Shown here: piece after piece, positions 1 through 38,370 of the stretch
Layout of the letters: the number at the start of each line of letters is the position of its first letter
Position numbering within the stretch: position 1 is the stretch's first letter
Notes under the pieces: generated by a model
What the model was told of the DNA's origin: nothing
Seen by the model: only the letters and a program-made list of their open reading frames with translations
The model's database searches: none
Program-made: the position numbers and the translations under genes
Source: a virus
Taxonomy: Duplodnaviria > Heunggongvirae > Uroviricota > Caudoviricetes
Reading direction: 5' to 3' (one strand)
IMG/VR virus record: IMGVR_UViG_2645727901_000003
Span: 1-38,370 of that record
DNA length: 38,370 nucleotides

Positions 1-113
1 CGGAAGTCGCTGTCGTTCTCAAAATCGGTGGAGCTGCATGACAAAGTCATCGGGCATTATCTGAACATAAAACACTATCAATAAGTTGGAGTCATTACCC
101 ATTCTGCGTTTCC

Positions 114-908
114 TCACCAAATTCGCTTCGGGCTTGGTGTATTCTCTCCAGCTAACGCTTTTTCATCAGCGGCTATCTGTTGTGATTCTTTATCTGCCTG
201 AGCCTGTGCCAGTGTTGCTGCAGCGTTTTGCTGGGCTACCAGGAGCGAGCGGATTTGCAGCAGCTGGTTCGTTTGAGCACTTGCAAGCTGGTTAGCGGCC
301 TGAATAGCTTCCATTTGCCCTTGTGCGCCGGTTGCCTGAGTTTGCAAATCTGCCAGGTTATCAGCATCGCTTTGCAGTGTTTCTTGCTGTTCATCAAGAG
401 CCTTAAAAACGGCGTCATTGGCCTTTTTACGCGCCTCAGAGCTGTTCTGTTCTGCTTTACGCAGTGCGCTGATTTCATCTGCAGTACATTCAACATTACT
501 GTTAAAGCACGGTGATGAGCGGTAGTAATTCACGTCCTGATAACGTTTCAGATATGAATCAAGACTCCCGGCCTGATTTTTGTAGTAATTAAGAGTGTCC
601 TGCGCCTGCAACAATTTGTTGATGGTTGAATTGGCCTGATCCCAGATATAGGCCGCAGGTGCGACGGTATTTTTGAGCATGTTTTCATACTGCTGCAGCT
701 GCGTCTGGTACTGCTGGATCTGTTTAGTCACAGCCTGAACGTTGTTAACTGCGCTGATTGTGGTCTGAACCACATTAGTGCCATCAATAACGGGAATTCC
801 GGCCTTAACCGGTAATGCCATGACGGACGCCACGAAAGGAACTATTAAAGCTTTTTTAGCGGCTAAAATCCCTCTTTGTAATGAAACCACTCGGAACATT
901 AAATTCAT
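114..908 (-). CDS. trbJ: P-type conjugative transfer protein TrbJ-like (VirB5 family)
   Basis: 264 aa; N-terminal signal-like segment then AGIPVIDGTN, YQDVNYYRSSPC and ANQLASAQTNQLLQIRSLLVAQQNA motifs recalled from RP4 TrbJ; ATG at 908 with GAGGTGA Shine-Dalgarno. Confidence 0.7.
   Translation of the reverse strand: MNLMFRVVSLQRGILAAKKALIVPFVASVMALPVKAGIPVIDGTNVVQTTISAVNNVQAVTKQIQQYQTQLQQYENMLKNTVAPAAYIWDQANSTINKLLQAQDTLNYYKNQAGSLDSYLKRYQDVNYYRSSPCFNSNVECTADEISALRKAEQNSSEARKKANDAVFKALDEQQETLQSDADNLADLQTQATGAQGQMEAIQAANQLASAQTNQLLQIRSLLVAQQNAAATLAQAQADKESQQIAADEKALAGENTPSPKRIW
855..867. promoter_or_regulatory. KorB operator (OB)-like palindrome TTTAGCGGCTAAA
   Basis: Exact match to the IncP-1 OB consensus TTTAGC(G/C)GCTAAA; lies in the 5' end of the trbJ-like ORF. 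Confidence 0.55.
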
Positions 909-989
909 TTGCTCACCTCTTTTTCATCAGTTCAGTAATATTTAACACACTGTCTTTTAACAGACGCAGGTATATAGGAAACCACACAT

Positions 990-1343
990 TTATTTATCCA
1001 AGATTTTATCCATAATGTTCCTTAGTTCTTGCCGAGTTGATTCTATTTTCGCAAGCAAGGTTCTTATCAGGGTGGGTGAAAAATCAACTGTTCGAGGATC
1101 ATTTGCGAGCCATAATTTAAGTAATCCGCCAAGTCTTCCAAGATCAGCGTTTACTCGGCTAAGTTCATTAACCTGTTTTATATCTACGATAGAATCAACC
1201 TGATAACCCATTGCAACTCTACGAACAAAACAGGCAACACTTAATCCAGATGCTTCTGCATTTTCTTGGATGAGAATTTTTTCTTCGGGTAAACAATAAA
1301 CTTTTATTGGCGTACTATTTTTTCTAGTCTGAGTAACTTTCAT
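990..1343 (-). CDS. Putative mobilization/relaxosome accessory protein (MobC-like)
   Basis: 117 aa from ATG at 1343 with GGAGAG Shine-Dalgarno (ORF track extends to 1430); LxRxxxxLxxLxxxL pattern reminiscent of MobC; sits beside the oriT/oriV-like intergenic region. Confidence 0.4.
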   Translation of the reverse strand: MKVTQTRKNSTPIKVYCLPEEKILIQENAEASGLSVACFVRRVAMGYQVDSIVDIKQVNELSRVNADLGRLGGLLKLWLANDPRTVDFSPTLIRTLLAKIESTRQELRNIMDKILDK

Positions 1344-1734
1344 ATAGCTCTCCATACAGGCGGTAGCCTGGCAGAGCAGGACGCCCTTGAGCCGCGATGC
1401 GGCGAATAGGGAGTGGTAAAGTTGGAACACCGTAGCGGTGGGCCTACTTTACATGTCCTGCCCTCCTGTTGCCGTAGTATATCTGTGCACATCAATGTGT
1501 ATTTCAGTGTACAGGATGTGTTTTCTTAGCGTATTAATATAGGATTACTCGGGTAAAGATCTGCAGCAAATGTGTTTCTTGCAAGGAAACTATATTTCTC
1601 CCTTTTGAAAATGACCTTTAGTAGTTATAAATGGGCGTCCACCAACTGTATTTATGTTTCGATATATTGTAAGAAATATTTTATTTTCTCATGCACTTTT
1701 TTACTTACATTGTCAAAGCATGTGCATTGCAGAT

Positions 1735-1747
1735 TTTAGCGGCTAAA
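1735..1747. promoter_or_regulatory. KorB operator (OB)-like palindrome TTTAGCGGCTAAA
   Basis: Exact OB consensus, next to an AT-rich stretch (about 1600..1730) in the origin-like intergenic region. Confidence 0.6.
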
Positions 1748-1960
1748 ATCTTCCTCCCTATGCCTAAAGCTAGGGGCGTACCTCATATGTCATAAAACCT
1801 ACCTCAAGTGTCAATATACCAAACGAGTAAGTAATCTCTTCTTCTGGCGTACAACCATCGGCCTTTGGCCGATTCTAGATTTGAAAGCGCCTGCTCAGGC
1901 AGGTGATTTCAAAGACTGTAGATCCTGAACGATCCTGTAAATACTGCTGAATAGTAAAAA

Positions 1961-2044
1961 ATCGGGCCGCTGTAGCACGCTACCGGGCCGCTATAACACG
2001 CTATCGGGCCGTTGTGACACAATATCGGGCCGTTGTGACACGTT
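1961..2044. repeat. Four tandem 21-bp iterons (putative oriV)
   Basis: ATCGGGCCGCTGTAGCACGCT / ACCGGGCCGCTATAACACGCT / ATCGGGCCGTTGTGACACAAT / ATCGGGCCGTTGTGACACGTT in head-to-tail array; followed by TTATCCTAG (DnaA-box-like). Confidence 0.75.
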
Positions 2045-2795
2045 TTATCCTAGAACCGTTCAAATCAATTCCAATTTCCAGCAATTGCACGGAATCTTCT
2101 TTCAATCTCCGACGATAGTTACGTAAAGTCATATTACTCGTTCCTTCACCGCATACTGCTAATATCAACGTATCCATATACCACCCTCCTAAAGGATTAT
2201 TACTATGGGTTAAGACATGACGAGCGACTGCCTGGCTAATACCATGTTGTAGCCGAGCTATGGGGCCAGGATGATAATAAAATGGCAAATCTTTTTTGAG
2301 TAACATCGCTAATGCAACACCCAGACGGACACGCCATAAACGGCGTTCTCCCCCAGTCAAAGGATCTGGACGCGTCATAGGTGATGGCACTACATGATCG
2401 ATCAGTCCCCCTATTATACAGTCGCCGCTTTTCTCCAGCTCTGGCGTTATAATTTCAACTGTTGCGACGCGCAGATCTAAAAGCAATTTCTGTATACGAC
2501 CATAACTGTATTGTGCATCGGATAGCGTTCGGCGTACTTTCGCTGGATCTACTAATAATTCGATTCCACCATCAGAAATTTCACGACGTTGCTCGGCAAC
2601 ATATAATATTGTCTCTACGATATCGGCATGACGCTGTCCGAGCCGTCCGGTAACACGACAACGACCAAAACTAGTCTCCATCCATTGTCCCTTCACCTCC
2701 TTAGGACGCTGGCTTGGCTGGTACAGAATTACTCGGGCTTGCCAAGCTGTACTTGTGGGTGCCACTTTATTACCAGTTGTCATTGTCAGCGCCAC
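2001..2795 (-). CDS. Putative iteron-binding replication initiator (IncQ RepC-like)
   Basis: 264 aa; C-terminal segment GGWYMDTLILAVCGEGTSNMTLRNYRRRL resembles recalled RSF1010 RepC; iterons directly at its 3' end; overlaps helicase gene end. Confidence 0.45.
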   Translation of the reverse strand: MALTMTTGNKVAPTSTAWQARVILYQPSQRPKEVKGQWMETSFGRCRVTGRLGQRHADIVETILYVAEQRREISDGGIELLVDPAKVRRTLSDAQYSYGRIQKLLLDLRVATVEIITPELEKSGDCIIGGLIDHVVPSPMTRPDPLTGGERRLWRVRLGVALAMLLKKDLPFYYHPGPIARLQHGISQAVARHVLTHSNNPLGGWYMDTLILAVCGEGTSNMTLRNYRRRLKEDSVQLLEIGIDLNGSRIKRVTTARYCVTTAR

Positions 2796-3627
2796 TCCAG
2801 GTAGATGTTCTTTCTTTAGTAAGCTTTTTATTATTCTTCGAGCTGAGCGCCGTTATTTTTAATACTCCCCCCTCATGTCTCTGTAACCAACGATCTGGCG
2901 CACGTTCTCCATAATTTACTTTATTTATTCCAAATCTAACAAATTGACCTCGAACATCATCAGAAATACCATACGTCTTCGCTTCCAAGGCGGTCATGCC
3001 CGCCAGATAAGATTGCCACCGTATATTATCAACCAGGACGCTACTACCCCTGCTTGCCTGCTGTATATCACCAACCCCCATCGTGGCAGCGCCTTTGTTT
3101 GAATGGTGTAGAAATATAATCGAACATCCAGTATCAGCAGCAATACCTTCTAGCTTTCCAATGACTTTGGACATTGCTGCGCTATTATTCTCATCCTCCT
3201 GGTGGAAACGGCGAAGAGTATCCAAAATTATTAAACGTCTACCTTTTGAAACTTCATTGATCAAGTTGCTCCAATCCGGCAAGAAAATATTTGGACACTT
3301 CCCTACCAAAGGTTCGACCAGTAGCTTATCAGCTACAATCTGCTGCTGACGTGCTGTTAGATATTTTCCCAACGCATATAAACGATGGTGAACGATGGTT
3401 TCAGAGTCCTCCACAGGTAAATATGCCACCAACCCAGTCGGATATTCACCAAAGTTTAAAAGATCTACACCACAAGTAATCTGCACAGCCAATTGTAATG
3501 CCAGCATTGACTTTCCAGCGCCTCCCGGAGAAACAATCGCTCCGATAGTACCAATAGCCAAATTAGGCAAGACGTAATCAATTGGTTGTGGCTTAGCTTC
3601 AAATGCTTCCATTATGTTCAATGACAT
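2770..3627 (-). CDS. RepA-like replicative helicase (RecA-fold ATPase)
   Basis: 285 aa; Walker A SPGGAGKS, Walker B-like LIILD; ATG at 3627. Confidence 0.65.
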   Translation of the reverse strand: MSLNIMEAFEAKPQPIDYVLPNLAIGTIGAIVSPGGAGKSMLALQLAVQITCGVDLLNFGEYPTGLVAYLPVEDSETIVHHRLYALGKYLTARQQQIVADKLLVEPLVGKCPNIFLPDWSNLINEVSKGRRLIILDTLRRFHQEDENNSAAMSKVIGKLEGIAADTGCSIIFLHHSNKGAATMGVGDIQQASRGSSVLVDNIRWQSYLAGMTALEAKTYGISDDVRGQFVRFGINKVNYGERAPDRWLQRHEGGVLKITALSSKNNKKLTKERTSTWSGADNDNW

Positions 3628-3632
3628 TGCTG

Positions 3633-3863
3633 TTACCTACCTAAAACAACACCGGGTCTGGCCGCTTTAAACATTGCTGATTTACGATCCGCAATCCACT
3701 GTTCCACTTCGGATAACTGCCATGCAACATTTCGACTAGTAAGTGCTATACGGCGAGGAAACTCGCCTCGCTGTTCAAGGTTATAAATAGTGCGGGCTGA
3801 CAATGGGATCATTTCCAGAAGTGTTTTTCTGTTAATGAGCGTGCTATGTGCCTTTGTTTGCAT
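3633..3863 (-). CDS. alpA: AlpA-family HTH regulator (prophage CP4-57-type / excisionase-like)
   Basis: LSARTIYNLEQRGEFPRRIAL...WQLSEVEQWIADR matches AlpA HTH pattern; ATG at 3863 with perfect AGGAGG (ORF track start at 3884 is a TTG codon). Confidence 0.7.
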   Translation of the reverse strand: MQTKAHSTLINRKTLLEMIPLSARTIYNLEQRGEFPRRIALTSRNVAWQLSEVEQWIADRKSAMFKAARPGVVLGR

Positions 3864-3940
3864 CTGCCTTCCTCCTGTTTCCAATCAGGCCTATACAATG
3901 CCAAGCATTACCACTTGCTAAAACCTATTCATTGGCTAAA

Positions 3941-4912
3941 ATGGTTGACATGAAAATTACTATCTGGGAAGGCTGTGACCTCACAGTTGCAGCTGCAATT
4001 AAATTATTTGTAGAGCGTAGTTATCCGTACTCCATATTTTCACGGAGGTATCCAATACTGCGTCTCATACAGGAAGTTATTGATCCAGCAGTAGCTGCTT
4101 ATGTAAATTCCCTGCCACCAAGTCATAAAGACTACATTTCTGGAGTAAATCTAGGATTTAGTGATGTACTTAAAAAAGTGGGCTTAAACGTCGTAGTACA
4201 GGCACAAAGACTTCTTTTGCGTAATTTCGTTCTGACTTTAGATCAACAAACTTCTCTTGATAAATGCTTTACCGCTACGATTGAGTCTCTTATTGAATTA
4301 GTCAGTGAGTGCGCATCCAAGCGGCCGAAGAAATCCTCTCCTGCAAAAGGAGTAACTATAAATTCACAGCGTAAGCTCGGTTATTGCGAGTTCTGCGGTA
4401 ATCTAACCGAATTTTCCAAGTTGATCAGTGAGATATCAGAATTTGTTGCTAACGATAATGAGTTCCCCGTTCATGAAAAACAGGTCCTTAGTCATCGATA
4501 TTGTTCTGACCATAGGCCCAAACTCACCAATGGTCTATGGAATCCCAAATACAGACAAGGAAAGCGGTCTCTCGAACAGTTCAATAAAGAATTAATAAGG
4601 CTTAGACGGCAATGCGCTAAACCGCATAAAGCTAACGCAAACACAGGGGATATATTGATTGATACCTATTTTCATGAGTGGATGCAGGGTCAAACTTTAA
4701 CCCCAGCAGATCTAGATAAACTTAGGAATATTGCCAGACGAATGGTTGACTCCAAATTCACTGATACTAAGAAAAAAATAATCATATTAAAACACCAAGG
4801 TTTTAACCAGTTTGAAACCGCACAGGTTTTAGAAAAAAATCACTACACAACTATGACAAAGCAGGCTGTGTCCAAGGCCTTAGCGTCTGTGAGGAAAGAA
4901 TTTTATATTTAA
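3941..4912 (+). CDS. Hypothetical cargo protein with Cys-containing central region and C-terminal HTH-like segment
   Basis: AT-rich ORF; GYCEFCGN...YCSDH; C-terminal FETAQVLEKNHYTTMTKQAVSKALASVRK helix-turn-helix-like; start uncertain (ATG 3941 or GTG 3848). Confidence 0.4.
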   Translation: MVDMKITIWEGCDLTVAAAIKLFVERSYPYSIFSRRYPILRLIQEVIDPAVAAYVNSLPPSHKDYISGVNLGFSDVLKKVGLNVVVQAQRLLLRNFVLTLDQQTSLDKCFTATIESLIELVSECASKRPKKSSPAKGVTINSQRKLGYCEFCGNLTEFSKLISEISEFVANDNEFPVHEKQVLSHRYCSDHRPKLTNGLWNPKYRQGKRSLEQFNKELIRLRRQCAKPHKANANTGDILIDTYFHEWMQGQTLTPADLDKLRNIARRMVDSKFTDTKKKIIILKHQGFNQFETAQVLEKNHYTTMTKQAVSKALASVRKEFYI

Positions 4913-5337
4913 AATAGTATATCCACGAGCTATTATGGTGGCAGTTTAAGTCTTAATATCATCCACTTTATTGAATTATAACCAGCCACTTACGAGGGTT
5001 TTTCGCGATTACCCTGCTTCAAATTGATGATTTTGAAAATACAGTATTATAGTTTATTGTTTGTAGCGCAGCTGTAAGCGTTATGCAAAACGGATCACAG
5101 TGATACTACCTCACCAGTAAATCACTGAAGCCGATCTGTAATGACATAGAACGAATTGGTTTTATGGTTATGCAATGGCTCATCCCCTTACTTGTCCCTG
5201 ACCATAAAAAGCATTCGCTTTCCTGAAAGCAAGTCTAAGCCAAGGGGCGTTTACAGTTGTCTTCTCTTGGCTCATTAGGTACTGGCTTAATTATTAGAAT
5301 CATGTCGGTGGCATTTAAGTCCAAATATGCCCAAACT

Positions 5338-5350
5338 TTTAGCAGCTAAA
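5338..5350. promoter_or_regulatory. KorB operator-like palindrome, centre variant TTTAGCAGCTAAA
   Basis: Perfect 13-bp palindrome differing from OB consensus only at the central base. Confidence 0.45.
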
Positions 5351-5489
5351 ATTCGTCTTCTCATGTAGGGTCAAGAAGCTTATGACTTAACCTATTGATT
5401 ATGTGAATTACCTTGTGAGTATTACTCGTAGGATGGAATCTTCCAAAACTCTGACAATTCACTCTGAATGCATGGTAACAAAGAACAGT

Positions 5490-6119
5490 TTAAACCATGG
5501 TCTGTTCAGCGTTAAATTTCTCAAGATAGACTTCCATTTCGCGAGTCCACCTAGGGGTAGGTACCGAGGTGATCATTAGCCAAGGAAACCACCATACAAG
5601 CATGAAGAGTAACATAAGCGGTGCGATCATTTCGGCCGAAGAATGAGAAACTATATACATAATGAATAAGATTAGTAGAACTGTGTTTACAATCTGACCT
5701 ACCAGAAAAAGACGCCAGCGAAAACAATGCCATTTCCTGTTGAACACAATCCGTCCATCCCGTTCTTCGAGCCAGTTACGCCACGGCTTGAGATAACCAG
5801 CCCGCAACCCATAACGATCACACATTATTACAGCCAAATCCTGCAGCCGATAATTATACAAGCCTGTGAGCCGATAAAGGCTGCGCTGACGAAGCTCACG
5901 CTTTGCCAGACGGACCGCATTTTTATTCAAATATGGCTGTGTCAGCATTTGCTCTAGCCGGCGCTTCCTAAGATTGAGTAGTCCACGAAATACACTTCCA
6001 GATTCAGCATTAATTACTCTGTGACGAACTACACCGAGTGCAATATAGATACACAGCAATAGCCAGCCGGTCTTAGGGTATTGATTCATCCATTGTATAA
6101 TTACAGACAACTCAGGCAC
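5490..6119 (-). CDS. Hypothetical membrane protein (cargo)
   Basis: 209 aa; hydrophobic N-terminal segment and two C-terminal TM-like segments flanking a basic soluble region; AT-rich; GTG start with AAAGGA Shine-Dalgarno (alternative ATG at 6089). Confidence 0.45.
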   Translation of the reverse strand: MPELSVIIQWMNQYPKTGWLLLCIYIALGVVRHRVINAESGSVFRGLLNLRKRRLEQMLTQPYLNKNAVRLAKRELRQRSLYRLTGLYNYRLQDLAVIMCDRYGLRAGYLKPWRNWLEERDGRIVFNRKWHCFRWRLFLVGQIVNTVLLILFIMYIVSHSSAEMIAPLMLLFMLVWWFPWLMITSVPTPRWTREMEVYLEKFNAEQTMV

Positions 6120-6173
6120 TTTTATTTTTCCTTTTTATGCAATCCAGATAAAACCAGTAAAGATTCAGTAAAT

Positions 6174-6186
6174 TTTAGCGGCTAAA
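6174..6186. promoter_or_regulatory. KorB operator (OB)-like palindrome TTTAGCGGCTAAA
   Basis: Exact OB consensus about 55 bp upstream of the membrane-protein gene start. Confidence 0.6.
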
Positions 6187-6242
6187 ATTGCTCTCCTGGC
6201 GTAGATAAAAGAAGTATATCCACTTAAATCACTGATTATTAA

Positions 6243-7433
6243 CTACTTACTAGTCCATTCATCAATCATATTCGCCCAATCTTGTAGCATCTCGGCCCTC
6301 TGCTCACGATATTCAGCCTTGTTATAAACAGCTCGTACCCCCTTTTGTTCATGGGCAAGGCACTTCTCAATCCAGTCAGTATTGTACCCGGCCTCATGTA
6401 GCAAGGTGCTGGCAGTACGCCGTAAGTCATGGGGACCAAACTTAGGTAACAAGTCCCCTTCTTTCTGAGCCAGACGATACGTCAGTGTCAAAACCCGGTT
6501 TAAAGTAGCGCTACTCATTGGCGCATCGGAATCGTACCGCGAAGGAAGGATAAAATCAGAGCTACCGGCAAAGGTTTTGAGAGCAATCATAATATCCATT
6601 GCCTGTCTGGAAAGAAAAACCAAATGTGGATTACGTCGTTTCATCCTCTCCTTTGGTATCGTCCATAATGCCTCACTAAAATTGATCTCGTTCCAGGTTG
6701 CGTTAGTAAGCTCACTTTTACGTACCATCGTTAACAGCAAAAGTTTAACCGCTGCTCTGATTGATGGCGTCGTTCCTACCCGTTCCATGTACCGATACAT
6801 CAGACCAATTTCAACTGGCGTCAATGCCCTGTCACGAGGCTCAAATTTCGCTATGCTTGCAGGCCGTACCAGATCAGCGGGATTCTCAACCTTCTGACCG
6901 CGCTCAATAGCCCAGCGATAGACTTGCAATACAATCTCTCTGGCGTGCACAGCTGTCGCCGGTGCCCCTCTCTCGACAATGTTATCGGTTAATGCGCGTA
7001 AGTCTTCATGTGTAATCTCGGTCAATTTCTGCTGCGCAAATTTTGACTTCAACTCCCTTTGATATACCGAACGCCGCATATCACGCGTCGATTCAGCCAT
7101 TTGATAACCGCGTAACCATTTCTCAGCCCATGCACCAAAAGTCTCCGCATCTTTGATACGAGCTTTATCTCTAGCTTTTTCCCTCGCTGGCGATCTTCCA
7201 CTGGCAACCATTTTTTTAGCTTCATGGAGCCGTTCACGCGCTTCTGCAAGCGTGATCCCTCCAACACCATAGCGGCCAAAAGTAACGGTCTCCTGTCTTC
7301 CGTTTATTGAATAGTTATAACGAAATGAAATAGTTCCAGCCGGAGTGACCGCAACATACAGACCATCACGGTCATTAACTTTATAGAGTTTCTCCTTCGG
7401 CTTAAGGTGACGCAGCCTGGTGTCAGTCAACAT
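6243..7433 (-). CDS. int: Tyrosine site-specific integrase (P4-type phage integrase family)
   Basis: 396 aa; N-terminal arm-binding-type domain (LYKVNDRDGLYVAVTPAGTISFRY), catalytic box HDLRRTASTLL and LAHEQKGVRAVYNKAEY. Confidence 0.85.
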   Translation of the reverse strand: MLTDTRLRHLKPKEKLYKVNDRDGLYVAVTPAGTISFRYNYSINGRQETVTFGRYGVGGITLAEARERLHEAKKMVASGRSPAREKARDKARIKDAETFGAWAEKWLRGYQMAESTRDMRRSVYQRELKSKFAQQKLTEITHEDLRALTDNIVERGAPATAVHAREIVLQVYRWAIERGQKVENPADLVRPASIAKFEPRDRALTPVEIGLMYRYMERVGTTPSIRAAVKLLLLTMVRKSELTNATWNEINFSEALWTIPKERMKRRNPHLVFLSRQAMDIMIALKTFAGSSDFILPSRYDSDAPMSSATLNRVLTLTYRLAQKEGDLLPKFGPHDLRRTASTLLHEAGYNTDWIEKCLAHEQKGVRAVYNKAEYREQRAEMLQDWANMIDEWTSK

Positions 7434-7553
7434 GTTTTATTGTTTTCCTTTATCAAAAATACCATGTTGTAAAAAATTCAGAAAACTTGTTTAACTCTCT
7501 GTTTTTAATTGAGTTATAAAAAATAAATACCATAACTCAACCGAAATTTATCA

Positions 7554-7863
7554 CATGGTACTTTTTCAAACCTGAATTCGAAACCAGAGAGTACCATCAA
7601 AAATTCCATTGAAAAAACCGTGCTTCCCGTTGCTAACAGCTGCCAGAAAGTGCCAGATACAAAAACAAAAAAGCCCGCAGTTACGCGGGCTTAGAGGTAC
7701 TTTACTGCTTTTACGTGCAGGCTGTTGCCAGACGTTAAATCATTCCCACTCAATTATTTACGGACAACATAAGTAATTGACTGACAACAACTTTTAAAGA
7801 AACAAAATTTCCAATACCGTTTTATATACCGTCGCCGGAAATCAGTACCATGAAAAATGCCAT
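7554..7863. repeat. GTACCAT-containing direct and inverted repeats (candidate integrase arm sites / att region)
   Basis: AGTACCATCAAAAATTCCAT (7590..7609) vs AGTACCATGAAAAATGCCAT (7844..7863), 17/20 identical; inverted copy CATGGTACTTTTT (7554..7566). Confidence 0.4.
7663..7695 (-). terminator. Intrinsic terminator closing the prophage lysis operon
   Basis: GCCCGC-AGTTAC-GCGGGC hairpin followed on the minus strand by UUUUUUGUUUUUG. Confidence 0.7.
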
Positions 7864-7864
7864 G

Positions 7865-8347
7865 TCACCTGGTCAGCGAATCGTACTGCTTTTCACAGAC
7901 TCTTCCTGCTTCGGCTGCCCGATCAGCGTACTCTGCCAGTTGTCGGTTTCGCTCGAGAGATTTGCTGAGCAAGTCGGCAAGCAAAACACCGGTGTCTGCG
8001 GCTGACGGCCCAGCGCCGACAATGGCGTTATACTGCCTGAGCTGCTCACGGATGGCAACGAGCTGTTGCTGCAACCTGCCAGCGCGAGCGGCAGCATCAA
8101 GAGCATCATTGCGCGCCTGGTCGATCCTCTGCTGCGCTTTACGTTCATTGATTGCTTTCTCCTGTTCGTCGTGCTGACGAGCTTTATCATCTTCGGTTTT
8201 ACGGTCTGTCTTTGCCTGCGCATACCCGGCGTCATACTGTCGGCTGCCATGAACATTCCAGGCAACAACGCCGACGATCACCAGAGCAGCAAGCATCGCC
8301 ACGATAAGCAACTGTTTCCAGTACGCTTTCATGAATGCTCTGATCAT
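7865..8347 (-). CDS. Rz-like i-spanin
   Basis: 160 aa; N-terminal TM anchor then charged coiled-coil region; ATGA overlap with endolysin stop. Confidence 0.65.
   Translation of the reverse strand: MIRAFMKAYWKQLLIVAMLAALVIVGVVAWNVHGSRQYDAGYAQAKTDRKTEDDKARQHDEQEKAINERKAQQRIDQARNDALDAAARAGRLQQQLVAIREQLRQYNAIVGAGPSAADTGVLLADLLSKSLERNRQLAEYADRAAEAGRVCEKQYDSLTR
7873..8109 (-). CDS. Rz1-like o-spanin lipoprotein embedded in Rz (+1 frame)
   Basis: Internal start giving MMLLMLPLALAGC lipobox; 78 aa. Confidence 0.5.
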   Translation of the reverse strand: MMLLMLPLALAGCSNSSLPSVSSSGSITPLSALGRQPQTPVFCLPTCSANLSSETDNWQSTLIGQPKQEESVKSSTIR

Positions 8348-17319: not shown

Positions 17320-19025
17320 TACAGCCCCCGGTTAATCAGACAGGCGGCGAAAGCGCGGTACGCTTTTCCGATAGAGTCGTCACTGGCCTCTGCACGGATC
17401 GCTGCAATATTCTCCCGCATCGACGCAGCCAGGTCAGGATTGTCAGTGGCAATGTCGTTCAGCAGCGCATCACTGATATTAAATTCATTTTCCAGATCAG
17501 CGGTAGCCGCTGTTATTTCATGGTCAACATTCTGCGTATCCTGCCACACACGATCCGCACTTTCACTGACGGCGCGGGAACCTTCATCAGCCTGCCGCAC
17601 CGGATTTTGTATGCGCTGGATAGCACGCTCGCGTAGAGCTGGTTTGTGCAGATCATAGAATGGCTCAATATCAGGCGAGCGCCCTTCCATCATGTGCGCC
17701 AGTGAGCCTCGATACGCCTGCTGGTTAACGCTCCAGTCAGCCTCACGAACCGCTGCCGACGCAGTGCGCACTGCGCCAGCCACAGGCGACATCTGCATGC
17801 TTTCGCGAATCTGTTGCGCACGCTGGGCTATCAACGGCGCCAAGTCGTCAGGTATCTCTTTGCGGGACAGTTGCGCCTCTCTGCCTTTTGCCTGCTCTGC
17901 TGCAGCATTACGTTCAATCTGTTGCGTAATTTCCTGGTTACGCGCGGTGATGGCGTCTTTCTCAACCTCAATATCTCGCTGCGCCCTGGCTCGTGCTGCT
18001 TTGAATTTCATGCGTTGCGCCTGGTAATCGGTCGTGCGCTGGGCCAGAGTTGCGTCAAGTGCCTCACTTTGCCTGTTGTTGGTCACCAACTCAGTTCGCA
18101 GATCCGCAACGTTGTCAATGCTCCCTGTCTGTAGCTCCTGCTGCCTTACCATATATTCCGGCACAACATCATCATAGGCGCGGCTGTAGGCATACGCTTC
18201 CGCATCCCGCGCGATTGCCGCTGACAGATCGGCGTTGGTGCCGGACTCAGGAATATTTACGCCTGCCGGTATATTGTCAGGCGTAAACACCGGTGTTGGC
18301 TGCGCATCAGCGACAGGCTGAACGTCTTGCGAGGCAGCAGGATTTTCAACAGTACCAGCCCTGCGGGAGCGTACCACATCCGATATCAGCCCGCCGCCAG
18401 CGTGCATCAACCCGCCAGCGATGGTGTTAAAGAAGGTGCTCTCCAGCGCGTTGCCATATGTGAAGTCATCTCCTTCTGCCGCTGCTGCCTGTGCCGTCAG
18501 AGGTACGGTGGCAATAGCCTGAGCAGCGCCAAGCCGAGTACCAGTGGAAAGACGCTCACCGAAGCGCCCAAGCATAGTTGCCGCCTTTGCTTCTCCACCG
18601 AACGGGACCAGCGCCAAAGCCACGTTACCGGGATCAGCCATTGATCCTGCAAGGTTTGCGGCAAAGTTAAGCGGAGTGGCAACCCATCCAGACGGGGCAG
18701 ACATGGCGATCTGCTGCTTCGCCAGAGTTTCTCTGCGCTCGCTGATCACATGGTCGAGGAATGTTTGTGTAACACCGCCGTCAGGCACATTGATACTTTT
18801 AACGCCGTACTCTTTAAGGCGTGTTTCCGCGTCAGATTTACTGACGATGGTCGAATTTGGGTCATTTGCCAGTTGGTCGGCTTGAGAAAACCGATAACCT
18901 GACACAACAGGCCCCTCTTTGAATCCCTCTTTCAGGGAGGAAAGCAGCGATTCACCAAGCCCTGATGGGGCATTCGACAGCGGCTGGTTTATTCCCTGCC
19001 CTGGGTCATCTGTATAAATCGGCAT
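17319..19025 (-). CDS. Internal virion protein
   Basis: 568 aa, Ala/Gln-rich, translationally coupled to neighbours. Confidence 0.45.
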   Translation of the reverse strand: MPIYTDDPGQGINQPLSNAPSGLGESLLSSLKEGFKEGPVVSGYRFSQADQLANDPNSTIVSKSDAETRLKEYGVKSINVPDGGVTQTFLDHVISERRETLAKQQIAMSAPSGWVATPLNFAANLAGSMADPGNVALALVPFGGEAKAATMLGRFGERLSTGTRLGAAQAIATVPLTAQAAAAEGDDFTYGNALESTFFNTIAGGLMHAGGGLISDVVRSRRAGTVENPAASQDVQPVADAQPTPVFTPDNIPAGVNIPESGTNADLSAAIARDAEAYAYSRAYDDVVPEYMVRQQELQTGSIDNVADLRTELVTNNRQSEALDATLAQRTTDYQAQRMKFKAARARAQRDIEVEKDAITARNQEITQQIERNAAAEQAKGREAQLSRKEIPDDLAPLIAQRAQQIRESMQMSPVAGAVRTASAAVREADWSVNQQAYRGSLAHMMEGRSPDIEPFYDLHKPALRERAIQRIQNPVRQADEGSRAVSESADRVWQDTQNVDHEITAATADLENEFNISDALLNDIATDNPDLAASMRENIAAIRAEASDDSIGKAYRAFAACLINRGL

Positions 19026-19026
19026 A

Positions 19027-21648
19027 TTATCGTCCCGTCTGCTGGCCGTTCTGGATAATGTTGATCAGATTTTCACGCTGACTTTCTACCGTGTAATTCT
19101 TCGACTGGCCCGGAGTGTACTTAACCGGCGTCTGCACTAATTTGGTCAGGCTGTTCCAAGTTGTACGGTTGCCAGCGCCAAGTTTCGCGAGGTCAGCAAA
19201 CGAAACTGTAATCGGCTGCCCCTGCGCATTGTTGATCAACAGACCATTCATCATCAGCGTAAGCCCTGTTTCGTCGCTGTTGGTTACCCACTGTGCGTTA
19301 TCACGAATGCGGGAAATACTTTGCTCTCGGTTAACCTCATCCGGCAGACGGGCGTCACCGATTAGCGGCATGATCTGATCTGCTGACAGATTCTTCAGGT
19401 ACACGTTAGCGCCGTCATTAACGTCACGAATATCATGCCCGGCGTTGTTAGGCATACGCCAGGTGCCATTGGTCTGATACTGCTCACCGAGAACGTCCTG
19501 ATATGCCTGTTTTGCTGCATCGCCAGGCGACATGCCGCGCTGCATATAGGTGTAGGTCAGGCGTTTACCCTGATCGTTGAAGTTGTTCCACACGGCAGAC
19601 CCGCCAGGCTGTACAACCATCGTCCCGGCAAAATCTTTTGCCTGGTCATTCCAAGATGAATCAGCGCTGTCGGCGTCTGTCTTCTCAAAGCTGCCGCGCA
19701 GGTCAGAAGTTTTAACACTGCGGTTTTGCCAGAGCGCGTTGGCGGCCCGAGGATTATTGGTCGCCATGATGACTTGAAGCGCTGGATATGCGCTTTTCTG
19801 CACCTGCTGCATAACCTGATCGGAGTATTTTCCGAACGACTGCGCCACCGACTGAATGGCGGTTACGCTTGATTCTTTATTGTTATCGATCTGAGAAATG
19901 AGGTTGTTAACCATGGCGTCAGGAAGTACCTTCTTACTATTGATACCAAGGCGGTCTTTCTCTGCTTGCAGACGGGAAACCAGATATTCACCTGATGCCT
20001 GGTTGTTCTGATATTGCTCAAAGGCGTTTTTCACCACCGGCGAGTTGGCTTGTAGCCACGTACCCGGGTCGGACTCGCGCGCTTTAATTACCTGATTCAG
20101 TTTGGCCTGCGCAGTTGCGTACAAGCTCTGCTTAAATTTAAAGTCAGGGTCATCTTCCTGCGGCACCATAGACTGCACCGCAGCGATACCCTGCTGCGCA
20201 GACCCCTGAACAATGGATTGATATACCGGTTGCAGCGTCATCGCCTGCTGATATTGCTGGAATGACTCGCGCATCTGAATGCGCTCCGCCGGGCTTGCCT
20301 GCAACGGCATGACCGCCAGCCACTCACGTTCCGAGATCGGGTTAACTTTCTGTCCTGACTCTAATTTAGCAAGGTCATCCTGCATGCGGCTTTGCAATGA
20401 CACGCGACCAGCTGCGGCTTGCATATCGTACATGCCTGCCACTTTGCTCATCATCGCTGATTTGTTCTGCGGACTCATCGCATCCCAGAAAGGCTGATTG
20501 ATGAGGTTTTCCATCGTAGCAGTTCCTGGTATCGCCGGAGCGCTGCCGGTTACTTTCGCGACATAGTTGCGAGTTTCATCATAAGGGATTGCCGCAGCGA
20601 ATTGCTCATTGCTCACCGCACCAGTACGCGGGTCGCCAAACTGCTTTATCCATCCATCAACCGCACCTGGCCCAGCGTTATACGCCGCCACCGCCAGTAC
20701 AGGATTATTGTCATACTTCTTCATCTGCGCGCCGAAGTAGGCTTGACCAAGCTTCGCATTGTAGCGCGTATCGTTCAGCCACTTATCACGATCCCACGGT
20801 ACGCCAGCCAGTCGTGCTGCTTCCGGCCCCGTATCCTCCATCACCTGCGCCACCCCTACTGCACCTTTCGGAGATACCAGTGGTAAACCGTCTTTGCCAT
20901 ACTGATTACCTCCGGATTCCAGCCAGATCATCGCGGAAAAAAGCTGCGATTCGCTCGGAGTGTCGGTAACTTCGATCTTACCTTCCGGCCCCATGATTTG
21001 CTGATAGGTTGGTGTATACCATGCTTCGCTGGCGCGGTTGGCGGCCTGCTCACGCCACTGCACGAAATTAGACTCTATTTCCTCATCGCTCTGTCCGTGG
21101 GCTTTCCCATAAGCGATAATAGAATTACGAGCATTCATCAATGCAGGAACAAACAGACCAGGAGAAATCGCCTGCTGTGCCAGCGAACGTAACGTTCCCT
21201 CCTGCATACCTGCTTCGTACTGACGCACCTGCCCAACTTCATGGCGAACAGCGGTCGTCTTGAACTGGATTCTCTGCTGCTGTGCCTGCTGAAGAAACGC
21301 ATTTCGCGCCTGCTCATCCGGCAGGCTTGCTGCAATGCTCTGCGCCTGAGAATCAAACTGCTGCACGTACTCCTGCCCCTTGCCGATCGCGTTCTTCCCT
21401 TGCAGATTCATGAATCCTGAATCAGGGTTATTTAGCAGATCGTTGCCAACCGCATTCAGTTGAAGAGTTGCCTCTTGGGTAAGTGCCACATTTGCCCGTT
21501 GCTTGGCCTCTCCAAATACGTTGATGGCTTTGCTGCCAGCGTCGACGATAGCATCACCAATGTTTGGCTGATCTAATGCCTGAAAACCAGGAGACTGAAA
21601 CCCCCTGCTTTCGACCTGACGACCGGTGACTGTTGGTACTGTTGGCAT
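19027..21648 (-). CDS. Internal virion protein with lytic transglycosylase (SLT) domain
   Basis: 873 aa; MIWLESGGNQ catalytic-Glu motif and AAYNAGPGAV. Confidence 0.7.
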   Translation of the reverse strand: MPTVPTVTGRQVESRGFQSPGFQALDQPNIGDAIVDAGSKAINVFGEAKQRANVALTQEATLQLNAVGNDLLNNPDSGFMNLQGKNAIGKGQEYVQQFDSQAQSIAASLPDEQARNAFLQQAQQQRIQFKTTAVRHEVGQVRQYEAGMQEGTLRSLAQQAISPGLFVPALMNARNSIIAYGKAHGQSDEEIESNFVQWREQAANRASEAWYTPTYQQIMGPEGKIEVTDTPSESQLFSAMIWLESGGNQYGKDGLPLVSPKGAVGVAQVMEDTGPEAARLAGVPWDRDKWLNDTRYNAKLGQAYFGAQMKKYDNNPVLAVAAYNAGPGAVDGWIKQFGDPRTGAVSNEQFAAAIPYDETRNYVAKVTGSAPAIPGTATMENLINQPFWDAMSPQNKSAMMSKVAGMYDMQAAAGRVSLQSRMQDDLAKLESGQKVNPISEREWLAVMPLQASPAERIQMRESFQQYQQAMTLQPVYQSIVQGSAQQGIAAVQSMVPQEDDPDFKFKQSLYATAQAKLNQVIKARESDPGTWLQANSPVVKNAFEQYQNNQASGEYLVSRLQAEKDRLGINSKKVLPDAMVNNLISQIDNNKESSVTAIQSVAQSFGKYSDQVMQQVQKSAYPALQVIMATNNPRAANALWQNRSVKTSDLRGSFEKTDADSADSSWNDQAKDFAGTMVVQPGGSAVWNNFNDQGKRLTYTYMQRGMSPGDAAKQAYQDVLGEQYQTNGTWRMPNNAGHDIRDVNDGANVYLKNLSADQIMPLIGDARLPDEVNREQSISRIRDNAQWVTNSDETGLTLMMNGLLINNAQGQPITVSFADLAKLGAGNRTTWNSLTKLVQTPVKYTPGQSKNYTVESQRENLINIIQNGQQTGR

Positions 21649-21660
21649 TTCTATGTCTCC

Positions 21661-22203
21661 TTATCGACCGGTTGGTGTACCGATAGCGACACTAATTGGT
21701 GCTGGGGTGCTTTGTGTGAACGGGTTCCATTCACCACCACCAATCCTATAAGCACCATACGCATTAAGCGGAGCAGTCAGCAGCGTAGTAAATGCCCCCA
21801 TATTCCCCTGCTTGCGTGCTGAGTTGGCCTGAGCTTTGTAGTTTTCAGCCTGAACCTGAAAGCCATACGCTTCACGCTGAGCGTTATTCACCGTAGTCAG
21901 TGCATCCAGCGCGCCAAACTGCGCTGTATCGCCGAAGATATCCAGCGCTCCACCAGTGGATAGATCTGCACCTGTAGCGCCCATGGTTGCCGCCTGGGTG
22001 CCAGCGGCCTGACGATTACGGCGACGAACCTCATCAGCCTGAGCGTTGCCACGGTTGATAGAATCCTGTGCCTGTGCCGTGGCCACTTCTGCATTCTGCT
22101 CTGCAACAGCAGATGAATACTTACCTTGCTGGTACTGGTTGTATGCTGAAACGCCACTTAAAGCGACACTGGCGCCAGCAAGAGCGATAGCCGGGCTGCA
22201 CAT
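21661..22203 (-). CDS. Virion structural protein (Ala/Gly-rich)
   Basis: 180 aa, low complexity, late operon. Confidence 0.4.
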   Translation of the reverse strand: MCSPAIALAGASVALSGVSAYNQYQQGKYSSAVAEQNAEVATAQAQDSINRGNAQADEVRRRNRQAAGTQAATMGATGADLSTGGALDIFGDTAQFGALDALTTVNNAQREAYGFQVQAENYKAQANSARKQGNMGAFTTLLTAPLNAYGAYRIGGGEWNPFTQSTPAPISVAIGTPTGR

Positions 22204-22667
22204 TATTTTCTCTCCATGTGGAAACGGTGAAACGGTAGGTTATTAATGCCGTATGGCTGAGGCTCATCAATGGTGAATCCCAGCCAGTGAAGCCAGATGC
22301 GTGCAGTGTGGTTACGCGCATCAACATAATTTTCAAGATACGGATAAACGGTCAGCATTGCATTGACCACTTTTCCGCAGCGGCGAAGGAAAGTACGCTG
22401 GTATTTTTCCAGCGCGTCAGTGCCCACCAGCCACGGAATACCGCTGCCGCCGATCATCGATGCTGGTGCTACGCCAAAGACAGTCACCACTTCACCGTTA
22501 ATCAATCCGGCACAGCAAAATGTTGACGTGCGCAGACCAGTTTCCAGCACGCAGCGCGGACTCCATCCATTGGTTGCCAGAAACTCGTCAATATCTGCCT
22601 GGCGGACATGCGGAAGAATTGATTCGATATGCTCTGCGGTGGCCGGTACGATATGAGCGTTAATCAT
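22203..22667 (-). CDS. Virion-associated protein, function unknown
   Basis: 154 aa, coupled to flanking structural genes. Confidence 0.35.
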   Translation of the reverse strand: MINAHIVPATAEHIESILPHVRQADIDEFLATNGWSPRCVLETGLRTSTFCCAGLINGEVVTVFGVAPASMIGGSGIPWLVGTDALEKYQRTFLRRCGKVVNAMLTVYPYLENYVDARNHTARIWLHWLGFTIDEPQPYGINNLPFHRFHMERK

Positions 22668-25144
22668 CAGAAGCCTCCGACGGTAAGGCGAGGAAGAACA
22701 GCCAGCACTGACAGAGGCAAAGGATCAAGTTGGCGGACCTTAACGCGTCCGTTTTTATCCCAGTTGCTGTCGAGTTTTACTTCCACCTTCCCAGTAGCGT
22801 CATCAACAGGATCGTCGTAGAACTCAAATTCCCGCTGCGGATATTCATACCAAGTTCCGCCCGGAGTTGTTGCCCATATGCCCCGACTTGCGTTGACCAC
22901 CATCGTTACAGTAGGAATGACCTGCTTTTTATCCAGCAGTGTTTCCTGCCCGTTGATATTGATGTCCAGCGTTTCGAATTCAGCGGTGATAGGCAGACCG
23001 ATGTGCACAACTGCGCCTGGTGATTCCAGCGTGACAGAGCCACCAGTTACTGTTTTCTGTGGTTCAACGCTGGCATCTGACAGGATGTTTACCGTTTGCC
23101 CTTCGAGGTGAGAAAGGCCGCCGAACGTCTGTCGGGCCATCTGCCAGTTAGTTGTTGGCACGTTGCGAAGTATCTCCGGAACGTTGCGATTGAATCGGAC
23201 GGTAACTGCGGTATTGCTTGTTACCGAGATGATATCGCCGCGCAGCTCTTTAGCCACCGGTTCGTTGGTGTCTGGATCCGTCTCTGAGTACGGGAACTGG
23301 ATCTGAGCACCTACGTCAGTGTTAACGAAATACGCTCCACCACTCACAGTAACCGGATAATCAACCTTATAACTCCAGTCTCCGGTGCCACCGCTGATAG
23401 TCATAGTGCGGGATGATGTGTTGCGCCCGTCGTAGCTCAGACCACAGTCGACAAAGAATGCGTCCTCATCGTTGGTGAACAGGCGACTGGAAAGGCGCTC
23501 GATGTAACGCACAGTCTGCCCATTAATAGTACGGTTAACCACGAAGTAAACAGCATCCTCGCTGCCTTCACTGATGGAGCAGGTGCTTTCGTACTTTCCG
23601 GTGCTGGATTGCGGTGCCCAGGCAAACACCTGCTGATCACGCAGATAGGTCAACACCAGCAACTTGCCGTCATCACGAATGCAGAACGCGCTGCTGTACG
23701 GCACGATGCAGAATGACCAGTCAACAATGCTGTGTTTCTGGAAAAGGTGGTTTGCCAGTATGGTCAGGTCCGTACCCTGGTACCCGTCAACATCGAAGGA
23801 ATATGCCAGATCTCGCACCACGCTGCCTTTTTCCTGAATGAACAACGCGATGTTTGCCACGGCGATAGGTGGCACGTTACTGGATCCGTTATTTCCCTGA
23901 GAGCTGAACGAGAACGCTGACGGCGTGAGAACCTTATTCTGGTCCCCAGATATCGTATATTCCCCGCCTGAAGTCAGAGCGACCAGGTTACCAACGTCAA
24001 TAAGATGACGGATCTCATTCACCTGCCGCCCGGCGTAGGTGTATATAATGCGGTCATCATCCTGAATCGGGTTGTTCTTGCCGAAGTCCTTATAATCGCC
24101 GGTACGGCTTGCCCAGATTGTTTGCGGGTACGCGGTAGACGCGGCAAAGTACAGGCGCTGCTGGTAGTAAACAACAGTGCTCGGATAGCCGTTGACGCTG
24201 TTCCACGCGTATTTCGCCCACTTATAGCTGGCGTTAGTGGACCCAACCACCTGAGAAGGAATGAATGAAACCACATCGGCAGTTGCTGTCAGTCCATCAC
24301 CAGCCACCGCTGTGATTCTGGAAATGCCAAAACCGCTGTGCAGGTACTCCCACTGGATCCCGGTATCATCTGAACCGGTACCGCCCCAGCCATCCCACGA
24401 CATTCCCTCGGTATGCGAAGGGCGAAGTGTTCCGGTCTTGCCAGCAGTATTGGCGCGGTAGTAGTTGCTGTCTGCACGACGAACATCATTGATTGCCGTG
24501 GTCTTGCTGGTTTCCCATACCGGTACGGAATCAATAGCAGGCTGCTCGAGATAGAACAGTTTTCCGACCTGCTCAGCACCGAAGATGGCAGAACTTGCCG
24601 TCAACGTAATGGTTCCGGTGCTGGCGCTGGAGTATACCTTCACTGTCTCGTCAACGTTAATATCTTCGAACGGTCCGTTTTTTGTGGTGACGTCGACGAT
24701 CTGCCAGTTGTCGTGCGCGTAGCGGCGCAGTTCTTTCGGCGGGTATGCAGGATGCACCAGCGTCAGAACGTCAGCGCTCTGCGTGAATTTTATGCGGAAA
24801 AGGTCGGTATCAGCATACGGCATTGCCAGCTCATAAATCACGTTGCTGGTCGTCAGAACATAAGCACCGTCTTTAATGACGCGCATATAGTTATGACCGA
24901 ACTCAAGCGCGTAGGTCTGGACTGTCGAGAACTGAAACGGGATTAACCGGCACTTGCGATCAGGATATTTAGCTGGGCCAACAAAGCGCGTACCGGGTCT
25001 GTTCTCGACACCGCCATACTGACGAACAATGAAGTTATCACACTTGCGAAGCGCCACCTGATACTTTGACATATCAATGCGGCCGTACAGTGACGGACCA
25101 ATTTCACCACCGGCAAAGCTCGGTTGAATCCAGCTAAAAGCCAT
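22667..25144 (-). CDS. Large tail protein (tail tube/nozzle-like)
   Basis: 825 aa, position between adaptor-like and internal proteins. Confidence 0.4.
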   Translation of the reverse strand: MAFSWIQPSFAGGEIGPSLYGRIDMSKYQVALRKCDNFIVRQYGGVENRPGTRFVGPAKYPDRKCRLIPFQFSTVQTYALEFGHNYMRVIKDGAYVLTTSNVIYELAMPYADTDLFRIKFTQSADVLTLVHPAYPPKELRRYAHDNWQIVDVTTKNGPFEDINVDETVKVYSSASTGTITLTASSAIFGAEQVGKLFYLEQPAIDSVPVWETSKTTAINDVRRADSNYYRANTAGKTGTLRPSHTEGMSWDGWGGTGSDDTGIQWEYLHSGFGISRITAVAGDGLTATADVVSFIPSQVVGSTNASYKWAKYAWNSVNGYPSTVVYYQQRLYFAASTAYPQTIWASRTGDYKDFGKNNPIQDDDRIIYTYAGRQVNEIRHLIDVGNLVALTSGGEYTISGDQNKVLTPSAFSFSSQGNNGSSNVPPIAVANIALFIQEKGSVVRDLAYSFDVDGYQGTDLTILANHLFQKHSIVDWSFCIVPYSSAFCIRDDGKLLVLTYLRDQQVFAWAPQSSTGKYESTCSISEGSEDAVYFVVNRTINGQTVRYIERLSSRLFTNDEDAFFVDCGLSYDGRNTSSRTMTISGGTGDWSYKVDYPVTVSGGAYFVNTDVGAQIQFPYSETDPDTNEPVAKELRGDIISVTSNTAVTVRFNRNVPEILRNVPTTNWQMARQTFGGLSHLEGQTVNILSDASVEPQKTVTGGSVTLESPGAVVHIGLPITAEFETLDININGQETLLDKKQVIPTVTMVVNASRGIWATTPGGTWYEYPQREFEFYDDPVDDATGKVEVKLDSNWDKNGRVKVRQLDPLPLSVLAVLPRLTVGGF

Positions 25145-25749
25145 TATGACAACCTCGCTGCTGTGAACTCATCTACCGGCGGTTGTGGCTCCTGGGATTC
25201 ATTCTGGCTATGTGAGCCAGCACTCAGGATCACGCGGTTGTACATCGTCAGTGCGTTGTTACCGAGATCTGCGCTACCGGTCAGCGCCATATTGATAGCA
25301 GCAGCCAGACGCCAGGAAAGCGCCTCCATAAAAATGGCGTCATACATATTGACGTCAGTAACCCGCGCCACGTATTTCAACCACGCTTTCGGCTGATCGG
25401 TGTAAATGAGCTTACCTGTCAGATCCTCATTGGAACCGACAACATATTCAATGCGCTGCGCAGCCGTAGGATTGCGTATGCCTGTCGGCATGATCTCGGT
25501 TATACGCACGCAATCAGATGGGTACTGATAAGCGTATTGCCAGTCAGGCGGCGGATTATTGGTATCGGCCAGCGCCACGCGCTTGGTAGCAAAGTTCCAG
25601 TCGAAATCAGCCAGAGCAGCATCGCGGCAAGCGTCAAAGTGCAGTGAGCACTGTCCGGCCTCTTTACTGGCTTCATTCAGACTGTTAATGCTGCGGCTGT
25701 TGCCGATATTGCTCAGCGCGCGGTTGCAGATCTCGATAACGGAGGCCAT
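25144..25749 (-). CDS. Tail adaptor / tubular protein A-like
   Basis: 201 aa, synteny only. Confidence 0.35.
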   Translation of the reverse strand: MASVIEICNRALSNIGNSRSINSLNEASKEAGQCSLHFDACRDAALADFDWNFATKRVALADTNNPPPDWQYAYQYPSDCVRITEIMPTGIRNPTAAQRIEYVVGSNEDLTGKLIYTDQPKAWLKYVARVTDVNMYDAIFMEALSWRLAAAINMALTGSADLGNNALTMYNRVILSAGSHSQNESQEPQPPVDEFTAARLS

Positions 25750-26087
25750 TAATCATCCTCCCCGCCGTAGAGAGTTTGCGCTGCTGACTTCGGTTGCTCG
25801 CCGGATACTGGACTTAGCGCCATATCAGTGATCTGCAGGCTGGCGTTATGCTGCATTCCATCTTCCGTTTCGCGGGTGGATGTTGAGCGAATAGTTGCCT
25901 TTGCGGTGATCATTACTTCAGTGCCAGCAGATTGAGGAGTTGCCTTGAGTTTGGCGAGCGTCTCGTTGTTCAACTCAATGCAAAGGCCCCACGGATAATC
26001 ATCACGAGTCTGGGTTTTACCATCCTCATCCTGATAAGTGTCGGTGCCGGTTTTGAGGTTTACCAGATCCATAACGGACTCCTGCAA
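25749..26087 (-). CDS. Head-tail associated protein
   Basis: 112 aa, synteny. Confidence 0.3.
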   Translation of the reverse strand: MQESVMDLVNLKTGTDTYQDEDGKTQTRDDYPWGLCIELNNETLAKLKATPQSAGTEVMITAKATIRSTSTRETEDGMQHNASLQITDMALSPVSGEQPKSAAQTLYGGEDD

Positions 26088-26123
26088 GAAGGGGGCCGAA
26101 GCCCCCTGTTTGATTAGCGAGGC

Positions 26124-26468
26124 TTAGACGCCCAGTTCTTTACGCTTATCTGCGATCTTCTCGCGGAGCGTTTCGGCTTTGGCGTTGTGATGCGGTTTCT
26201 CGTTGAAGAGGAACTCATACTCTTCGCGGAGTTTATCCAGACCATCATCAGCGCTATCCGCATCGTTCAGCGGCTCATGCTCAGCAACGACAACCGTTGG
26301 TTCGCCTTTGTGCTTTGCTTTAGCCTTTGCTGCACGTGCAGCATCGTTCAGCGGCTCCAGCGCCGTGCCCGGCTCACCGTCATACTCAACTTCAGAGCCT
26401 TCAGGCCATAGGTTGTTATGAATGTGTGATAAACGCAGGACTCGGTATCTTGCTTTTTCACCTGACAT
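26124..26468 (-). CDS. Structural protein, unknown function
   Basis: 114 aa, acidic, late operon. Confidence 0.3.
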   Translation of the reverse strand: MSGEKARYRVLRLSHIHNNLWPEGSEVEYDGEPGTALEPLNDAARAAKAKAKHKGEPTVVVAEHEPLNDADSADDGLDKLREEYEFLFNEKPHHNAKAETLREKIADKRKELGV

Positions 26469-26478
26469 CGATATCCCC

Positions 26479-26919
26479 TTAGCCAGTCACTTTTGAACGA
26501 ATCGGGTAGTACGGGCTGTTGTTATCAACATCCAGGTTAATTCCCGAGGTGAACGCGCCAGCTGTCAGTGGGCCAGTACCTACCGTGTAGTTCACGCGCA
26601 GATAACGCTGAACACCAGCAGGAACCTTCGCAGAGAACAGGCGCTTGCCAGCAGTCAACGCAGCAAGTGCCAAAGCACCGCTATCGTAGATAGTGGTCCA
26701 GGTGGAGTTGTCCGGGCTGGTCTGTAGTTGAACGTTAAGAGTCGCAGCACCGGCAGCGGTCGCAGTGGTGTCAACGGTTGCCCAGAACTCCAGCGGATAA
26801 CCCACACCGATATCGCGGCGGGTGCCGTCGATAGGTCCAAGGTCAATCACATCCGTAGAAGCAGCAGAAGCTGTAACCGCCTGCTTCTCGGAGAACATCA
26901 ACAGTTTGTCGAGGATCAT
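26479..26919 (-). CDS. Putative capsid decoration/stabilising protein
   Basis: 146 aa, immediately downstream of major capsid gene. Confidence 0.35.
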   Translation of the reverse strand: MILDKLLMFSEKQAVTASAASTDVIDLGPIDGTRRDIGVGYPLEFWATVDTTATAAGAATLNVQLQTSPDNSTWTTIYDSGALALAALTAGKRLFSAKVPAGVQRYLRVNYTVGTGPLTAGAFTSGINLDVDNNSPYYPIRSKVTG

Positions 26920-26970
26920 TTTCTTTCTCCATTCATGGGCCGGTTAAGGCCCATTAGTTAATGACAGGCG

Positions 26971-27957
26971 TTAAACAACGCGCGCTTCTGTTTCCAGAAT
27001 CGCATCGGTTTCACGGATTGGGATGCCACGGAAAGTGGTCCACCATTCGCCCTCAGTCTCTTTGACGGACAGAGCCAGAGAAGCTTTATCCAGAGATTGC
27101 AGATCGAGTGCCTGAGCAACTGTGCGGTTCATGTAGAAAGCCGCTCGGCCCATCTTCAGGTTAGGAACGCGGTGAAGTGCTTTAACCATCATCGTGACGA
27201 TGTTTGCAGCAGAAGCTGGAACAGACAGATCGCTCACATCGATGTTGGCGATGCGAACAACGTAGCGCCAGTCGCGCAGGGCCAGACCGTTATCCCACTT
27301 GTAGTGGGTCCGGTACCCCTGGTATTTACCACCAGCGGCATCGATAAGAGTCTGTTCGCCAAGGTTCTGAGTCTGCAATCCTGCCTTCTGGCCTTTAGGG
27401 AAGATGCCGTGAACGGTGTTTTCACCCCACACCACCAGCCAGATAGAAGTGTTATCGGTGCCGGTACCGCCAGCATCGATGATGTTCTGCCCGTTTCCTG
27501 CTGATTTGCTTGAGTAACGCGAAGACAGGCCCATGAACTGCTGGGGGTTAACGCTGGTATCACCATAGAACAGTGTCTGAGCCATCTGCTGGTTCATGCC
27601 TTCGATGAATGCACGGTCTTCAGACAGGCGAAATTCAGCGGTGTTGCCGTTCAAATCTGCCAGTGACTTGTCAACTTCGGCATAAGTTTCCAGCATCCCG
27701 CAGGAGTCGGTTACCTGTACTGTAGTTGATTTGCTTGGCTGCACGCCGTAGTTAAGCAAACGCCAGGTAGCAGATGGCAAACCAGAGCGCACGGTAGTAC
27801 GGTGGCCGGTTGGCAGGTTACCCTCAACGAACATCATGTCCGTCAGGATTTCGTTGGTTTGGGAAAGGAGTTCGACGATCTTATCGACCTTCCCGTTTGG
27901 ATCAGTACGCTTAGCCCAGTCAGCCAGCGTCAGCGCATTTACGCCTTTAACAGTCAT
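26971..27957 (-). CDS. Major capsid protein
   Basis: 328 aa, follows scaffold gene. Confidence 0.65.
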   Translation of the reverse strand: MTVKGVNALTLADWAKRTDPNGKVDKIVELLSQTNEILTDMMFVEGNLPTGHRTTVRSGLPSATWRLLNYGVQPSKSTTVQVTDSCGMLETYAEVDKSLADLNGNTAEFRLSEDRAFIEGMNQQMAQTLFYGDTSVNPQQFMGLSSRYSSKSAGNGQNIIDAGGTGTDNTSIWLVVWGENTVHGIFPKGQKAGLQTQNLGEQTLIDAAGGKYQGYRTHYKWDNGLALRDWRYVVRIANIDVSDLSVPASAANIVTMMVKALHRVPNLKMGRAAFYMNRTVAQALDLQSLDKASLALSVKETEGEWWTTFRGIPIRETDAILETEARVV

Positions 27958-27974
27958 GGTTATATCCTCTCTTA

Positions 27975-28682
27975 TTAGCCATAAAGCACTTCGGCCGCAC
28001 TACGCTGGCCTTGATTACTGCCATCGACCATGCCGTCTTCAGACATGGCTTTACCGACTTTGATGAAGGCTTTAACCAGTTCAGGGTGGTTACCAAGACC
28101 AGTACCTTCCAGATATTCTTTCAGTTCAGGCGTACCAAACTGAGCAAGAGCACGCTGTGCAGCACTCAGGTTGCCGGTGAGCTTATCGCCGCCAATCTCC
28201 TTGTCTGCTTTAACATCAGCAGCCCACTGCTCGGTGGTTTTCTGCCATGCTTCAACCTGTTGCTGCTGGACCATTGGCATGATCTTGGTGCCGTACAGGT
28301 CGACCATCTTCTGCGCCTGCTCATTGGTGAGGTTCAGTTCACGGGCGATCGGTTCGAACTGTTCCAGAGCAGCAGCATCAAGCTCCAGGCCTTCAGCTGG
28401 TTTGAACTCGTATTTCTCTGGCGCACCGTCCTGCTTCTGCTCTTTGTCTTCACCAGGCTTTTCCTCTTCTGGCTTATCACCATCAGCAGGCTTTTCTTCC
28501 TGATGTTTGTCACCTTCAGCGCCTGGCTGTGGCTTATCGCCTTCTGATTTAGCCGGATCGCCAGCGGGTGCCTGATTATCACCAGTTGATGCTGCTGGTT
28601 CAGATGCAGCAGGAGCAGCGCCACCATCAGCAGGTTGTTCGTTGCAAAGGCTACGATGCAAAAGACGTTCAAACAAATTCAT
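27975..28682 (-). CDS. Scaffolding protein
   Basis: 235 aa, highly charged low-complexity Pro/Glu/Lys N-terminus, between portal and capsid. Confidence 0.55.
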   Translation of the reverse strand: MNLFERLLHRSLCNEQPADGGAAPAASEPAASTGDNQAPAGDPAKSEGDKPQPGAEGDKHQEEKPADGDKPEEEKPGEDKEQKQDGAPEKYEFKPAEGLELDAAALEQFEPIARELNLTNEQAQKMVDLYGTKIMPMVQQQQVEAWQKTTEQWAADVKADKEIGGDKLTGNLSAAQRALAQFGTPELKEYLEGTGLGNHPELVKAFIKVGKAMSEDGMVDGSNQGQRSAAEVLYG

Positions 28683-28693
28683 TGGTTATCTCC

Positions 28694-29017
28694 TTAAACC
28701 GGGATCGTTTTGGCTTTAAGTTGAGCCAGAACAGCGGCAAGAGTGGTGCGCAGTGCCGCGGTGTCAGTCAGCAGCGCGTTGTATTTTGAAACCAGGTCGT
28801 TGTGGTCTGTGAGCAAGCCAGCAACATCAGACGCCGAAGATGCTGTGTCCGCTGTTGCAGTCATGGCTGCTGGCGCCGCGATTGTCGCGCCCAGTTTTAC
28901 ACCGCCGTAATCAGTCGTGGTCGGAGCGCCAATTACTGCCGGAGCAGGATCCGGAACCTCAACTACCTGGCTGGAACCATCTAGGCGCACGACGCGCTGG
29001 GTTTGTACCTGTGTCAT
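28694..29017 (-). CDS. Small head-assembly protein
   Basis: 107 aa from internal ATG at 29017 (ATGA overlap with upstream stop); ORF track N-extension overlaps neighbour. Confidence 0.35.
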   Translation of the reverse strand: MTQVQTQRVVRLDGSSQVVEVPDPAPAVIGAPTTTDYGGVKLGATIAAPAAMTATADTASSASDVAGLLTDHNDLVSKYNALLTDTAALRTTLAAVLAQLKAKTIPV

Positions 29018-29313
29018 AAATTGTCCTCTCTGGCCTCTGCGGCCATCTTCAGATACTGATCTGGGCAGTGCGTCATGACGCGCTGAAACATAACCAGAGC
29101 CAGGTTGCGCTGCCCTTCGTTGAATGCTGTGATGTGCGGATCTACGTTGAAGCAAGCTCCGAACACCTGACCTTTCTCAAGCAGTGACCAGATCACGCGT
29201 CGGCCCTGCTCGCTGCCCATAACGAACTGGATGTCGTCGATATCGCGCTGCGCCAGAAGTTGCTGTTTGGCGTCAATCTCTGCTTTTCGGCCTTCGTCAT
29301 CGATATCAGTCAT
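29014..29313 (-). CDS. Small phage protein (Bbp19-like?)
   Basis: 99 aa, coupled to portal gene. Confidence 0.3.
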   Translation of the reverse strand: MTDIDDEGRKAEIDAKQQLLAQRDIDDIQFVMGSEQGRRVIWSLLEKGQVFGACFNVDPHITAFNEGQRNLALVMFQRVMTHCPDQYLKMAAEAREDNL

Positions 29314-30980
29314 TGCTGCGGTGCTCCTGCTGCATTAGCGATAGCGGTTAATGCGCTCGGGTCAGTGGTCTGCGTTTCGCTGAGAGTCTTGGCTCCCTGT
29401 GCTGCGGCCTGCCCCATTGCCATTGCCTGTGCGGCTTGTGCCTGTTTGGCGCGCTCTTCACGAATACCCTGTACCTGCTCCTGCGGAACGATGACCGTTG
29501 GCGATACGCCGGACATTTCTGAGAACGCGTCGATAGCCTCATCCACGTCGAGCTTGTCGAGTGCTTCAGGTTTGAATTGTGCGAGTTGACCGATGAAGCC
29601 AACGGTCTGCGACAGACTGGTGAGGCCGATAGATTTCTGTGCCTGCGCCATCACGGATATGTATTCGATACGCAGCGGCATACCCTGCATAACGTCCGGC
29701 GGTGGAGGAAGCATGTTCTTGCGCGCCATGATGGAGAACACGCGGTCAATAAGCGGGTTAAGTGCTTCGTCGTTCAGGCGCTCCAGTACCGGACCGAGCA
29801 TCAGCAGTTTCTCTTCCTTCATCTCGATCACCGCTTCCACCGGCATAGAGCGGGTGTTGATGTTTTGCAGCATCATGAAGAGGTCGACGAAGTAGGCGCT
29901 GTTGATGGTCTGGCGGGTATCCTGAATGTCAGCGAGCAGATCTGCTGTATTCGGGTTTACCAGGTATGCAGGCTTGAAACCGTCCTGACCGCTCAACACA
30001 TCGAGGTACGTCACATCACCAGGCAGCAGGGAAACACGCTGTGTTTTTAGCGAGGTAGGTGCAACCATAGGCGGGTTAGTAGCTTTATCGATGAGTTGGG
30101 CTTTACGCTTCTGCTCAACCTGAAGCGCTTTGACCTGACCGAGAGCCAGCATGCCAGGGCAGGATGAGGCGTAAACGTCCTCGCCGTTAACTTCCCAGCG
30201 TGGAGCCAGGATCGGAAATTCATCGAAGCCAGATTCACGCAGCAGCTTGTCGGAGTCGCCGCCAGTCTCAAAGTACACGGAGCGGAACGGTTTGTTCTTG
30301 CTGTCCATCTTCCCGGTATCACGGTTAACGTTTGGAGTAATGCAGTGGTTAACCTCGATCCACGTTTCATACGTGCCGTTTTGCCACATCCCTTGCACCG
30401 ATGAGCTGACATTATCCAGACCGAATTCCTGCACAAGCTGGCGAACAGTCATGGAGAACTGACGGAAGGATGTGTCGACGCTGCCGCGCGGACTGTTAGC
30501 CAGGTAGTAGCTGCCAATGGGGAAAGGCATTGTGCGGATCACGTCCTGGTCATCTTCGAGCACAGCCATTGCAGCGGTACCGAAAGTTCCCAGGCTGGCG
30601 TACATGACAGGCAGTGACTGATACAGGTTAGACTTGTTGAACACTTCGTTCATACGGCGCTGCACGACTTCAAGCCACACCTTAACCGGTCCGTAATCCA
30701 TCATGTCAGGGTCAGGCGTTGCCAGTTTGAACCATGGGCGGGCCGGGCTGGTGATGCCGGACATCATGCCGCTGGACAGAATGCGCTGAGCCATTGAACC
30801 GGTAGGATCAACAATCTTGGTATTACGACGATCATCACGGTTTACATCAGACGTCAGAAAGCGGGAACCGCGCGGATTGATGAAGTCGCTCAGGTCACGC
30901 CAGTGTGACTCGAACGATGTGCGCTCATTCTTCAACTGTGCGAGTTGCTTCAGCAGACGCTCTTTTTCGGTTTCCGCCAT
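29310..30980 (-). CDS. Portal / head-to-tail connector protein (T7 gp8-like)
   Basis: 556 aa; C-terminal QAQAAQAMAMGQAAAQGAKT resembles recalled T7 connector C-terminus; follows terL. Confidence 0.65.
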   Translation of the reverse strand: MAETEKERLLKQLAQLKNERTSFESHWRDLSDFINPRGSRFLTSDVNRDDRRNTKIVDPTGSMAQRILSSGMMSGITSPARPWFKLATPDPDMMDYGPVKVWLEVVQRRMNEVFNKSNLYQSLPVMYASLGTFGTAAMAVLEDDQDVIRTMPFPIGSYYLANSPRGSVDTSFRQFSMTVRQLVQEFGLDNVSSSVQGMWQNGTYETWIEVNHCITPNVNRDTGKMDSKNKPFRSVYFETGGDSDKLLRESGFDEFPILAPRWEVNGEDVYASSCPGMLALGQVKALQVEQKRKAQLIDKATNPPMVAPTSLKTQRVSLLPGDVTYLDVLSGQDGFKPAYLVNPNTADLLADIQDTRQTINSAYFVDLFMMLQNINTRSMPVEAVIEMKEEKLLMLGPVLERLNDEALNPLIDRVFSIMARKNMLPPPPDVMQGMPLRIEYISVMAQAQKSIGLTSLSQTVGFIGQLAQFKPEALDKLDVDEAIDAFSEMSGVSPTVIVPQEQVQGIREERAKQAQAAQAMAMGQAAAQGAKTLSETQTTDPSALTAIANAAGAPQQ

Positions 30981-30994
30981 CTCTGCCTACTCCG

Positions 30995-31201
30995 TTACTG
31001 ACCGAGCAGCGTTTTACCGCTGGTGTTTGCGGTTGAGGTGTCGCCCTGCGCACCAGTCAGCAGAGTGGAACTGCGGCCAGCGGCTGCACGGCGGCGGCGC
31101 TCTTCGTCATCACGAGAACTGACAACTGCTGCATCCTGCTCCTGTGGCGCGGCCTGTACTTCTGGTGCTGCTGGCACTGATGGCTTGCTGCCGATACACA
31201 T
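30995..31201 (-). CDS. Small low-complexity protein upstream of portal
   Basis: 68 aa, ATG with GGAG Shine-Dalgarno; may be spurious. Confidence 0.3.
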   Translation of the reverse strand: MCIGSKPSVPAAPEVQAAPQEQDAAVVSSRDDEERRRRAAAGRSSTLLTGAQGDTSTANTSGKTLLGQ

Positions 31202-31290
31202 AGCAATAGCTCCGTACGCAATTAAATTATTACCAATTTAACCACATATGATTTATTTAGCGTAGGATATTGACACATATAACATCAGAT

Positions 31291-31307
31291 ATTACCTTTT
31301 AGGTAAT
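31291..31307. promoter_or_regulatory. 17-bp palindrome ATTACCT-TTT-AGGTAAT (candidate operator), copy 2
   Basis: Same half-sites as 12481..12497; overlaps the -35 region of an extended -10 element. Confidence 0.45.
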
Positions 31308-31313
31308 TGATGT

Positions 31314-31322
31314 TGATATAAC
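31314..31322 (+). promoter_or_regulatory. Candidate extended -10 promoter element (TGaTATAAC)
   Basis: TG-N-TATAAC; TTGACA hexamer at 31270..31275 lacks a properly spaced -10. Confidence 0.3.
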
Positions 31323-32006
31323 TCAGTGGTTGTACGGCATATGGCACATGTGCCGCAGCGGTCCGGATGGGTTCCCTTGATGCTACTTCCCCAGCCGGGT
31401 AGCCGGAATGTGCAAGCCAGTGTTAGGTAAGCACGGACAGACGACTCACCATCGTGGCGATACGGTGTGACACCTCGGAAGAGACGAGGATGCAACGATG
31501 AGAGCATTGCAGGTTTACATGGTGGACATGATTGCCACGGAGTACGAAGCAAAGTGCAGTGCTCTCAATGTTGTGGTTTTCCTGATGCTAGTTGGTTCGG
31601 TTGCGGCGGATACCAAGGCGACGAAGGAAATGCTGACGCACAGCACCACAGCAACGAAAGCCGCTAATCGGTTATGAGGATTCGCGCCTGACGGGTCGAA
31701 ATTTGCGGCATCAGGCACATAACAGGTAAGAGCATTGAACCCGTAGACCTCGCGGATTGGTGAAAGGTGCCGCGCAGTGCTCTTTCCGTTGTGGTGAATG
31801 GCGGGGCTGACCGTCAAACGGTTGAGAAAAGATAAGCAGGCGAAACGTTCTAAGCGAGCATATGGACTGATCGAACGCGGATGGAACGGGCGGTTACGAT
31901 ATTGAAACACCGCGCCACTGAGCTGGAGTTCAGCACCAGCCACCACAAACGAATCACGTTAGGACCGTGGTAAACCGTAGTGCCAATGTAATTGCTGTGT
32001 GACTTT

Positions 32007-32059
32007 GTCGGTGCCAGATTCATCCCGAGTTGCCCCTCGCTGGTACCGACACTTTTTTT
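32007..32059 (+). terminator. Intrinsic terminator-like hairpin
   Basis: GTCGGTGCCAG ... CTGGTACCGAC stem with one G-U wobble, then UUUUUUU. Confidence 0.45.
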
Positions 32060-32132
32060 ACAGCAGAACGCCATTGCGATGACGTTGCGCTGTAAACCCG
32101 TAACTGCCATGGAAGGCACCCTTACTTCCAGT

Positions 32133-32158
32133 TCGCCCACTTCGGTGGGCATTTTTTT
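32133..32158 (+). terminator. Intrinsic terminator directly upstream of ORF RBS
   Basis: GCCCAC-UUCG-GUGGGC then AUUUUUUU; AAGGTGAG Shine-Dalgarno and ATG at 32170 follow. Confidence 0.65.
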
Positions 32159-32169
32159 AAGGTGAGATT

Positions 32170-32601
32170 ATGAGCAAAGACCTGTTTGACATGAAGCGCC
32201 TTCCGGTTGACCGGGTTGCTGCGAGAGTTGTTGGTAAGGGCGTGGATTGGACACCAAACAAAGTTATCCAGACAGGAGACAGCGATCTGCCGTTGCCAGT
32301 GTTTTCTGTATATAACATTAAAAACCCGCAACAACGGCGAGAAGTGAAAGCAATGATCGGAAGAAAGCGCGGGAGATTGACAATAATTGGCCTTGCTGTC
32401 ACGCAAGGAGCAAAAAATAAAGGTGCTCGCTATGTTGCTCGTTGTGTTTGCGGGATTTATACGTATCGCCGAGCAAAAAATTTCAAGAATAATTCCGATG
32501 AGTTTGATGGCTGCGAACGATGCAGGGAGTTGCTGTTTTTGAAACGAGATGAGGTCCATCGCAGAACTGGAAAATGGGTAGAATGGAAAGATTTGATATA
32601 A
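32170..32601 (+). CDS. Zinc-ribbon protein of unknown function (antisense moron)
   Basis: 143 aa; strong Shine-Dalgarno; CVCG...CERC Cys pairs; basic. Confidence 0.55.
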   Translation: MSKDLFDMKRLPVDRVAARVVGKGVDWTPNKVIQTGDSDLPLPVFSVYNIKNPQQRREVKAMIGRKRGRLTIIGLAVTQGAKNKGARYVARCVCGIYTYRRAKNFKNNSDEFDGCERCRELLFLKRDEVHRRTGKWVEWKDLI

Positions 32602-32604
32602 CGC

Positions 32605-32618
32605 TGTGACATGTCACA
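32605..32618. repeat. Palindrome TGTGACATGTCACA (GTGACATGTCAC copy 2)
   Basis: 14-bp perfect palindrome just after the ORF stop and before the terminator. Confidence 0.6.
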
Positions 32619-32621
32619 TTC

Positions 32622-32646
32622 AGCCCGCCGATGCGCGGGCTTTTTT
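32622..32646 (+). terminator. Intrinsic terminator
   Basis: AGCCCGC-CGATGC-GCGGGCU then UUUUUU. Confidence 0.65.
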
Positions 32647-32688
32647 GTATGGCATAATCACTCATTCGATTATCACAGCGAGTGGACC

Positions 32689-32970
32689 ATGAAAATTAAA
32701 CAAAAAATTGTTAATACCTTTGTGAACTCAACCCATGAGTGGAACATGGCCATGCACAATGCCATTGAAAGAAAGGTATTTGAAGGATTTGAAAGCACAT
32801 TCCCTAATGGATTAAAAGACCCTGCTGAGACCGGTGAAAGAATAGAGTCAATGCGTGCATTCTATTATCAGCGCATGATGAATACCGCATCACTTTTGCT
32901 AACTGGTGCGTCACTAATCATTGCATTAGTTGCCTTGGTTGTAGCTCTGATATCAATTCACTATGCATAG
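32689..32970 (+). CDS. Tail-anchored small membrane protein (antisense moron)
   Basis: 93 aa from MKIKQ (ORF track begins at 32611); C-terminal TM helix LLLTGASLIIALVALVVALISI; 3' end overlaps terL stop convergently. Confidence 0.45.
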   Translation: MKIKQKIVNTFVNSTHEWNMAMHNAIERKVFEGFESTFPNGLKDPAETGERIESMRAFYYQRMMNTASLLLTGASLIIALVALVVALISIHYA

Positions 32971-34436
32971 GGGTCGTATTCTGTCAACGCCTTGCCCTGC
33001 TGGCTTTGCTGTCCTGGTATATTCATACGTTTCGACACCGGGAAAGCAAACGTCAGCAGCAGCGCATCACCCTTGCCAGGAGAACGGCCTAACCGCTCTT
33101 TGATATCTTCCTTCGGCTCAATAACTATCTTGCCGTCCACCCTGACTTTGTACTCAGCCGCCGACAGGTCGTCAGCCGTTTCCTGGTCATCCAGTGCGCC
33201 ACCAATTTTCAGCCACGTTTTGCAGCTGTTGAACATCTCGCCGCGCTTGTTGAGCATCTGCGGATCGGTAGAGCCGCCGCCGAAAGGTATCAGTTGCCAG
33301 GAACGGCCCCAGCCATCACCGATTGACTTCAGCCCGGTACCATACCCGAAGTCGATGAATACAGCGTCAGCCTGGTACTGGTCTTCAAAATCAGCGATAC
33401 GCTTTGCCATAATCAGATCATCGGTTGTCTTATTGCCGGTCCATAGCACTTTGCTGTGAAGCCCCTGGCGCAGGTATATCACCGCGTCATCCACACCGGA
33501 ATACGCCGGGTCAACACCGATAATCACCGGAGCGTGCGCCACCTGCCCGGCTGTCACCACGCGCTTCATTGCGGAATCAGTCAGGCCTGTCGGGATAAAC
33601 TGGAGTTCAGACGCATCAGGGAAGATCCCGCGTACACGAACTTTCACGAAGTCGCTATCCTCGCCGTAGTCATCAACCCACTTCTGCAACTGCTGCTTGT
33701 TGGTGCCTTCCACGGTGCGGCTGTCTATCTGCGCGCACTTCCAGCGGTGTTTGTATTTGCGGAAGCATTCACGGAAACGCCCGGTGTTACGCGTAGGGTT
33801 CCCGAACGCCACCCAGATGATTTCGGTGTCTTCGTCCGTCAGCGCACCCTCGGCAACTTCCCACACCAGATCGGCAATGTTGGACGCTTCATCGAATACA
33901 ACGATGATGCGCTTGCGTTCGTTGTGCAGACCGGCGAACGCCTCGGTGTTGTGTTCAGACCATGGAATAGCATCAGCGCGCCAGCGTTTGTCGTGACCGG
34001 GATCGTTGCTGTACATCGCGGTGGCGGTGCAGGTGAACCACTCTTTCGTGATAGCCAGGTTCGACCATTTGATGATTTCAGGCCATGTTTTGGTGCGCAG
34101 CTGGTTGTCGGTGTTGGCGGTCACCACCACCTTGCAGTCTTCACAGGTAGACATGCCCCAGTTGATGAGCATCGAGATGAACGCAGATTTACCGATACCG
34201 TGGCCGGATGCGCGGGCCAACATCAGCGGCTGGTGACGCGTTGCTGGATTCTGCAGGTGATCGCGTATCTCGCGGAATGCGTCTGCCTGCCATTTTCGCG
34301 GGCCGGTGGCATGCGCCAGTTCTGTCCCCTCTTCGCCCCACGGAAACGCATACAGCGAATAGCCCAGCGGGTCATATGTGAACGATGCAATATCCTCGAC
34401 AAGCTGCTCTTCCGGCGACATGGCTGCGGCTGTCAT
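32961..34436 (-). CDS. terL: Terminase large subunit
   Basis: 491 aa; Walker A-like GHGIGKS; ATGA overlap with terS stop. Confidence 0.75.
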   Translation of the reverse strand: MTAAAMSPEEQLVEDIASFTYDPLGYSLYAFPWGEEGTELAHATGPRKWQADAFREIRDHLQNPATRHQPLMLARASGHGIGKSAFISMLINWGMSTCEDCKVVVTANTDNQLRTKTWPEIIKWSNLAITKEWFTCTATAMYSNDPGHDKRWRADAIPWSEHNTEAFAGLHNERKRIIVVFDEASNIADLVWEVAEGALTDEDTEIIWVAFGNPTRNTGRFRECFRKYKHRWKCAQIDSRTVEGTNKQQLQKWVDDYGEDSDFVKVRVRGIFPDASELQFIPTGLTDSAMKRVVTAGQVAHAPVIIGVDPAYSGVDDAVIYLRQGLHSKVLWTGNKTTDDLIMAKRIADFEDQYQADAVFIDFGYGTGLKSIGDGWGRSWQLIPFGGGSTDPQMLNKRGEMFNSCKTWLKIGGALDDQETADDLSAAEYKVRVDGKIVIEPKEDIKERLGRSPGKGDALLLTFAFPVSKRMNIPGQQSQQGKALTEYDPYA

Positions 34437-35026
34437 TCTTCACCACCATCCAGCTCTTTCACGCGACGGCGGGCCTTCGCCATGCGGTCGGCAATGGTGA
34501 CGGTGCCGGAAACCTCCAGGCGCTCTTTGAACGCATTGACGTCGACGTGCTTACCGATAAGCTCGAGGTTCTTCACCTTGTCAGGCCATTTGATTTTTTT
34601 GAGGATTGTTTCTATCGAATCCTCGTTCATATTCATGATGGTCGATGACAAATCGAAACCGCTCAGTGTAGTACGCCATATCTTTGGCCACTCGCGGATA
34701 GGCTTCAGTGTGCCGTCATCGTTCAGGATATCGATCACGTCCATCTGGTCAATTTCCACCAGGCGGAGCAGTACGTAGTCCGCACTGACGCGCAAACGCT
34801 TGTTACGCTCTTCCATCAGTTCGGCGATCCGTTTCTGGATACGCTCATCACGCATCATGACACTGGCCTTGACTGCCGCCGTATTTGGCGAAAATCCTGC
34901 GTTAATCGCTGCCTGAGTCTGATTCTCAGGGCATTTGGTATATTCCTGCGCGTAAGCCTCCTGCATCGCTGTAATTGGCTTATACTGCGTTGATTTGCGT
35001 TTTGGTGCTTTTGGTTCTGCGGGCAT
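34433..35026 (-). CDS. terS: Terminase small subunit
   Basis: About 197 aa from ATG at 35026 (ORF track TTG start at 35074); position and basic/helical character. Confidence 0.55.
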   Translation of the reverse strand: MPAEPKAPKRKSTQYKPITAMQEAYAQEYTKCPENQTQAAINAGFSPNTAAVKASVMMRDERIQKRIAELMEERNKRLRVSADYVLLRLVEIDQMDVIDILNDDGTLKPIREWPKIWRTTLSGFDLSSTIMNMNEDSIETILKKIKWPDKVKNLELIGKHVDVNAFKERLEVSGTVTIADRMAKARRRVKELDGGEE

Positions 35027-35069
35027 TGTTACCACCGAAGTAATAATTACCGTTTTGGTAATAGTAACA

Positions 35070-35098
35070 CGCAAAACAAAGCCGCCATAGTCGGCGGC
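35070..35098 (-). terminator. Intrinsic terminator
   Basis: GCCGCC-ATAGTC-GGCGGC hairpin followed on the minus strand by UUUGUUUUG. Confidence 0.55.
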
Positions 35099-35103
35099 CT
35101 TTG

Positions 35104-35361
35104 CTAAATAAGTTTAAATTCATCGTCAAATGCCTGACCGTTATTAACCATTCCATCATGCACAACGCTGTAGTGCATACAATCGCGGAGAGACATTGGT
35201 TTTTCAAACTCAAGCCAGAAACAATCAACATAAGCCTTACCCAACCAGAATCCTCCGCCATACTCTTTTGCTCGTTGTATTATCAGCCAGCTACCATCTG
35301 GTACGCTTTCGATAAACTCACCCCGATAGATGATCGTGCAATTTGGATTTTTTGACCCCAT
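35104..35361 (-). CDS. Small protein under a LexA box (SOS-inducible; candidate antirepressor or other SOS effector)
   Basis: 85 aa; ATG with GGTGA Shine-Dalgarno; LexA box 18-37 bp upstream; own terminator. Confidence 0.5.
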   Translation of the reverse strand: MGSKNPNCTIIYRGEFIESVPDGSWLIIQRAKEYGGGFWLGKAYVDCFWLEFEKPMSLRDCMHYSVVHDGMVNNGQAFDDEFKLI

Positions 35362-35378
35362 GTTATTTCACCGAAAAT

Positions 35379-35398
35379 TACTGTATAAATACACAGTA
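35379..35398. promoter_or_regulatory. LexA (SOS) box TACTGTATAAATACACAGTA
   Basis: Perfect CTGT-N8-ACAG with TA flanks and AT-rich spacer; TTGACG -35-like hexamer upstream on the minus strand. Confidence 0.7.
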
Positions 35399-35428
35399 CA
35401 ATTGCAATGAAATTCCGTCAACATCTAC

Positions 35429-35440
35429 GTGACATGTCAC
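35429..35440. repeat. Palindrome GTGACATGTCAC, copy 3
   Basis: Overlaps the TGA stop of the 35437..35775 gene in the same register as copy 1. Confidence 0.6.
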
Positions 35441-35775
35441 ACTGATAACTTAGTCTCATGCCAGCCACGTGTCACCCAACATGCTGAATCACCATCACAC
35501 GGGCATGAATCGACTGGCAGCGCATCGTCGCACTTGCCGCAGCGGTTGGTGCTGATTGACTTGATACGGCCACGAACTCGCGCATCATCCTGGCGGATAA
35601 GCAACGCGATGTACTCGCTCATCTCATACGGCGCACGACCAGGGCGCCGGGCGGCGCAGTTCCGCGCCAGCATCTCATGCTCCTGCTCATCGAGTTGCAA
35701 TTCAAGCTTGCGGTTACCAGATTCAGCCTGGCGGGCCCGCTGCGCGGCTTTGCGTTCTGCTGCGGATTTAGCCAT
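35437..35775 (-). CDS. Early-region protein with C-terminal Cys cluster
   Basis: 112 aa from ATG 35775 with GGAGGTGA Shine-Dalgarno; CGKCDD...CPCDGDSAC. Confidence 0.45.
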   Translation of the reverse strand: MAKSAAERKAAQRARQAESGNRKLELQLDEQEHEMLARNCAARRPGRAPYEMSEYIALLIRQDDARVRGRIKSISTNRCGKCDDALPVDSCPCDGDSACWVTRGWHETKLSV

Positions 35776-36035
35776 TACCTCACCTCCAGTCTCCATACCG
35801 CCTGACCAATCCGGCTGGCATGGGTATCTTTAGATACTGTTCCGTCTTTAGCCAGCTCCATAAGAATTTTGCGCAAATCTGCCGAGCGCCATTCTTCATC
35901 AGGAAATTCCTTCTCCATTGCCAACCGCAGATTCCAGGTTGCTATCGTGAATGGATATTCCCCGCCGAGAGCTTTCTCTTGCAGGGCCGCACGGGAACGT
36001 ATCACCTGCAAAACCTTCTCTTTTACATCCATCAT
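35775..36035 (-). CDS. Early-region hypothetical protein
   Basis: 86 aa from ATG 36035 with AGGAGG Shine-Dalgarno, ATGA overlap with upstream stop. Confidence 0.4.
   Translation of the reverse strand: MMDVKEKVLQVIRSRAALQEKALGGEYPFTIATWNLRLAMEKEFPDEEWRSADLRKILMELAKDGTVSKDTHASRIGQAVWRLEVR

Positions 36036-38370: not shown

Follow-up and report, generated by a model that had tools for sequence, protein, structure and literature searches.

Integration at the 3′ end of guaA has been described for genomic islands as well as for phages. The att sites of GIsul2 contain GAGTGGGA from this end of the gene, and GIsul2 Int carries out excision as well as integration (PMC9376610). In phiV10, epsilon15 and ZX5 both attP and attB are attgagtgggaatgatt, also located at the guaA 3′ end (PMC9782041). 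For PIME1, the type element of which comes from E. coli RHB23-C07, induction of excision and replication by IncP conjugative plasmids was demonstrated experimentally, and in PIME elements oriV sits downstream of repA; the same preprint mentions neither KorB operators nor prophage tandems (bioRxiv 10.64898/2026.01.12.698999).

Elements with related integrases can pile up head-to-tail at one core, producing hybrid att sites. SXT/R391 ICEs form tandem arrays with mobilizable islands at prfC. At guaA, insertion of CR2-sul2 units into the attR of an island is on record (cited in PMC9376610). The composite locus described here is very probably an array of this kind, i.e., two mobile elements in tandem at one attachment site and not a hybrid; unlike in the above examples, a phage is paired with an island that depends on conjugation. 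The arrangement of an island and a prophage side by side is ordinary.

Composition of the contig

The window, i.e., the whole 38,370 nt stretch of DNA analysed here, is a single draft contig from a short-read assembly (GCA_001266335.1). Positions 100-7754 hold the half of a PIME1-type integrative mobilizable element that lies on the integrase side, and a Uetakevirus (phiV10/epsilon15-type) prophage, entered from its lysis end, occupies the window from 7755 onward (strand is given below where a feature has one). The left end of the contig is IS1, and its right end is a repetitive prophage segment. The first 99 bp (1-99) are not island DNA. We take them to be the terminal 99 bp of an IS1 copy, recognised from the IS1 terminal sequence and from the joined IS1A piece in one match; they have very many multi-copy matches. 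Comparison with the intact island L001 places this insertion just past trbJ, where intact islands continue with a 57-aa ORF and trbL. In the window, IS1 and the contig end truncate the island before trbL.

trbJ (114-908, minus strand) codes for an IncP-type mating-pair formation protein (NCBIfam NF010452, 386.6 bits at a cutoff of 286), and traJ (990-1343, minus strand) for an RP4-type RHH oriT-binding relaxosome accessory protein (NF010451, 159 bits; Pfam NikA-like, 1.3e-22). The IncP-type oriT (1365-1480, minus strand) includes an inverted repeat and the nick region (..GGGCCTACTTTACATGTCCTGCCC..) and overlaps the traJ-II leader RNA motif (Rfam RF01760, 83.5 bits). Plasmid-like genes and KorB operators adjoining a podovirus-like prophage had been anticipated from the sequence, and both are indeed present, but the conjugation part is reduced to a fragment of trbJ, traJ and oriT, with neither a relaxase nor a complete type IV secretion system in the window.

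Four 21-bp direct repeats (1961-2044) found by repeat analysis are predicted to be iterons and form a candidate oriV. The gene in the position of repC (2001-2795, minus strand) codes for a protein of ~260 aa, which has no Pfam or NCBIfam match, does not resemble the IncQ-type RepC of GIsul2 and is, by its position only, a candidate iteron-binding initiator. repA (2770-3627, minus strand) codes for a RepA-family (IncQ-like) helicase (Pfam AAA_25, 2.7e-29; “helicase RepA family protein” in RefSeq). The product of alpA (3633-3863, minus strand) is an AlpA-family regulator and a probable recombination directionality factor (Pfam Phage_AlpA, 7.5e-13). A divergently transcribed gene (3941-4912, plus strand) encodes a 323-aa regulator which is named LuxR family in RefSeq, as are its homologs, and which constitutes a hallmark of the PIME1 subfamily according to the preprint. 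Between luxR and int, in the cargo slot, lies a 209-aa ORF (5490-6119, minus strand) without Pfam, NCBIfam or PHROG matches.

The gene order matches that of PIME1, with the guaA neighbour, int, divergent alpA and luxR-family regulators, repA, traJ, trbJ and an IncP-like oriT in common. The window copy differs in being broken by IS1 after trbJ and in having a prophage in place of guaA; intact PIME1 copies carry trbL and defence-gene cargo. At the sequence level, guaA-adjacent integration via an own tyrosine integrase, the alpA/luxR pair and a replication module are all found, as are a homologous Int and att with GAGTGGGA at the guaA 3′ end, which characterise the GIsul2 family. Other features in common with GIsul2 (PMC9376610) are alpA, a gene for a RepA helicase, the trbJ-trbK-trbL genes and, at the 5′ end of trbJ, an exact KorB operator; GIsul2 differs in its IncQ-type RepC and its ars and ISCR2-sul2 cargo and lacks luxR and traJ. 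By gene content, the island is a PIME1/GIsul2-family mobilizable element, predicted to depend on IncP plasmids, with a recombination module close to that of GIsul2. PIME1-type islands were found in E. coli, Shigella, Citrobacter, Dickeya, Yersinia and Phytobacter, and the divergent PIME1s of Vibrio, Kerstersia, Zobellella, Aeromonas, Hafnia and Vreelandella all adjoin guaA.

The prophage begins with a lysis cassette (7865-9521, minus strand) coding for an Rz-like spanin (DUF2514; 7865-8347, minus strand), a TIGR02594/CHAP endolysin and two holins. The remainder (9666-38370, minus strand) includes tailspike, Ant, virion protein, capsid, portal and terminase genes and mosaic early genes, and matches phiV10/epsilon15-type podoviruses; the immunity/int end lies off the contig. 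Uetakevirus phages (phiV10, epsilon15, vB_EcoP_ZX5) share a 17-bp attP core, ATTGAGTGGGAATGATT, at the guaA 3′ end, both the core and the lysis-side arm matching the window. Structural genes are 77-90% identical at the nucleotide level over 40-49% of the compared region. The window prophage is distinguished by its CHAP/TIGR02594 endolysin instead of GH19, by a different tailspike C-terminus and by lambdoid early genes, which are 100% identical to those of another E2348/69 prophage. In phiV10 the order is lysis genes, attP, int, and relatives have int beside guaA. A 6.4-kb extension of the window prophage is colinear with a relative having int beside guaA. From such relatives, we infer that in this strain int and attR of the phage, as well as guaA, lie off the contig, with int next to guaA.

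A hybrid att site joins the island and the prophage

The island integrase (6243-7433, minus strand) lies between the two modules, as had been noted before, and is a P4-type tyrosine recombinase of the GIsul2/PIME clade with the Pfam domains Arm-DNA-bind_3, Phage_int_M and Phage_integrase. It is 87% identical over 395 aa to the experimentally characterised GIsul2 Int and 53-54% identical to Uetakevirus integrases including phiV10 Int. As identity is 87% to GIsul2 Int versus 53% to phiV10 Int, the integrase is assigned by this comparison to the island. The original prediction leaned towards the left module while leaving the phage as a candidate owner, and this ambiguity is resolved in favour of the former.

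Three segments separate int from the first phage gene, which are only ~430 bp apart. The int-proximal att arm of the island (7434-7733) contains (A/G)TACCAT repeats and a terminator hairpin (7671-7692) and is identical to the arm at the island-guaA junctions of L001 and L006. It is followed by the hybrid att core (7734-7754), where 7737-7754 (AAATCATTCCCACTCAAT) reproduces the 3′ end of guaA (..IEWE stop, minus strand). Next comes the lysis-side arm of the phage attP (7755-7864), which has ATACCGT(C) repeats and is colinear with phiV10 attP and the attL of an E2348/69 prophage. The boundary between the two modules, previously drawn at 7864, is thus moved to the att core. The order of island int arm, 18-bp core and phage lysis arm is the one expected of a hybrid att.

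Comparison with the K-12 attB, where AAATCATTCCCACTCAAT is flanked by the yfgI side and then guaA, bore out this reading. Core copies were found in context in the attL (..CTCgAT) and attR of island-only loci, in the attL and attR of the phage-only locus of E2348/69, and in phiV10 attP. The core in the window is the same as the attP core reported for Uetakevirus (PMC9782041), and its minus strand includes the GIsul2 core GAGTGGGA. In the 31 complete chromosomes of E. coli that have the island, similarity to it (99.7%) stops at window position 7754 and guaA comes next; similarity to the phage starts at 7734-7738 in prophages and free phage genomes alike. The arm motifs are related yet differ at one position, TACCAT in the island and TACCGT in the phage, which suggests separate specificities. 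ARAGORN found no tRNA or tmRNA anywhere in the window, in agreement with the earlier reading of the locus; such a gene is missing because attB of both elements is the 3′ end of the protein-coding gene guaA (PMC9376610, PMC9782041).

Separate occurrence of the two units and origin of the tandem

Each unit also occurs alone. In 31 complete E. coli genomes, and also outside this genus, an island with the same integrase lies directly against guaA; the E. coli genomes have it without the phage. Near-identical islands adjoining guaA have core repeats at both ends. Related prophages without the island are integrated at this site as well, and there it is their own integrase gene that lies towards guaA. 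The same hybrid junction was present in 13 other contigs (four metagenomic and nine from IMG/VR) with differing phage partners; their phage sides are 67-100% and their island sides 87-100% identical to the window, and two of the 13 are 100% identical over several kb on both sides. The tandem was absent from the complete E. coli genomes of the searched collection. The reverse order (phage, then island) had no match in IMG/VR, which could reflect some constraint.

The shared attB is the last ~18 bp of guaA, between yfgI and guaA. The island integrase would recombine the island attP with this core, a replacement guaA end being supplied by the island, and the phage attP with its identical core would lie between the lysis cassette and the phage's own integrase. 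The tandem could have arisen by recombination of the phage with the guaA-proximal core copy (the island attR) or of the island with the yfgI-side attL of the prophage, and both routes would give one identical product with the hybrid att at 7734-7754. Since each element retains both of its own arms, separate excision should remain possible. Judging by family membership, the island would rest until an IncP plasmid arrives and then excise, replicate via repA and the iterons, and use its IncP-like oriT and TraJ for transfer.

Tandem integration was among the options considered originally, and it is the one favoured by the occurrence of both units alone at the same site and by the hybrid att between them. 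The competing options, i.e., nested insertion, a phage-plasmid or phage-ICE hybrid, or one integrase moving both modules with a single att pair, have against them the precise ends of both solitary units at the same core, each with its own att pair, as well as the complete core exactly at the junction. The modules are adjacent, with ~430 bp from int to the first phage gene, and no second integrase is visible inside the contig, as expected of one composite element; yet this integrase belongs to the GIsul2/PIME clade, phiV10-type phages have their own int on the other side of attP, and the island is paired with different phages in other contigs, so that a composite element is very unlikely. Wrong joining of two contigs through the common 18-21 bp guaA core could be suspected in a short-read draft assembly of which this contig ends in repeats. 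A 21-bp repeat is, however, shorter than the usual assembly k-mers, and the junction recurs in the 13 independent contigs of other assemblies, two of them identical over several kb on both sides, which leaves an artefact with a negligible probability.

Adjacency could also be functional, with the island exploiting Uetakevirus in a satellite-like manner or through Int/AlpA cross-talk, and with phage induction excising or co-transferring it. The integrases are 53% identical and closely resemble each other in their N-terminal arm-binding regions, the AlpA proteins of the island and phiV10 are 39% identical, the cores are identical and the arm motifs related (TACCAT and TACCGT), the tandem is seen in 13 contigs, and occasional transduction was speculated upon in the PIME preprint (bioRxiv 10.64898/2026.01.12.698999). 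A common attB, however, suffices for recurrence, the arm motifs are one position apart, and the 31 complete E. coli genomes have the island without the phage. In the island, which carries oriT, traJ and trbJ, no genes for packaging or for redirecting capsids were recognised, and experiments showed PIME1 elements to be induced by IncP plasmids, all of which makes functional adjacency improbable.

Two class assignments were rejected. A phage-plasmid or single hybrid does not fit modules which occur alone with their own att pairs and have the core between them. As for a phage satellite (P4-like or PICI-like), no packaging or capsid-hijack families were detected with Pfam, NCBIfam and PHROGs, two ORFs being without a family and part of the cargo off-contig, and oriT, traJ and trbJ are present.

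KorB operators in the island

The 13-bp KorB consensus TTTAGCSGCTAAA, which is the sequence used as OB in PMC11790492, has three exact matches and one with a single mismatch in the island, and none in 30.6 kb of phage DNA. About 0.0003 exact sites would be expected by chance in the island part. An exact site (855-867, TTTAGCGGCTAAA) lies 41 nt inside the 5′ end of trbJ; the IncP plasmid p14EC001a has a KorB site in the same place, at 8468, 17 nt inside its own trbJ. The second exact site (1735-1747) is between oriT and the iterons, and the third one listed (5338-5350, TTTAGCAGCTAAA) is a central-base variant. The last, again exact (6174-6186), is 56-57 nt from the int stop codon, matching the 57 bp given originally.

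No ParB/ParA family gene (KorB, IncC) was found in the window part, in intact islands or in divergent PIME1s, so the predicted sites would depend on plasmid-encoded KorB. Exact IncP KorB operators are kept across divergent PIME1 elements and GIsul2, all without a korB gene. A site at the 5′ end of trbJ is conserved, as is one adjoining the 3′ end of int in the E. coli type, and in all six divergent PIME1s a site lies -4 to +25 nt past the stop codon of luxR. We found no published description of KorB operators in PIME1/GIsul2 elements.

These conserved sites may explain how the island detects its helper plasmid. We give about even chances to the proposal that PIME/GIsul2 islands are linked to their IncP helpers by way of the KorB operators, be it in helper sensing, partition or titration. 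KorB, a ParB-family, CTP-dependent clamp, would be supplied by an incoming IncP plasmid, load on the island operators and re-programme the expression of luxR, alpA and int, i.e., act as the helper signal. Alternatively or in addition, IncC-KorB could partition the excised, replicating island, and the island sites could titrate KorB away from the helper. Such titration, if true, would provide a reason for the decrease in helper amplification that the PIME preprint leaves unexplained.

SGI1, which hijacks the parABS system of its IncC helper (PMC10954446), could serve as a model, being likewise a mobilizable element with sites for a ParB-family protein of the helper and not the protein itself. 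It differs in element family, site sequence and helper (IncC versus IncP), and the relation of PIME to KorB is a prediction from sequence.

Concerning the identity of the helper, TraJ of the window shares 60-69% identity with its counterparts in enterobacterial IncP plasmids, and the window oriT is 81% identical to the traJ-traK oriT of the IncP/MOBP plasmid p14EC001a. Because of these identities, we propose that the E. coli PIME1 may be served by the 41-60 kb enterobacterial IncP plasmids rather than by pB10 or pKJK5.

The guaA junction and the attribution of the integrase

Positions 100-7754 of the window, which is the entire draft contig JHTE01000044.1 (assembly GCA_001266335.1), are 99.7% identical to an island of 31 complete E. 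coli chromosomes. All 31 lose the similarity at 7754, where guaA comes next. Related prophages and free phage genomes begin to match at window 7734-7738. The overlap of the two units, GTTAAATCATTCCCACTCAAT, occurs only once in the window and is the reverse complement of the final guaA codons (..I-E-W-E-stop).

For the comparison of att sites, all copies of the core were taken out with their flanking context. At the empty site of K-12, the core AAATCATTCCCACTCAAT has the yfgI side on its left and guaA on its right. Where only the island is present, attL consists of the yfgI side, the core AAATCATTCCCACTCgAT and the far arm of the island, while attR joins the island int arm through the core to guaA. 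The phage-only attL of E2348/69 has the yfgI side on the left and the lysis arm on the right of the core, its attR has the int arm and guaA, and in the attP of phiV10 the core lies between the int arm (left) and the lysis arm (right). In the window the core is flanked by the island int arm on the left and the phage lysis arm on the right. This is exactly the hybrid site predicted for a tandem pair at a single attB, so the tandem option of the original prediction is borne out by the comparison with the empty site.

The junction core is the attP/attB core of phiV10, epsilon15 and vB_EcoP_ZX5 (PMC9782041) and includes the core of the guaA-targeting island GIsul2, GAGTGGGA. The GIsul2 integrase was shown experimentally to perform excision and integration at the guaA 3' end (PMC9376610). 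As attB is guaA, no tRNA is needed at the junction. ARAGORN found no tRNA or tmRNA in the whole 38,370-bp window, in agreement with the earlier remark that none lies on the upstream side of int, and a tRNA or tmRNA as attB was ruled out in favour of guaA.

The P4-type tyrosine integrase (6243-7433, minus strand) had been proposed to serve the left module, the prophage or both. Along its whole length it shares 87% identity with the GIsul2 integrase (R485 plasmid copy), and only 53-54% with the phiV10 integrase and that of the guaA prophage in E2348/69. The gene always accompanies the island and adjoins guaA where the phage is absent. The integrase thus belongs to the island, and the readings that assign it to the prophage or to both units are not supported. 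The composite consists of two elements of known kinds, arrayed in tandem at their known common attachment site. Neither its architecture nor the tandem is out of the ordinary, as one attachment site for two elements routinely gives this result.

A PIME1-type island and its candidate helpers

The plasmid-like genes noticed earlier beside a podovirus-like prophage are indeed present according to gene calls and family searches, as are the KorB operators according to operator matches. The island part encodes an IncP-type TrbJ (114-908, minus strand), an RP4-type TraJ (990-1343, minus), a RepA-family AAA_25 helicase (2770-3627, minus), AlpA (3633-3863, minus) and a 323-aa LuxR-family regulator (3941-4912, plus). 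Judged by sequence, gene content and order match the PIME1 subfamily of the Pseudomonadota Integrative Mobilizable Elements, which shares with this island type an int beside guaA, divergent alpA and luxR, repA, traJ, trbJ and trbL. The PIME1 type strain, E. coli RHB23-C07, was not among the matches listed.

Near-identical islands are also found in Shigella, Dickeya, Citrobacter, Yersinia and Phytobacter, and divergent relatives with 52-56% identical LuxR adjoin guaA in Vibrio cholerae, Kerstersia, Zobellella, Aeromonas, Hafnia and Vreelandella. Intact copies measure about 17.6 kb or more. In these, a 57-aa ORF and then trbL lie to the left of the point corresponding to window position 100, and variable defence-type cargo and HigA are located beyond trbL. 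Window positions 1-99 are the terminal 99 bp of an IS1 copy at the contig edge, and the insertion point is the exact start of the 57-aa ORF. This island copy is therefore interrupted by IS1, which explains the assembly break at the left end, and is possibly truncated. In E. coli M8 the island traJ (positions 1091-1444 of locus L006) contains an internal stop and is annotated as a pseudogene, indicating that some island copies are decaying.

An ORF of about 260 aa (2001-2795, minus strand) occupies the repC position and has no match in Pfam or NCBIfam. We considered an IncQ-type RepC and rejected it, as the product has no similarity to RepC of GIsul2. Four 21-bp iterons (1961-2044) are located downstream of the repA operon and overlap the 3' end of this ORF, which may represent a novel initiator family. 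Another ORF, of 209 aa (5490-6119, minus), matches nothing in Pfam, NCBIfam or PHROGs; by eye, its product looks hydrophobic. In three other PIME1s (L016, L018 and L087) the same slot carries Gabija-like OLD-TOPRIM and UvrD genes or other defence genes. The 11-mer AGTATATCCAC occurs twice, once directly after the luxR stop (4916-4926) and once in the interval from the last KorB operator to the int stop (6213-6223); it may delimit the cargo slot or constitute a regulator site.

The region 1395-1480 is 81% identical to the traJ-traK oriT of an IncP/MOBP/MPF_T plasmid, nick region included. A traJ-II RNA motif in the traJ leader (1365-1463, minus strand; Rfam RF01760, 83.5 bits against a gathering score of 40) overlaps the oriT inverted repeat. 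The IncP plasmids pB10 and pKJK5 trigger PIME excision and replication (January 2026 preprint, bioRxiv 10.64898/2026.01.12.698999); the E. coli PIME of that study has an IncP-like oriT, yet these two plasmids do not mobilise it. Island TraJ is 60-69% identical to TraJ of enterobacterial IncP plasmids of 41-60 kb and only about 46% identical to the IncP-1beta types. This 41-60 kb group, to which the mcr-1 plasmid p14EC001a (NZ_CP024128.1) belongs, contains the nearest relatives of both the island oriT (81%) and TraJ. The similarity of oriT and TraJ makes these plasmids candidate cognate helpers that could mobilise the E. coli PIME1.

KorB operators in the absence of korB

Exact copies of the IncP KorB operator consensus TTTAGCSGCTAAA are located at 855, 1735 and 6174, and a copy with a changed central base at 5338; a longer palindrome, TTTTAGCNGCTAAAA, is common to all four sites. 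About 0.0003 exact operators are expected by chance in the island part under a base-composition model. None was found in the 30.6 kb of phage DNA. The last operator ends 56-57 nt from the int stop, confirming the proximity reported earlier. The sequence is that of the KorB operator of recent RK2 work (PMC11790492), and RP4 reportedly carries 12 KorB-bound palindromes of this kind, each of 13 bp (Balzer, 1992, as cited in PMC10954446). In the window, the intact islands and the divergent PIME1s, no gene for ParB/KorB or ParA was found.

Exact operators without korB are conserved in islands of E. coli, Vibrio, Aeromonas and Kerstersia and in GIsul2, with 11 copies in about 65 kb of DNA from PIMEs and GIsul2, where 0.0015 are expected. 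The Lonsdalea island (L014) was rejected as evidence of conservation, as its backbone is still 91-93% identical; six loci whose LuxR is 52-56% identical were used instead. The first conserved position is the trbJ 5' end. The IncP plasmid p14EC001a, which has 13 operators along with ParB, ParA and KorA-like genes, carries an operator at the corresponding point of its own trbJ, and the trbJ operator probably came with the trbJKL block. At the second position, all six divergent PIME1s have the palindrome TTTAGC-N-GCTAAA at -4 to +25 nt from the luxR stop, in DNA that is otherwise diverged. Convergent luxR and int flank it in the minimal Kerstersia element, where the int stop is 5 nt away. The E. 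coli type has its sites +426 nt from the luxR stop codon and 57 nt from that of int, on either side of the cargo slot. A simple promoter scan gave no enrichment over shuffled sequences.

Based on these sites, we infer that KorB supplied by a plasmid would bind the island. Such binding would couple the island to its helper through regulation, partition or titration. SGI1, which hijacks parABS of IncC plasmids, provides a precedent for helper ParB sites on an island (PMC10954446) and a parallel model for the KorB sites described here. According to the January 2026 preprint, it is unknown how PIMEs sense the helper, and no explanation is given for the reduction in helper amplification; KorB, KorA, TrbA, ParB and operators are never mentioned there. 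In a searchable library of papers from outside subscription journals we found no report linking KorB sites to guaA islands. The operators offer a testable molecular handle on both helper sensing and the helper-amplification defect. Beyond the tandem itself, the gains are thus a precise att reconstruction and a helper-sensing question made testable by operators that lack korB.

The prophage and recurrence of the tandem

From 7865 rightwards the prophage encodes an Rz-like spanin, an endolysin and two holins, followed by the tailspike, virion proteins, major capsid, portal and terminase of a phiV10/epsilon15-type podovirus. The endolysin (8344-8823, minus strand) is of the TIGR02594/CHAP type, whereas a GH19 endolysin takes this position in phiV10 and in the guaA prophage of E2348/69, pointing to a lysis-module swap inside an otherwise conserved cassette.

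The phiV10 gene order (holin - endolysin - Rz - attP - int) implies that in such a prophage the lysis cassette and the phage's own int occupy opposite ends. In E2348/69 and in a related prophage contig (L084) an integrase of 417-418 aa does adjoin guaA at the end opposite to the lysis cassette. L084, identified by an exact protein match, shows the int-attR-guaA arrangement. An IMG/VR contig identical to the window lengthens the prophage by 6.39 kb and ends before int; the added stretch and L084 are colinear to a point about 4.7 kb short of guaA. We infer a phage int, attR and guaA for the window's strain as well.

The rightmost part of the window (36040-38370) is 100% identical to part of another, lambdoid prophage in E2348/69. 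Its genes (DUF551, Ea22-like and DUF2737) constitute an early region, and by this identity the early region of the Uetakevirus-type prophage is a lambdoid mosaic. The repeat probably caused the right-hand contig break.

Metagenome and IMG/VR contigs were searched for the tandem with a 36-nt pattern across the island arm, the core and the phage arm. The hybrid junction was matched by four metagenome and nine IMG/VR contigs, which are 67-100% identical to the window on the phage side and 87-100% on the island side. The spread of identity on the phage side indicates that the island was repeatedly paired with different phages. The reverse order (phage, then island) had no matches in IMG/VR, which is a weak negative, and none of the complete E. 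coli genomes in the collection has the tandem junction.

The N-terminal arm-binding regions of the island and phage integrases are very similar, the two AlpA proteins are 39% identical and the core is identical, which suggests common ancestry of the recombination modules. The island arm repeats, (A/G)TACCAT, are related to those of the phage arm, ATACCGT(C); judging by these motifs, the arm specificities are probably separate. guaA is a hotspot shared by two element types with homologous Int and AlpA, an island that depends on conjugation and a temperate phage, which stack there repeatedly. Such stacking could permit cross-excision or recombination between both element types. It also affects automated prophage callers, which take in the island: up to 7 kb of island DNA is found inside IMG/VR contigs. 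In three of the contigs (L023 and L028 from IMG/VR, L019 from a metagenome) the island side shares no more than about 94 nt (window 7661-7754) or just the 36-nt pattern; these may represent other island types or remnants beside Uetakevirus prophages.

Follow-up and report, generated by a model that had tools for sequence, protein, structure and literature searches.

The window analysed here, a stretch of 38,370 bp, comprises a 7.7-kb island part and a 30-kb prophage part, and the integrated module in the former (100-7755) is a PIME1-type integrative mobilizable element that sits at guaA and has been truncated by IS1 (Table 1); its identity with the experimentally studied PIME1 copy is judged from shared features. 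As in the PIME1 family, integration is at the 3' end of guaA and the gene set includes a tyrosine integrase specific for that site, alpA, a luxR-type regulator, a replicase in the form of an RSF1010-like RepA helicase, traJ and trbJ, together with an IncP-like oriT that was recognized by a match to Rfam traJ-II and by blastn similarity to the oriT regions of RP4 and L002. Within the oriT/traJ leader there are also a putative RP4-like inverted repeat and a putative nic-like GTCCTG/CCC. Intact relatives are about 22 kb long, devote one half to defence genes and carry trbL; this gene is present in a relative of 99.7% identity (L001), whose extended sequence places the left end of the island near yfgI, but is missing from the window because IS1 cuts the island. 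The window copy differs from the family in ending at IS1 after trbJ and in having a prophage rather than guaA as its neighbour, and it may now be immobile.

Table 1. Features of the integrated island and its borders, in window coordinates.
Feature	Position	Strand	Remarks
IS1 right end	1-99		Truncates the island directly after trbJ
trbJ (VirB5-like T4SS protein)	114-908	-	92% amino acid and 93% nucleotide identity to trbJ of mcr-1 IncP-1 plasmids
OB1, exact TTTAGCGGCTAAA	855-867		Within trbJ, at its 5' end; read in frame on the minus strand as I-L-A-A-K, codons 14-18, in the TrbJ signal peptide
traJ (NikA-like oriT-binding relaxosome accessory protein)	990-1343	-	65% identity to L002 TraJ, 54% to RP4 TraJ
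IncP-type oriT/traJ leader	1345-1475	-	Rfam traJ-II at 1365-1463; nucleotide similarity to the RP4 oriT region
OB2, exact	1735-1747		Separates the iterons (oriV side) from the oriT-traJ-trbJ unit; a 17-bp perfect palindrome when flanks are included
Two tandem TTGACACnTGAGGTAG-like motifs	1778-1814	-	Precede OB2 by about 30 bp as read towards traJ; may be bound by an island regulator or belong to a promoter
Iterons, 21-bp unit x 3.9	1961-2042		Probable oriV, downstream of the rep genes
Replication module	2001-3627	-	RepA helicase (AAA_25, 2770-3627) and ORF264 (2001-2795)
alpA (AlpA-family regulator/excisionase-type HTH)	3633-3884	-	Annotated start in a near-identical relative at about 3863
luxR-type regulator, 323 aa	3941-4912	+	Invariant C149, C152, C188 and H191; C-terminal GerE/sigma-4-like HTH
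Conserved non-coding segment	5044-5330		80-85% identity in variants with only 40% identical luxR
OB3, A-centred TTTAGCAGCTAAA	5338-5350		int-proximal edge of the conserved non-coding segment; left boundary of the ORF209 cassette
ORF209, cargo gene	5490-6119	-	Matches no Pfam family; OB3 and OB4 on either side
OB4, exact	6174-6186		Lies 56 bp beyond the int stop codon and 55 bp before the start of ORF209, whose cassette it bounds on the right
Tyrosine integrase (int), specific for the guaA 3' end	6243-7433	-	87-99% identity across 80 related loci
guaA 3' end remnant (codons IEWE and stop)	7741-7755	-	Right end of the island; prophage follows in place of guaA

Dispersed through the conserved core of this chromosomal island are four copies of a 13-bp palindrome (OB1 to OB4). 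A scan of the window bore out the three exact copies and the single A-centred variant that a sequence-only reading had reported, as well as its contention that they could not be due to chance, since TTTAGCSGCTAAA had an expected count of 0.00 in 100 dinucleotide-preserving shuffles versus the three exact copies observed. All four sites lie in the island part and none in the prophage part, and with up to two mismatches allowed there were no further copies in the full window. The same reading took the 13-mer for the KorB operator of IncP-1 plasmids, an identification upheld both by the published consensus, which is given inside CGAGAATTTTAGCGGCTAAAAAGGGC (PMC5577506), and by the 12-13 copies present in each of three IncP-1 plasmids. 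The plasmids counted were RP4 (L003; 10 exact and two one-mismatch OBs, 12 in all), an IncP-1beta plasmid that is a relative of pB10 and was used in its place (L090; 11 exact and one with a mismatch, again 12) and an mcr-1 IncP-1 plasmid (13 OBs), and across the alpha, beta and mcr-1-type clades that these represent the OB is invariant. A longer core, T-TTTAGCNGCTAAA-AT, is common to the four island sites, each of which reads T-OB-A(T); a T on the 5' side and an A on the 3' side are the "most favourable flanking bases" in the KorB oligonucleotides, which use TTTTAGCGGCTAAAA (PMC5577506; PMC13584720). Three of the sites conform to the strict consensus, TTTAGC(G/C)GCTAAA, and the site at 5338 departs from it by its A centre; A- or T-centred OBs make up 8 of 105 in related elements and 0 in the three IncP-1 plasmids scanned. 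Given this agreement we regard the four 13-mers as genuine IncP-1 KorB operators, whereas the binding of KorB to the island copies is inferred, along with all of the downstream effects considered below.

How widely are these operators kept? Across 80 related loci we counted 105 exact OBs versus 8 with one mismatch; all 105 are on the element side, with none in the 756 kb of chromosomal flank of these loci, and the accessory half of the element has no OBs. Two diverged E. coli variants (L005 and L006), in which LuxR identity is only 40%, the replication module is different and the flanks are unrelated, retain four exact OBs, and in alignment A6 the 18 columns over OB2 do not vary among five elements, although for the most part the sequences on either side resist alignment. 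The OBs are evidently under purifying selection. Their placement also recurs: an OB is found in the convergent int/luxR interval in 33 of 42 luxR-positive loci, often 5-45 bp from the stop codon of luxR (or of luxR-alpA), one is found at the start of trbJ in 35 of 38, and an int-proximal OB like OB4 is seen again in related elements. The trbJ position is matched in RP4 (L003, 26687), the IncP-1beta plasmid (L090, 10356), L002 (4828) and GIsul2 (L007, 14027), and in the GIsul2-type relatives this intragenic copy is the single OB. The remaining OBs track the luxR-type gene, as they occur in 34 of 42 luxR-positive loci versus 1 of 13 loci that are luxR-negative and trbJ-positive; six of the 42 luxR-positive loci are without any OB. 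In L005 the counterpart of the conserved non-coding segment has OBs on both sides. We considered this segment (5044-5330) as a universal KorB-silenced sRNA and rejected the idea, as it is carried by only three variant types, and similarly set aside two GCTAAAA half-sites upstream of luxR (3917-3942) as LuxR/KorB half-operators, as they are not conserved in 23 homologous regions; the pair resembles a -10 element placed directly before a leaderless start.

The protein that would read these operators is not encoded with them. Searches by tblastn and Pfam were both negative for a korB/parB gene in the window, as the sequence-only reading had noted, and in an intact 22-kb relative and in the 80 related loci, as in the window, no homologues of KorB, IncC, KorA or TrbA were found. 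Neither the KorA operator GTTTAGCTAAAC, with up to two mismatches, nor KorC operators occur in positions 1-7800, and on these scans the island has copied only the KorB site and not the operators for KorA and KorC. We also found no KorA/TrbA-like KorB-locking domain in island proteins, the LuxR family having an hhalign probability of 0.5% against KorA/TrbA and a lenient tblastn search with the C-terminal domain returning noise. Furthermore, as judged from OA, the class I/II arrangement of KorB-regulon promoters with a co-repressor, in which an OB lies by a promoter along with a KorA (OA) or TrbA operator, is lacking, and the sigma-70 promoters predicted around the OBs are weak. The island resembles the KorB regulon of RK2/RP4 in its identical 13-bp palindrome, T/A flanks and multiple dispersed copies, one of them in the signal-peptide codons of trbJ, but differs from it in having no korB, incC, korA, trbA or KorA operators, in having three of its four sites in non-backbone DNA and in having one A centre. 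Its OBs are not on a replicon that encodes korB/incC; it has sites for a helper ParB and no gene for that ParB, as in mimicry of the SGI1 type. Because KorB would have to come in trans from a helper plasmid, its absence in cis is the expected state, and the lack of a KorB homologue in the replicon, which the sequence-only reading had offered as grounds for refuting its claim of a KorB regulon, is not a valid argument to that end.

Which helper this might be is indicated by recent work on the PIMEs, a recently described family that travels with IncP-1 plasmids, bears defence systems as well as resistance genes and numbers about 1,000 islands, the catalogue standing at roughly 1,136 (Perta et al., bioRxiv 10.64898/2026.01.12.698999). 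Members of the PIME1 family, two of which were studied in this respect, excise in response to the IncP-1 plasmids pB10 and pKJK5 and not to IncN, IncX or IncL/M plasmids; luxR, alpA and int are essential for excision, and the family has an IncP-like oriT and an oriV downstream of repA (Perta et al.). The E. coli element is induced by pB10 and pKJK5 yet is not mobilized by them, and both the abundance of pB10 and colony size fall only if the island is capable of excision and of replication to about eight copies, an effect that was termed "potential incompatibility" (Perta et al.). The authors state that the inducing signal of the helper is unknown, as is the cause of its lowered abundance (Perta et al.). 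Neither KorB nor its operators occur in that preprint (0 occurrences), although older literature on IncP islands might hold an earlier mention.

We lean, if only slightly, toward the view that the OBs are in-trans docking sites for helper KorB that couple transcription of the island to the helper. KorB is a ParB-family, CTP-dependent sliding clamp as well as a global repressor, and the mechanism of the clamp has been described (PMC13584720). When an IncP-1 helper enters the cell, its KorB would load at the island OBs and spread over a core of roughly 5.3 kb; KorB sitting between the convergent int and luxR genes, by the ORF209 cassette, and both upstream of and within the oriT-traJ-trbJKL unit would then alter island transcription, with promoters and convergent read-through being repressed or insulated. 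In this way the island could read the presence of a helper across IncP-1 clades, and, once the island replicates, it would in addition be partitioned by IncC-KorB and draw KorB off the helper by titration. A link to KorB is biologically coherent because the PIME1 family is experimentally induced by IncP-1 plasmids, and induction by pB10 and pKJK5 without mobilization fits a sensor for a clade-invariant feature of IncP-1, which the OB is. The claim that the module belongs to a KorB-type regulon accordingly stands as far as its coherence, the induction of the family and the conservation of the sites in diverged relatives are concerned, whereas membership of the regulon is something we infer, and the sites may have a role in partition or titration.

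Could KorB itself be the signal that the helper gives? Loaded at the OB between the convergent int and luxR(-alpA) genes and at the other OBs of the core, KorB might lift repression or redirect transcription, leading to expression of LuxR, AlpA and Int and hence to excision, the same sites later being used for partition and titration. We put this forward tentatively and think it rather doubtful. To our knowledge KorB acts only as a repressor, and IncP-1 plasmids offer only repressors, so that induction through KorB would have to work by a double negative or by insulation. The minimal variant L005 has no dedicated repressor gene behind any OB, and in RK2 strong long-range repression by KorB depends on partners such as KorA and TrbA. 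If KorB is the signal, the helper would be sensed via a repressor rather than an activator, and any IncP-1 plasmid would be detected. In weighing the coupling as a whole we counted against it the missing KorA and KorC operators, the missing clamp-locking domain, the weak promoters, the OB-less minority of luxR-positive loci, the restriction of GIsul2-type relatives to the trbJ copy, the A-centred site at 5338, the want of a repressor gene behind an OB in L005, the purely repressive action known for KorB and the possible immobility of the window copy.

The chief rival view, though we consider it unlikely to describe their main role, is that the OBs are stolen centromeres or decoys, by which helper IncC-KorB would segregate the replicating island while the extra OBs titrate KorB and so destabilize the helper or derepress its genes. 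KorB is the ParB of IncP-1 plasmids and its OB sites have a role in partition; four OBs in each of eight island copies would be a substantial addition to the 12 OBs in each copy of the helper, and the fall in pB10 abundance and colony size only with an excising, replicating island would fit (Perta et al.). SGI1 is a precedent, as two parS-like sites on this element bind the ParB of its IncC helper, stabilize SGI1 and expel the helper. Like our island, SGI1 is an integrative mobilizable element with sites for a DNA-binding protein of the helper that it does not encode, and, as in the PIME1 family, excision and replication are set off by the helper, which then suffers from the element's replication. 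The two differ in helper (IncP-1 for the island), protein (KorB) and motif; SGI1, moreover, senses its helper via the activator AcaCD and uses parS separately. In the case of KorB, which joins the roles of repressor and ParB, one motif could serve both regulation and partition, and a role in partition or titration is not exclusive of a regulatory one. A pure centromere or decoy, however, needs no fixed position relative to genes, and the anchoring of the OBs at the 3' ends of luxR and int, the start of trbJ and the end of traJ in distant hosts speaks against such a role, as does the one intragenic OB of GIsul2-type elements.

An improbable alternative makes the OBs operators of the island's own LuxR-type regulator, which might mimic the specificity of KorB and bind helper OBs as well, with KorB itself incidental. 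It would account for the co-occurrence of non-trbJ OBs with the luxR-type gene and for the OBs that abut the luxR stop codon, as parS sits beside parB, and the recognition helix of the regulator's HTH, RQAVSKAL, is invariant.

Still less probable, and disfavoured by the conservation described above, is that the OBs are functionless relics of the IncP-1-derived DNA that brought in trbJ and traJ: OB1 is at identical trbJ codons in IncP-1 plasmids and an OB after traJ is a plasmid feature too, but the DNA around OB2, OB3 and OB4 is island-specific and has no nucleotide similarity to IncP-1 plasmids, the OBs remain exact while their flanks diverge past alignment, and neutral decay would give the reverse of so great an excess of exact over one-mismatch copies. 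Equally hard to credit is that they serve chiefly as short identical linkers at which islands and plasmids exchange modules, for although trbJ homology to the mcr-1 IncP-1 plasmid stops at 868, the outer edge of OB1, and the ORF209 cassette (5362-6171) is flanked by OB3 and OB4 at a place occupied in L005 by just one OB, other homology breakpoints (1557 and 5044) are away from OBs, a 17-bp identity is short for RecA-dependent exchange, and a role as junctions would be a by-product of conserved sites and not the reason for their conservation.

Returning to the coupling of the island to helper KorB, a precedent for a ParB-family protein that works through parS-like sites in the vicinity of transfer genes is the IncP-9 plasmid NAH7, whose ParB targets inverted repeats located upstream of such genes and for which perfect chromosomal copies of the site are reported near conjugation genes; its ParB and motif are different, and NAH7 ParB activates transcription whereas KorB is known for repressing it. 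IncP-1 plasmids, with their broad host range, are major carriers of resistance genes, and KorB is both their master repressor and their partition protein. The conserved KorB operators of an island without KorB suggest that it detects or exploits its helper plasmid through this protein, and they provide a concrete candidate answer as to what induces the PIME1 family and why the helper declines in abundance. If this is true, the recent KorB sliding-clamp model would cover not only the regulation of genes on the plasmid itself but also cross-talk among mobile elements, and the number and position of OBs would be a simple sequence marker by which IncP-1-responsive islands could be predicted.

The sequence-only reading had claimed four KorB operator (OB) copies, too many for chance, and this was borne out: the 13-mer TTTAGCGGCTAAA occurs exactly three times (OB1, OB2 and OB4; see table) and the variant TTTAGCAGCTAAA once (OB3), shuffled sequence gave 0.00 exact matches, and the same sites can be counted in IncP-1 plasmids. 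There is no further copy among the 38,370 bases of the window, even with two mismatches, and OB1 to OB4 share a longer core, T-TTTAGCNGCTAAA-AT. The operator sequence used in work on KorB is GGGATATTTTAGCGGCTAAAAGGA (PMC13584720). RP4 (CP152305) has 10 exact and 2 one-mismatch OBs and therefore the 12 operator sites cited for it in the literature; the IncP-1beta plasmid pA22732-IMP has 11 exact plus 1 one-mismatch OB, and the mcr-1 IncP-1 plasmid pHKSHmcr1_P2_p1 has 13 exact OBs, nearly all with aT...At flanks as at the window sites. KorB is a ParB-family CTP-dependent clamp that loads at OBs, slides on DNA and represses promoters, its repression being reinforced by KorA or TrbA (PMC13584720).

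Features of the island and adjoining DNA (window coordinates)
Feature	Position	Strand	Remark
IS1 end	1-99		
Island gene set	114-7755		order: trbJ, traJ, oriT, iterons, ORF264, RepA helicase, alpA, luxR-type, non-coding, ORF209, integrase
OB1	855-867		
traJ			NikA-like
IncP-type oriT	1365-1463	-	Rfam traJ-II match
OB2	1735-1747		
TTGACACnTGAGGTAG, two tandem copies	1778-1814	-	21-bp spacing
Iterons, 21-bp	1961-2042		
ORF264 + RepA helicase			after iterons
luxR-type gene	3941-4912	+	divergent from alpA
Non-coding stretch, 577-bp			between luxR-type gene and ORF209
Conserved non-coding segment	5044-5330		
TTGACACnTGAGGTAG, third copy	5106-5121	-	in conserved segment
ATGACA-16-TATGGT	5141-5168	+	in conserved segment
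OB3	5338-5350		
ORF209	5490-6119		between non-coding stretch and integrase
OB4	6174-6186		
Tyrosine integrase			last gene of island set
Last guaA codons	7741-7755		IEWE + stop
Prophage	within 7741-38370		lysis, tail and head genes, terminase

In its genes, length and integration site the island agrees with the PIME1 subfamily (bioRxiv 10.64898/2026.01.12.698999), to which, on sequence, we would assign it. In that study, which nowhere contains the word "KorB", PIME1 excision was triggered by the IncP-1 plasmids pB10 and pKJK5 but not by IncN, IncX or IncL/M plasmids, and int, luxR and alpA were essential. E. coli RM10042 carries a 99.7% identical copy adjoining guaA that continues leftward into a trbK-like gene, trbL, higA and defence genes, ~22 kb in total. 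In the window the IS1 right end abuts the trbJ stop codon (1-99, 100-130), which means that trbK, trbL and the defence-gene half of the island are either missing here or detached from it; several E. coli genomes are annotated with the identical junction. At the other end an epsilon15/TL-2011b/PAT1-like podovirus prophage follows the last guaA codons in place of guaA, so that island and prophage appear to lie in tandem at one guaA attachment site. The Rfam traJ-II match (a cis-regulatory RNA class; 83.5 bits) falls exactly on the oriT, where we take an inverted repeat to be RP4-like and GTCCTG/CCC to be nic-like; what Rfam lists as an RNA motif may in fact be a DNA signature of oriT.

As the same reading had stated, no korB/parB gene lies in the window; the check it proposed, a look leftward of the module for korB/incC/korA, came up empty in the intact 22-kb relative. 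KorB (two clades), IncC, KorA and TrbA gave no tblastn match in the window, this relative or 80 related loci, the 22-kb element, whose unannotated proteins show no ParB domain in Pfam, has no OB in its accessory half, and the island core has no KorA or KorC operators.

The related loci came from an integrase scan with one genome per species, and their hosts include Enterobacterales, Vibrio, Shewanella, Pseudomonas, Bordetella, Xanthomonas, Brucella and others. Their element sides (633 kb) hold 105 exact OBs and their chromosomal sides (756 kb) 0, and one-mismatch copies number only 8. OBs occur in 36/42 luxR-bearing loci, in 33 of the 42 within the interval where int and luxR converge, often 5-45 bp past the luxR (or luxR-alpA) stop codon; of the 38 loci with trbJ, 35 carry an OB at the start of that gene, the only OB of GIsul2-type relatives without luxR. 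The diverged E. coli variants L005 and L006, with another replication initiator and LuxR identity of only 40%, carry four exact OBs each, no more and no fewer, at corresponding positions within unalignable flanks. Across the oriV-oriT interval of five aligned elements, OB2 presents 18 invariant columns against a mean column identity of 68%. Two conclusions are solid: a co-resident IncP-1 plasmid supplies a protein whose cognate site occurs four times in the island core, and selection keeps these sites exact.

OB1 is inherited, an operator lying in the first trbJ codons of RP4, the IncP-1beta and mcr-1 plasmids, PIME1 and GIsul2. In frame (855-867; alpha-type RP4, L003 26687; IncP-1beta, L090 10356; mcr-1, L002 4828; GIsul2, L007 14027) it encodes L-A-A-K of the TrbJ signal peptide, whose sequence the predicted DNA-binding site apparently constrains. 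An OB just past traJ is also found on the plasmids and retained by some PIMEs; DNA around OB2, OB3 and OB4 has no similarity to these plasmids. Compared with E. coli/Enterobacter mcr-1 IncP-1 plasmids (window 114-1343), trbJ is 92% identical in amino acids and 93% in nucleotides but traJ only 65% and trbL only 56%, which indicates that trbJ alone was recently exchanged between island and plasmid lineages.

Near the operators, the tandem TTGACACnTGAGGTAG copies lie ~30 bp upstream of OB2, which is on their oriT-traJ-trbJ side; the motif is kept in diverged variants and is a candidate operator for a regulator encoded by the island itself, either the LuxR-type protein or AlpA. The conserved non-coding segment, found in some PIME1 variants only, is 80-85% conserved between variants whose adjacent luxR genes are only 40% identical; its promoter-like sequence is conserved, its hairpin GGCAT...ATGCC runs into the OB3 T-tract, and the segment may encode a small RNA directed antisense to ORF209 and int. 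In the "LuxR-family" regulator, Cys149, Cys152, Cys188 and His191 are invariant and resemble a zinc ribbon, and a -10-like TAAAAT abutting its start codon suggests a leaderless mRNA.

What, then, do the operators do? We infer that helper KorB would load at the island OBs and alter island transcription, mainly because OB positions are gene-anchored: in the int/luxR convergent gap, upstream of ORF209, near the TTGACACnTGAGGTAG tandem and at the trbJ start. That pB10 and pKJK5, beta and epsilon plasmids, induce the E. coli element without being able to mobilize it (bioRxiv 10.64898/2026.01.12.698999) would also suit a sensor that targets the KorB-OB pair, which is invariant across clades. How a repressor could switch the island on is speculative: KorB might block transcription in the int-luxR interval, whether convergent or antisense, or might silence the conserved non-coding segment, which OBs flank in L005. 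The weak points are that KorB is known only to repress, that no KorA/TrbA operators or KorA-like domains were recognised in the island, and that promoter predictions are poor.

Second to regulation, and compatible with it, is a role in partition or KorB titration, for which SGI1 is a direct precedent, its parS mimics binding the ParB of the IncC helper, stabilizing SGI1 and expelling the helper; the lower pB10 abundance reported during island replication fits as well (bioRxiv 10.64898/2026.01.12.698999). Binding by the LuxR-type protein would account for luxR and non-trbJ OBs being found together, but the sequence also works on plasmids and on GIsul2-type elements, which have no such protein, the alpA/luxR promoter region has no OB, and a structure search yielded only a generic HTH, with no match for the N-terminal domain. 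A role of the OBs as recombination junctions looks secondary, a side effect of their conservation. They may double as module-exchange junctions: homology breaks at operator edges (868, 5361-5362, 6171-6172), the 93% trbJ identity to the mcr-1 plasmid ends at the OB1 outer edge, and 5362-6171 (ORF209), flanked by OB3 and OB4, is an insertion relative to L005, which has a single OB there. The small cargo in this slot between int and regulator differs between variants, being ORF209 here and an EexN-family entry-exclusion lipoprotein in L006 (12758-12991), the cargo flanked by KorB operators in both elements. That the OBs are relics is contradicted by the exact-to-decayed ratio.

Each ingredient is already known: the operator motif, the PIME family and helper-site mimicry as a concept; a link of KorB operators to PIME, GIsul2 or IncP islands was not found in the searchable literature, outside which older subscription papers lie. 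The presence of the operators speaks directly to a question left open by those who described the PIME family (bioRxiv 10.64898/2026.01.12.698999).

Follow-up and report, generated by a model that had tools for sequence, protein, structure and literature searches.

The left part of the window, by which we mean the whole 38,370-nt stretch of DNA analysed, holds an island whose gene order reads int, luxR, alpA, repA, a putative initiator, a putative vegetative origin (oriV), an IncP-type oriT, traJ and trbJ. A tyrosine integrase is encoded on the minus strand at 6243-7433 (family-profile match), as expected from the initial annotation, which had placed the locus in an integrase-bearing element. 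A remnant of the guaA 3' end (tcattcccactc) lies near the integrase at ~7741; an Rfam Trp_leader match at 7665-7736 falls below the gathering score and is taken as chance. A LuxR-family regulator runs divergently on the plus strand (3941-4912; identified through RefSeq from the E. coli M8 copy, which is 99.5% identical), and an alpA-family regulator (3633-3863, minus strand, Pfam PF05930 match) is positioned directly upstream of repA, with which it probably forms one operon. Toward the left edge, profile matches identify traJ, coding for a NikA-like relaxosome accessory protein (990-1343, minus strand), and a P-type VirB5-like trbJ (114-908, minus strand).

The repA gene (2770-3627, minus strand) encodes a homologue of the hexameric replicative helicase of IncQ-type replicons. 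The product matches Pfam AAA_25 (E 2.7e-29) and aligns in phmmer with RSF1010 RepA (PDB 1G8Y) over 264 residues (3-266) at E 1.2e-112. Its identity to IncQ helicases is 62-65%, with ~62% to the RepA of IncQ-1 plasmids. The RepA-like helicase proposed upstream of a RepC-like gene is thus confirmed by both the AAA_25 and the 1G8Y matches.

Downstream of repA, a 260-aa putative iteron-binding initiator occupies 2001-2783 on the minus strand (ATG at 2783, TAG at 2001-2003; ORF 2001-2795) and overlaps repA by 14 bp, an overlap of equal length to that in RSF1010 and in a guaA island with a canonical RepC. The protein belongs to a large family that has no Pfam domain and carries the NCBI name "ABC transporter ATPase". 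The 260-aa ORF has no Pfam or NCBIfam match even at E<=10, RepC (PF06504) included, and none of 48 family members matches PF06504, on which RSF1010 RepC, run as a control, scores 482 bits. Membership in the RepC family was rejected, as BLASTP and hhalign against RSF1010 RepC and a RepC profile gave a weak C-terminal match only (probability 32-33%); aligned by hhalign with the RepC profile, the initiator family reaches 33% probability over 51 C-terminal columns. Rep_3 (PF01051) is matched by one of the 48 members, at chance level (E 0.092), and a profile search of the PDB by sequence returned a chance match only.

The predicted fold is a tandem winged helix (WH1-WH2), as in iteron-binding plasmid initiators, the comparison set being RepA of pPS10, RepE, Pi and domains 2-3 of RctB. 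The earlier description of the gene as RepC-like therefore holds through its position and predicted fold, not through its sequence, which lacks a PF06504 match. The 260-aa protein, with its predicted winged-helix fold, is probably the real initiator. Across the family, the bases at iteron positions 6 and 7 covary with residues 218, 222 and 225 (helix 217-229), and the base at position 14 with residues 96, 112 and 117; both covariation signals are confounded by shared ancestry.

Four head-to-tail 21-bp iterons lie on the minus strand at 1961-1981, 1982-2002, 2003-2023 and 2024-2044, reading AaCGTGTCACAACGGCCCGAT, AttGTGTCACAACGGCCCGAT, AGCGTGTTATAGCGGCCCGgT and AGCGTGCTACAGCGGCCCGAT in gene orientation. 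Tandem Repeats Finder (TRF) resolves the array with a period of 21, 3.9 copies, 83% matches and a score of 101; it is the only array with a period >10 in the 38-kb window, and shuffling the first 5 kb 200 times produced no array of period >=15 with a score >44. The four direct repeats reported at 1961-2044 from the letters alone thus stand far above chance, with number, period and position conserved. The unit of initiator and iterons is found in 78 loci across many genera. A 21-bp-period array lies at the 3' end of the initiator gene in ~67 of 73 related loci (species from many genera, Pseudomonadota), and exactly four copies, spaced 21 bp apart, make up the array in 66 of the 70 related loci where one was detected by sequence anchor. 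The iterons are 83% identical within a locus versus 74% between loci, and share the family consensus AGCGTGnCACAnCsGCCCGAT with the conserved core CGT..CACA..GCCCG. Such in-phase 21-bp spacing and copy number are typical of iteron origins (IncQ, RK2, pPS10).

The last 14 codons of the initiator gene are formed by iterons 3 and 4. The initial annotation had already seen the ORF run into the iterons; its doubt about the true C-terminus is removed by a conserved C-terminal motif, T-A-A-R, encoded by the innermost iteron across the initiator family. Because the Rep-like proteins do not fall into non-replication families, RepA being an IncQ helicase homologue, and because the iterons were found in nearly all of the homologous elements checked, the interpretation as a plasmid-type replicon is supported.

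Beyond the array, a segment of ~60% A+T (1921-1960, minus strand) contains three ~10-bp direct repeats of the CAGGATnTTC type, with GATC sites here, and after them a run of Ts that borders directly on the last iteron. This segment is a candidate DNA-unwinding element. AGGAT(N4-7)AGGAT-type repeats (first unit AGKAT) occur <=80 bp from the iterons in 57/68 related loci. The arrangement corresponds to that of IncQ-type origins, in which three to four tandem iterons of ~20-22 bp adjoin an AT-rich segment downstream of the initiator. Two hairpins follow: hairpin 1, with 15-nt arms (1880-1913), is kept in relatives in structure and not in sequence, and hairpin 2, ATCGGCCnnnGGCCGAT (1857-1873), is conserved in sequence and present 64-119 bp from the iterons in 45/68 loci. 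Hairpin 2 is a candidate priming or single-strand initiation signal; a comparison by eye of the two conserved hairpins with the RSF1010 origin, whose ssiA/ssiB hairpins RepB' recognises, showed no resemblance. Hairpin 1 was also considered as an intrinsic terminator and rejected, as a scan gave no terminator-like site in 900-4100. A promoter scan was uninformative (7 found vs 7.4 expected).

An AT-rich stretch noted earlier near the repeats is present at 1591-1730, with ~70% A+T against 50.6% for the window and a peak of 82% at 1651-1690. It is situated 230 bp from the iterons and is conserved in close enterobacterial relatives only. The DnaA-box-like sequence suggested alongside it does not hold up: the 9-mer TTATCCTAG (2044-2052) has 3/9 mismatches to the DnaA-box consensus TTATCCACA and lies inside coding sequence, where it encodes S-R-I-K. 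No DnaA box with <=2 mismatches to TTATCCACA occurs anywhere in 1344-2100.

The sequence at the interval's left end (1365-1463, minus strand) is that of an IncP-type oriT and lies outside the replication origin. It matches the Rfam traJ-II motif (RF01760) at 83.5 bits versus a gathering score of 40, carries a 17-nt inverted repeat at 1416-1452, and aligns to the oriT of IncP plasmids, with a nic-region homologue ACATGTCCTG/CCC whose predicted nick falls between 1460 and 1461 on the plus strand. A perfect palindrome of the IncP KorB operator (OB), TTTAGCGGCTAAA (1735-1747), separates the origin core from the AT-rich stretch; a second KorB operator is located in trbJ at 855-867, and a third KorB site at 6174. 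These sites suggest a way in which the island could sense its helper or hijack partition. SGI1 hijacks the parABS system of its helper (PMC10954446), a possible parallel to the KorB sites of the island.

The interval 1344-2795 most probably comprises the replication genes and vegetative origin of a PIME1-type integrative mobilizable element, an element that inserts at the guaA 3' end and has IncP conjugative plasmids as helpers. The integrase is accompanied by the guaA 3' remnant, and the 99.5% identical E. coli M8 copy abuts guaA; alpA and the luxR-family gene are divergent, in the same orientation scheme as int, and a divergent LuxR-family regulator is the hallmark of the PIME1 subfamily (bioRxiv 10.64898/2026.01.12.698999). 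The repA gene and four-iteron oriV are laid out as in that preprint and in the Morganella PIME1 locus, whose initiator is ~67% identical and which has the same ORF and the same iteron, repeat and hairpin layout. Of the PIME1 transfer genes, trbJ, traJ and oriT are in the window, and trbL is expected where the IS1 and window edge lie.

That edge bears on whether the module still functions. The window copy could be an inert remnant: with the distal island removed by IS1, excision would no longer occur and the origin would stay silent. At the left edge of the window, IS1 directly adjoins the stop codon of trbJ, the trbL and cargo region of E. coli M8 is not in the window, and homology to intact copies starts at ~100, with an IS1 junction shared by none of the complete E. 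coli genomes of the collection. Against this, repA, the ORF of the initiator, the iterons and the core of the origin are all intact, and the 3.1-kb region 900-4000 that contains them shares 99.5% identity with its counterparts in genomes whose islands are whole. As the window stops within IS1, the junction may also reflect a simple insertion, with the remaining island on its far side. On balance, we regard an inert remnant as unlikely.

The initial annotation also raised the possibility of a captured plasmid. On such a view, an unrelated island with an integrase would have acquired an IncQ-like plasmid recently, by capture or co-integration. The ~62% identity of RepA to its IncQ-1 counterpart is compatible with such an origin, as is the carriage of the same initiator and iterons by small plasmids. 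The order int...alpA-repA-initiator-iterons-oriT-traJ-trbJ-trbL, however, recurs beside guaA in the Morganella locus and in E. coli strains, the initiator-iteron unit is spread over the 78 loci described above, and a megablast search against PLSDB plasmids matched traJ/oriT and left the rest of the region unmatched. The IncQ-type primase, relaxase and MobC are absent from the island, and alpA stands where plasmids have the primase gene. A RepB-type primase was found neither in the island part of the window, nor in E. coli M8, whose copy is intact (annotation plus Pfam scan of hypothetical proteins), nor in the Morganella locus; the RepB primase and MobA relaxase that the initial annotation had suggested looking for beyond the left edge are both missing there from intact relatives. 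The recurrent guaA-island order and the restriction of PLSDB matches to traJ/oriT leave recent capture improbable in the extreme. Judging from the conserved order, the replication module is an intrinsic part of a widespread family of guaA-inserting islands.

Functional evidence comes from a sister element, PIME1MmNCTC12028, which is reported to excise and to be amplified ~8-fold in the presence of an IncP helper; deleting repA strongly reduces this amplification, and a temperature-sensitive vector can be rescued by the cloned repA-oriV region (January 2026 preprint, 10.64898/2026.01.12.698999). The same work credits repA as the replicase, with the intervening ORF not discussed, and reports that the E. 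coli element is mobilised by neither pB10 nor pKJK5. These data, together with the presence of the same module in small plasmids, support the earlier suggestion that the element may replicate autonomously after excision.

The repeats could instead act as an operator or centromere, serving rep-operon regulation or partition of the circle, with replication starting elsewhere. They close the operon at its 3' end and do not sit beside a strong AT-rich element or a DnaA box, and the KorB (ParB-type) sites show that partition-related DNA sites do occur in the island. For the sister element, however, a test plasmid no longer replicated once the oriV locus with its four repeats had been mutated (preprint 10.64898/2026.01.12.698999). 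In small plasmids the same repeats directly follow the initiator, and TRF (minimum score 50) detects no other comparable array, with the exception of one weak 2.4-copy repeat in a C. braakii plasmid. The 21-bp in-phase spacing and copy number also fit iteron origins, and we consider an operator or centromere role very improbable.

We propose the following course for the iteron-origin reading. In the presence of an IncP helper, the island would excise through Int with AlpA and LuxR, as shown for sister elements in the preprint, and the alpA-repA-initiator operon would be expressed. The 260-aa winged-helix initiator would then bind the four in-phase 21-bp iterons in the manner of a RepC analogue, WH1 contacting the GCCCG half and WH2 the CGTG-CACA half of each iteron. 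The moderately AT-rich repeat segment at 1921-1960 would open, allowing the IncQ-type RepA helicase to be loaded independently of DnaB. Because the island lacks a RepB primase, priming is proposed to depend on a host or helper primase, possibly at the two conserved hairpins. The outcome would be transient plasmid-like multicopy replication of the excised circle, which would stabilise the circle and raise the dose of the oriT-bearing transfer substrate.

The basic facts for the PIME1 family were already published in the January 2026 preprint; the finding is real and mostly known, and it mainly confirms that such a module is recognisable from raw sequence. The present analysis adds three points to the preprint: a probable, unannotated winged-helix initiator, a replicon without an IncQ primase, and helper KorB sites on the island. 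A broader reading, on which our confidence is evenly divided, joins them. The 260-aa protein, rather than RepA, would recognise the origin and represent an unrecognised winged-helix family, comprising at least 451 clusters at 50% identity, that would have displaced RepC as the partner of RepA in PIME islands and in "repC-less" IncQ-3 plasmids, with the IncQ primase dispensed with; and helper KorB/IncC could partition or regulate the replicating circle in an SGI1-like manner. If true, the puzzle of why these IncQ-3 resistance plasmids look "repC-less" would be solved by the 260-aa family. When a helper induces excised islands to replicate, this influences the stability and efficiency with which the elements spread, together with their defence and resistance cargo.

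Among known systems, the PIME1 elements PIME1EcRHB23-C07 and PIME1MmNCTC12028 share with the window the guaA insertion, integrase, divergent alpA/luxR, repA and four-iteron oriV. They likewise have a segment of 60% AT that contains one direct repeat and two inverted repeats and gives way to another AT-rich region; next come an IncP-like oriT, whose 17-bp inverted repeat was reported for the E. coli element, and then traJ and trbJ. Compared base by base, the Morganella locus has a layout equal to that of the window's module. The window copy differs in being interrupted by IS1 after trbJ and in lying beside a prophage and not directly beside guaA, and the DnaA-box candidate is absent from the E. 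coli sequence here. The PIME1 preprint gives no description of the 260-aa ORF in the repA-iteron interval, of the absence of a primase or of the KorB sites.

The replicon of RSF1010 (IncQ-1), for which the RSF1010-like plasmid NC_016859 served as comparison sequence, consists of repA-repC, an oriV with 3.5 x 22-bp iterons, the RepB' primase and ssiA/ssiB. It shares with the window a homologous RepA, an initiator gene directly downstream with the 14-bp overlap, the same (here predicted) initiator fold class, and iterons downstream of the initiator that precede an AT-rich segment, hairpins and oriT. In contrast, the window initiator is not a Pfam RepC, its iteron measures 21 bp, against 22 bp in RSF1010, and is unrelated in sequence, and the island is chromosomally integrated, helper-dependent and devoid of the RepB primase and mobABC. 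Two marks of IncQ-type replicons, a PF06504 RepC and a RepB' primase (usually fused to MobA), are therefore both missing.

Among the closest known replicons are those of the autonomous 5.7-9 kb plasmids pUL3AT and pJF-707 (IncQ-3 cluster III) and pSMBC31-5K, which consist of the same repA-initiator-iteron module. Their initiators are of the same family (61-67% identity) with the same repA overlap, and 4 x 21-bp iterons of the same consensus immediately follow the stop codon. Unlike the island, these plasmids are autonomous and have MOBP mobilisation genes and, upstream of repA, a Toprim-type primase candidate with weak matches below the Pfam threshold. Beyond the direct repeats, the IncQ-3 origin differs from that of the island in its GC-rich palindromes, typical of IncQ-3. 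Three cluster III plasmids, pUL3AT, pJF-707 and p435_c4, were reported to be without repC (PMC7557826).

GIsul2-type guaA islands (review PMC5704250) use the same integration site and have the same alpA-repA-initiator order, 14-bp overlap and trbJ/trbL; a true PF06504 RepC fills their initiator slot (locus L087), whereas the window carries the alternative family. SGI1 has an unrelated replicon (Rep_3-type RepA) and a different helper, integration site and set of regulators, and nonetheless resembles the PIME1-type island as an integrative mobilizable element whose excision, induced by an IncC helper, is followed by plasmid-like replication.

The four 21-bp direct repeats at 1961-2044, initially annotated as iterons, are real and conserved across relatives. 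The units lie head to tail, with TRF reporting a period of 21, 3.9 copies, 83% matches and a score of 101, and the repeat finder returning the same register. This is the sole array with a period >10 in the 38-kb window, and 200 shuffled versions of its first 5 kb gave no array of period ≥15 scoring above 44. The genes flanking the iterons lie on the minus strand throughout: trbJ (114-908), NikA-like traJ (990-1343), a 260-aa ORF (2001-2783), repA (2770-3627) and alpA (3633-3863), with a 657-bp non-coding stretch between traJ and the 260-aa ORF. A luxR-family gene (3941-4912, plus strand) is divergent, and a 209-aa ORF separates it from a tyrosine integrase gene (6243-7433).

The 285-aa RepA, correctly called a RepA-like helicase at the outset, is by homology an IncQ-type helicase, matching the crystallised RSF1010 RepA helicase (1G8Y) over 264 residues (E 1.2e-112) and sharing ~62% identity with IncQ-1 plasmid RepA. 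The "RepC-like" label of the 260-aa ORF holds by position and fold and fails by sequence. The ORF has no match in Pfam or NCBIfam, none of 48 diverse family members matches PF06504 (RepC), BLASTP against RSF1010-type RepC aligns only 36 C-terminal residues (E 0.01), and profile-profile comparison with RepC reaches 32-33% probability over ~50 C-terminal columns. Membership of the RepC family was therefore rejected. The first 14 bp of the gene overlap the end of repA, an arrangement shared with RSF1010 repC, with the homologous gene of small plasmids and with the canonical repC of a Citrobacter guaA island. Our analysis shows that the protein has a predicted initiator fold and occupies the RepC slot; it thus corresponds to RepC in place and structure, and the two are probably very distantly related. 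The family is large, with 616 matches in a clustered database and 451 clusters at 50% identity in a profile search, and its members are usually named "ABC transporter ATPase" at NCBI.

Scanning relatives at one genome per species yielded 78 loci encoding the family protein; most are gamma- or betaproteobacterial, a few are alphaproteobacterial, and some come from metagenome bins labelled as other phyla. A 21-bp-period array is present at or just past the initiator gene 3' end in ~67 of 73 loci (TRF, also counting 41/42 bp as two units), and of 70 arrays located through their GCCYG motif, 66 have exactly four units spaced 21 bp apart. Read in the direction of the gene, the consensus is AGCGTGnCACAnCsGCCCGAT, variable at positions 6, 7, 12 and 14, and copies are 83% alike within a locus versus 74% between loci. 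The innermost iteron lies within the coding sequence in essentially all family members, encoding a conserved C-terminal T-A-A-R motif, so the overrun that had made the C-terminus seem uncertain is a conserved arrangement. In some members, the window's among them, the reading frame continues through one or two more iterons before its stop codon, giving 7-residue repeats; the last 7 residues of the window's protein are probably incidental. Residues 253-260 are disordered in the structure model.

Mutual information linking the iteron to columns of the protein is concentrated in particular places. The best partners of iteron positions 6 and 7 are residues 218, 222 and 225, all within the second winged helix's predicted recognition helix (217-229); those of position 14 are residues 96, 112 and 117, in the first winged helix. 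One monomer may thus contact both iteron halves, a reading that is only suggestive, the covariation signal being confounded by shared ancestry.

Aligning the DNA past the iterons in 17 diverse loci, with motif counts in 68, defined a conserved origin core. A T-run abuts the last iteron, followed in 57 of the 68 loci by direct repeats of ~10 bp (CAGGATATTC type, two or three copies); those of the window (1921-1946) contain GATC sites. Beyond them lie a hairpin conserved in structure only (1880-1913) and a sequence-conserved hairpin, ATCGGCCnnnGGCCGAT (1857-1873), which 45 of the 68 loci carry at a distance of 64-119 bp from the iterons; both hairpins appear in the predicted single-strand fold. 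The AT-rich stretch noted earlier is present (1591-1730, 70% A+T), with conservation limited to close enterobacterial relatives. The proposed DnaA box, TTATCCTAG, is not credible: it departs from the consensus at three positions and is coding sequence for S-R-I-K within the initiator gene, and 1344-2100 contains no site with two mismatches or fewer.

Part of the interval initially assigned to the replication origin is an IncP-type oriT, not an oriV. At 1365-1463 lies a match to Rfam's traJ-II motif scoring 83.5 bits (gathering score 40), and this segment aligns with the IncP plasmid oriT, including the inverted repeat and the nick region ACATGTCCTG|CCC. Among plasmids, the closest match comes from 50-kb IncP plasmids such as p14EC001a, with an inverted repeat almost identical to the window's; the alignment to p14EC001a (35409-35600) covers 182 bp at 74% identity, with repeat arms almost the same. 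Because the oriT repeat and nick region are near-identical, and because the E. coli element of the PIME1 islands (integrative mobilizable islands that insert at guaA) is not mobilised by pB10 or pKJK5 (10.64898/2026.01.12.698999), IncP plasmids of the p14EC001a lineage, which carry mcr-1, are candidates for the natural helper.

The 13-bp palindrome TTTAGCGGCTAAA, the KorB operator (OB) of IncP-1 plasmids (sequence confirmed in PMC11790492), occurs exactly at 855-867, 1735-1747 and 6174-6186 and with one mismatch at 5338-5350. All four matches (0.03 expected) fall in the island, and the 30-kb prophage has none. Of 83 fetched loci, 38 have one or more exact sites; the IncQ plasmids examined have none. 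p14EC001a has 13 sites, one at the trbJ 5' end, the same place as in the island. Through these predicted OB sites, the helper's KorB/IncC system could partition or regulate the excised island.

The 3.1-kb region has 99.5% identical chromosomal copies in many E. coli genomes, and is matched in 206 of 5426 complete genomes, 32 of them at ≥80% query coverage; a plasmid search with it returned nothing beyond the traJ/oriT match. In E. coli M8, which carries an intact copy, the island adjoins guaA directly, and trbJ is followed by trbL, an antitoxin gene and defence-type cargo. The trbL and cargo region is not within the window, where similarity to intact copies begins at ~100. Positions 1 to ~105 are, judged by eye, the right end of an IS1, abutting the island directly after the trbJ stop codon, a junction found in none of the complete E. 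coli genomes in the collection. Directly past the integrase-side end, a prophage (7741-38370) begins at a guaA 3'-end remnant (~7741), which suggests that two elements occupy the guaA attachment site in tandem. ORFs scanned at ~7.8-21.6 kb are prophage genes, encoding lysis functions (holins, a CHAP endolysin and a DUF2514 spanin-like protein), a tail spike, a Bro-N protein and a transglycosylase, and base composition from ~15 kb onward differs from that of the island. A weak Rfam Trp_leader match (7665-7736, minus strand; 30.6 bits, gathering score 41) covers a hairpin near the remnant and is probably chance or a terminator.

The PIME1 island type was defined in a January 2026 preprint by guaA insertion, int, divergent alpA/luxR regulators, repA and a four-iteron oriV with a 60% AT segment (one direct and two inverted repeats) and then a 75% AT region, beyond which lie an IncP-like oriT, traJ, trbJ and trbL (10.64898/2026.01.12.698999). 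The window's island is of this type, and its 17-nt inverted repeat at 1416-1452 matches the 17-bp repeat that the preprint gives for its E. coli element. For the sister Morganella element, that study showed excision and replication that depend on a helper and require repA and the oriV locus: IncP plasmids induce both elements tested, the Morganella element is amplified ~8-fold, amplification is strongly reduced by repA deletion and absent in int, luxR and alpA mutants, and cloned repA-oriV, but not repA or oriV mutants, rescues a temperature-sensitive vector (10.64898/2026.01.12.698999). The element family, the four iterons of its origin and its dependence on a helper for replication have thus been published before. 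The module is probably an island origin of functional type, in which the 260-aa protein would bind the iterons, the iteron-proximal repeat segment would act as the unwinding element at which RepA is loaded, and a host or helper primase would prime synthesis.

Neither KorB nor any primase or operator is mentioned in the preprint, where repC appears by name solely in figure legends (10.64898/2026.01.12.698999). The 260-aa protein as probable initiator, the breadth of iteron and origin-core conservation, the absence of a primase and DnaA box, the island KorB operators and the link to "repC-less" IncQ-3 plasmids all appear to be new to the searched literature. A search for a primase or relaxase, such as the RepB and MobA types suggested for beyond the left edge, found none in the intact E. 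coli M8 island or the Morganella locus.

Eight plasmids encode the initiator family. pSMBC31-5K, pUL3AT and the 8.3-kb pJF-707 group carry repA, the initiator gene with the 14-bp overlap and, directly past its stop codon, four 21-bp iterons with the island's consensus; here the repA-initiator-iteron module is the replicon of autonomous plasmids. The initiator gene of pUL3AT lies at 8249-8995 and its iterons at 8996-9005/1-71, and the corresponding region of pSMBC31-5K is 2158-2991; the encoded 250-aa family proteins are named 'ABC transporter ATPase' in RefSeq. The slot upstream of repA holds alpA in the island, whereas in pSMBC31-5K and pUL3AT it holds a 311-aa ORF, a candidate primase with weak, sub-threshold Toprim/DUF3991 matches. 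A 5.2-kb Citrobacter braakii plasmid encodes a 40% identical member (681-1492), followed by four perfect 21-bp repeats of wholly different sequence (GTGTAGCATATTCCTGTTCGT) and, downstream, a relaxase-Toprim fusion; no repA is annotated beside it in an incomplete gene table.

A 2020 IncQ-3 study described pUL3AT, pJF-707 and p435_c4 as lacking repC and speculated that repC is dispensable (PMC7557826); our comparison indicates that the two examined here, pUL3AT and pJF-707, carry a putative alternative initiator with its own iterons. Conversely, a guaA island on the Citrobacter europaeus chromosome (7001-7900 of the fetched locus) keeps the alpA-repA layout with a canonical PF06504 RepC in the initiator slot, in agreement with the RepA/RepC listed for GIsul2 (PMC5704250). 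In plasmids and islands alike, then, the partner of the IncQ-type helicase can come from either initiator family, and, judged from gene content, the two types are interchangeable beside the same helicase.

Follow-up and report, generated by a model that had tools for sequence, protein, structure and literature searches.

Genes and features of the region

The window, the whole stretch of 38,370 nucleotides that was analyzed, contains two open reading frames that had been singled out from the sequence: a plus-strand gene at 3941–4912 encoding a protein of 323 amino acids (aa) and a minus-strand gene at 5490–6119 encoding a membrane protein of 209 aa. Both were found in our analysis and are annotated at the same positions in RefSeq genomes of Escherichia coli. 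The original prediction was that the pair represents AT-rich cargo beside an integrase, bracketed by two operators for KorB and potentially serving defence or exclusion. The features of the region are as follows, with the KorB operator abbreviated as OB.

100..7754, minus strand: PIME1 half-element that runs from trbJ to int and includes the guaA 3'-end att copy
114..908, minus strand: trbJ, VirB5-type; DNA shares 93% identity with the trbJ gene of pMCR_1511, an IncP-1-like plasmid
855..867: OB, inside the first codons of trbJ
990..1430, minus strand: traJ, oriT-binding relaxosome protein (NCBIfam NF010451, E 4.8e-47)
1365..1463: traJ-II RNA, leader of traJ (Rfam RF01760, 83.5 bits)
1735..1747: OB, intergenic, upstream of traJ and in the oriT-oriV region
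1961..2042: iteron-like repeats, four direct copies of 21 bp, a candidate oriV that follows the repA operon
2001..2795: 264-aa ORF overlapping repA, downstream; no detectable similarity to IncQ RepC
2770..3627, minus strand: repA, RepA-family helicase (AAA_25; Pfam PF13481, E 2.7e-29)
3633..3884, minus strand: alpA, AlpA-family helix-turn-helix (HTH) protein (Pfam PF05930, E 7.5e-13)
3915..3942, plus strand: sigma-70-like promoter of the regulator, TTGCTA-16-TAAAAT (promoter scan)
3941..4912, plus strand: PIME1 hallmark regulator ("LuxR-family"), 323 aa (ORF; named hypothetical or "LuxR family" in RefSeq)
5044..5279: conserved non-coding block within the 577-bp spacer between the regulator and membrane genes
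5338..5350: OB, TTTAGCAGCTAAA, with a central A instead of G/C, in the spacer where the regulator and membrane genes converge
5490..6119, minus strand: 209-aa membrane protein, GTG start; slot cargo
6174..6186: OB, TTTAGCGGCTAAA, 55 bp upstream of where the membrane gene starts and 57 bp past the end of int
6243..7433, minus strand: int, P4-type tyrosine integrase with arm, central and catalytic domains (Pfam PF00589, PF13356, PF22022)

The alpA gene appears in the RefSeq annotation in a 231-nt version. An assignment of the 264-aa ORF to IncQ RepC was considered and was unconfirmed (BLASTP against RepC of GIsul2, E 5.9). The conserved non-coding block had 85% identity to a block in a sister element, L078, whose regulator is 40% identical to that of the window. 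This 236-bp block had no match in Rfam, and its predicted folding was no better than that of shuffled sequences (z -1.06 and -0.38). That the 577-bp spacer is a decayed gene was ruled out, as tblastx gave no matches, and so was its being a remnant of DUF6710 or of other genes that partner homologues of the membrane protein.

The element is one half of a PIME1 island

PIMEs, as described in the preprint by Perta et al. (bioRxiv 10.64898/2026.01.12.698999), are newly recognized and very widespread islands, ~1,100 of them in RefSeq, that carry defence and resistance genes and rely on broad-host-range IncP-1 plasmids. PIME1 is there a subfamily of these integrative mobilizable elements (IMEs) of Pseudomonadota, defined by the co-occurrence of integrase, alpA, replicase, trbJ and trbL and by a luxR-family gene divergent from alpA. 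IncP helpers trigger excision, replication and transfer, in experiments on the RHB23-C07 and NCTC12028 elements, and pKJK5 is among the plasmids that induce PIME1. Both pB10 and pKJK5 induce the E. coli PIME1 without transferring it. An oriV with iterons is sited downstream of repA in PIMEs (Perta et al.).

On sequence grounds, positions 100–7754 are the integrase-proximal half of a PIME1-family element at guaA. The int, alpA, repA and trbJ genes are all present in the window, and these four and traJ all lie on the minus strand. The trbL gene would lie beyond the IS1 cut described below, and was found in L001, a 22-kb island adjoining guaA in E. coli RM10042 that is 99.7% identical to 100–7754. 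The regulator gene is divergent from alpA, as the PIME1 definition demands, and the IncP-type traJ/oriT module was recognized by TraJ (NF010451, 159 bits) together with the traJ-II RNA. Gene co-occurrence, orientation, luxR/alpA divergence, the guaA site and the IncP-type module all agree with PIME1. Like PIME1EcRHB23-C07 and PIME1 generally, the element in the window has a guaA insertion, int, a luxR-type regulator, repA with iterons, traJ/oriT and trbJ (followed by trbK and trbL in PIME1) in a single orientation, and its 22-kb sister copy L001 carries the Lamassu genes LmuA/B/C, as reported for PIME1EcRHB23-C07. Similar islands were found in E. coli, Shigella, Citrobacter and other genera.

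Two things set the window copy apart from PIME1 as described: it is severed by IS1 directly past trbJ, with the end of IS1 as its left border, and a prophage, its right border, intervenes between the element and guaA. In the window, homology to guaA is limited to the terminal ~15 nt (to 7754), after which the prophage begins. The guaA gene adjoins int in L001 and in a further related locus, L076, and, based on its adjacency in L001, the target of the integrase is the guaA 3' end. Neither KorB operators nor the 209-aa membrane gene figure in the account of PIME1 given in the text of the preprint.

The 323-aa protein is the conserved regulator of the element

The regulator has a helical N-terminal domain (~1–127), a zinc-type CxxC...CxxH centre and a C-terminal HTH (~275–316). 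The central cysteine motif that had been noted from the sequence was borne out, as all of 26 diverse homologues retain C149-x2-C152 and C188-x2-H191. Fold matches of the protein were confined to the HTH, and there was no Pfam GerE match at E <= 0.1. In comparison to regulators of the LuxR/FixJ (GerE) and sigma-70 region 4 types, it is without a receiver or autoinducer domain, and its N-terminal domain and CxxC...CxxH centre are without detectable relatives. Scans of the 323-aa and 209-aa proteins against Pfam, NCBIfam and PADLOC gave nothing above threshold, with weak hits to DrmE_C, RecR_ZnF and DUF2207_C under the cut-off. The expectation that neither protein belongs to a recognizable family thus stood for those three collections, but not for the 323-aa gene as a whole, since it is the "luxR" hallmark of PIME1 (Perta et al.).

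Full-length homologues of the regulator formed 373 clusters across Alpha-, Beta- and Gammaproteobacteria, and its gene is universal in the family and adjoins alpA in related loci. The lower GC content that had been taken to mark cargo was found for the regulator gene (39.2%) and the spacer (38.1%), which are 4–8 points under the neighbouring genes (43–47%), but not for the membrane gene (44.6%). Moreover, the GC content of the regulator gene was below that of int and repA in all 44 of the 44 loci compared, with mean gaps of 5.7 and 6.6 points, respectively. The low GC content is therefore intrinsic to this gene in every lineage and is no sign of recently acquired cargo.

In a Morganella PIME1, deletion of the luxR-type gene, a defining gene of the subfamily, abolished helper-induced excision, replication and transfer (Perta et al.). 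By the definition of the family, the regulator gene in the window is taken to be the counterpart of the deleted gene. The view of the 323-aa gene as cargo was refuted by its conservation beside alpA and by this published family phenotype: the protein is homologous to element-maintenance proteins, and its gene is a conserved core gene and, by homology, the switch of the element.

The sigma-70-like promoter of the regulator gene was retained as TTG...TAnnAT in an alignment of 14 loci, and the first ATG of the gene was missing in two of the related loci (L025 and L036). Translation probably starts at ATG 3950, to judge from the sequence. As the -10 element of the promoter overlaps the annotated ATG, the mRNA may be leaderless from ATG 3950. 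We propose that the 323-aa protein is a zinc-binding HTH protein of LuxR/sigma-4 type, whose gene is divergent from alpA and is driven by a conserved promoter close to the consensus. In view of its homology to the experimentally tested family member, the protein would be required for excision and replication to begin when an IncP-1 helper has entered the cell.

The 209-aa membrane protein occupies a slot for exchangeable genes

The predicted membrane character of the 209-aa protein was supported: a hydrophobic helix at the N terminus is followed by a basic cytoplasmic region (~95 aa, net charge of +13) and then by two strong C-terminal transmembrane helices. No relative with a solved fold was found. 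Its family is tiny and lineage-restricted (28 clusters; 55 representatives in 1.84 billion proteins), and most PIME1 elements are without the gene. The position of the gene is the gap between the regulator and integrase genes, which in relatives is a real hotspot for defence genes. In sister elements, PADLOC identified in this gap a dGTPase, GajA/GajB (Gabija), a type III methyltransferase (type III restriction-modification), PDC-M12, PDC-M18 and an HNH effector; the systems in this slot include an AbiL-like one, and another occupant of the gap is an EexN-family lipoprotein. The preprint describes a system named RHB_A that acts on coliphage HK578. The 209-aa and 323-aa proteins themselves matched 0 PADLOC families at E <= 0.1, while the same-slot proteins of the sister elements do match. 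The 209-aa protein is exchangeable cargo of the regulator-integrase slot, and its location makes it plausible that it is a defence or exclusion factor. Its likeliest role would be that of a single-gene membrane factor of either kind.

A different function for the 209-aa protein, as an accessory factor for tyrosine recombinases or for maintenance of the excised circle (tethering, recombination control), appears to us unlikely. In three independent settings (the window, the Pantoea plasmid locus L082, and loci L087/L088 adjoining a Rep3 replicon), the homologue gene follows a tyrosine recombinase gene immediately and in the same orientation, and the large basic cytoplasmic domain could bind nucleic acid. 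However, other homologues are solitary or lie beside genes for colicin, Abi or AAA-ATPase proteins, where a recombinase is lacking, and the rarity of the gene among PIME1 elements and the very small size of its family also weigh against such a function.

KorB operators are conserved in an element without korB

We scored as OB the 13-bp palindrome TTTAGC(G/C)GCTAAA inside a 16-bp symmetric site, whose 16–17-bp form is ATTTTAGCGGCTAAAAT. Three of the sites, 855, 1735 and 6174, match it exactly and have a G at the centre. The 16-bp form of the site at 5338 is TTTTAGCAGCTAAAAT, and its affinity is uncertain because of its central A, compared to C/G in 90 of 101 sites of related loci. Four matches in the window compare with 0.09 expected, and 0 of 100 shuffled sequences reached four. 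The palindromes at 5338 and 6174 were thus present as had been predicted, and their extent was understated, since there are four in the backbone, they are conserved in the family, and the element has no korB. By tblastn, korB, incC and korA were not found in the window; there was also no KorA operator core (TTTAGCTAAA) in the island, and no KorC-like palindrome was found.

The motif is that of the KorB OB oligonucleotide of McLean et al. (PMC11790492), and it is present in the plasmids pMCR_1511 (12 sites) and pKJK5 (at least 9), the latter an inducing helper. In IncP-1 plasmids the distance from OB to the downstream promoter that is repressed is either 4–10 bp or 45 to >1000 bp (PMC11790492). 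The sites in the island would likewise lie both near promoters and distant from them. On the minus strand, which is the traJ strand, the 1735 site is followed after 18 nt by a TTGACA hexamer. The placement of the 6174 site is ambiguous: one promoter-like sequence would have it downstream, a second one upstream. The 5338 site, like many of those in relatives, is placed where two convergent genes end, a location in which a promoter is unexpected. Compared with the KorB-OB regulon of IncP-1 plasmids (RK2/RP4, PMC11790492), the island shares the identical 13/16-bp palindrome and the site at the trbJ start. It differs in being without korB, incC, korA and the KorA operator, and in that its sites flank an integrase gene and a regulator gene that is not of plasmid type.

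Conservation of the sites extends well beyond the window. In 74 related loci (1.29 Mb) there were 120 exact OB sites, and the regulator-int gaps contained 44 sites in 65 kb, versus 0.004 expected. An exact site was present in this gap in 40 of 61 loci and missing from the other 21, and in 30 of the 61 a site was int-proximal (<130 bp from the int stop), which is the position of the 6174 site too. The sister element whose regulator is 40% identical has the same four-site layout. Exact sites were observed in 29 of 30 loci with an IncP-1-like TrbJ versus 5 of 18 loci without one, and related loci lacking OB had no alternative palindrome in common. In 73 of the 74 related loci tblastn found no korB (within 10 kb of the regulator gene), incC or korA; the exception, L041, had one weak partial korB match (33% identity). 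The best reading of these data is that the palindromes are orphan sites predicted to dock the KorB of a helper plasmid.

Two other explanations of the operators appear improbable to about the same degree. The first is that the sites are inert relics, inherited with the IncP-1 modules trbJ-trbL and traJ-oriT and of no present function. The 855 site fits this explanation: it has the same position within trbJ in pMCR_1511, pKJK5 and GIsul2, and because both its position and the surrounding DNA are plasmid-like it could be a case of simple inheritance. The int-proximal sites are harder to account for as relics. They have no counterpart in the gene order of IncP-1 plasmids, being located beside a P4-type integrase and the regulator, and across three proteobacterial classes they remain exact even though their flanks cannot be aligned between lineages. 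Furthermore, they are missing from lineages without an IncP-1-type TrbJ and absent from GIsul2, a guaA-integrating IME carrying sul2, which has no luxR-type regulator. The integrase of GIsul2 is 87% identical to that of the window, and GIsul2 shares alpA, the RepA helicase and an OB at the start of trbJ (in a trbJ-trbK-trbL arrangement), and differs further in having an IncQ-type RepC dissimilar to the 264-aa ORF.

The second explanation is that the palindromes are, or are also, operators of the 323-aa protein itself, mimicking the specificity of KorB and perhaps competing with it on the helper plasmid. In favour of this, the int-proximal site accompanies the regulator gene, the regulator-less GIsul2 having the trbJ site alone, and in 15 loci a site lies <60 bp from the regulator stop codon. 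In addition, hhalign set the recognition-helix segment RQAVSKAL of the regulator opposite the HTH of KorA, in an alignment that was not significant (probability 2.7%). However, over 16 bp the motif does not differ from the KorB sites of the helper, and the DNA-binding domain of KorB has a ParB-type fold unrelated to LuxR/sigma-4 HTHs. The regulator is without similarity to KorA or TrbA, the two proteins compared, and a clamp-locking domain in common with these proteins of pMCR_1511 was rejected (hhalign probabilities of 2.7% and 1.4%, respectively). The promoter region of the regulator gene also has a different conserved motif, with a half-site resemblance to OB at most.

That both genes are defence or exclusion cargo which the operators merely bracket is very improbable, as it is contradicted by the universality, GC pattern and family phenotype of the regulator gene and by the ordinary GC content of the membrane gene, despite the local GC dip, the hotspot character of the gap, the lack of database matches, and the bracketing of gap cargo by two operators in a second lineage (L078).

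Proposed interplay of the element with IncP-1 helper plasmids

We consider that the region is one end of a PIME1 element that parasitizes IncP-1 plasmids, the end with its control functions and slot, comprising the switch of the element, exchangeable cargo and orphan KorB sites, and give this reading a probability of roughly 0.7. The identity of the element, the conservation of its genes and sites, and the absence of korB are observed; binding of KorB and all of its downstream effects are predicted from sequence.

KorB is a ParB-type CTP-dependent sliding clamp that acts both as a partition protein and as a global silencer. As korB is missing from the element, the sites would act only with a helper in the cell, whereupon KorB would load at four places in the backbone. 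The excised, replicating element might then be partitioned by the IncC-KorB machinery of the helper, and could compete with or titrate that machinery. Such competition or titration would explain the drop in helper copy number and the small colonies that were reported for one PIME1. PIME1Mm lowers the copy number of pB10 only if it is able to excise and replicate, and small colonies also require PIME excision and replication (Perta et al.). KorB could also silence or insulate the units nearby, namely trbJ, the promoter of traJ, the membrane gene, and the junction at which the regulator and int converge. Partition piracy or incompatibility, silencing, or both are hence our proposed uses for the orphan sites. 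KorB does not appear in the text of the preprint, which leaves helper sensing and incompatibility unexplained.

This arrangement resembles that of SGI1, which carries mimics of the IncC parS that bind the ParB of its helper, stabilize SGI1 and expel the helper (PMC10954446). Both are IMEs with copies of the ParB-binding site of the helper (four OB sites in the window, where binding is predicted) and no ParAB of their own. SGI1 destabilizes its helper in a replication-dependent manner, and the helper drop caused by PIME1Mm is similarly replication-dependent. The two differ in helper (IncA/C versus IncP-1), in site (22-bp IncC parS versus 16-bp OB) and in number of sites (two versus four), and the mimicry by SGI1 is experimental, that by the PIME predicted from sequence. 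Unlike in the SGI1 case, transcriptional effects are expected, since KorB is additionally a global long-range silencer and a CTP clamp.

KorB being a repressor does not by itself explain induction of the element. A bolder version of our proposal, which we hold only tentatively and think rather unlikely, is that KorB itself is the helper signal, in that the regulator and the operator at the convergent junction of the regulator (or alpA) and int read the arrival of an IncP-1 plasmid via loading of KorB-CTP. This might occur in two ways. KorB could act as a roadblock or insulator that halts read-through from the constitutive regulator unit into int, to which it is antisense. Alternatively, the zinc/HTH regulator could capture the sliding clamp and turn a repressor into an activating cue; KorA and TrbA are known to capture the KorB clamp.

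These findings have several consequences for the PIME1 family. Genome annotations should list the 323-aa gene as the regulator of PIME1 instead of as cargo, and the gap between the regulator and integrase genes is a defence-gene slot worth mining. The conserved orphan KorB operators offer a molecular handle on helper sensing and on the depression of helper copy number, and would extend centromere piracy of the SGI1 type to the KorB clamp system of IncP-1 plasmids. If KorB does prove to be the helper signal, PIME1 would be the first demonstrated case of an IME sensing its helper via a ParB-type silencer, and not an activator such as AcaCD.

Identity and Ends of the Element

The window from 100 to 7754 is 99.7% identical to a ~22-kb chromosomal island adjoining guaA in E. 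coli RM10042, and the same guaA-side island is present in ~30 further complete genomes. The features of this segment, in order and followed by two from the adjoining prophage, are:

114–908, minus strand: trbJ, a backbone gene
minus strand: traJ (NF010451), whose leader is a traJ-II RNA (RF01760)
after traJ, adjoining the 264-aa ORF: iteron-like repeats of 21-bp units
2001–2795, minus strand: 264-aa ORF with no Pfam or NCBIfam match
minus strand, between the 264-aa ORF and alpA: RepA-family helicase
minus strand: alpA, divergent from the 323-aa gene
3941–4912, plus strand: 323-aa gene (the regulator), the sole plus-strand gene of the backbone
5490–6119, minus strand: membrane gene, 209 aa, GTG start
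minus strand: P4-type tyrosine integrase (int), last of the backbone
7865–9521: lysis cassette of the prophage
9666–12377: tail-fibre or beta-helix protein of the prophage

PIME1 elements have been defined by core genes co-oriented with int and by a luxR-family regulator divergent from alpA (Perta et al., bioRxiv 10.64898/2026.01.12.698999) and the architecture of 100–7754 is that of this subfamily. The element and its regulator are already described in the literature. In that work, deletion of luxR, alpA or int in a Morganella PIME1 abolished excision, replication and transfer, and PIME1 excision was induced by the IncP-1 plasmids pB10 and pKJK5. Neither the signal from the helper nor the reason why helper copy number falls is explained in the preprint, in which KorB, operators and ParB go unmentioned. 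A complete sister copy of the window element carries Lamassu LmuA/B/C, which was also reported for PIME1EcRHB23-C07 (Perta et al.).

Next to the iterons and overlapping the repA end, the 264-aa ORF is kept in many PIME1 loci at 63–98% identity. BLASTP detected no similarity between its product and the IncQ-type RepC from GIsul2, and it may be an initiator that has escaped recognition.

Base 100 is where homology with the intact island begins, and positions 1–99 presumably represent the right end of IS1. Because this putative IS1 end abuts the trbJ stop codon (114) and island homology runs from base 100 only, the copy in this genome is interrupted, and may be truncated, immediately beyond trbJ; the window contains neither trbK and trbL nor the accessory region. 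At the other end, the prophage (7755–38370) comes straight after the guaA 3'-end att copy, in the place that guaA holds in other genomes, and PIME and phage appear to share the guaA site in tandem.

The Regulator Is a Core Gene

The original prediction treated the 323-aa gene and the membrane gene alike as AT-rich cargo of a kind that often holds defence or exclusion functions. Both ORFs were correctly called, the second with a GTG start, and RefSeq annotates each of them at the matching place in complete E. coli genomes. GC content is 39.2% in the 323-aa gene, 38.1% in the 577-bp spacer and 44.6% in the membrane gene, versus 43–47% in trbJ, repA, alpA and int, so that a GC lower than the surroundings applies to the 323-aa gene and the spacer and not to the membrane gene.

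Full-length homologues of the 323-aa protein form 373 clusters (E ≤ 1e-3). In the 74 genomic loci recovered, from Alpha-, Beta- and Gammaproteobacteria, the gene adjoins alpA and int is nearby. Its GC was below that of both int and repA in 44 of 44 loci (mean gaps of 5.7 and 6.6 points), in which it spanned 39% to 58% by host, and the lower GC is intrinsic to the gene. These data identify a core gene, and the reading of both genes as defence cargo is rejected for the regulator: what had been observed was largely confirmed, and the interpretation was wrong for the main gene.

Across 26 diverse homologues, residues C124, C149, C152, C188 and H191 do not vary, and a sister regulator of 40% identity retains C149/C152/C188/H191, a pattern suggestive of a metal site of the CxxC...CxxH type. 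In the AlphaFold model (mean pLDDT 74.6), the helical N-domain and the C-terminal helical domain are confident and the centre is poorly modelled; the Pfam GerE profile was not matched and a PDB search found no sequence relative. Based on these domains and the PDB result, "LuxR family" is a fold-level label that refers to the HTH only.

When 14 loci were aligned between alpA and the regulator, a conserved promoter emerged, TTGnnn-16/17-TAnnAT. In the window (3915–3950) this is a sigma-70-like promoter whose -10 (TAAAAT) overlaps the annotated regulator ATG. Since that ATG is gone in two loci (L025 and L036) that still have the -10, translation probably begins at ATG 3950, and the mRNA is possibly leaderless.

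The Membrane Protein and the Regulator-int Gap

The membrane protein combines an N-terminal hydrophobic helix with a ~95-residue basic region (net charge +13) and, at its C-terminus, two strong TM helices. Its homologues form only 28 clusters, Enterobacterales throughout, and an exhaustive profile search of 1.84 billion proteins found 55 representatives, all but one of them short (41–256 aa) with a single matched stretch. Among PIME1 loci the gene is limited to the window lineage and close relatives (L001–L007 and L009, L001 being the RM10042 island). The regulator-int gap of other loci contains:

L008: dGTPase
L021: HNH effector
L022: GajA/GajB (Gabija)
L029: PDC-M18A
L047: type III methyltransferase
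L048: PDC-M12A/B (AbiL-like)
L078 (E. coli S30-type sister): small ORF and EexN-family lipoprotein

The gap is a second defence-gene slot of PIME1, with contents varying by lineage (the first six loci listed), and in the Morganella element an RM system is in this position (Perta et al.). The membrane protein is slot cargo, and because sister gaps hold such genes, a defence or exclusion role for it is reasonable on purely positional grounds. A hint of an alternative role is that homologues lie directly after a tyrosine recombinase gene in three independent settings.

Plasmid homologues are solitary accessory genes. On small colicin-type plasmid contigs (L084–L086), a 55%-identical homologue is tail-to-tail with a DUF6710 protein and has resolvase and colicin M genes as neighbours; on Pantoea contigs the homologue is partnered by a different protein of 225–278 aa. 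The spacer contains a 236-bp non-coding block (5044–5279) that is 85% identical to L078 4001–4237, the two regulators being only 40% identical. The L078 copy lies ahead of the small ORF and lipoprotein gene, and in the window nothing follows the block on that strand; it had no Rfam match and no fold signal.

Orphan KorB Operators

The KorB palindromes reported at 5338 and 6174 are both exact copies of TTTAGCNGCTAAA, which is also exact at 855 and 1735. On the traJ strand, site 1735 precedes a TTGACA by 18 nt. Four matches compare with 0.09 expected, and four were reached in 0 of 100 shuffles. All four sites extend to a 16–17-bp palindrome, (A)TTTTAGCSGCTAAAAT, and the motif is the KorB operator (OB) of McLean et al. 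2025, whose substrate was ATTTTAGCGGCTAAAAG (PMC11790492). Site 5338 has a central A; a central A or T is the minority form, found in 11 of 101 sites of relatives.

These operators are the most informative feature of the region, and the original prediction was too modest about them. The sites are those of the helper: 12 exact copies with the identical extended motif occur in pMCR_1511, a plasmid of IncP-1-like type, and at least nine in pKJK5, an experimental PIME1 inducer. Each plasmid has an OB in the first trbJ codons, exactly as at window 855. Searches by tblastn with KorB, IncC and KorA found none in the window and none in 73 of 74 related loci (up to 10 kb each side of the regulator gene), with one weak partial match in the remaining locus, L041. 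The KorA operator is absent from the island, and the island is predicted to be unable to supply KorB.

The related loci contain 120 exact OB sites in 1.29 Mb, and their regulator-int gaps 44 in 65 kb versus 0.004 expected. At least one gap site was present in 40 of 61 loci, lying ≤130 bp from the int stop in 30 and ≤60 bp from the regulator stop in 15. The 13-mer stays exact across lineages while its flanks differ completely, and the sites are under selection. Of the 30 loci whose TrbJ is IncP-1-like (≥45% identity), 29 have exact sites, versus 5 of 18 without such a TrbJ, so the sites track helper type. A sister E. coli PIME1 (regulator 40% identical) has the same four-site layout, two sites again bracketing slot cargo. 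GIsul2, with a related integrase and no such regulator, has an OB at trbJ only, and the int-proximal OB is specific to regulator-bearing elements.

Proposed Helper Docking and Possible Induction Signal

In the IncC-KorB partition system KorB plays the part of ParB; it is also a CTP-dependent sliding clamp and can silence promoters from OB sites both near and far. The conserved int-proximal site usually sits in a short gap between convergent 3' ends, a placement more fitting for a loading or centromere-like site than for a classical operator. SGI1 is the closest documented precedent: its mimics of parS from the IncC helper bind helper ParB, the helper's ParAB stabilises SGI1, and SGI1 in turn makes the helper unstable in a way that depends on replication (PMC10954446). 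The copy-number drop of pB10 and small colonies, which occur only if the PIME excises and replicates (Perta et al.), are the same kind of phenotype. Based on site placement, this precedent and the matching phenotype, docking of helper KorB is the best-supported function of the OB sites. The analysis establishes identity, conservation, distribution and the absence of korB, and KorB binding with all its consequences is inferred: partition piracy and incompatibility would be likely effects, and docking could also silence or insulate trbJ, the traJ promoter and the membrane gene.

Inheritance as relics is a plausible origin of the trbJ site and an implausible one of the int-proximal sites. Binding of the palindromes by the regulator itself is favoured by their co-occurrence with it, but their 16-bp identity with helper sites speaks against it, as does the regulator's lack of similarity to KorA or TrbA.

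Window trbJ (114–908) has 93% DNA and ~92% protein identity to pMCR_1511 (L077, NZ_KX377410) 48862–49543, and the traJ region only 68%. This plasmid belongs to an Enterobacteriaceae clade of IncP-1-like mcr-1 plasmids. E. coli PIME1 was induced, yet not transferred, by pB10 and pKJK5 (Perta et al.). The pMCR_1511-type clade is a candidate for its "missing" mobilising helper.

That KorB is the induction signal of PIME1 is unlikely. IncP-1 global regulators are repressors. The two inducing plasmids are of different IncP-1 subgroups (beta and epsilon), and both induce the E. coli element without mobilising it, so the signal is a feature common to IncP-1, and the KorB/OB pair is such a feature. 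Placed where the regulator and int converge, a roadblock could convert the repressor KorB into a cue for induction; alternatively, the regulator might do so by capturing the KorB clamp.

Conserved orphan KorB operators, and their implications for helper sensing and incompatibility, are absent from the published PIME descriptions that we consulted. By analogy, they would represent a newly recognised variant of SGI1-type helper-centromere mimicry.

Follow-up and report, generated by a model that had tools for sequence, protein, structure and literature searches.

The 431-nt spacer between the integrase gene and the Rz-like spanin gene of the window (the whole stretch of 38,370 nt which was analysed) is best explained as a composite attachment junction, formed when two elements, one a GIsul2-like island and the other an epsilon15-like prophage, integrated in tandem into one 18-bp core at the guaA 3' end. 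The repeats found in this spacer are most likely arm-type integrase sites which flank the hybrid att junction of these two elements. A probability of about 0.8 is given by us to the composite junction and the arm-site reading taken jointly, on the basis of the sequences as observed, the identity of the core, the tandem order of the elements, the protein domains and the conservation of site positions. The island integrase and its arm lie to the left of the core and the prophage starts at the core with its own integrase at the far end, therefore the two 20-mers of the spacer belong to two different elements. The features are collected in Table 1.

Table 1. Positions of the repeats, the core and the neighbouring genes in the window
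Feature	Position	Strand	Sequence or remark
Tyrosine integrase, GIsul2/PIME-like island	6243-7433	minus	396 aa; assigned by Pfam and identity
Island int-proximal (P) arm	7434-7736		assigned to a GIsul2/PIME-family integrative mobilizable element
Site E	7459-7466	plus	ATACCATG; 26 nt from int start codon
Site D	7527-7533	plus	ATACCAT; ~94 nt from int start
Site C	7554-7561	minus	GTACCATG on the minus strand; the inverted copy
First 20-mer	7590-7609		AGTACCATCAAAAATTCCAT
Tandem pair B-A	7591-7609	plus	GTACCAT-N5-TTCCAT, 12-nt spacing; the first 20-mer
TGCCAGA, two direct copies	7641-7657	plus	third copy at 7726-7732 beside the core
Intrinsic terminator	7662-7692 (hairpin 7671-7692)	minus	terminator scan
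att core	7737-7754	.	AAATCATTCCCACTCAAT; reverse complement of the last guaA codons (I-E-W-E-stop, 7740-7754 minus)
Prophage lysis-proximal (P') arm	7755-7864		epsilon15/phiV10-like (Uetakevirus)
Inner pair	7814-7833	plus	ATACCGT-N5-ATACCGTC; +74/+86 from core, phage-type motif
Second 20-mer	7844-7863		AGTACCATGAAAAATGCCAT
Outer pair	7845-7864	plus	GTACCATG-N4-ATGCCATG; +105/+117, abuts the spanin stop codon; the second 20-mer
Rz-like spanin (DUF2514), last lysis-cassette gene	7865-8347	minus	Pfam DUF2514, 1.8e-47

Repeats and core of the int–spanin spacer

The sequence-only reading of this DNA had described the two 20-mers as a direct repeat with 17/20 identical positions. Both copies are present, and their identity was found to be 18/20 with two differences. 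The inverted copy which it had placed at 7554-7566 was confirmed, CATGGTACTTTTT at this place being AAAAAGTACCATG on the opposite strand. Further copies which it had not listed are those of sites E and D and ATACCGT at 7814 and at 7826. It had also taken the prophage lysis terminator as the outer limit of the repeat region, but the hairpin sits between both 20-mers. An att core had been expected between the repeats, and the guaA-3' core does lie between the copies; absence of the repeats in related elements or a junction mapping elsewhere would have spoken against the proposal, and the repeats were found to be kept in relatives with the junction between them.

Short A-rich repeats are common in AT-rich intergenic DNA and the A+T content of this spacer is 65%, hence a chance similarity may be considered for these repeats. 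However, when 7434-7864 was shuffled 400 times with its dinucleotides preserved, a direct match of two 20-mers reached 17 at most, which happened once, and 18/20 was reached in 0/400. The motifs are also strongly concentrated in the 431-nt spacer, which holds three of the five GTACCAT occurrences in the window (38,370 nt, both strands; Poisson P ~2e-6), 7 of 23 occurrences of [AG]TACC[AG]T (P ~1e-9) and all four of AAAANTNCCAT. With the enrichment at P values of 1e-6 to 1e-9 and the site positions kept in 89-90 of 90 diverged arms, the chance explanation is contradicted on all three counts and was rejected as having a negligible probability.

The 18 nt at 7737-7754 are identical to the 3' end of guaA of E. 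coli K-12, which is the empty attB. The 17-mer ATTGAGTGGGAATGATT is exact at 7738-7754, the identity with the K-12 attB extending to 18 nt, and the reverse complement of 7737-7754 contains both ATTGAGTGGGAATGATT and GAGTGGGA. For phiV10, epsilon15 and ZX5, ATTGAGTGGGAATGATT is the reported attP/attB core; for ZX5 it was tested by PCR and sequencing of the att junctions, and for phiV10 and epsilon15 it is cited as established (PMC9782041). GAGTGGGA is the core of GIsul2, supported by excision and integration assays (PMC9376610). The guaA target and its core are already known for both families of elements.

No tRNA was found in a scan of the whole window, by which a tRNA-linked att site was ruled out. 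The Rfam search gave no RNA family in the spacer, the matches elsewhere in the window being traJ-II, C4 and isrK. A search of plasmid DNA with 6000-9500 gave matches which are confined to the lysis genes.

Two elements at one guaA core

The integrase carries Arm-DNA-bind_3 (PF13356) at residues 2-88 (E = 2.5e-19) along with Phage_int_M and Phage_integrase, and its N-terminal 100 amino acids match the solved arm-type binding domains 3JU0 (E = 4e-13) and 3JTZ (E = 7e-12). It is 87.3% identical to the GIsul2 Int on plasmid R485 and 52% identical to the epsilon15 Int. The ORFs to its left are colinear in order and size with the ~25-kb island of E. coli M8 and with the relative in VE-V11-M. The order in the M8-type island is int, hypothetical, LuxR-family, HTH, RepA helicase, traJ/nikA-like, trbJ and trbL, and the island part of the window contains AAA_25 RepA-like and NikA-like ORFs and the Rfam traJ-II RNA. 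From this gene content the left element is classed as a GIsul2/PIME-type integrative mobilizable element. Excision and integration have been shown for GIsul2 itself (PMC9376610), and PIMEs have been shown in the literature to be excised and mobilised by a helper conjugative plasmid. A scan with one genome per species showed that the integrase occurs with 87-99% identity in the Alpha-, Beta- and Gammaproteobacteria. In nearly all of the ~90 loci GAGTGGGA is found upstream of int, at 316-320 nt from its start, and in 76 loci the core contains the end of a long guaA-like ORF.

The island side of the junction matches elements which have no phage beside them. In 17 complete E. coli genomes, of which the int-guaA junction was inspected in detail in one (E. 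coli M8), the segment 7400-7754 is at least 99% identical to an int-guaA spacer without a phage and the match ends at 7754. Homology to epsilon15, SPN1S and phiV10 begins at 7736-7740 and runs right through the lysis and structural genes, and the right part of the window is Uetakevirus-like up to its end. The junctions between element and chromosome lie at the guaA core in the relatives as well, with int-arm-core-guaA in M8, a far junction of yfgI-core-P' arm, and the whole array in E. coli VE-V11-M. In this last genome the order is guaB, guaA, phage int, early genes, terminase, structural genes, holins, endolysin and DUF2514, followed by the island from its int to repA, traJ, trbJ and trbL, and the junction between the two elements is 91% identical to that of the window. 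From this array and from the Uetakevirus homology up to the window end, the phage int is expected to the right of 38,370, and so is the core next to guaA. Neither element has its far end within the window, and the tandem arrangement is deduced from the junction together with VE-V11-M. The same hybrid junction, with the island integrase included, is found in several 'viral' contigs of IMG/VR.

It had been implicit in the sequence-only reading that a single prophage carries its integrase beside the lysis genes. The region would then be the intact attP/attL of one prophage, with the gene at 6243-7433 as its own integrase and both 20-mers as its arm sites. The order of lysis genes, att and int on one strand does resemble the true epsilon15 attP region, and both integrases fall in the same guaA-targeting cluster (PMC8138268). 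However, the integrase is far closer to GIsul2 Int (87%) than to epsilon15 Int (52%), the spacer up to 7754 recurs in the 17 phage-free island junctions, the genes to the left of int are repA, traJ/nikA-like and trbJ and not phage early genes, the phage homology ends at the core, and a separate phage integrase adjoins guaA in VE-V11-M. The arms also differ, as the attP order in Uetakevirus is lysis genes, P' arm, core, P arm of 193 nt and int; this P arm has TACCGT sites and a different terminator, whereas the P arm found here is of 307 nt, island-type and with TACCAT. The likeness to epsilon15/phiV10-like phages lies in the same 17-18-bp core and in the segment 7736-7864, which is 87-93% identical to their lysis-proximal arm with the ATACCGTCAC sites included. 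Both arms and the adjacent int do not come from one element, since the left arm and int are island-type and the right arm is Uetakevirus-type. The attP of a single prophage is refuted by these observations and is considered very improbable. The earlier suggestion of integrase arm sites holds to the extent that the repeats match motif copies whose positions are conserved on the two arms of the relatives; their ownership by one prophage does not.

Candidate arm sites of the island integrase and their possible function

For the composite junction of an island and a prophage, the conservation of the motif was followed in 90 distinct island P arms, which were aligned and of which the most diverged are 47% identical to the window. 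The blocks kept in this alignment are the core, the terminator hairpin and the motif copies. The mean information content was 1.79 for the motif columns vs 0.79 for other arm columns (90 arms; Mann-Whitney P = 1.7e-14), and the number of sites per arm was 5.5 on average vs 0.35 in shuffles. The family consensus of the island motif is [AG]T[AG]CCATG, and TACCATG copies keep fixed distances from int and core in the 90 arms, which come from Alpha-, Beta- and Gammaproteobacteria. The three 7-mers with the best conservation in the arm lie at 7460-7466, 7527-7533 and 7554-7560, corresponding to sites E, D and C; site E is the most conserved of all with an information content of 2.0, and sites D and C have 1.97 each. 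In an alignment-free count, all distinct arms (90/90) were found to have a direct T[AG]CCAT at 24-27 nt from the start of int. Another direct copy occurs at 92-95 nt in 89/90 arms, an inverted ATGG[CT]A occurs at 120-123 nt in 89/90, and one or two direct sites lie 156-175 nt from the int start in most arms. Sites B and A are both among the conserved blocks. For site A the family has ATGCCATG as its consensus, and TTCCAT in the window is a weak form of ATGCCAT, the family consensus.

The terminator hairpin is kept across the family with compensatory changes (GCCCGC/GCGGGC, GTCCGC/GCGGAC and GCCCAT/ATGGGC). Where the island is the sole element at guaA, this island-arm terminator would end guaA transcription; in the present tandem the lysis operon of the prophage would be terminated by it. 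The island arm also has TGCCAGA as a second repeat family, with 3 of the 11 window occurrences lying in this arm (P ~1e-4), and it is partly conserved in the family. ATGGTAT was also considered as an extended -10 element and was rejected as a general explanation, the downstream bases being not conserved (GIsul2 has ATGGTATCGG) and the motif being present on the distant P' arm as well.

On the far side of the island in E. coli M8, the yfgI-core boundary is followed by ~70 AT-rich nt and then by ATACCATTAAAAATACCAT. A TACCAT-N6-TACCAT pair is present at +74/+86 in M8 and in GIsul2, which has TACCATGAAAAATACCATG at the same distance from the attR core. The P' pair is at +74/+86 also in five further E. 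coli islands, which differ in their cargo and in which the intervening sequence has diverged, and the P' pair of locus L099 at this position is TACCATG-N5-TGCCATG. The P' pair belonging to the island of the window is expected at its far end, outside the window. A motif placed at constant distances from the core in each of the two arms is characteristic of arm-type sites, and on this ground the copies are read as candidate arm-type sites rather than as a promoter operator.

In case of the related phage integrases (52% identity), an island-like layout is seen with TACCGTCA replacing TACCATG. The order in epsilon15, phiV10, SPN1S and BUCT711 is ACGGTA in inverted orientation at -165, TACCGT/TACCGN at -136/-124, then a terminator and the core, followed by TACCGT-N6-TACCGT at +74/+86. 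The TACCGT/TACCGN pair lies 57/69 nt from the int start and is homologous to the island pair B-A, and the inverted ACGGTA is at the place equivalent to island site C. Sixteen further phage-class arms agree with this layout. These were obtained from a scan of viral contigs with epsilon15 Int, with integrases 86-100% identical to the query and most contigs cut at the prophage boundary; the scan confirmed the positions and gave no new motif classes. Moreover, locus L101, from a GC-rich host and with an Int of 60% identity, has two direct copies, one inverted copy, the tandem pair, terminator, core and P' pair, all with TACCGTCA, and L111 also shares the architecture with the phage-class motif. 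The residues of the arm-binding domain are T30/A32/N40/S42/Q47 in the TACCATG class vs L30/S32/D40/R42/R47 in the TACCGTCA class. This covariation of motif and residues is suggestive of a specificity relation, and it comes from two clades and so represents one evolutionary contrast.

Taken from the sequence comparisons, the TACCAT-type repeats are most likely putative arm-type sites for the N-terminal domain of heterobivalent P4-like tyrosine integrases. The integrase has a separate N-terminal arm-binding domain, non-core motif copies are present on both sides of the core, and the position and sequence of these copies are conserved while the flanks drift. The inferred parts of this best explanation are the binding by Int, the roles in the intasome and the autoregulation. 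Residues ~1-90 of Int would bind the arm sites, and the central and catalytic domains would bind the core. Int may then bridge arm and core with bending of the AT-rich spacers, and the intasome would be assembled for integration as well as excision. On integration of the island, its arm would restore the last guaA codons and supply the terminator. The island would be excised through the hybrid junction and its far junction, and the phage through the hybrid junction and its guaA-side junction; each element should still be able to excise alone, since it has one arm at the hybrid junction and the other arm at its own far end. Sites D and E, which are less than 100 nt from the int start, may further allow Int to repress its own promoter, for which the negative autoregulation of KplE1 IntS is a precedent (PMC2951348).

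The TACCATG copies may alternatively bind another protein, such as an AlpA/Xis-type recombination directionality factor (RDF) or a repressor of the int promoter. GIsul2-type islands do encode an AlpA-family or small HTH protein beside int, sites D and E fall in the int promoter/leader region, and RDF sites are likewise short repeats in att arms. Against this, the motif is present on both arms, and the far P' arm, with the pair fixed at +74/+86, is more than 15-25 kb away from int when the island is integrated. The five to seven copies in both orientations correspond to the classical arm-site pattern, whereas those of an RDF are mostly grouped on a single arm; the variant of the motif goes with the class of integrase, whose arm-binding domain has class-specific residues; and TGCCAGA with its three copies is available as an RDF candidate. 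Binding of another protein at these copies is hence considered unlikely.

Arm-type sites are a textbook feature, and in lambda attP the sites P1, P2 and P'1-P'3 are bound by the N-terminal domain of Int. The likeness of the present sites to lambda attP is seen in the heterobivalent integrase, the non-core motif repeated on both arms in both orientations, the tandem P' pair and the AT-rich bendable spacer. Unlike lambda, the integrase here is of the P4-like/IntSXT type in the epsilon15 cluster (PMC8138268), the motif, spacing and number of sites are different, the P arm contains a terminator, and a scan of the spacer for the IHF consensus (WATCARNNNNTTR and relaxed forms) gave no match. As with KplE1 IntS and other integrase genes in which the promoter overlaps attL, int is transcribed away from the core and its promoter must lie inside the arm (PMC2951348), and the sites here are 26 and 94 nt from the start codon; in the present case no promoter was predicted on the minus strand, which is that of int, in a sigma-70 scan of 7380-7920, the plus strand giving one weak hit at the level expected by chance. 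GIsul2 and the guaA-integrating IME family (PIMEs, BcenGI2, CMGI-3-type) are the closest, with an Int of 87% identity, the GAGTGGGA core at guaA, a backbone of repA, traJ/nikA-like and trbJ/trbL, an identical arrangement of P-arm sites and the TACCAT-N6-TACCAT pair on the attR side. The differences are that sul2, ISCR2 or ars genes were not seen in the window and that the island adjoins a prophage and not guaA.

No description of arm-type sites was found for the GIsul2/PIME integrases, the word 'arm' being absent from the GIsul2 (PMC9376610) and PIME papers, and the literature search on arm-type sites of guaA integrases gave only a general survey (PMC8138268). The new outcome is a candidate site map, with five P-arm sites, a P' pair at +74/+86 and an embedded replacement terminator for guaA, for an integrase family of 87-99% conservation, by which sul2 and other cargo are carried among Alpha-, Beta- and Gammaproteobacteria. 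Further, the related phage integrase provides a natural contrast of specificity, TACCATG vs TACCGTCA and N40/S42/Q47 vs D40/R42/R47. The map can be used for delimiting islands and tandem arrays, several 'viral' contigs of IMG/VR having an island integrase within them, and as a basis for the design of minimal att substrates and for tests of arm-site specificity. The understanding of site-specific recombination itself is unchanged, and the biology is ordinary and well understood.

The prophage arm and the second 20-mer

The P' arm of the prophage lies between the core and the spanin gene, beyond which the lysis cassette continues with the endolysin and holins. The DNA of the spanin gene is 87-93% identical to that of epsilon15, SPN1S and phiV10. 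The inner pair was found to be invariant in 10 distinct Uetakevirus P' arms, and ATACCGTCAC is an integrase binding site according to the GenBank annotation of the epsilon15 record. The outer pair, which is the second 20-mer, is offset outward by 31 nt from the inner pair and is additional to it. Its motif is island-type, and it is 18/19 identical to the attR-side pair of GIsul2, TACCATGAAAAATACCATG. It is present in epsilon15, phiV10, SPN1S, L163 and L198, and it is missing from the P' arms of BUCT711, L100, L144 and L206, so it cannot be essential for phage integration. The outer pair may be an accessory site of the phage Int, a site for an island-type Int or a relic. A functional docking site for the island-type Int, by which the hybrid junction would become a complete attP-like site, seems rather unlikely to us. 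If true, it would mean cross-talk between two unrelated residents of one attB, with joint excision, interference with prophage induction, or preferential integration of the island beside a resident Uetakevirus as the possible consequences.

A somewhat larger chance, although still short of being probable, is given by us to the second 20-mer being a non-functional hitchhiker, that is, a relic of recombination between island-type and phage-type arms which travels with the end of the epsilon15-type spanin gene, its similarity to the island pair being then due to ancestry and not to a present function. The P' arms from which the outer pair is missing are otherwise intact, and in comparison to BUCT711 the pair lies in a ~31-nt segment bounded by TCACCGG direct repeats. 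Moreover, it is placed at +105/+117 and not at the canonical +74/+86. On the other hand, the offset of 31 nt from the inner pair is about three helical turns, and the outer pair is invariant in epsilon15, phiV10, VE-V11-M, L086, L091 and L093 despite a 60-nt core-proximal spacer which varies. In L092 both outer heptamers are kept and even perfected to TACCATG, despite the changed spacer and downstream gene.

Terminators of the two element types

The P arm of the island, a GIsul2/PIME-type integrative mobilizable element, carries an intrinsic terminator of its own (Table), the stem of which has been retained across hosts through compensatory changes. In the Uetakevirus P arms (L003 and L004) the terminator reads AAAAACCC[C/T]CTGTAAAAACAGAGGGTT, and the native guaA terminator of K-12 (L005, 3905-3935) is very like it. 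Since the island arm has a terminator and that of the Uetakevirus P arm resembles the one of guaA, both element types replace the displaced terminator.

Table. Features located in the island and the prophage
Feature	Position	Strand	Element	Remark
Intrinsic terminator	7662-7692	minus	island arm	the arm's own
TGCCAGA direct repeats, 3 copies	7641-7647, 7651-7657, 7726-7732		island arm	second repeat family
traJ-II RNA	1365-1463	minus	island	Rfam, 83.5 bits
isrK	12916-12990	plus	prophage	Rfam match
C4 antisense RNA	13015-13100	plus	prophage	Rfam match

Arm sites and integrase residues

Two of the TGCCAGA copies are placed upstream of the terminator and the third adjoins the att core; the motif is enriched in the island arm, where 3 of its 11 occurrences in the window are found, and the repeats are kept in part across the island family. 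They may be bound by a directionality factor of the AlpA/HTH type, or may serve as a core-proximal site. Of the 90 family arms, 74 have an inverted ATGGCA as a further site about 13 nt past site C (the inverted TACCAT-type copy); it lies at 136-143 nt from the integrase start in most arms of the island family (e.g. L094, L095, L059 and L126), and among these 90 arms it is absent from the clade of the window.

Class residues in the arm-binding domain of the integrase were read from alignment A1 (window 7293-7346, minus strand). At residues 30, 32, 40, 42 and 47, the TACCATG-type integrases have T/A/N/S/Q and the TACCGTCA-type ones L/S/D/R/R, and these class-specific positions are candidate specificity determinants. 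On the prophage side, the presence or absence of the outer TACCATG pair tracks the end type of the spanin gene (P' arms L092, L100, L144, L206 and L123). In comparison to BUCT711, a Uetakevirus without this pair, the pair lies within a segment of about 31 nt that has TCACCGG direct repeats at its edges, an indication that the P' arm has a mosaic boundary at this point.

Contigs with the island integrase and RNA elements

Several IMG/VR 'viral' contigs (L086-L094, L100 and L113) have the island's integrase and P arm at one end; evidently, prophage callers cross the hybrid junction and join part of the island to the Uetakevirus prophage. Integrases 88-89% identical to that of the window also occur in a Nitrospira MAG (L059) and a Bacteroidota MAG (L070), labels outside Pseudomonadota, for which binning contamination is more likely than a true host range.

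In the island, the traJ-II RNA overlaps the 5' part of the NikA-like/TraJ ORF (990-1430) and the region immediately upstream. The isrK and C4 matches of the prophage are adjacent to each other and directly upstream of ORF 13140-13838; at the equivalent position, E. coli VE-V11-M, which holds the whole phage-island array, has a BRO-N antirepressor-like gene. The arrangement resembles an antirepressor control module of the P1/P7 immI type.

What the first reader, a model, noticed from the sequence alone, without database searches (positions are those of the whole stretch)
31261..32169. About 0.85-kb ORF-free region ending in two intrinsic terminators: candidate large structured ncRNA or attenuator leader
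Neither strand carries a convincing ORF (the track shows only short overlapping frames with non-protein-like composition). An extended -10 element (31314..31322) overlaps a 17-bp palindrome, there are multiple local hairpins (GGCACATGTGCC; GCCTGA...TCAGGC), and the 3' end has two plus-strand terminators (32007..32059 with a G-U wobble in the stem, which favours RNA-level selection; 32133..32158 with a UUCG tetraloop). The second terminator lies 12 nt before the Shine-Dalgarno of the downstream ORF, a layout typical of riboswitch or attenuator control or of an independent ncRNA with read-through.
Basis: partly seen in the sequence, partly recalled or inferred. Interest (0 to 1): 0.8.

Follow-up and report, generated by a model that had tools for sequence, protein, structure and literature searches.

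The report
Phage operon of modular structured RNAs
The gene-free 0.85 kb stretch is a plus-strand string of conserved, folded RNA modules (a 5' leader, two long hairpins and two tRNA-shaped RNAs, closed by terminators) that also occur in lambda, P1 and Shiga-toxin phages and that no RNA database describes.

Summary
Region 31261-32169 has no credible gene, and both plus-strand terminators are real. It is not a riboswitch, an attenuator or one giant RNA.

The window is an epsilon15-like (Uetakevirus) phage. The region fills the variable slot between gp3/portal and terminase. Sister phages carry a tRNA-Arg(UCU) cassette in that slot, and epsilon15 itself has a deletion there.

The region is a row of separately conserved RNA modules:
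- a 165-nt leader (31326-31491), with 8 compensatory pairs, also present in P1 and Stx2 phages;
- two ~80-nt long hairpins (E1, E2), homologous to the hairpin just after tR' in the lambda late leader, with constant stems and hypervariable interiors, found in more than 120 viral contigs;
- after each hairpin, an RNA closed by a UGUGGUG/CACCACA stem.

The second of these RNAs (31789-31948) belongs to a tRNA-shaped scaffold family. That family has two hairpins with kissing loops and a swappable middle; 11 of 21 pairs show compensatory changes. G·U wobbles place all structures on the plus strand. Rfam 15 matches none of the modules.

My best reading is a small-RNA operon matured by RNase III and RNase P. 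Processing and function are inferred, not shown.

The parts
31278..31320 (.). Imperfect palindromic operator (17-bp core ATTACCTTTTAGGTAAT at 31291-31307). The same site is annotated 'repressor' and 'IHF' in epsilon15.
   Evidence: conserved in all four epsilon15-like sequences aligned
31314..31322 (+). Extended -10 element TGATATAAC; candidate promoter of the RNA operon, with a start expected near 31329-31332.
   Evidence: sequence conserved across otherwise unrelated loci begins at about 31332-31335; the hexamer is weaker in relatives; no consensus promoter was found
31326..31491 (+). Structured 5' leader RNA module: stem S1 at 31335-31355, a stem enclosing a variable hairpin, invariant GGUAGCCGGAAUGUGCAAGCC, a UCACCA-loop hairpin, and the CCUCGGAAGAGACGAGG hairpin.
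   Evidence: 39 held loci with unrelated upstream flanks; 31 pairs, 8 with compensatory changes; covariance model R1 gives 179.8 bits here and finds non-seed members in P1 (117 bits) and an Stx2 phage (128 bits); 94 phage records; no Rfam hit
31492..31574 (+). Hairpin E1: a long stem of about 20 bp (GCAACG-A-UGAGAGCAUUGCA / UGCAGUGCUCUCA-A-UGUUGU) with a 47-nt interior.
   Evidence: -37.8 kcal/mol, z = -4.4; pattern hit; in E. coli SEC470 and phage SPN9TCW the homologous hairpin abuts the 5' end of tRNA-Arg; the same interior occurs in L010, L081, L084, L095 and L096
31571..31650 (+). Cargo 1: an ~80-nt RNA closed by UUGUGGU/(C)ACCACA, with a 3' hairpin GCUG-ACGCA-CAGC next to the closing stem. 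It is a small or degenerate unit.
   Evidence: homology with L084 (94%) and L011 (81%) stops exactly after CACCACA; fold; only three homologues, so covariation was not tested
31651..31715 (+). Spacer with the local hairpin GCCUGA...UCAGGC; unique to this window.
   Evidence: no homologue among about 170 held loci; fold
31716..31793 (+). Hairpin E2 (CAUAACAGG-U-AAGAGCAUUG ... CAGUGCUCUU-U-CCGUUGUG), homologous to the lambda late-leader hairpin just downstream of tR'.
   Evidence: about 94% identical copies lie between Q and the holin gene in many E. coli prophages and in HK629, CUS-3 and ep3; stem covariation across the family
31789..31948 (+). Cargo 2: a 160-nt tRNA-shaped scaffold RNA. It has closing stem P1 (UUGUGGU/ACCACAA), 5' hairpin P2 with loop GGCUGA, a ~100-nt central domain, and 3' hairpin P7 with loop AGUUCAGCA that kisses the P2 loop (CUGA/UCAG).
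   Evidence: 38 loci, 27 unique, 95% mean column identity with unrelated flanks; 5 compensatory pairs against 0.4 in shuffles; scaffold family test 11/21 compensatory pairs including the loop-loop helix; no Rfam hit
31949..32006 (+). Trailer, shared with the sequence that follows tRNA-Arg in SEC470 and SPN9TCW and follows cargo 2 in other phages.
32007..32059 (+). Terminator T1 (11-bp stem with one G·U, a branched loop, U7). It belongs to the inserted cassette.
   Evidence: z = -4.3; identical in L135, while other cargo-2 loci carry other terminators at the same place; homology with epsilon15 resumes at 32045-32056
32131..32158 (+). Terminator T2 (GCCCAC-UUCG-GUGGGC plus a U-run), part of the conserved epsilon15-type backbone. 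It abuts the SD of the 143-aa ORF (ATG at 32170).
   Evidence: conserved in all four relatives

Best explanation
The region is a plus-strand, non-coding 'RNA cassette operon' inserted in the moron slot of an epsilon15-like phage. Transcription probably starts at the operator-overlapped extended -10, near position 31330. It then runs through, in order: a conserved structured leader; hairpin E1 and a small closed-stem RNA (cargo 1); hairpin E2 and a 160-nt tRNA-shaped scaffold RNA (cargo 2); the cassette's own terminator T1; and the backbone terminator T2, which sits in front of the 143-aa ORF.

Shown: the modules are conserved and recombine independently in many phages. Their helices are maintained by compensatory changes and by G·U pairs that work only on the plus strand. 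In sister phages a genuine tRNA-Arg(UCU) occupies the position of the cargo, directly after the same hairpin.

Inferred: the ~20-bp hairpins are RNase III processing sites, like the homologous hairpin in lambda late RNA. The acceptor-like closing stems are matured as tRNA precursors are, by RNase P at the 5' end and by 3' trimming. The released stable RNAs then act in trans through their variable central domains, as base-pairing regulators or decoys in phage-host or phage-phage conflict. T1 and T2 keep most transcription from reaching the downstream ORF.
For: Slot comparison: 31201-31576 and 31951-32169 are shared with SEC470 and SPN9TCW, whose tRNA-Arg is replaced here by 31577-31950. Epsilon15 lacks 31385-32044.

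Hairpin family: 2 hits in the window against 0 expected. More than 120 viral contigs carry it, with constant stems and more than 25 unrelated interiors. The U·G wobble is present in 101 of 125 unique copies. At least 6 compensatory stem variants exist, and 51 of 62 upstream regions fold as closed hairpins. E2 is homologous to lambda 44787-44868, just after tR'. Arrays of 2-3 hairpins spaced about 190-260 nt apart occur in other phages.

Cargo 2: 98.4% of cells paired, with 5 compensatory pairs against 0.4 in shuffles and 0-1 in slid controls. One site (31863) shows all four bases while most columns are invariant.

Scaffold family: 97.1% paired, 11 of 21 pairs compensatory (shuffles 4.3 +/- 1.4, slid controls at most 3), including the kissing loops. 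There are 28 middles in at least 21 unrelated families.

Leader: 8 compensatory pairs and non-seed hits in P1 and an Stx2 phage.

Coding: no coding evidence.

Terminators.

Precedents, from my own knowledge: P1/P7 C4 RNA is matured by RNase P, and the T4 tRNA cluster co-produces stable non-tRNA RNAs. Only the title of Daniels et al. 1988, on RNase III sites in lambda late RNA, was verified here.
Against: No transcript, 5'-end or cleavage data exist for this locus.

The promoter is weak evidence. The -10 is not conserved in relatives, and the consensus scan found none.

I could not confirm that the RNase III sites mapped in lambda fall in this particular hairpin.

The 3' arm of each hairpin (GUUGUG) overlaps the 5' strand of the next closing stem, so the two helices are mutually exclusive unless processing intervenes.

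ARAGORN and the Rfam tRNA model do not recognise the cargos, so 'tRNA-shaped' rests on topology and the loop-loop pairing only.

Most cargo-2 copies are about 95% identical, so part of the conservation may reflect recent spread. The inner helices P4-P6 have no covariation support.

In phage P1 the leader occurs without a hairpin or cargo, directly upstream of ban, so it may have a separate cis-acting role.
Confidence: 0.55

Rival explanations
1. It is a cis-acting leader or attenuator of the downstream 143-aa ORF. Under this reading the structures exist to control read-through of T1 and T2, or to process and stabilise the mRNA. For example, RNase III cleavage would leave a structured 5' end, or the leader would act as a put-like antiterminator RNA.
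For: T2 abuts the SD of the ORF and is conserved in all epsilon15-like relatives, so the ORF can only be reached by read-through. The leader sits at the 5' end of operons elsewhere: upstream of P1 ban, and at the pL-leader position in Stx2 phages. In lambda the hairpin lies in the leader of the late mRNA.
Against: There is no riboswitch or other Rfam hit. HK022, the phage in which put was defined, has no similar sequence. Epsilon15 keeps T2 and the ORF but lacks nearly the whole cassette, so the cassette is dispensable for the ORF. The same modules occur upstream of unrelated genes or of tRNAs. The hypervariable yet individually conserved payloads are not explained. T1 moves with the cassette, not with the ORF.
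Confidence: 0.17
2. The region is a decayed tRNA gene cluster. The cargos are pseudo-tRNAs, and the rest is leftover flanking sequence without present function.
For: Sister phages carry tRNA-Arg exactly here. Some hairpin interiors contain T-arm-like pieces. Cargo 2 shares TTCTAAGCG with the anticodon region of that tRNA-Arg. Cargo 1 looks truncated.
Against: Cargo 2 and the scaffold ends are almost invariant across dozens of phages, with compensatory changes in four helices including a loop-loop pairing. Decay would erase these. The leader and hairpins show the same purifying pattern.
Confidence: 0.08
3. The conserved pieces are DNA-level linker or 'boundary' sequences that promote homologous recombination between phage modules. 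On this view the hairpins are incidental palindromes.
For: Constant arms flank swapped interiors, which is what linker-mediated exchange predicts. CUS-3 annotators marked 'boundary sequences' next to its copy. Epsilon15's deletion joins two copies of a short repeat.
Against: G·U pairs would be A·C mismatches on the other strand, and they are conserved. Compensatory double changes and the covarying kissing loops are RNA-level signals. Orientation is always the sense direction of the surrounding operon where that is known. The two ideas are not exclusive: selected RNA elements can also serve as crossover points.
Confidence: 0.08
4. The region is a single large structured ncRNA (GOLLD/ROOL-like), or it encodes small proteins (the 59-aa plus ORF with a GAGGA SD, or the 143-aa minus ORF).
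For: The length of about 730 nt, the phage location and the association with tRNAs resemble GOLLD and ROOL. The 59-aa ORF has an SD-like GAGGA 7 nt upstream and a hydrophobic stretch. Minus frame 0 is open in 20 of 23 cargo-2 copies.
Against: Modules occur separately and in different combinations, so there is no global fold. There is no Rfam match. The ATG of the 59-aa ORF lies inside the conserved hairpin stem, and in tRNA-bearing relatives that frame reads into the tRNA. The ORFs have no protein families. Stops and 2-nt length differences occur in divergent copies.
Confidence: 0.05

Closest known systems
Phage lambda late-leader hairpin downstream of tR' (lambda 44787-44868); RNase III processing of Q-dependent late RNA (Daniels et al. 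1988, known to me by title only)
   Same: E2 aligns with it (68% overall; the stem arms AAGAGCAUUG/CAGUGCUCUU and the flanks ACAACAGG/CCGUUGUG are identical). It has the same long-stem architecture and the same U·G wobble, and it is followed by an RNA closed by a compensatory stem (UGUGCUG/CAGCACA).
   Different: Here it is not in a late leader. It lies in a separate unit antisense to the late genes, it is present twice, and its interior differs. Cleavage by RNase III at this hairpin was not verified here.
tRNA-Arg(UCU) cassette of SPN1S-like phages (SPN1S/SPN9TCW/SPC32H) and the E. coli SEC470 prophage
   Same: Same slot, same operator, same leader (96-98% identical), the same type of hairpin abutting the RNA's 5' end, and the same trailer and T2.
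   Different: The tRNA is replaced by 374 nt holding cargo 1, a spacer, E2 and cargo 2. ARAGORN finds no tRNA in the window.
tRNA and the tRNA-like domain of tmRNA
   Same: A 7-bp closing stem next to a 5-bp 3' hairpin; a 5' hairpin whose GG-containing loop contacts the 3' loop (an elbow-like arrangement); placement where a tRNA sits in relatives.
   Different: There is no anticodon arm, and the loops pair by 4 Watson-Crick pairs rather than through a T-loop motif. No CCA is encoded in the window copy. The RNA is not detected by ARAGORN or by the Rfam tRNA and tmRNA models.
RNase P-matured phage regulatory RNA (P1/P7 C4) and the stable non-tRNA RNAs of the T4 tRNA cluster (from my own knowledge)
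   Same: The concept matches: phage small RNAs cut out of longer transcripts by the tRNA-processing machinery and co-located with tRNAs. A C4-like RNA is present elsewhere in this window (13015-13100).
   Different: There is no sequence or structure match, and no processing data exist for this locus.
Prophage anti-sRNAs AgvB/AsxR and Pas sRNAs at lambdoid moron sites (PMC4104026; bioRxiv 10.64898/2026.05.13.724894)
   Same: They sit at the same kind of genomic site (downstream of PR'). The design principle, a constant scaffold with a variable region, is also similar.
   Different: Those are 51-60-nt (AgvB/AsxR) Hfq-binding sRNAs ending in their own terminators, and AgvB/AsxR lie convergent to PR'. 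The Rfam models for AgvB, AsxR and STnc100 do not hit this window or ten related loci.

Membership tests
Intrinsic (Rho-independent) terminator | G+C-rich hairpin immediately followed by a U-run on the transcribed strand | tested here: met
   T2 was found by the scan. T1 has an 11-bp stem plus U7, -24.1 kcal/mol, z = -4.3.
Riboswitch / transcription attenuator | Conserved ligand- or factor-sensing aptamer with a match to a known class | tested here: not met
   No Rfam family at the gathering threshold or at E <= 10, even on slices of 176 and 396 nt.
Riboswitch / transcription attenuator | Terminator that competes with an alternative antiterminator pairing linked to the sensor | tested here: inconclusive
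   T1 moves with the cassette and T2 with the backbone, and epsilon15 keeps T2 without the cassette. Alternative pairings were not searched for systematically.
tRNA | Cloverleaf with anticodon arm and T-loop, detectable by ARAGORN or Rfam RF00005 | tested here: not met
   ARAGORN finds 0 genes in the window. RF00005 gives no hit at E <= 10, although it does detect the true tRNAs in related loci.
tmRNA | tRNA-like domain plus a tag reading frame | tested here: not met
   ARAGORN tmRNA search is negative, and there is no Rfam hit.
RNase III processing hairpin of the lambda late-leader type | Sequence homology to the lambda hairpin and a ~20-bp interrupted stem | tested here: met
RNase III processing hairpin of the lambda late-leader type | Cleavage by RNase III in vivo or in vitro | not testable with these tools
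   Only the title of Daniels et al. 1988 could be verified. The mapped positions were not seen.
GOLLD / ROOL large phage ncRNAs | Match to the family covariance model; one global conserved fold | tested here: not met
   No Rfam match. The modules occur independently of one another.
HK022 put antiterminator RNA | Homology to putL or putR of HK022 | tested here: not met
   The leader has no significant match in the HK022 immunity/early region. A functional analogy remains untested.
Sigma-70 promoter with extended -10 | TGnTATAAT-like element at the right distance from the transcript start, conserved in relatives | tested here: inconclusive
   TGATATAAC is present, about 10 nt before conserved sequence begins. 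Relatives have TGATGTAAC or TGATGTGAC, and the two-hexamer scan finds none.
Protein-coding gene | Conserved open frame with family membership | tested here: not met
   and the stops seen.

The most novel reading that the evidence does not exclude
Temperate phages of enterobacteria carry an undescribed, mobile RNA display system. Its core is a tRNA-shaped scaffold with a closing stem and two hairpins with kissing loops. This scaffold presents interchangeable payload domains of 44-166 nt, of which at least 21 unrelated kinds were seen. Each scaffold is preceded by an RNase III-type hairpin that also carries a hypervariable interior, and the array is often headed by a conserved 165-nt leader. The units would be cut out of operon leaders (lambda PR', Stx-phage pL, P1 ban, this epsilon15-type slot) by host tRNA and rRNA processing enzymes. 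They would then act as a diversified arsenal of trans-acting RNAs (regulators, sponges or decoys) in phage-host and phage-phage conflict.
Probability: 0.3. Interest if true: 0.85.

Novelty: new variant of a known kind. Interest (0 to 1): 0.72.

Why it matters
If the modules are real, processed RNAs, a long-ignored piece of textbook phage genomes turns out to belong to a large, recombining family of structured RNAs with swappable payloads. That piece includes the untranslated lambda late leader after tR', the region between trnI and ban in P1, and the pL leader of Stx phages.

This would explain why these 'moron' sites tolerate insertions. It would give three new RNA families (leader, hairpin, scaffold) for annotation. 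It would also offer a natural analogue of the engineered tRNA scaffold used to express RNAs.

The idea is directly testable with northern blots or Term-seq in rnc and rnpA mutants, using lambda, P1 or a lysogen of this phage.

Tried and rejected
- **Rfam.** I ran the gathering threshold on the whole window, and E <= 10 on the region and on two short slices. Nothing turned up in the region. Ten related loci gave only tRNA and sok.
- **tRNA and tmRNA.** ARAGORN found none in the window.
- **Protein coding.** Pfam and PHROGs were run on six internal ORFs, with no meaningful hits. A frame analysis was also done.
- **put-like antiterminator by homology.** HK022 has no match.
- **N-type antitermination context in the Stx2 phage.** The first pL ORF has no Pfam family, so this was uninformative.
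- **AgvB/AsxR or Pas/STnc100 identity.** These are a different size and design, and their Rfam models do not hit.
- **rrn boxA idea.** The UGCUCUUU in the hairpin's 3' arm resembles boxA. I rejected this because the stem variants that covary lose the motif.
- **Full-length relatives.** No phage record or complete E. coli genome covers 80% or more of the region. One species-representative genome, Superficieibacter electus, carries cargo 2.
- **Papers.** The epsilon15 genome paper and Daniels et al. 1988 could not be retrieved.
- **Degenerate cargo-2 pattern.** My second, degenerate pattern was too strict and added only three loci.
Full report
**Context.** The window is an epsilon15-like (Uetakevirus) phage or prophage. 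Its structural genes lie on the minus strand: portal at 29310-30980, a 68-aa gp3 homologue at 30995-31201, and large terminase at 32961-34436. The finding occupies the space between gp3 and a plus-strand 143-aa ORF (32170-32601; PHROG 18493, function unknown). This slot varies among relatives. In epsilon15 it is about 490 bp and is annotated with a repressor site, an IHF site, an RNase III site and a terminator. In SPN9TCW and an E. coli SEC470 prophage it holds a tRNA-Arg(UCU).

**Checking the observation.**
- The 17-bp palindrome core (31291-31307) does not itself overlap the -10. Only the outer arm of the larger imperfect palindrome does.
- T2's U-run abuts the Shine-Dalgarno rather than lying 12 nt before it.
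- Mechanical ORFs of up to 143 aa exist, but none has a protein family.
- Homologues carry stops and 2-nt length differences.
- The ATG of the best-looking small ORF (59 aa, 31498) lies in a conserved hairpin stem. In relatives that frame reads into the tRNA.

**Anatomy from comparison.**
- Against SEC470 and SPN9TCW, 31201-31576 and 31951-32169 are shared. The 77-nt tRNA is replaced here by 374 nt.
- Epsilon15 lacks 31385-32044.
- No phage record or complete E. coli genome carries the whole region.
- Separate pieces recur at 84-97% identity in otherwise unrelated phages. That pattern led me to treat the region as a chain of modules.

**The hairpins.**
- GAGCAYTG-N(30-60)-CAGTGCTC hits twice in the window (E1 at 31492-31574, E2 at 31716-31793) and never in 100 shuffles.
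- E2 is homologous to the sequence immediately downstream of tR' in lambda.
- About 94% identical copies lie between Q and the holin gene in many E. coli prophages, and in HK629 and CUS-3. A copy also lies in an intergenic region of phage ep3.
- A scan of viral contigs found more than 120 loci before it was truncated.
- True family members share the consensus cACAACAGGUAAGAGCAUUG-[35-60 nt]-CAGUGCUCUUUCCGUUGUGG, and their interiors fall into more than 25 unrelated kinds.
- The stems themselves covary in other members: AAAGCGCAUUC/GGAGUGCGCUU, GAUGGCUUUCU/GAGAGAGUCAUC, AAGGGCGUUUG/GUGAGCGCCCU.
- 51 of 62 unique upstream regions fold into closed long hairpins.
- The conserved U·G wobble (101 of 125 unique copies) would be a C·A mismatch on the other strand.
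- A paper title confirms that lambda late RNA has RNase III processing sites. I could not confirm that those sites lie in this hairpin.

**What follows the hairpins.**
- In SEC470, SPN9TCW, L050 and L086 the hairpin's 3' arm abuts the first base of tRNA-Arg.
- More often it is followed by a unit with constant ends and a variable middle: UUGUGGUGAAUGCGCAGGCUGAUGCGC-[44-166 nt, at least 21 unrelated kinds]-AAGCCGGAGAUCAGCACCGGCCACCACAA.
- I tested this scaffold on chimeric constructs that keep only the constant ends. The tested features were closing stem P1, 5' hairpin P2, 3' hairpin P7 and a four-pair loop-loop helix (CUGA/UCAG).
- It is 97.1% paired. Eleven of 21 pairs show compensatory changes, against 4.3 +/- 1.4 in shuffles and at most 3 in slid controls. 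Two of the compensatory pairs are in the kissing helix: UCGA/UCGA in L025 and AUGA/UCAU in L003.

**Cargo 2 and cargo 1.** The window's cargo 2 (31789-31948) is a member of the scaffold family.
- Its ~100-nt payload recurs in 38 loci at about 95% identity, while the upstream hairpin interiors and downstream terminators differ among those loci.
- Its own seven-helix model has 5 compensatory pairs, against 0.4 expected.
- Position 31863 shows all four bases, while 107 of 163 columns are invariant.
- Cargo 1 (31571-31650) is a smaller unit closed by the same kind of stem. It has three homologues whose similarity ends exactly at CACCACA.
- Lambda has the same layout, with a compensatory closing stem UGUGCUG/CAGCACA.

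**The leader.** Positions 31326-31491 form a separately conserved, structured RNA.
- 39 held loci carry it, and their upstream flanks are unrelated. Conservation begins at about 31332, roughly 10 nt after the -10.
- The consensus fold has 31 pairs, 8 of them with compensatory changes, and many G·U pairs.
- A covariance model finds one copy in the window (179.8 bits). It also finds members outside its seed in P1 (between trnI and ban), in an Stx2 phage (downstream of cI, at the pL-leader position, followed by a hairpin and a scaffold), and elsewhere.

**Terminators.**
- T1 is part of the inserted cassette. It is identical in L135, while other cargo-2 loci have different terminators at the same position.
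- T2 and the SD are backbone sequence, conserved in all relatives.

**Known or new.**
- Rfam 15 has nothing for the leader, hairpins or cargos, either here or in lambda, HK629, CUS-3, P1, an Stx2 phage and five other loci.
- AgvB/AsxR and the Pas/STnc100 sRNAs share the genomic neighbourhood but are different RNAs.
- The literature held in the library gave no description of these modules. That library is incomplete, so an earlier description cannot be excluded.

**Interpretation.** What is shown:
- the region is non-coding;
- plus-strand RNA structure is under selection in at least four module types;
- the modules are mobile and recombine;
- the cargo position is equivalent to a tRNA position.

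What is inferred:
- the promoter and start site;
- RNase III cleavage at the hairpins;
- RNase P-type maturation at the closing stems;
- a trans-acting role for the payloads.

The overlap between each hairpin's 3' arm and the next closing stem suggests an ordered pathway, with cleavage of the hairpin freeing GUUGUG to close the scaffold. This is speculation.

The main rival is a cis-acting role in mRNA processing, stability or antitermination for downstream genes. That rival fits the leader's position in P1 and the conserved T2 in front of the ORF. It does not explain the hypervariable but individually conserved payloads, nor why epsilon15 dispenses with the cassette.

Noticed in passing
window 12916-12990 (+) and 13015-13100 (+): Rfam finds isrK (76 bits) directly followed by a C4 antisense RNA (77 bits). 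This is the P1/P7 immI-type or Gifsy-type RNA immunity module, here in an epsilon15-like phage.
   Followed up: no
window 1365-1463 (-): A full-length match to the traJ-II RNA (83.5 bits), a cis-regulatory element known from conjugative-plasmid traJ leaders. It is unexpected in a phage genome.
   Followed up: no
window 31775-31790 and all canonical hairpins: The 3' arm of the hairpin contains UGCUCUUU, identical to the core of the rrn/nut boxA antitermination motif. Covarying stem variants lose it, so it is probably coincidental.
   Followed up: partly
window 31847-31855; L007 tRNA-Arg anticodon region: Cargo 2 shares the 9-mer TTCTAAGCG with the anticodon loop and stem of the tRNA-Arg(UCU) that occupies this slot in sister phages. 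It is either a vestige of descent from that tRNA or chance (roughly 5%).
   Followed up: no
L002 about 2811-2910; L133; L169 about 1610-1700: Some hairpin interiors contain canonical-looking T-arm pieces, such as CUGGUUCGAUUCCAG and UUCGUUCGAUUCGAA. This suggests that tRNA fragments are among the variable inserts.
   Followed up: no
L001 (epsilon15) 2814-2896 versus window 31332-31384 and 32045-32165: Epsilon15 looks like a deletion derivative. Its sequence jumps from the leader's GGGTTCCCTTGATGCT to the similar loop sequence of a T1-type terminator, removing the whole cassette. The 'RNaseIII' feature annotated in epsilon15 lies on the opposite strand, mostly in an epsilon15-specific 205-bp insert.
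   Followed up: partly
L168 (phage P1 70696-70890): A complete copy of the leader RNA sits between tRNA-Ile (trnI) and the ban helicase gene of P1 (117 bits with model R1), with no hairpin or scaffold after it. The leader may therefore have an independent cis role.
   Followed up: partly
window 32611-32970 (+): A 119-aa ORF, convergent with terminase, has a C-terminal hydrophobic segment and a sub-threshold match to the Hol_Tox holin-like toxin family (E = 0.004). It is preceded by a plus-strand terminator at 32622-32641 that lies inside its own 5' end.
   Followed up: no
L003 (phages '15G' / 'Pseudomonas phage 15b'), L004 (ep3), Acinetobacter phage AB4P2, Stenotrophomonas phages BUCT708/709: Modules that are 79-97% identical to the window's occur in phages labelled with non-enterobacterial hosts. 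This reflects either very recent horizontal spread or mislabelled or contaminated records.
   Followed up: no

Follow-up and report, generated by a model that had tools for sequence, protein, structure and literature searches.

A conserved structured leader RNA and exchangeable accessory genes antisense to the late operon of an epsilon15-like phage

The window, by which is meant the whole 38,370-nucleotide stretch of viral DNA that was analysed, belongs to an epsilon15-like (Uetakevirus) phage. On its minus strand lie the portal gene (29310-30980), a gene for a 68-aa homologue of the protein named gp3 in epsilon15 (30995-31201; match to phrog_831, E = 6e-34) and terL (32961-34436). It is the gp3 homologue, rather than the portal, that forms the left border of the slot considered here, with terL on the right. 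The slot is occupied by a plus-strand unit that contains a long leader RNA followed by two open reading frames, ORF1 (32170-32601) and ORF2 (32689-32970). The initial annotation had treated this as an insertion between terL and portal genes that are normally adjacent, which is not the case in this genus: the gap between gp3/portal and terL is filled in all 71 relatives, which were picked by terL only, over a length of 557-1877 bp, and the gp3 homologue also lies between the two genes. A filled terL-gp3 gap is a feature of the genus. The annotation was right in placing both ORFs antisense to terL and portal, and all relatives have the slot unit in this orientation against the late operon. The content of the slot on its antisense strand is not conserved. 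In epsilon15 the corresponding region carries an annotated RNase III site. ARAGORN detected no tRNA in the window, whilst a tRNA-Arg is present at the corresponding place in relatives.

The set of relatives used for frequencies consists of 71 loci whose sole criterion was a terL identity of 95% or more, which represent 66 distinct slots. An earlier set of loci had mostly been retrieved through a 19-mer belonging to the leader RNA itself, and only the terL-based set is unbiased.

The leader promoter (31271-31307, plus strand) is composed of a consensus -35 element, TTGACA, at 31271-31276 and a weak -10, and its region is invariant across seven relatives. Overlapping it is the palindrome ATTACC-N5-GGTAAT (31291-31307, plus strand), a putative operator of the phage repressor. 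This motif occurs seven times in the window against 0.67 expected, and all seven occurrences adjoin promoter-like regions, lying upstream of the isrK/C4 RNAs, at the leader promoter and at the start of terS. Moreover, the site at the leader carries a 'repressor' annotation in the epsilon15 record. Repressor control of the leader promoter is thus probable, a putative assignment made only from the recurrence of the motif and the GenBank annotation. The -10/+1 region of the promoter would be covered by this dispersed phage operator, so that the promoter is probably silent in the lysogen and would fire upon derepression or infection.

The first ~850 nt of the unit appear to be non-coding and can be divided, in order, into a module termed B, a mosaic middle, a module termed M and a conserved 3' end, module C, where the leader is predicted to terminate at a strong intrinsic terminator (32131-32157). 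The GC content of the leader is ordinary, at 0.504, and it holds at least two RNA modules that are supported by covariation. Rfam searches, applied to the whole window at the gathering threshold and permissively to 31150-33000, gave no match to the leader; hits over the latter interval were at chance level only (E of 0.14 or above) and had no meaningful overlap with module B.

Module B (about 31335-31490, plus strand) is a pseudoknotted RNA with helices P1, P2, P4 and P5, in which the loop of P4 pairs with a downstream GGUG. P5 is a hairpin of 5 bp with a purine-rich loop, GAAGAGA. In an alignment of 52 sequences of below 92% identity, 96.1% of cells are paired and 14 of the 26 pairs have changed on both sides; such values were not attained in any of 500 shuffles, and controls in which the structure was slid along the alignment came to at most 50% paired. 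The resulting covariance model scores 181.5 bits at 31329-31515. The predicted fold energy is the same as that of shuffled sequences (z = 0.0), with no unusual thermodynamic stability, and hence the evidence for structure is the covariation only. Within the module sits a 19-mer, GGUAGCCGGAAUGUGCAAG (31398-31416), that lies outside the covariation-supported helices and is invariant where the helices vary. A search of module B against Rfam (15) returned no match at E values up to 10, and in a limited literature search the papers on Pas sRNA, Minerva, P1 delta-hfq and ZX5 gave no description of this RNA or of the two proteins. Module B, a pseudoknotted RNA of ~160 nt with strong covariation, is absent from Rfam and was not found in that limited literature search.

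Two other origins for module B were considered and rejected. An ATG in its tail opens reading frames of 5, 8 and 59 codons in different relatives, and with lengths that differ in this way there is no conserved gene. Derivation from RNase P RNA had been suggested by the shared words GGGUAG, GCCAGUG and GGUGAAAGG; the local alignment score with E. coli rnpB is 47, compared with 41 +/- 7 and a maximum of 67 for shuffles, and as this is within the shuffle range the idea was dropped.

At least 134 copies of module B were found. The phages that carry them differ in architecture and fall into three unrelated kinds, namely podoviruses like epsilon15, siphoviruses of the lambdoid and Stx-converting groups, and P1. 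Of the 134 copies, 68 follow a cI-like repressor gene in lambdoid and Stx prophages, at a distance of 180-300 nt and in the orientation of that gene, 56 are in the terL-gp3 slot, and one is in the C1-controlled ban operon of P1. The P1 copy is full-length (129.6 bits) and lies between trnI and ban, directly after trnI. The P1 record has no annotation of the element. Among loci picked by terL, module B is present in 73 of 80. The copy in epsilon15 is truncated (40.9 bits), and the module must therefore be dispensable for that phage. In mEp390 a promoter of the form TTGACA-18-TACATT is positioned ~50 nt upstream of the module. When the interval 31200-32970 was used as a query, 716 of 5426 complete E. 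coli genomes were matched and, among the matches listed, many cover the segment of module B only.

The middle of the leader (31498-31780, plus strand) is a mosaic of pieces of 65-95 nt, each 93-97% identical to pieces of unrelated phages. A junction motif, AAC-N4-AGAGCATTG, occurs twice, at 31487-31512 and 31718-31740. The 59-aa reading frame in this part (31498-31677, plus strand) is absent from all 103 other slots examined. Module M (31789-31948, plus strand) is closed by the helix UUGUGGUG/CACCACAA and contains two conserved hairpins, with an interior that varies. RNAalifold applied to 21 sequences gave six pairs with compensatory changes, distributed over both hairpins; the closing helix is invariant. 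Module M is found in ~30 loci, and in phage 15G it stands without module B, downstream of a tRNA-Met. Module C (32056-32165, plus strand) includes the intrinsic terminator, with a stem at 32131-32150, a UUCG loop and a T-run to 32157, and is 95-97% identical among relatives that have differing cargo ORFs downstream.

ORF1 (plus strand) encodes a basic zinc-ribbon protein of 143 aa, whose pI of 10.1 and cysteines, Cys92/94 (CVCG) and Cys115/118 (CERC), agree with the first description of it; all four cysteines are invariant among its family, for which 23 homologues were found. The protein matches phrog_18493 (E = 1e-61), and residues 52-109 weakly match phrog_374, a family of HNH endonucleases (E = 9e-6). 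A fold search gave nothing in the PDB, together with weak matches in BFVD (E of 1e-6 to 1e-2) to the N-terminal parts of AP2/HNH homing endonucleases, and the zinc ribbon has a marginal similarity to ribosomal protein bL31. In both sequence and predicted fold, residues ~52-135 resemble, by these weak matches, the N-terminal zinc-ribbon module of HNH/AP2 proteins, with a G-x-L-T-V-I-G strand followed by R-C-x-C-G and C-x-x-C. Unlike the homing endonucleases, ORF1 has a distinct conserved N-terminal stretch of 50 residues and no AP2 domain, and no Pfam match or HNH catalytic domain was found. It thus appears, from sequence and predicted fold, to be related to the non-catalytic module of these phage enzymes, and the likeliest role for ORF1 is that of a small early protein that binds nucleic acid. 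A promoter dedicated to ORF1 was looked for and not found. The ribosome-binding site of the cargo ORF begins 2 nt past the T-run of the leader terminator, a layout which means that ORF1 needs read-through and would be made only from transcripts that pass this terminator.

ORF2 (plus strand) encodes a protein of 93 aa and is convergent with terL, its stop overlapping the end of that gene by 10 bp. The single C-terminal transmembrane helix that had been described corresponds to the only hydrophobic segment, at residues ~67-89 (maximum Kyte-Doolittle value 2.85). AlphaFold2 models the protein with high confidence (pLDDT 95.9) as a helix-loop-long-helix, with helices at 3-37 and 45-92, and it is predicted to be a tail-anchored helical hairpin of the inner membrane. 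Eighteen homologues were collected, and clustering at 50% gave 61 representatives. The protein has no significant match in Pfam, PHROG or NCBIfam and none in PADLOC, and none of 48 family members scanned matches Pfam or PHROG. A Hol_Tox assignment was rejected, the score being 18.1 bits against a Pfam cut-off of 23.3 with a match that spans the membrane helix only. As ORF1 and ORF2 both belong to conserved protein families, they can be considered real genes.

The head of the ORF2 cassette (32606-32658, plus strand) consists of a 12-bp palindrome, GTGACATGTCAC (32606-32617), an intrinsic terminator (32622-32647) and an extended -10 element, TGGCATAAT (32650-32658). The combination of terminator and TGnCATAAT is kept ahead of ORF2 irrespective of the upstream gene, in four different contexts, and in five of six contexts overall. 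The palindrome was also considered as a LexA box and rejected; it has a half-box resemblance in the window that is not kept in relatives. Within the slot ORF2 is always the gene next to terL, and this holds for homologues of as little as 45% identity and for slots that lack the RNA. The terminator would insulate the gene and the extended -10 promoter would drive it, so that ORF2 could be expressed from the prophage. Judged by this anatomy ORF2 is a moron, for which the best guess is a role at the envelope, either exclusion of superinfecting phages or modulation of a membrane protein.

The cargo of the slot varies among relatives. The promoter and leader-RNA unit is kept in 69 of 71 slots, with two of the 69 being truncated copies. 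Among the 66 distinct slots, a tRNA-Arg embedded in the leader is found in 25, an ORF of the gp49/66 family in 22, ORF1 in seven and ORF2 in four. These cargo ORFs were counted by tblastn with defined cargo proteins, because translation that ran through module C had distorted a first clustering. Three of the 66 unbiased slots, and also locus L133, contain both ORF1 and ORF2. ORF1 is without ORF2 in four of the 66, and likewise in PAT1 and in the E2348/69 prophage. Lambdoid prophages also have homologues of ORF1, in early-left operons where both ORF2 and the RNA are lacking. Elsewhere ORF2 is partnered by a DUF7739 protein or a 60-aa protein or stands alone, and it is also found without the leader RNA. 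ORF1, ORF2 and the leader RNA assort independently, and the two ORFs are unrelated, exchangeable cargo in a variable slot.

These data also bear on much of what the initial annotation had proposed for the unit. Its view of accessory material on the strand opposite the late genes is supported, and the exchangeable nature of that material is seen in the presence and absence of genes among the slots, including the two ORFs, and in the moron anatomy of ORF2. The lower GC content that it took as the mark of an acquired unit applies to ORF1 (0.454) and to the ORF2 cassette (0.417, the lowest of the region), against 0.55-0.56 in the flanking portal and terL genes; with the leader ordinary in this respect, only the two ORFs look compositionally foreign. 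The separate terminators that it described have counterparts in the terminator-like sites at 32131-32157 and 32622-32647 on the plus strand. Its promoters fared less well, in that a consensus scan found no sigma-70 promoter on that strand, and those proposed here (at 31271, and the extended -10 at 32650-32658) were picked by eye from the sequence. The statement that neither protein belongs to a recognised family stands for ORF2 and not for ORF1, given the phrog_18493 match. As for conservation of the unit in all relatives, this is seen for the promoter and leader RNA and is not seen for the two ORFs.

Overall, we consider it probable that the two ORFs are unrelated accessory genes, carried as exchangeable cargo and placed last in an accessory transcription unit that runs antisense and is standard in Uetakevirus. 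The best explanation of the pattern is that the conserved function of the unit sits in the RNA and not in the ORFs, and the conserved, folded RNA is the more interesting feature. Module B would be an early-expressed RNA that has covarying helices and an invariant single-stranded core, and such a pattern would suit an RNA whose binding partner is a conserved macromolecule of the host. A put-like modifier of RNA polymerase and a decoy freed by processing are the highest-ranked options for its action. A bolder proposal, with a little less than an even chance of being right, is that module B, and possibly module M, form an undescribed class of structured RNA that marks repressor-controlled early units in temperate phages of Enterobacterales, with a core that binds a host macromolecule, acting either as a new protein-independent antiterminator or as the first-made decoy after induction.

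A related possibility, which appears doubtful, is that the entire leader, from module B through module M to the terminator, is a stand-alone trans-acting non-coding RNA of ~850 nt, which could sequester a host factor or a defence protein as a decoy or sponge, or could be an RNA akin to ROOL and GOLLD, with the ORFs using residual read-through. The leader has its own promoter and strong terminator and two covariation-supported modules, and an invariant 19-mer outside varying helices would suit such a role. Moreover, processing of the tRNA embedded in 25 of the 66 leaders would sever module B from all that lies downstream, and the P1 copy sits directly behind trnI. Against this, the mosaic middle of the leader is poorly conserved and does not belong to one coherent large fold, no Rfam family matches it, ROOL and GOLLD included, and module B is truncated in epsilon15.

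It is also conceivable, though on balance improbable, that ORF2 acts alone, as a lysogen-expressed moron for superinfection exclusion or envelope modification to which ORF1 and the RNA are irrelevant. The conserved, terminator-insulated extended -10, the lowest GC of the region, the constant terL-proximal position and the confidently predicted fold of a tail-anchored membrane protein all speak for such an autonomous gene, but the protein belongs to no characterised family in the four databases searched and its Hol_Tox similarity is below threshold and confined to the membrane helix.

The put RNAs of HK022 and the nut sites of lambda are leader elements of early operons that render RNA polymerase resistant to terminators. 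As a distinctly unlikely specific reading, module B could work as a protein-independent processive antiterminator of the put type, binding the elongating polymerase and allowing it to read through terminators into the cargo or into the early-left operon of lambdoid phages. Its location near the promoters of repressor-controlled early operons is where nutL or putL would be found, a strong terminator is conserved between the leader and every cargo ORF in the genus, and in three lambdoid phages no N-like features could be recognised in the proteins encoded downstream of module B. An embedded tRNA would be no obstacle, since put RNA remains active after it has lost its tether to the transcript (PMC9378689), so that processing would leave such a function intact. 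On the other hand, BLAST of module B against the HK022 immunity region with putL and putR gave only chance matches of 9-14 nt, and its covariance model finds nothing in HK022. Whereas put comprises two stem-loops in ~70 nt, module B has four helices and a pseudoknot in ~160 nt. A simple scan from module B to the first gene revealed no plus-strand terminators in Stx2a_1447, mEp390 or P1, and general antitermination thus has positional support only. There is one copy of the module per phage in the stretches searched, and none is on the pR side. A census of terminators downstream of module B at 120 loci gave 239 sites on the plus strand against 283 on the minus strand and, not being sense-specific, was discarded.

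Less probable still is that the early antisense transcript serves as a timing device, in which convergent transcription or pairing with late mRNA, from terL to gp3/portal, would delay or trim the late operon. The antisense orientation in all relatives, the RNase III site annotated in epsilon15 and the operators at both the leader promoter and the start of terS are in keeping with this idea, but in lambdoid phages and P1 module B is antisense to nothing, and the antisense-strand content of the slot is itself not conserved. Weakest of all, and very improbable, is the original suggestion that ORF1 as sensor and ORF2 as membrane effector, perhaps with the RNA, form one abortive-infection or superinfection-exclusion system: adjacent low-GC genes on one strand for a basic zinc-ribbon protein and a small membrane protein that co-occur in a few slots invite it, but each part is found without the others, a terminator and a separate promoter stand between the ORFs, neither protein matches a PADLOC family at E values up to 1, and the operator-covered promoter and the terminator ahead of ORF1 are not the layout of a gene that has to be on in the lysogen. 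A defence reading of ORF1 and ORF2 is not supported.

A false lead is thereby removed, and the pair is best kept out of catalogues of two-gene defence systems. In Uetakeviruses the gap between terL and gp3 is better viewed as a cargo hot spot that can be mined gene by gene, for tRNA-Arg, the gp49/66 family, ORF1, ORF2 and others. Module B is present in P1 and in Stx2-converting prophages, which are among the best-studied temperate phages, and the genetics of P1 and lambda-type phages offers simple experiments on what would be a new element, open to direct testing, in the takeover of the host or the control of early genes.

The unit can be compared with several known systems. Morons, as defined for HK97- and lambda-like phages, are inserts of promoter, gene and terminator between core genes. 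ORF2 is similar in that it lies between core genes, has its own predicted promoter, is bounded by a terminator, has a lower GC content and is found in some close relatives and missing from others; it differs from the classic examples in that its insertion is into an existing accessory transcription unit and not directly between core genes, and ORF1 differs in that no promoter of its own was found. The likeness of module B to put and nut is one of place, with module B near the promoter of the repressor-controlled early-left transcript in lambdoid phages and upstream of a strong terminator in Uetakevirus. Its P5 hairpin is boxB-like but, unlike in a lambda nut site, no boxA was seen beside it. 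ROOL and GOLLD are large non-coding RNAs of unknown function that are tied to prophages and tRNAs (PMC12286853). The leader is likewise a prophage-borne non-coding RNA that can have a tRNA embedded in it; it differs from them in being modular and mosaic, in having no Rfam match and in being found in Enterobacterales. Finally, the ban operon of P1 is a C1-controlled early operon with a DicF-like RNA, three tRNAs, tciABC and ban. Although module B of P1 is ~2.3 kb from the promoter and precedes a gene for a replicative helicase rather than small cargo ORFs, the operon resembles the slot of the Uetakeviruses as a repressor-controlled unit in which tRNAs, small RNAs and accessory genes are mixed.

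The late genes around the insert are those of an epsilon15-like podovirus of the genus Uetakevirus, with terS (34433-35074), terL (32961-34436), a 68-aa gp3 homologue (30995-31201) and the portal gene (29310-30980) all on the minus strand. The initial annotation placed the insert directly between terL and portal and took those genes to be normally adjacent, but the gp3 homologue intervenes between portal and insert, and within this genus the gap is filled in 71 of 71 relatives carrying both anchors. The slot between gp3 and terL is 1,759 bp long in the window and has plus-strand content, as it does in every annotated relative compared, though that content differs: epsilon15 has a 121-aa gp49/66-family protein, SPN9TCW a tRNA-Arg with a 168-aa protein, the ETEC H10407 prophage a tRNA-Arg with a 201-aa protein, PAT1 and the E2348/69 prophage a homologue of the zinc-ribbon gene ORF1 without the membrane-protein gene ORF2, and ET846 an 88-aa protein. 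Ascertainment bias was avoided with a set of 80 IMG/VR loci retrieved with the terL protein only, all at least 95% identical, where the gap spans 557-1877 bp (median 1236) in all 71 loci with both anchors. Among the 66 distinct slot sequences of this set, tRNA-Arg(UCU) is found in 25, a gp49/66-family ORF in 22, ORF1 in 7 (4 of these lacking ORF2) and ORF2 in 4 (1 lacking ORF1). The gap between gp3 and terL is a cargo slot across the genus. The annotated terL of PAT1 (locus L002, 4106-6556) is longer, at 2451 bp (816 aa), than the 491 aa found in the window and the other relatives; the excess could come from a fusion or an intein-like insertion, or be an artefact of annotation.

No conserved ORF lies between gp3 and ORF1, and the leader that occupies this interval is the conserved core of the unit. 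Its first 108 nt (31202-31309) are near-invariant across relatives and include a plus-strand TTGACA (31271-31276) and the palindrome ATTACC-TTTTA-GGTAAT (31291-31307), which is annotated as a repressor site in the epsilon15 record. When up to one mismatch is allowed, the window has seven occurrences of the core TTACC-N5-GGTAA where 0.67 would be expected, with exact copies at 12482 and 12865 (upstream of the isrK/C4 RNA genes), at 31292 in the leader and at 35047 at the terS start. Such dispersal suggests that a single repressor governs several scattered operons. Copies of the palindrome adjoin promoter-like regions, two of them standing in tandem at the terS start (35029 and 35047). The leader promoter is probably controlled by the prophage repressor, and the unit would therefore be early and not lysogen-expressed. 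At its conserved 3' end, module C (32056-32165, plus strand), the leader has a strong terminator, in which a 7-bp stem capped by a UUCG loop is followed by seven T, and the Shine-Dalgarno of the cargo ORF starts 2 nt after it whichever cargo is present. The unit would mainly yield an RNA some 850 nt long. A further conserved insert of ~210 nt between promoter and module B (alignment columns about 110-320), into which the 'RNaseIII' feature of the epsilon15 record falls, is present in epsilon15, PAT1, E2348/69 and ET846 and absent from the window.

Within the leader the segment 31332-31509, module B, is common to unrelated phages at 75-99% identity. Exact copies of its 19-mer GGTAGCCGGAATGTGCAAG occur in more than 120 IMG/VR contigs, and 24 species-representative genomes carry it too. 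These genomes belong to Enterobacterales, apart from two metagenome bins labelled Oscillospiraceae and Bacillota, which are probably contaminated by enterobacterial phage. An alignment of 52 B sequences, all below 92% identity, supports four helices and a pseudoknot, with 96.1% of cells paired and both-side changes in 14 of 26 pairs (104 cells). The observed pairing and both-side-change values were never reached in 500 column shuffles, and sliding the partners by 1-3 columns reduced pairing to 30-50%. The fold energy is ordinary (z = 0.0). The invariant core consists of GGUAGCCGGAAUGUGCAAG and the P5 loop GAAGAGA, and no family in Rfam 15 matches B.

The covariance model built from this alignment detects one copy in the window (181.5 bits) and a full-length copy in phage P1 (129.6 bits), unannotated in the P1 record (AF234173.1), between trnI and ban at 2918-3123 of the compared locus L139, or record positions about 70699-70904. 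According to that record the ban operon is under C1 repressor control. The P1 copy is one of 134; 56 lie in the Uetakevirus slot, and 68 share a strand with a cI-like repressor gene and begin 180-300 nt downstream of it, a position that marks the start of the early-left (pL) transcript in lambdoid phages such as mEp390 and Stx2a_1447. Repressor-linked copies also occur in two phages deposited as Stenotrophomonas phages. In mEp390 a promoter, TTGACA-18-TACATT, stands ~50 nt upstream of B, and in the window B begins ~30 nt from the inferred transcription start. The common denominator of these sites is an early transcription unit directly controlled by the immunity repressor, often with tRNA genes.

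Module M (31789-31948, plus strand) is closed by an invariant 8-bp helix, UUGUGGUG/CACCACAA, and contains a variable interior as well as two hairpins with 6-8 compensatory changes each. It occurs in about 30 loci, and in phage 15G it is found without B downstream of a tRNA-Met. In the window the interval between B and M is a mosaic built from segments of 65-95 nt, and counterparts of each at 93-97% identity occur in many unrelated phages as well as in hundreds of E. coli genomes. The repeated motif AAC-N4-AGAGCATTG (31487-31512 and 31718-31740) bounds these segments. The leader as a whole thus amounts to a series of exchangeable RNA cassettes. The motif follows the end of B in many loci and recurs at the cassette boundary; it may serve for processing of the RNA or as a joint at which cassettes recombine. 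A 59-aa ORF (31498-31677) starts at an ATG in the tail of B, with a good Shine-Dalgarno and a hydrophobic centre; it is found in none of 103 other slots examined and is therefore probably not a gene. In the E2348/69 slot (L004, 3555-3667) the leader includes a stretch of 113 nt that PGAP labels a 'pseudogenic tRNA-Gly'; ARAGORN detects no tRNA at this site, which may be a tRNA-like RNA module. The pL leader of Stx2a_1447 has a boxA-like CGCTCTTTTTACAA downstream of B and M (L009, 2890-2925), preceding a long hairpin and the first gene; its counterpart in the window, at about 32047-32063, is degenerate.

ORF1 (32170-32601) and ORF2 (32689-32970) are real genes. The ORF1 product is a protein of 143 aa (pI 10.1) whose four cysteines, C92-x-C94 and C115-x-x-C118, are invariant among 23 homologues with identities down to 29%. 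It had been thought to match no recognisable family, which is wrong, as phrog_18493 is matched at E = 1e-61. The predicted structure (pLDDT 76.9) consists of a small beta-sheet, on which the zinc ribbon sits, and then a long helix. It has no significant match in the PDB, and its weak matches in a viral structure library (E 7e-6 to 1e-2) are to the N-terminal parts of proteins named as AP2-domain, HNH or HTH homing endonucleases, in agreement with a phrog_374 match over residues 52-109. ORF1 has no nuclease domain, and its zinc-ribbon sequence marginally resembles that of ribosomal protein bL31 (E = 0.02). In other prophages, homologues of 40-51% identity are embedded in runs of small early genes; one of them lies downstream of a cI/S24-type repressor and a second beside an MT-A70 methylase, both with no ORF2 or leader RNA nearby. 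ORF1 appears to be a small basic nucleic-acid-binding early protein. Because the leader terminator directly precedes the cargo Shine-Dalgarno, its expression would depend on read-through, and it is a minor cargo gene of the early unit.

For ORF2 the preferred start is the ATG at 32689, giving 93 aa, since the longer 119-aa frame would begin inside a terminator. Its single hydrophobic stretch (~67-89) ends four residues short of the C-terminus, and the predicted structure (pLDDT 95.9) has a helix at 3-37, a loop and a long helix at 45-92, whose last third forms the membrane anchor. The protein has 18 close homologues and, when clustered at the 50% level, 61 representatives; Pfam and PHROGs gave no match for any of 48 members of the family, and a Hol_Tox match fell below threshold. 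The homologues invariably occupy the terL-proximal end of the slot, with ORF1, a DUF7739 protein, a 60-aa protein or nothing upstream, and the ORF2 cassette is kept as a block regardless of that content, a divergent relative having TGATATAAT at the corresponding place. A 45%-identical homologue and locus L138 have short slots without the leader RNA. The cassette is headed by a perfect 12-bp palindrome, GTGACATGTCAC (32606-32617), a possible protein-binding site that four of six ORF2 loci retain. ORF2 is probably expressed constitutively, and is plausibly a membrane moron active in the lysogen.

The initial annotation was largely correct in what it observed, including the two ORFs, the cysteine motifs of ORF1 and the presence of terminators; terminator-like hairpins with T-runs stand at 32131-32157 and 32622-32647. 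The lower GC reported for the insert holds for ORF1 (0.454) and the ORF2 cassette (0.417) against 0.55-0.56 in portal and terL, but not for the leader, which is ordinary at 0.504. Its interpretation as a sensor-effector defence module is not supported. ORF1, ORF2 and the RNA are each found apart, an intrinsic terminator and a putative promoter separate the two genes in the window, and neither protein matches a PADLOC model; this is therefore not the behaviour of such a system.

The conserved content of the unit is instead a set of structured RNAs, which are not in Rfam and for which a limited literature search found no description. For B, covarying helices around an invariant single-stranded core point to the binding of a conserved partner. 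Tentatively, B might be a released RNA that acts in trans. It is doubtful that B acts like put, as an antiterminator bound to the polymerase: its position supports this role, which would also suit the conserved terminator in this genus, and put RNA keeps its activity when untethered (PMC9378689), but no plus-strand terminators were found downstream of B in P1 or in the two lambdoid phages searched, and B is unlike put in both sequence and shape. A simple cis-acting mRNA stabiliser is disfavoured, as tRNA genes often lie downstream of B and their processing would sever it from the cargo mRNA.

Rfam matches above the gathering score elsewhere in the window are isrK (12916-12990, plus strand), C4 antisense RNA (13015-13100, plus strand) and traJ-II (1365-1463, minus strand). 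A putative operator-covered promoter immediately precedes the isrK/C4 pair and a 232-aa ORF (13140-13838) follows it, a layout similar to that of P1 immI. The C1 repressor of P1 likewise governs scattered operons, as is suggested for those bearing the palindrome in the window, and one structured RNA of the unit is common to P1 and the Stx phages.

Follow-up and report, generated by a model that had tools for sequence, protein, structure and literature searches.

The presence of a strong LexA box in front of a small prophage gene raises the question of whether the gene is the switch that releases the prophage upon DNA damage or a gene of another function that has come under the same host repressor. 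We addressed this question for a locus in the window, a term that denotes here the whole stretch of 38,370 nucleotides that was analysed (virus record IMGVR_UViG_2645727901_000003). The window is an epsilon15-like (Uetakevirus) prophage, in which the integrase gene (6243..7433) is followed by the structural genes and the right edge is occupied by early genes; the immunity region is located past position 38370, outside the window. A first-pass annotation had described a perfect SOS box and a stand-alone 85-aa gene with a terminator of its own, and had proposed the unit as an SOS-triggered induction switch or an SOS-induced effector. The features of the locus, from the upstream flank to the downstream flank, are as follows.

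35437..35796, minus strand: upstream backbone gene of 119 aa, assigned to phrog_536 ('transcriptional regulator'), with which the early-right operon ends
35429..35440, strandless: perfect palindrome GTGACATGTCAC, overlapping the stop codon of the upstream regulator gene
35416..35421, minus strand: predicted -35 hexamer TTGACG, from the sequence and its conservation in homologues
35393..35398, minus strand: predicted -10 hexamer TACTGT, the six bases with which the box starts on the gene strand; spacer to the -35 hexamer, 17 nt
35379..35398, minus strand: predicted LexA (SOS) box TACTGTATAAATACACAGTA, read on the gene strand as TACTGTGTATTTATACAGTA
35369..35372, minus strand: Shine-Dalgarno-like GGTG, 7 nt before the ATG
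35104..35361, minus strand: gene of the 85-aa protein, phrog_2100 / NCBI 'lF-82', with its ATG at 35361
35068..35101, minus strand: intrinsic terminator, hairpin AAGGCCGCC-GACTAT-GGCGGCTTT (35078..35101), then GTTTTG
35046..35062, strandless: inverted repeat ATTACC-N5-GGTAAT, downstream of the terminator and ahead of the terS start
34433..35026, minus strand: terS, terminase small subunit (PF03592, 2.8e-27; phrog_51), probable start ATG 35026

The box occupies nucleotides -18 to -37 relative to the ATG of the gene, from which it is separated by 17 nt, exactly as first described. The word 'perfect' applies to its CTGT and ACAG cores and not to the whole 20-mer, in which TACTGTATAAATACACAGTA carries two mismatches to the gammaproteobacterial consensus TACTGT-(AT)4-ACAGTA. 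A bare CTGT-N8-ACAG is expected 0.54 times per window and is present at least once in 44 of 100 shuffled sequences. A 20-mer with three or fewer mismatches to TACTGTATATATATACAGTA occurs once in the window and in none of 100 shuffles, and the box is the single near-consensus LexA box of the window in scans by 20-mer and by heterology index. Its heterology index of about 1.45, which is approximate and comes from a matrix of about 30 E. coli boxes, is on par with that of Salmonella sulA (1.49; PMC8072944 Table 1). The 17-nt distance is also typical of proven Salmonella SOS genes, for which the corresponding values are 17 for yebG, 19 for dinI, 15 for umuD, and 21 for sulA (PMC8072944 Table 1).

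The predicted promoter is embedded in this operator. The left half of the box coincides with the -10 hexamer, so that LexA bound there would occlude both the -10 hexamer and the start site, and the operator thereby overlaps the predicted promoter of the gene that it would regulate. A generic promoter scan of the window did not call this promoter, because TACTGT matches the -10 consensus at just three of six positions. Its -35 element is nevertheless well conserved: TTGAC is found at positions -23 to -19 from the box in 52 to 61 of the 64 distinct upstream regions of homologues, and upstream of about -26 the sequence differs from one genomic context to another. At the place equivalent to the Shine-Dalgarno-like element, homologues have GGGGTG or GAGGTG. 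Comparison thus supports the view that promoter, operator, and ORF would form a self-contained, LexA-controlled transcription unit encoding a real small protein.

Conservation was examined in a sample of 91 loci from genomes and viral contigs, together with annotated phages. The CTGT-N8-ACAG motif lies within 60 nt of the start in 82 of 86 full-length homologues, which comprise 59 distinct proteins of 42-100% identity, and the hosts in which it is kept include Salmonella, Citrobacter, Klebsiella, Kluyvera, Cronobacter, Pantoea, Erwinia, Symbiopectobacterium, and Serratia. Most of these operators have zero to two mismatches, and such family-wide adherence to the consensus is typical of SOS genes for which leaky expression carries a cost. 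The four exceptions are one CTGT-to-CTGC change, two disrupted ORFs, and one intron insertion. In the last (locus L030), a group II intron sits directly after the box; the insert, whose first bases are GTGCG, has a gene for a 495-aa reverse transcriptase (PF00078), and the box and promoter are still intact 1.9 kb upstream. These exceptions do not weaken the pattern. Substitutions between alleles of the ORF fall chiefly at third codon positions (for example, 14/13/49), and synonymous sites are saturated (pS about 0.85, pN 0.17-0.45), which marks the ORF as a real coding gene under strong purifying selection. Since the operator has been kept in spite of saturated synonymous sites, it constitutes a strong phylogenetic footprint for control by LexA, from which we infer LexA binding and SOS induction. 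The proposal of an SOS-induced effector is therefore favoured by comparative data, namely the conservation of the box and of the -35 hexamer in homologues with saturated synonymous sites.

The protein had been said to match no recognisable family. It does belong to a catalogued one, as it matches the phrog_2100 profile with an E value of 2.2e-38 over residues 1-84 of 85, and it shares 98% identity with a Salmonella protein that carries the NCBI name 'lF-82'; the function of this PHROG is unassigned. The name goes back to E. coli LF82, since a homologue resides in the P2-like prophage Cartapus of this strain, where it was found with a 100% DNA match. Scans against Pfam, NCBIfam, and PADLOC gave no match, a profile search against PDB sequences returned noise alone (E at least 0.41), no fold analogue was found for the predicted structure, and the DinI family (PF06183) matched neither by profile nor by fold. 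An exhaustive HMM search of 1.8 billion representatives delineates a small family of 85 clusters at 50% identity, whose members almost without exception stand alone, at a length of about 40-130 aa. Two longer matches, of 185 and 668 aa, are weak and partial, and the search contained no informative fusion to a known domain. A constant partner gene, such as a toxin-antitoxin or operon mate, was considered and rejected, as more than 15 unrelated clusters are represented among the downstream genes. Our literature search retrieved nothing specific on the family or on a LexA-regulated gene at this position.

The protein is acidic, with a net charge of about -4 by hand count on the translation, and no transmembrane segment was apparent when the translation was judged by eye. 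The AF2 model consists of four beta strands, one helix (residues 58-73), and a disordered C-terminal tail, with a pLDDT of 83-91 over the core (residues 11-70). The last 11 residues are predicted to be disordered, and within this tail F82 and L84 are invariant and F78 nearly so, which gives a conserved motif F78-[DE]3-F82-x-L84 in an acidic context. In the model, a conserved F-[DE]3-F-x-L tail without predicted order is suggestive of a short docking motif. The C-terminal E/D-F-x-L-[IV] pattern also bears what we take to be a loose resemblance to the pentapeptide that binds the beta clamp.

The position of the gene in the backbone is made clear by the Salmonella phage PAT1 (Uetakevirus), in which the cassette is absent and the phrog_536 regulator gene adjoins terS. 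In PAT1, the palindrome GTGACATGTCAC is followed by about 25 nt, then by an identical terminator hairpin, and then by terS, and in the window about 310 bp, comprising the -35 hexamer, box, Shine-Dalgarno element, and ORF, lie between palindrome and terminator. The hairpin is GC-rich with a T-rich run after it (-18.1 kcal/mol, z = -2.2). Its identical presence between the same two flanking genes of the cassette-less PAT1 indicates that the terminator is a backbone feature borrowed by the cassette, so that it cannot be regarded, as it was at first, as the gene's own. The palindrome GTGACATGTCAC, of which the window has three copies against 0.09 expected, marks the left edge of the cassette insertion. 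The inverted repeat ATTACC-N5-GGTAAT occurs four times in the window against 0.02 expected; it is probably the operator of a phage regulator at the late promoter and belongs to the context, outside the cassette. A scan of 34800..35900 against Rfam showed nothing near any gathering score.

Elsewhere the cassette occupies many other positions. Its backbones include epsilon15-like, P22-like, and lambdoid phages, P2/186-like phages, a Serratia myovirus, and an SSU5-like phage-plasmid, and its slots, spread over at least six phage architectures, are upstream of terS as in the window, in the nin region, at the end of the ea region beside xis/int in lambdoid and P22-like phages, after the tail-fibre genes at a prophage end, in the SOS operon of P2-like prophages, and in SSU5-like phage-plasmids. 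The phrog_2100 family is present in 431 plasmid records, mostly non-mobilizable replicons of 105-115 kb from Klebsiella, Enterobacter, and Salmonella, and we read these replicons as mostly SSU5-like phage-plasmids. A terminator-like hairpin is found in 38 of 55 distinct downstream contexts of homologues. Cronobacter-type copies have a terminator of their own, CCCGCTTCGGCGGGTTTTTT, directly after the stop codon, and this terminator travels with the gene into different downstream contexts. The cassette is absent from SPC32H, epsilon15, SPN1S, and PAT1, which are viable, characterised relatives, and by its distribution it would be dispensable for phage growth. In the moron concept of Hendrix and colleagues, units of promoter, gene, and terminator are inserted between conserved genes. 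The present unit reads as a moron of this sort, that is, a mobile cassette of promoter, LexA operator, and ORF, whose mobility and accessory status are apparent from comparison between genomes. Small antirepressors are likewise orphan, mobile, and LexA-controlled genes. Some of them, namely P22 Ant and the Gifsy antirepressors, act across immunity types, which leaves some probability to an auxiliary antirepressor role.

Whether the gene could be the induction switch can be judged from the known switch of the same lineage. In the account of Kim & Ryu (2013, J Virol 87:11775) given in the review PMC7380047, the non-cleavable repressor Rep of SPC32H is inactivated by the LexA-repressed 86-aa antirepressor Ant, which was shown to suffice. 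Ant is annotated as a LexA-controlled antirepressor in the SPC32H record (KC911856), and its counterpart is present in the window:

12573..12833, plus strand: homologue of SPC32H Ant, 81% identity, at the canonical position
12534..12553: weakened box upstream of the window ant, ATATGTATATATATACAGTG, with a CTG to ATG change

The weakened box leaves room for a compensating second SOS input. The possibility that the cassette compensates for this operator was rejected, as the eight viral contigs with that ant allele are not cassette carriers and three carriers have a good ant box. The suggested check of whether the phage repressor lacks a self-cleavage domain turns out as anticipated: the SPC32H-type Rep has HTH_3 and no S24 peptidase domain, and its cognate antirepressor is a different gene from the one under study. 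The 85-aa protein gives no BLASTP alignment with Ant and an hhalign probability of 0.2%, and the two are assigned to different PHROGs (phrog_2100 and phrog_450, respectively). No similarity to Tum (no BLASTP alignment), which consists of an N-terminal antirepressor part and a DinI-like C-terminus, or to 186 Orf97 was found either. Furthermore, among 31 viral contigs of 30 kb or more whose Rep is 93-100% identical to that of SPC32H, 5 have the cassette. All five long carriers of an identical or nearly identical 85-aa gene encode a Rep with 97-100% identity to the SPC32H protein, and on three of them Ant was found, each time behind a good LexA box. In the lineage as a whole, Ant is near-universal (238 viral contigs) and the cassette sporadic.

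Other lineages point in the same direction. The P22-like phage SE1 carries the family, and its repressor combines HTH_3 with Peptidase_S24 and is of the self-cleaving type, so that SE1 needs no antirepressor. Cartapus, a 186-like prophage with a 186-type CI (PF07022 + PF16452), has a LexA operon after gene A in the order CARTA_44, DinI, homologue, CARTA_47. The CARTA_44-DinI part is present in 1134 E. coli genomes and the homologue-bearing part in 40, which means that the family is missing from about 96% of the E. coli genomes with the P2-like LexA operon and that the core of this operon must supply the antirepressor there. The idea that CARTA_44 is a detached Tum N-terminus was rejected, as BLAST found no similarity. 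Collectively, these comparisons do not support the 85-aa gene as the switch; the real SOS switch of the lineage is Rep/Ant, and the 85-aa gene is an optional passenger in two lineages induced by LexA-controlled antirepression and in one induced by repressor self-cleavage. An induction switch or antirepressor of the Tum/Gifsy kind, as first envisaged, is at odds with the presence of Ant elsewhere in the window, with the lack of relationship to Ant, Tum, and Orf97, and with the sporadic occurrence of the gene.

The explanation that we consider probable is that the locus is a LexA-repressed moron at the early/late boundary, which encodes an accessory factor and not an induction switch. It would have been inserted between the last early gene and the backbone terminator preceding terS in an epsilon15-like prophage. 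In the lysogen, a LexA dimer on the box would exclude RNA polymerase, given that the -10 hexamer and the predicted start lie inside the box, and the gene would be silent. Upon DNA damage, activated RecA (RecA*) would promote self-cleavage of LexA and the sigma-70 promoter would fire within minutes, independently of the Rep/Ant cascade and earlier than it. The transcript would end at the backbone terminator before terS. In the lytic cycle, readthrough from the early operon probably transcribes the gene as well. The product would be an 85-aa acidic cytoplasmic accessory protein that binds another protein, probably via its conserved disordered acidic/aromatic C-terminal tail. What is constant across the carriers is the host clade and LexA, and not the phage type or the repressor; we therefore infer, as its mode of action, a binding effector aimed at a host component or a component of competitor phages. 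The likely target would be a component shared by cells of the Enterobacterales, be it one of the host's own proteins or a generic protein of competing phages. As neither homology nor a fold match is available, this step of a binder with a common target rests on distribution arguments. The SOS-induced cell would in this way be conditioned for the phage, as it is by accessory members of phage SOS operons such as prophage DinI and 186 Orf97.

Several other explanations were weighed against this one. That a chance palindrome stands beside a spurious ORF draws on the frequency of the bare CTGT-N8-ACAG motif given above, and it is refuted by the absence of the 20-mer match from the 100 shuffles, by the retention of the box in 82 of 86 homologues, and by the clear coding substitution pattern and PHROG match (2e-38) of the ORF; we regard it as practically impossible. 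It is also very improbable that the promoter serves as an SOS-timed start for the terS-terL packaging/late operon, with the ORF being incidental. The cassette does lie directly upstream of terS in the same orientation, but a strong terminator separates the ORF from terS, cassette-less relatives express terS from downstream of this terminator, where the ATTACC-N5-GGTAAT repeat sits, many contexts of the cassette have no terS nearby, and the ORF is under strong purifying selection. More serious is an auxiliary or trans-acting antirepressor, whereby the 85-aa protein would bind its own Rep or the repressors of co-resident prophages and provide a second SOS input or coordinated induction, as Gifsy antirepressors do. 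Like Tum, SPC32H Ant, and the Gifsy antirepressors, the gene is small, orphan, LexA-controlled, and mobile (review PMC7380047); its near-consensus boxes imply costly leaky expression; the Cartapus homologue lies in a LexA operon at the tum position of a phage that has a 186-type CI and no recognisable Tum N-terminus; and the canonical ant box of the window is weakened. Against this stand the lack of any relation to Ant, Tum, and Orf97, the presence of the family in a phage with a self-cleaving S24 repressor, the low share of CARTA_44-DinI operons in E. coli genomes that carry the homologue (40/1134), and the lack of overlap between the cassette carriers and the contigs whose ant box is weakened. 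Moreover, most phages with a Rep 93-100% identical to that of SPC32H, including SPC32H itself, have no cassette, and Ant is sufficient in SPC32H according to Kim & Ryu (2013) as the review PMC7380047 presents their work. On balance, an antirepressor is unlikely.

Within the explanation of a LexA-repressed accessory moron, a host-damaging SOS effector forms a sub-case, in which an inhibitor of growth, division, or replication, or an abortive or exclusion factor, would be released only where damage to the cell is heavy, by a logic similar to that of SulA, TisB, or 186 Orf97. The operators are very tight, with zero to two mismatches in most homologues, as is typical where a leak does harm (cf. 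sulA, index 1.49; PMC8072944), the orf97 gene of the 186 SOS operon is annotated with 'expression from plasmid blocks 186 infection', and the tail may loosely resemble the clamp-binding pentapeptide. The protein differs from most SOS division inhibitors and toxins in showing no transmembrane segment by eye; it also matches no PADLOC defence model and has no toxin-antitoxin partner among its varying neighbour genes. Host damage is a real but minority prospect, with odds well below even. Slightly more speculative still is the idea that phrog_2100 represents an unrecognised class of SOS-released effectors, a portable LexA cassette in at least six temperate-phage architectures of Enterobacterales. 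Their conserved acidic/aromatic C-terminal tail would dock either onto a protein central to host DNA metabolism, with the beta clamp, RecA*, and clients of the SSB tail as examples, or onto phage repressors of many kinds. If this were true, acquisition of phrog_2100 would give any prophage a means of acting on the damaged cell, or on rivals residing in it, at the immediate-early stage and with timing set by LexA.

The preferred reading, that of a LexA-repressed moron with an accessory product, has some implications beyond the window. That a prophage contains a strong LexA box does not tell which gene is its induction switch: the box here is that of a passenger gene, and Rep/Ant are elsewhere. 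Tools that predict SOS dependence of prophages from any box of low heterology index (for example, PSOSP, PMC12527982) could be misled by such cassettes. The known switch of the epsilon15-like phage group is not overturned. The family also represents a compact, widely spread, and apparently unstudied predicted member of the SOS regulon with unusually tight operator conservation, and with one 85-aa protein and one promoter it makes a cheap and well-posed experimental target. In addition, it would provide a clear case, found in nature, of a moron that is under the control of the host repressor instead of being constitutively expressed in the lysogen. Neither half of the design is new, as the regulatory arrangement is already known from 186 p95, SPC32H ant, and the Gifsy dinI and antirepressor genes, and the mobile cassette from morons. 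What appears to be new is the recognition of phrog_2100 as a LexA-gated cassette across many enterobacterial temperate phages and phage-plasmids, as well as the protein itself.

A comparison with these known systems delimits the resemblance. SPC32H ant belongs to the same lineage and is likewise a stand-alone gene of nearly the same length (86 versus 85 aa) with a LexA box about 17-20 nt before its ATG. However, the two proteins share no sequence or profile similarity, and the ant locus differs from that of the cassette: it is flanked by the tail genes and the tailspike and has the opposite orientation. In coliphage 186, the annotated LexA site of the SOS promoter p95 begins at the -10, so that p95 and the cassette promoter share a -35 hexamer, a spacer of 17-18 nt, and a LexA box starting at the -10. 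Like orf97 in the p95-tum-orf97 operon, the 85-aa gene would be an accessory passenger of an SOS unit, whereas its product is unrelated to Tum and Orf97 and the family is absent from 186 itself. The dinI genes of the prophages Gifsy-1, -2, and -3 are similar in encoding an acidic protein of about 80 aa under LexA control, prophage-borne, with the box about 19 nt from the ATG (PMC8072944). In Cartapus, a DinI (PF06183) gene and the 85-aa homologue are co-transcribed. Classical morons are expressed from the repressed prophage. The cassette resembles them in being inserted between genes that are adjacent in a close relative, in having its own promoter, in being followed by a terminator, and in occurring in many unrelated backbones. 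It departs from them in two respects: its expression would be gated by a host repressor and released by the SOS response, and in the epsilon15-like lineage it borrows a pre-existing terminator of the backbone.

The ant gene of the window, a homologue of the LexA-controlled antirepressor gene of phage SPC32H, is preceded by a box of its own, and a further Ant-like protein is encoded close by:

12534..12833, + strand: Ant homologue with its upstream box (ORF 12573..12833)
13140..13838, + strand: 232-aa Bro-N/Ant-like fusion ORF (PF02498 with a phrog_450-like C-terminal part)

The box upstream of ant, ATATGTATATATATACAGTG, carries four mismatches, its left CTG being changed to ATG, and its heterology index, an approximate value derived from a matrix of about 30 E. 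coli boxes, is 6.9 versus 3.0 for the canonical SPC32H counterpart, TACTGTATGTTTATACAGTG. The same weakened allele is found in eight of 80 related viral contigs and is thus viable. Judging from the operator sequence, ant in this prophage may be under weaker LexA control. In the longer, second Ant-like protein, encoded just downstream of ant, Bro-N is followed by a C-terminal segment that shares homology with the small Ant (phrog_450), at 41% identity to SPC32H Ant in a tblastn comparison.

Two repeated motifs are strongly over-represented in the window:

14087..14098, 32606..32617 and 35429..35440: perfect 12-bp palindrome GTGACATGTCAC (three copies observed, 0.09 expected)
12481..12497, 12864..12880, 31291..31307 and 35046..35062: inverted repeat ATTACC-N5-GGTAAT (four copies observed, 0.02 expected)

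Two of the palindromes adjoin a terminator-like hairpin, each at a module boundary, and the third, at 35429, marks the edge of the insertion of the LexA-box cassette. In PAT1, a Salmonella Uetakevirus without the cassette, the equivalent of this third copy adjoins the backbone terminator before terS, and in SPC32H the palindrome also lies 3′ of the ant terminator. It could serve either as a regulator site or as a recombination joint for module exchange. The inverted repeat occurs in the divergent region between the tailspike gene and ant, just 3′ of ant, at 31291..31307, and between the terminator and terS. The repeat is a putative operator for a phage regulator at the late and ant promoters, for which the 119-aa phrog_536 protein and Rep are candidates.

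Truncations or frameshifts affect five copies of the cassette (L008, L011, L013, L014, and L094), which come from Citrobacter, Enterobacter pulveris, Erwinia psidii, and Pantoea chromosomes and one viral contig; some show partial loss of the LexA box, suggesting decay in prophage remnants. One Klebsiella-type phage carries an insertion in the cassette 5′ UTR, directly after the LexA box:

About 4080..5983 of IMGVR_UViG_2590828671_000002, in the gene's orientation: group II intron

The insert begins with GTGCG and encodes a 495-aa ORF with an RVT_1 reverse-transcriptase domain; promoter and box are intact, now 1.9 kb upstream of the cassette ORF. The phrog_2100 family is also represented in 431 PLSDB records; with its LexA box it is frequent on non-mobilizable plasmids of ~105-115 kb from Klebsiella, Enterobacter, Salmonella, and E. 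coli, interpreted as SSU5-like phage-plasmids, on which it may be a near core gene rather than a sporadic one:

88043..88309 of SSU5 (JQ965645): phrog_2100 family copy

A further family member lies in Escherichia phage Cartapus, the prophage of E. coli LF82, a match that accounts for the NCBI product name 'lF-82':

1935..3421 of L098 (Cartapus, L098/L181): LexA-box operon, in the order CARTA_44 (phrog_698, 62 aa), DinI, phrog_2100 homologue, CARTA_47

Cartapus is a 186-type phage with a CI of PF07022 and PF16452 domains. No Tum N-terminus is recognisable in Cartapus, and 1134 of the 5426 complete E. coli genomes carry the CARTA_44-DinI core, which makes CARTA_44 a candidate antirepressor, so far uncharacterised, for these prophages.
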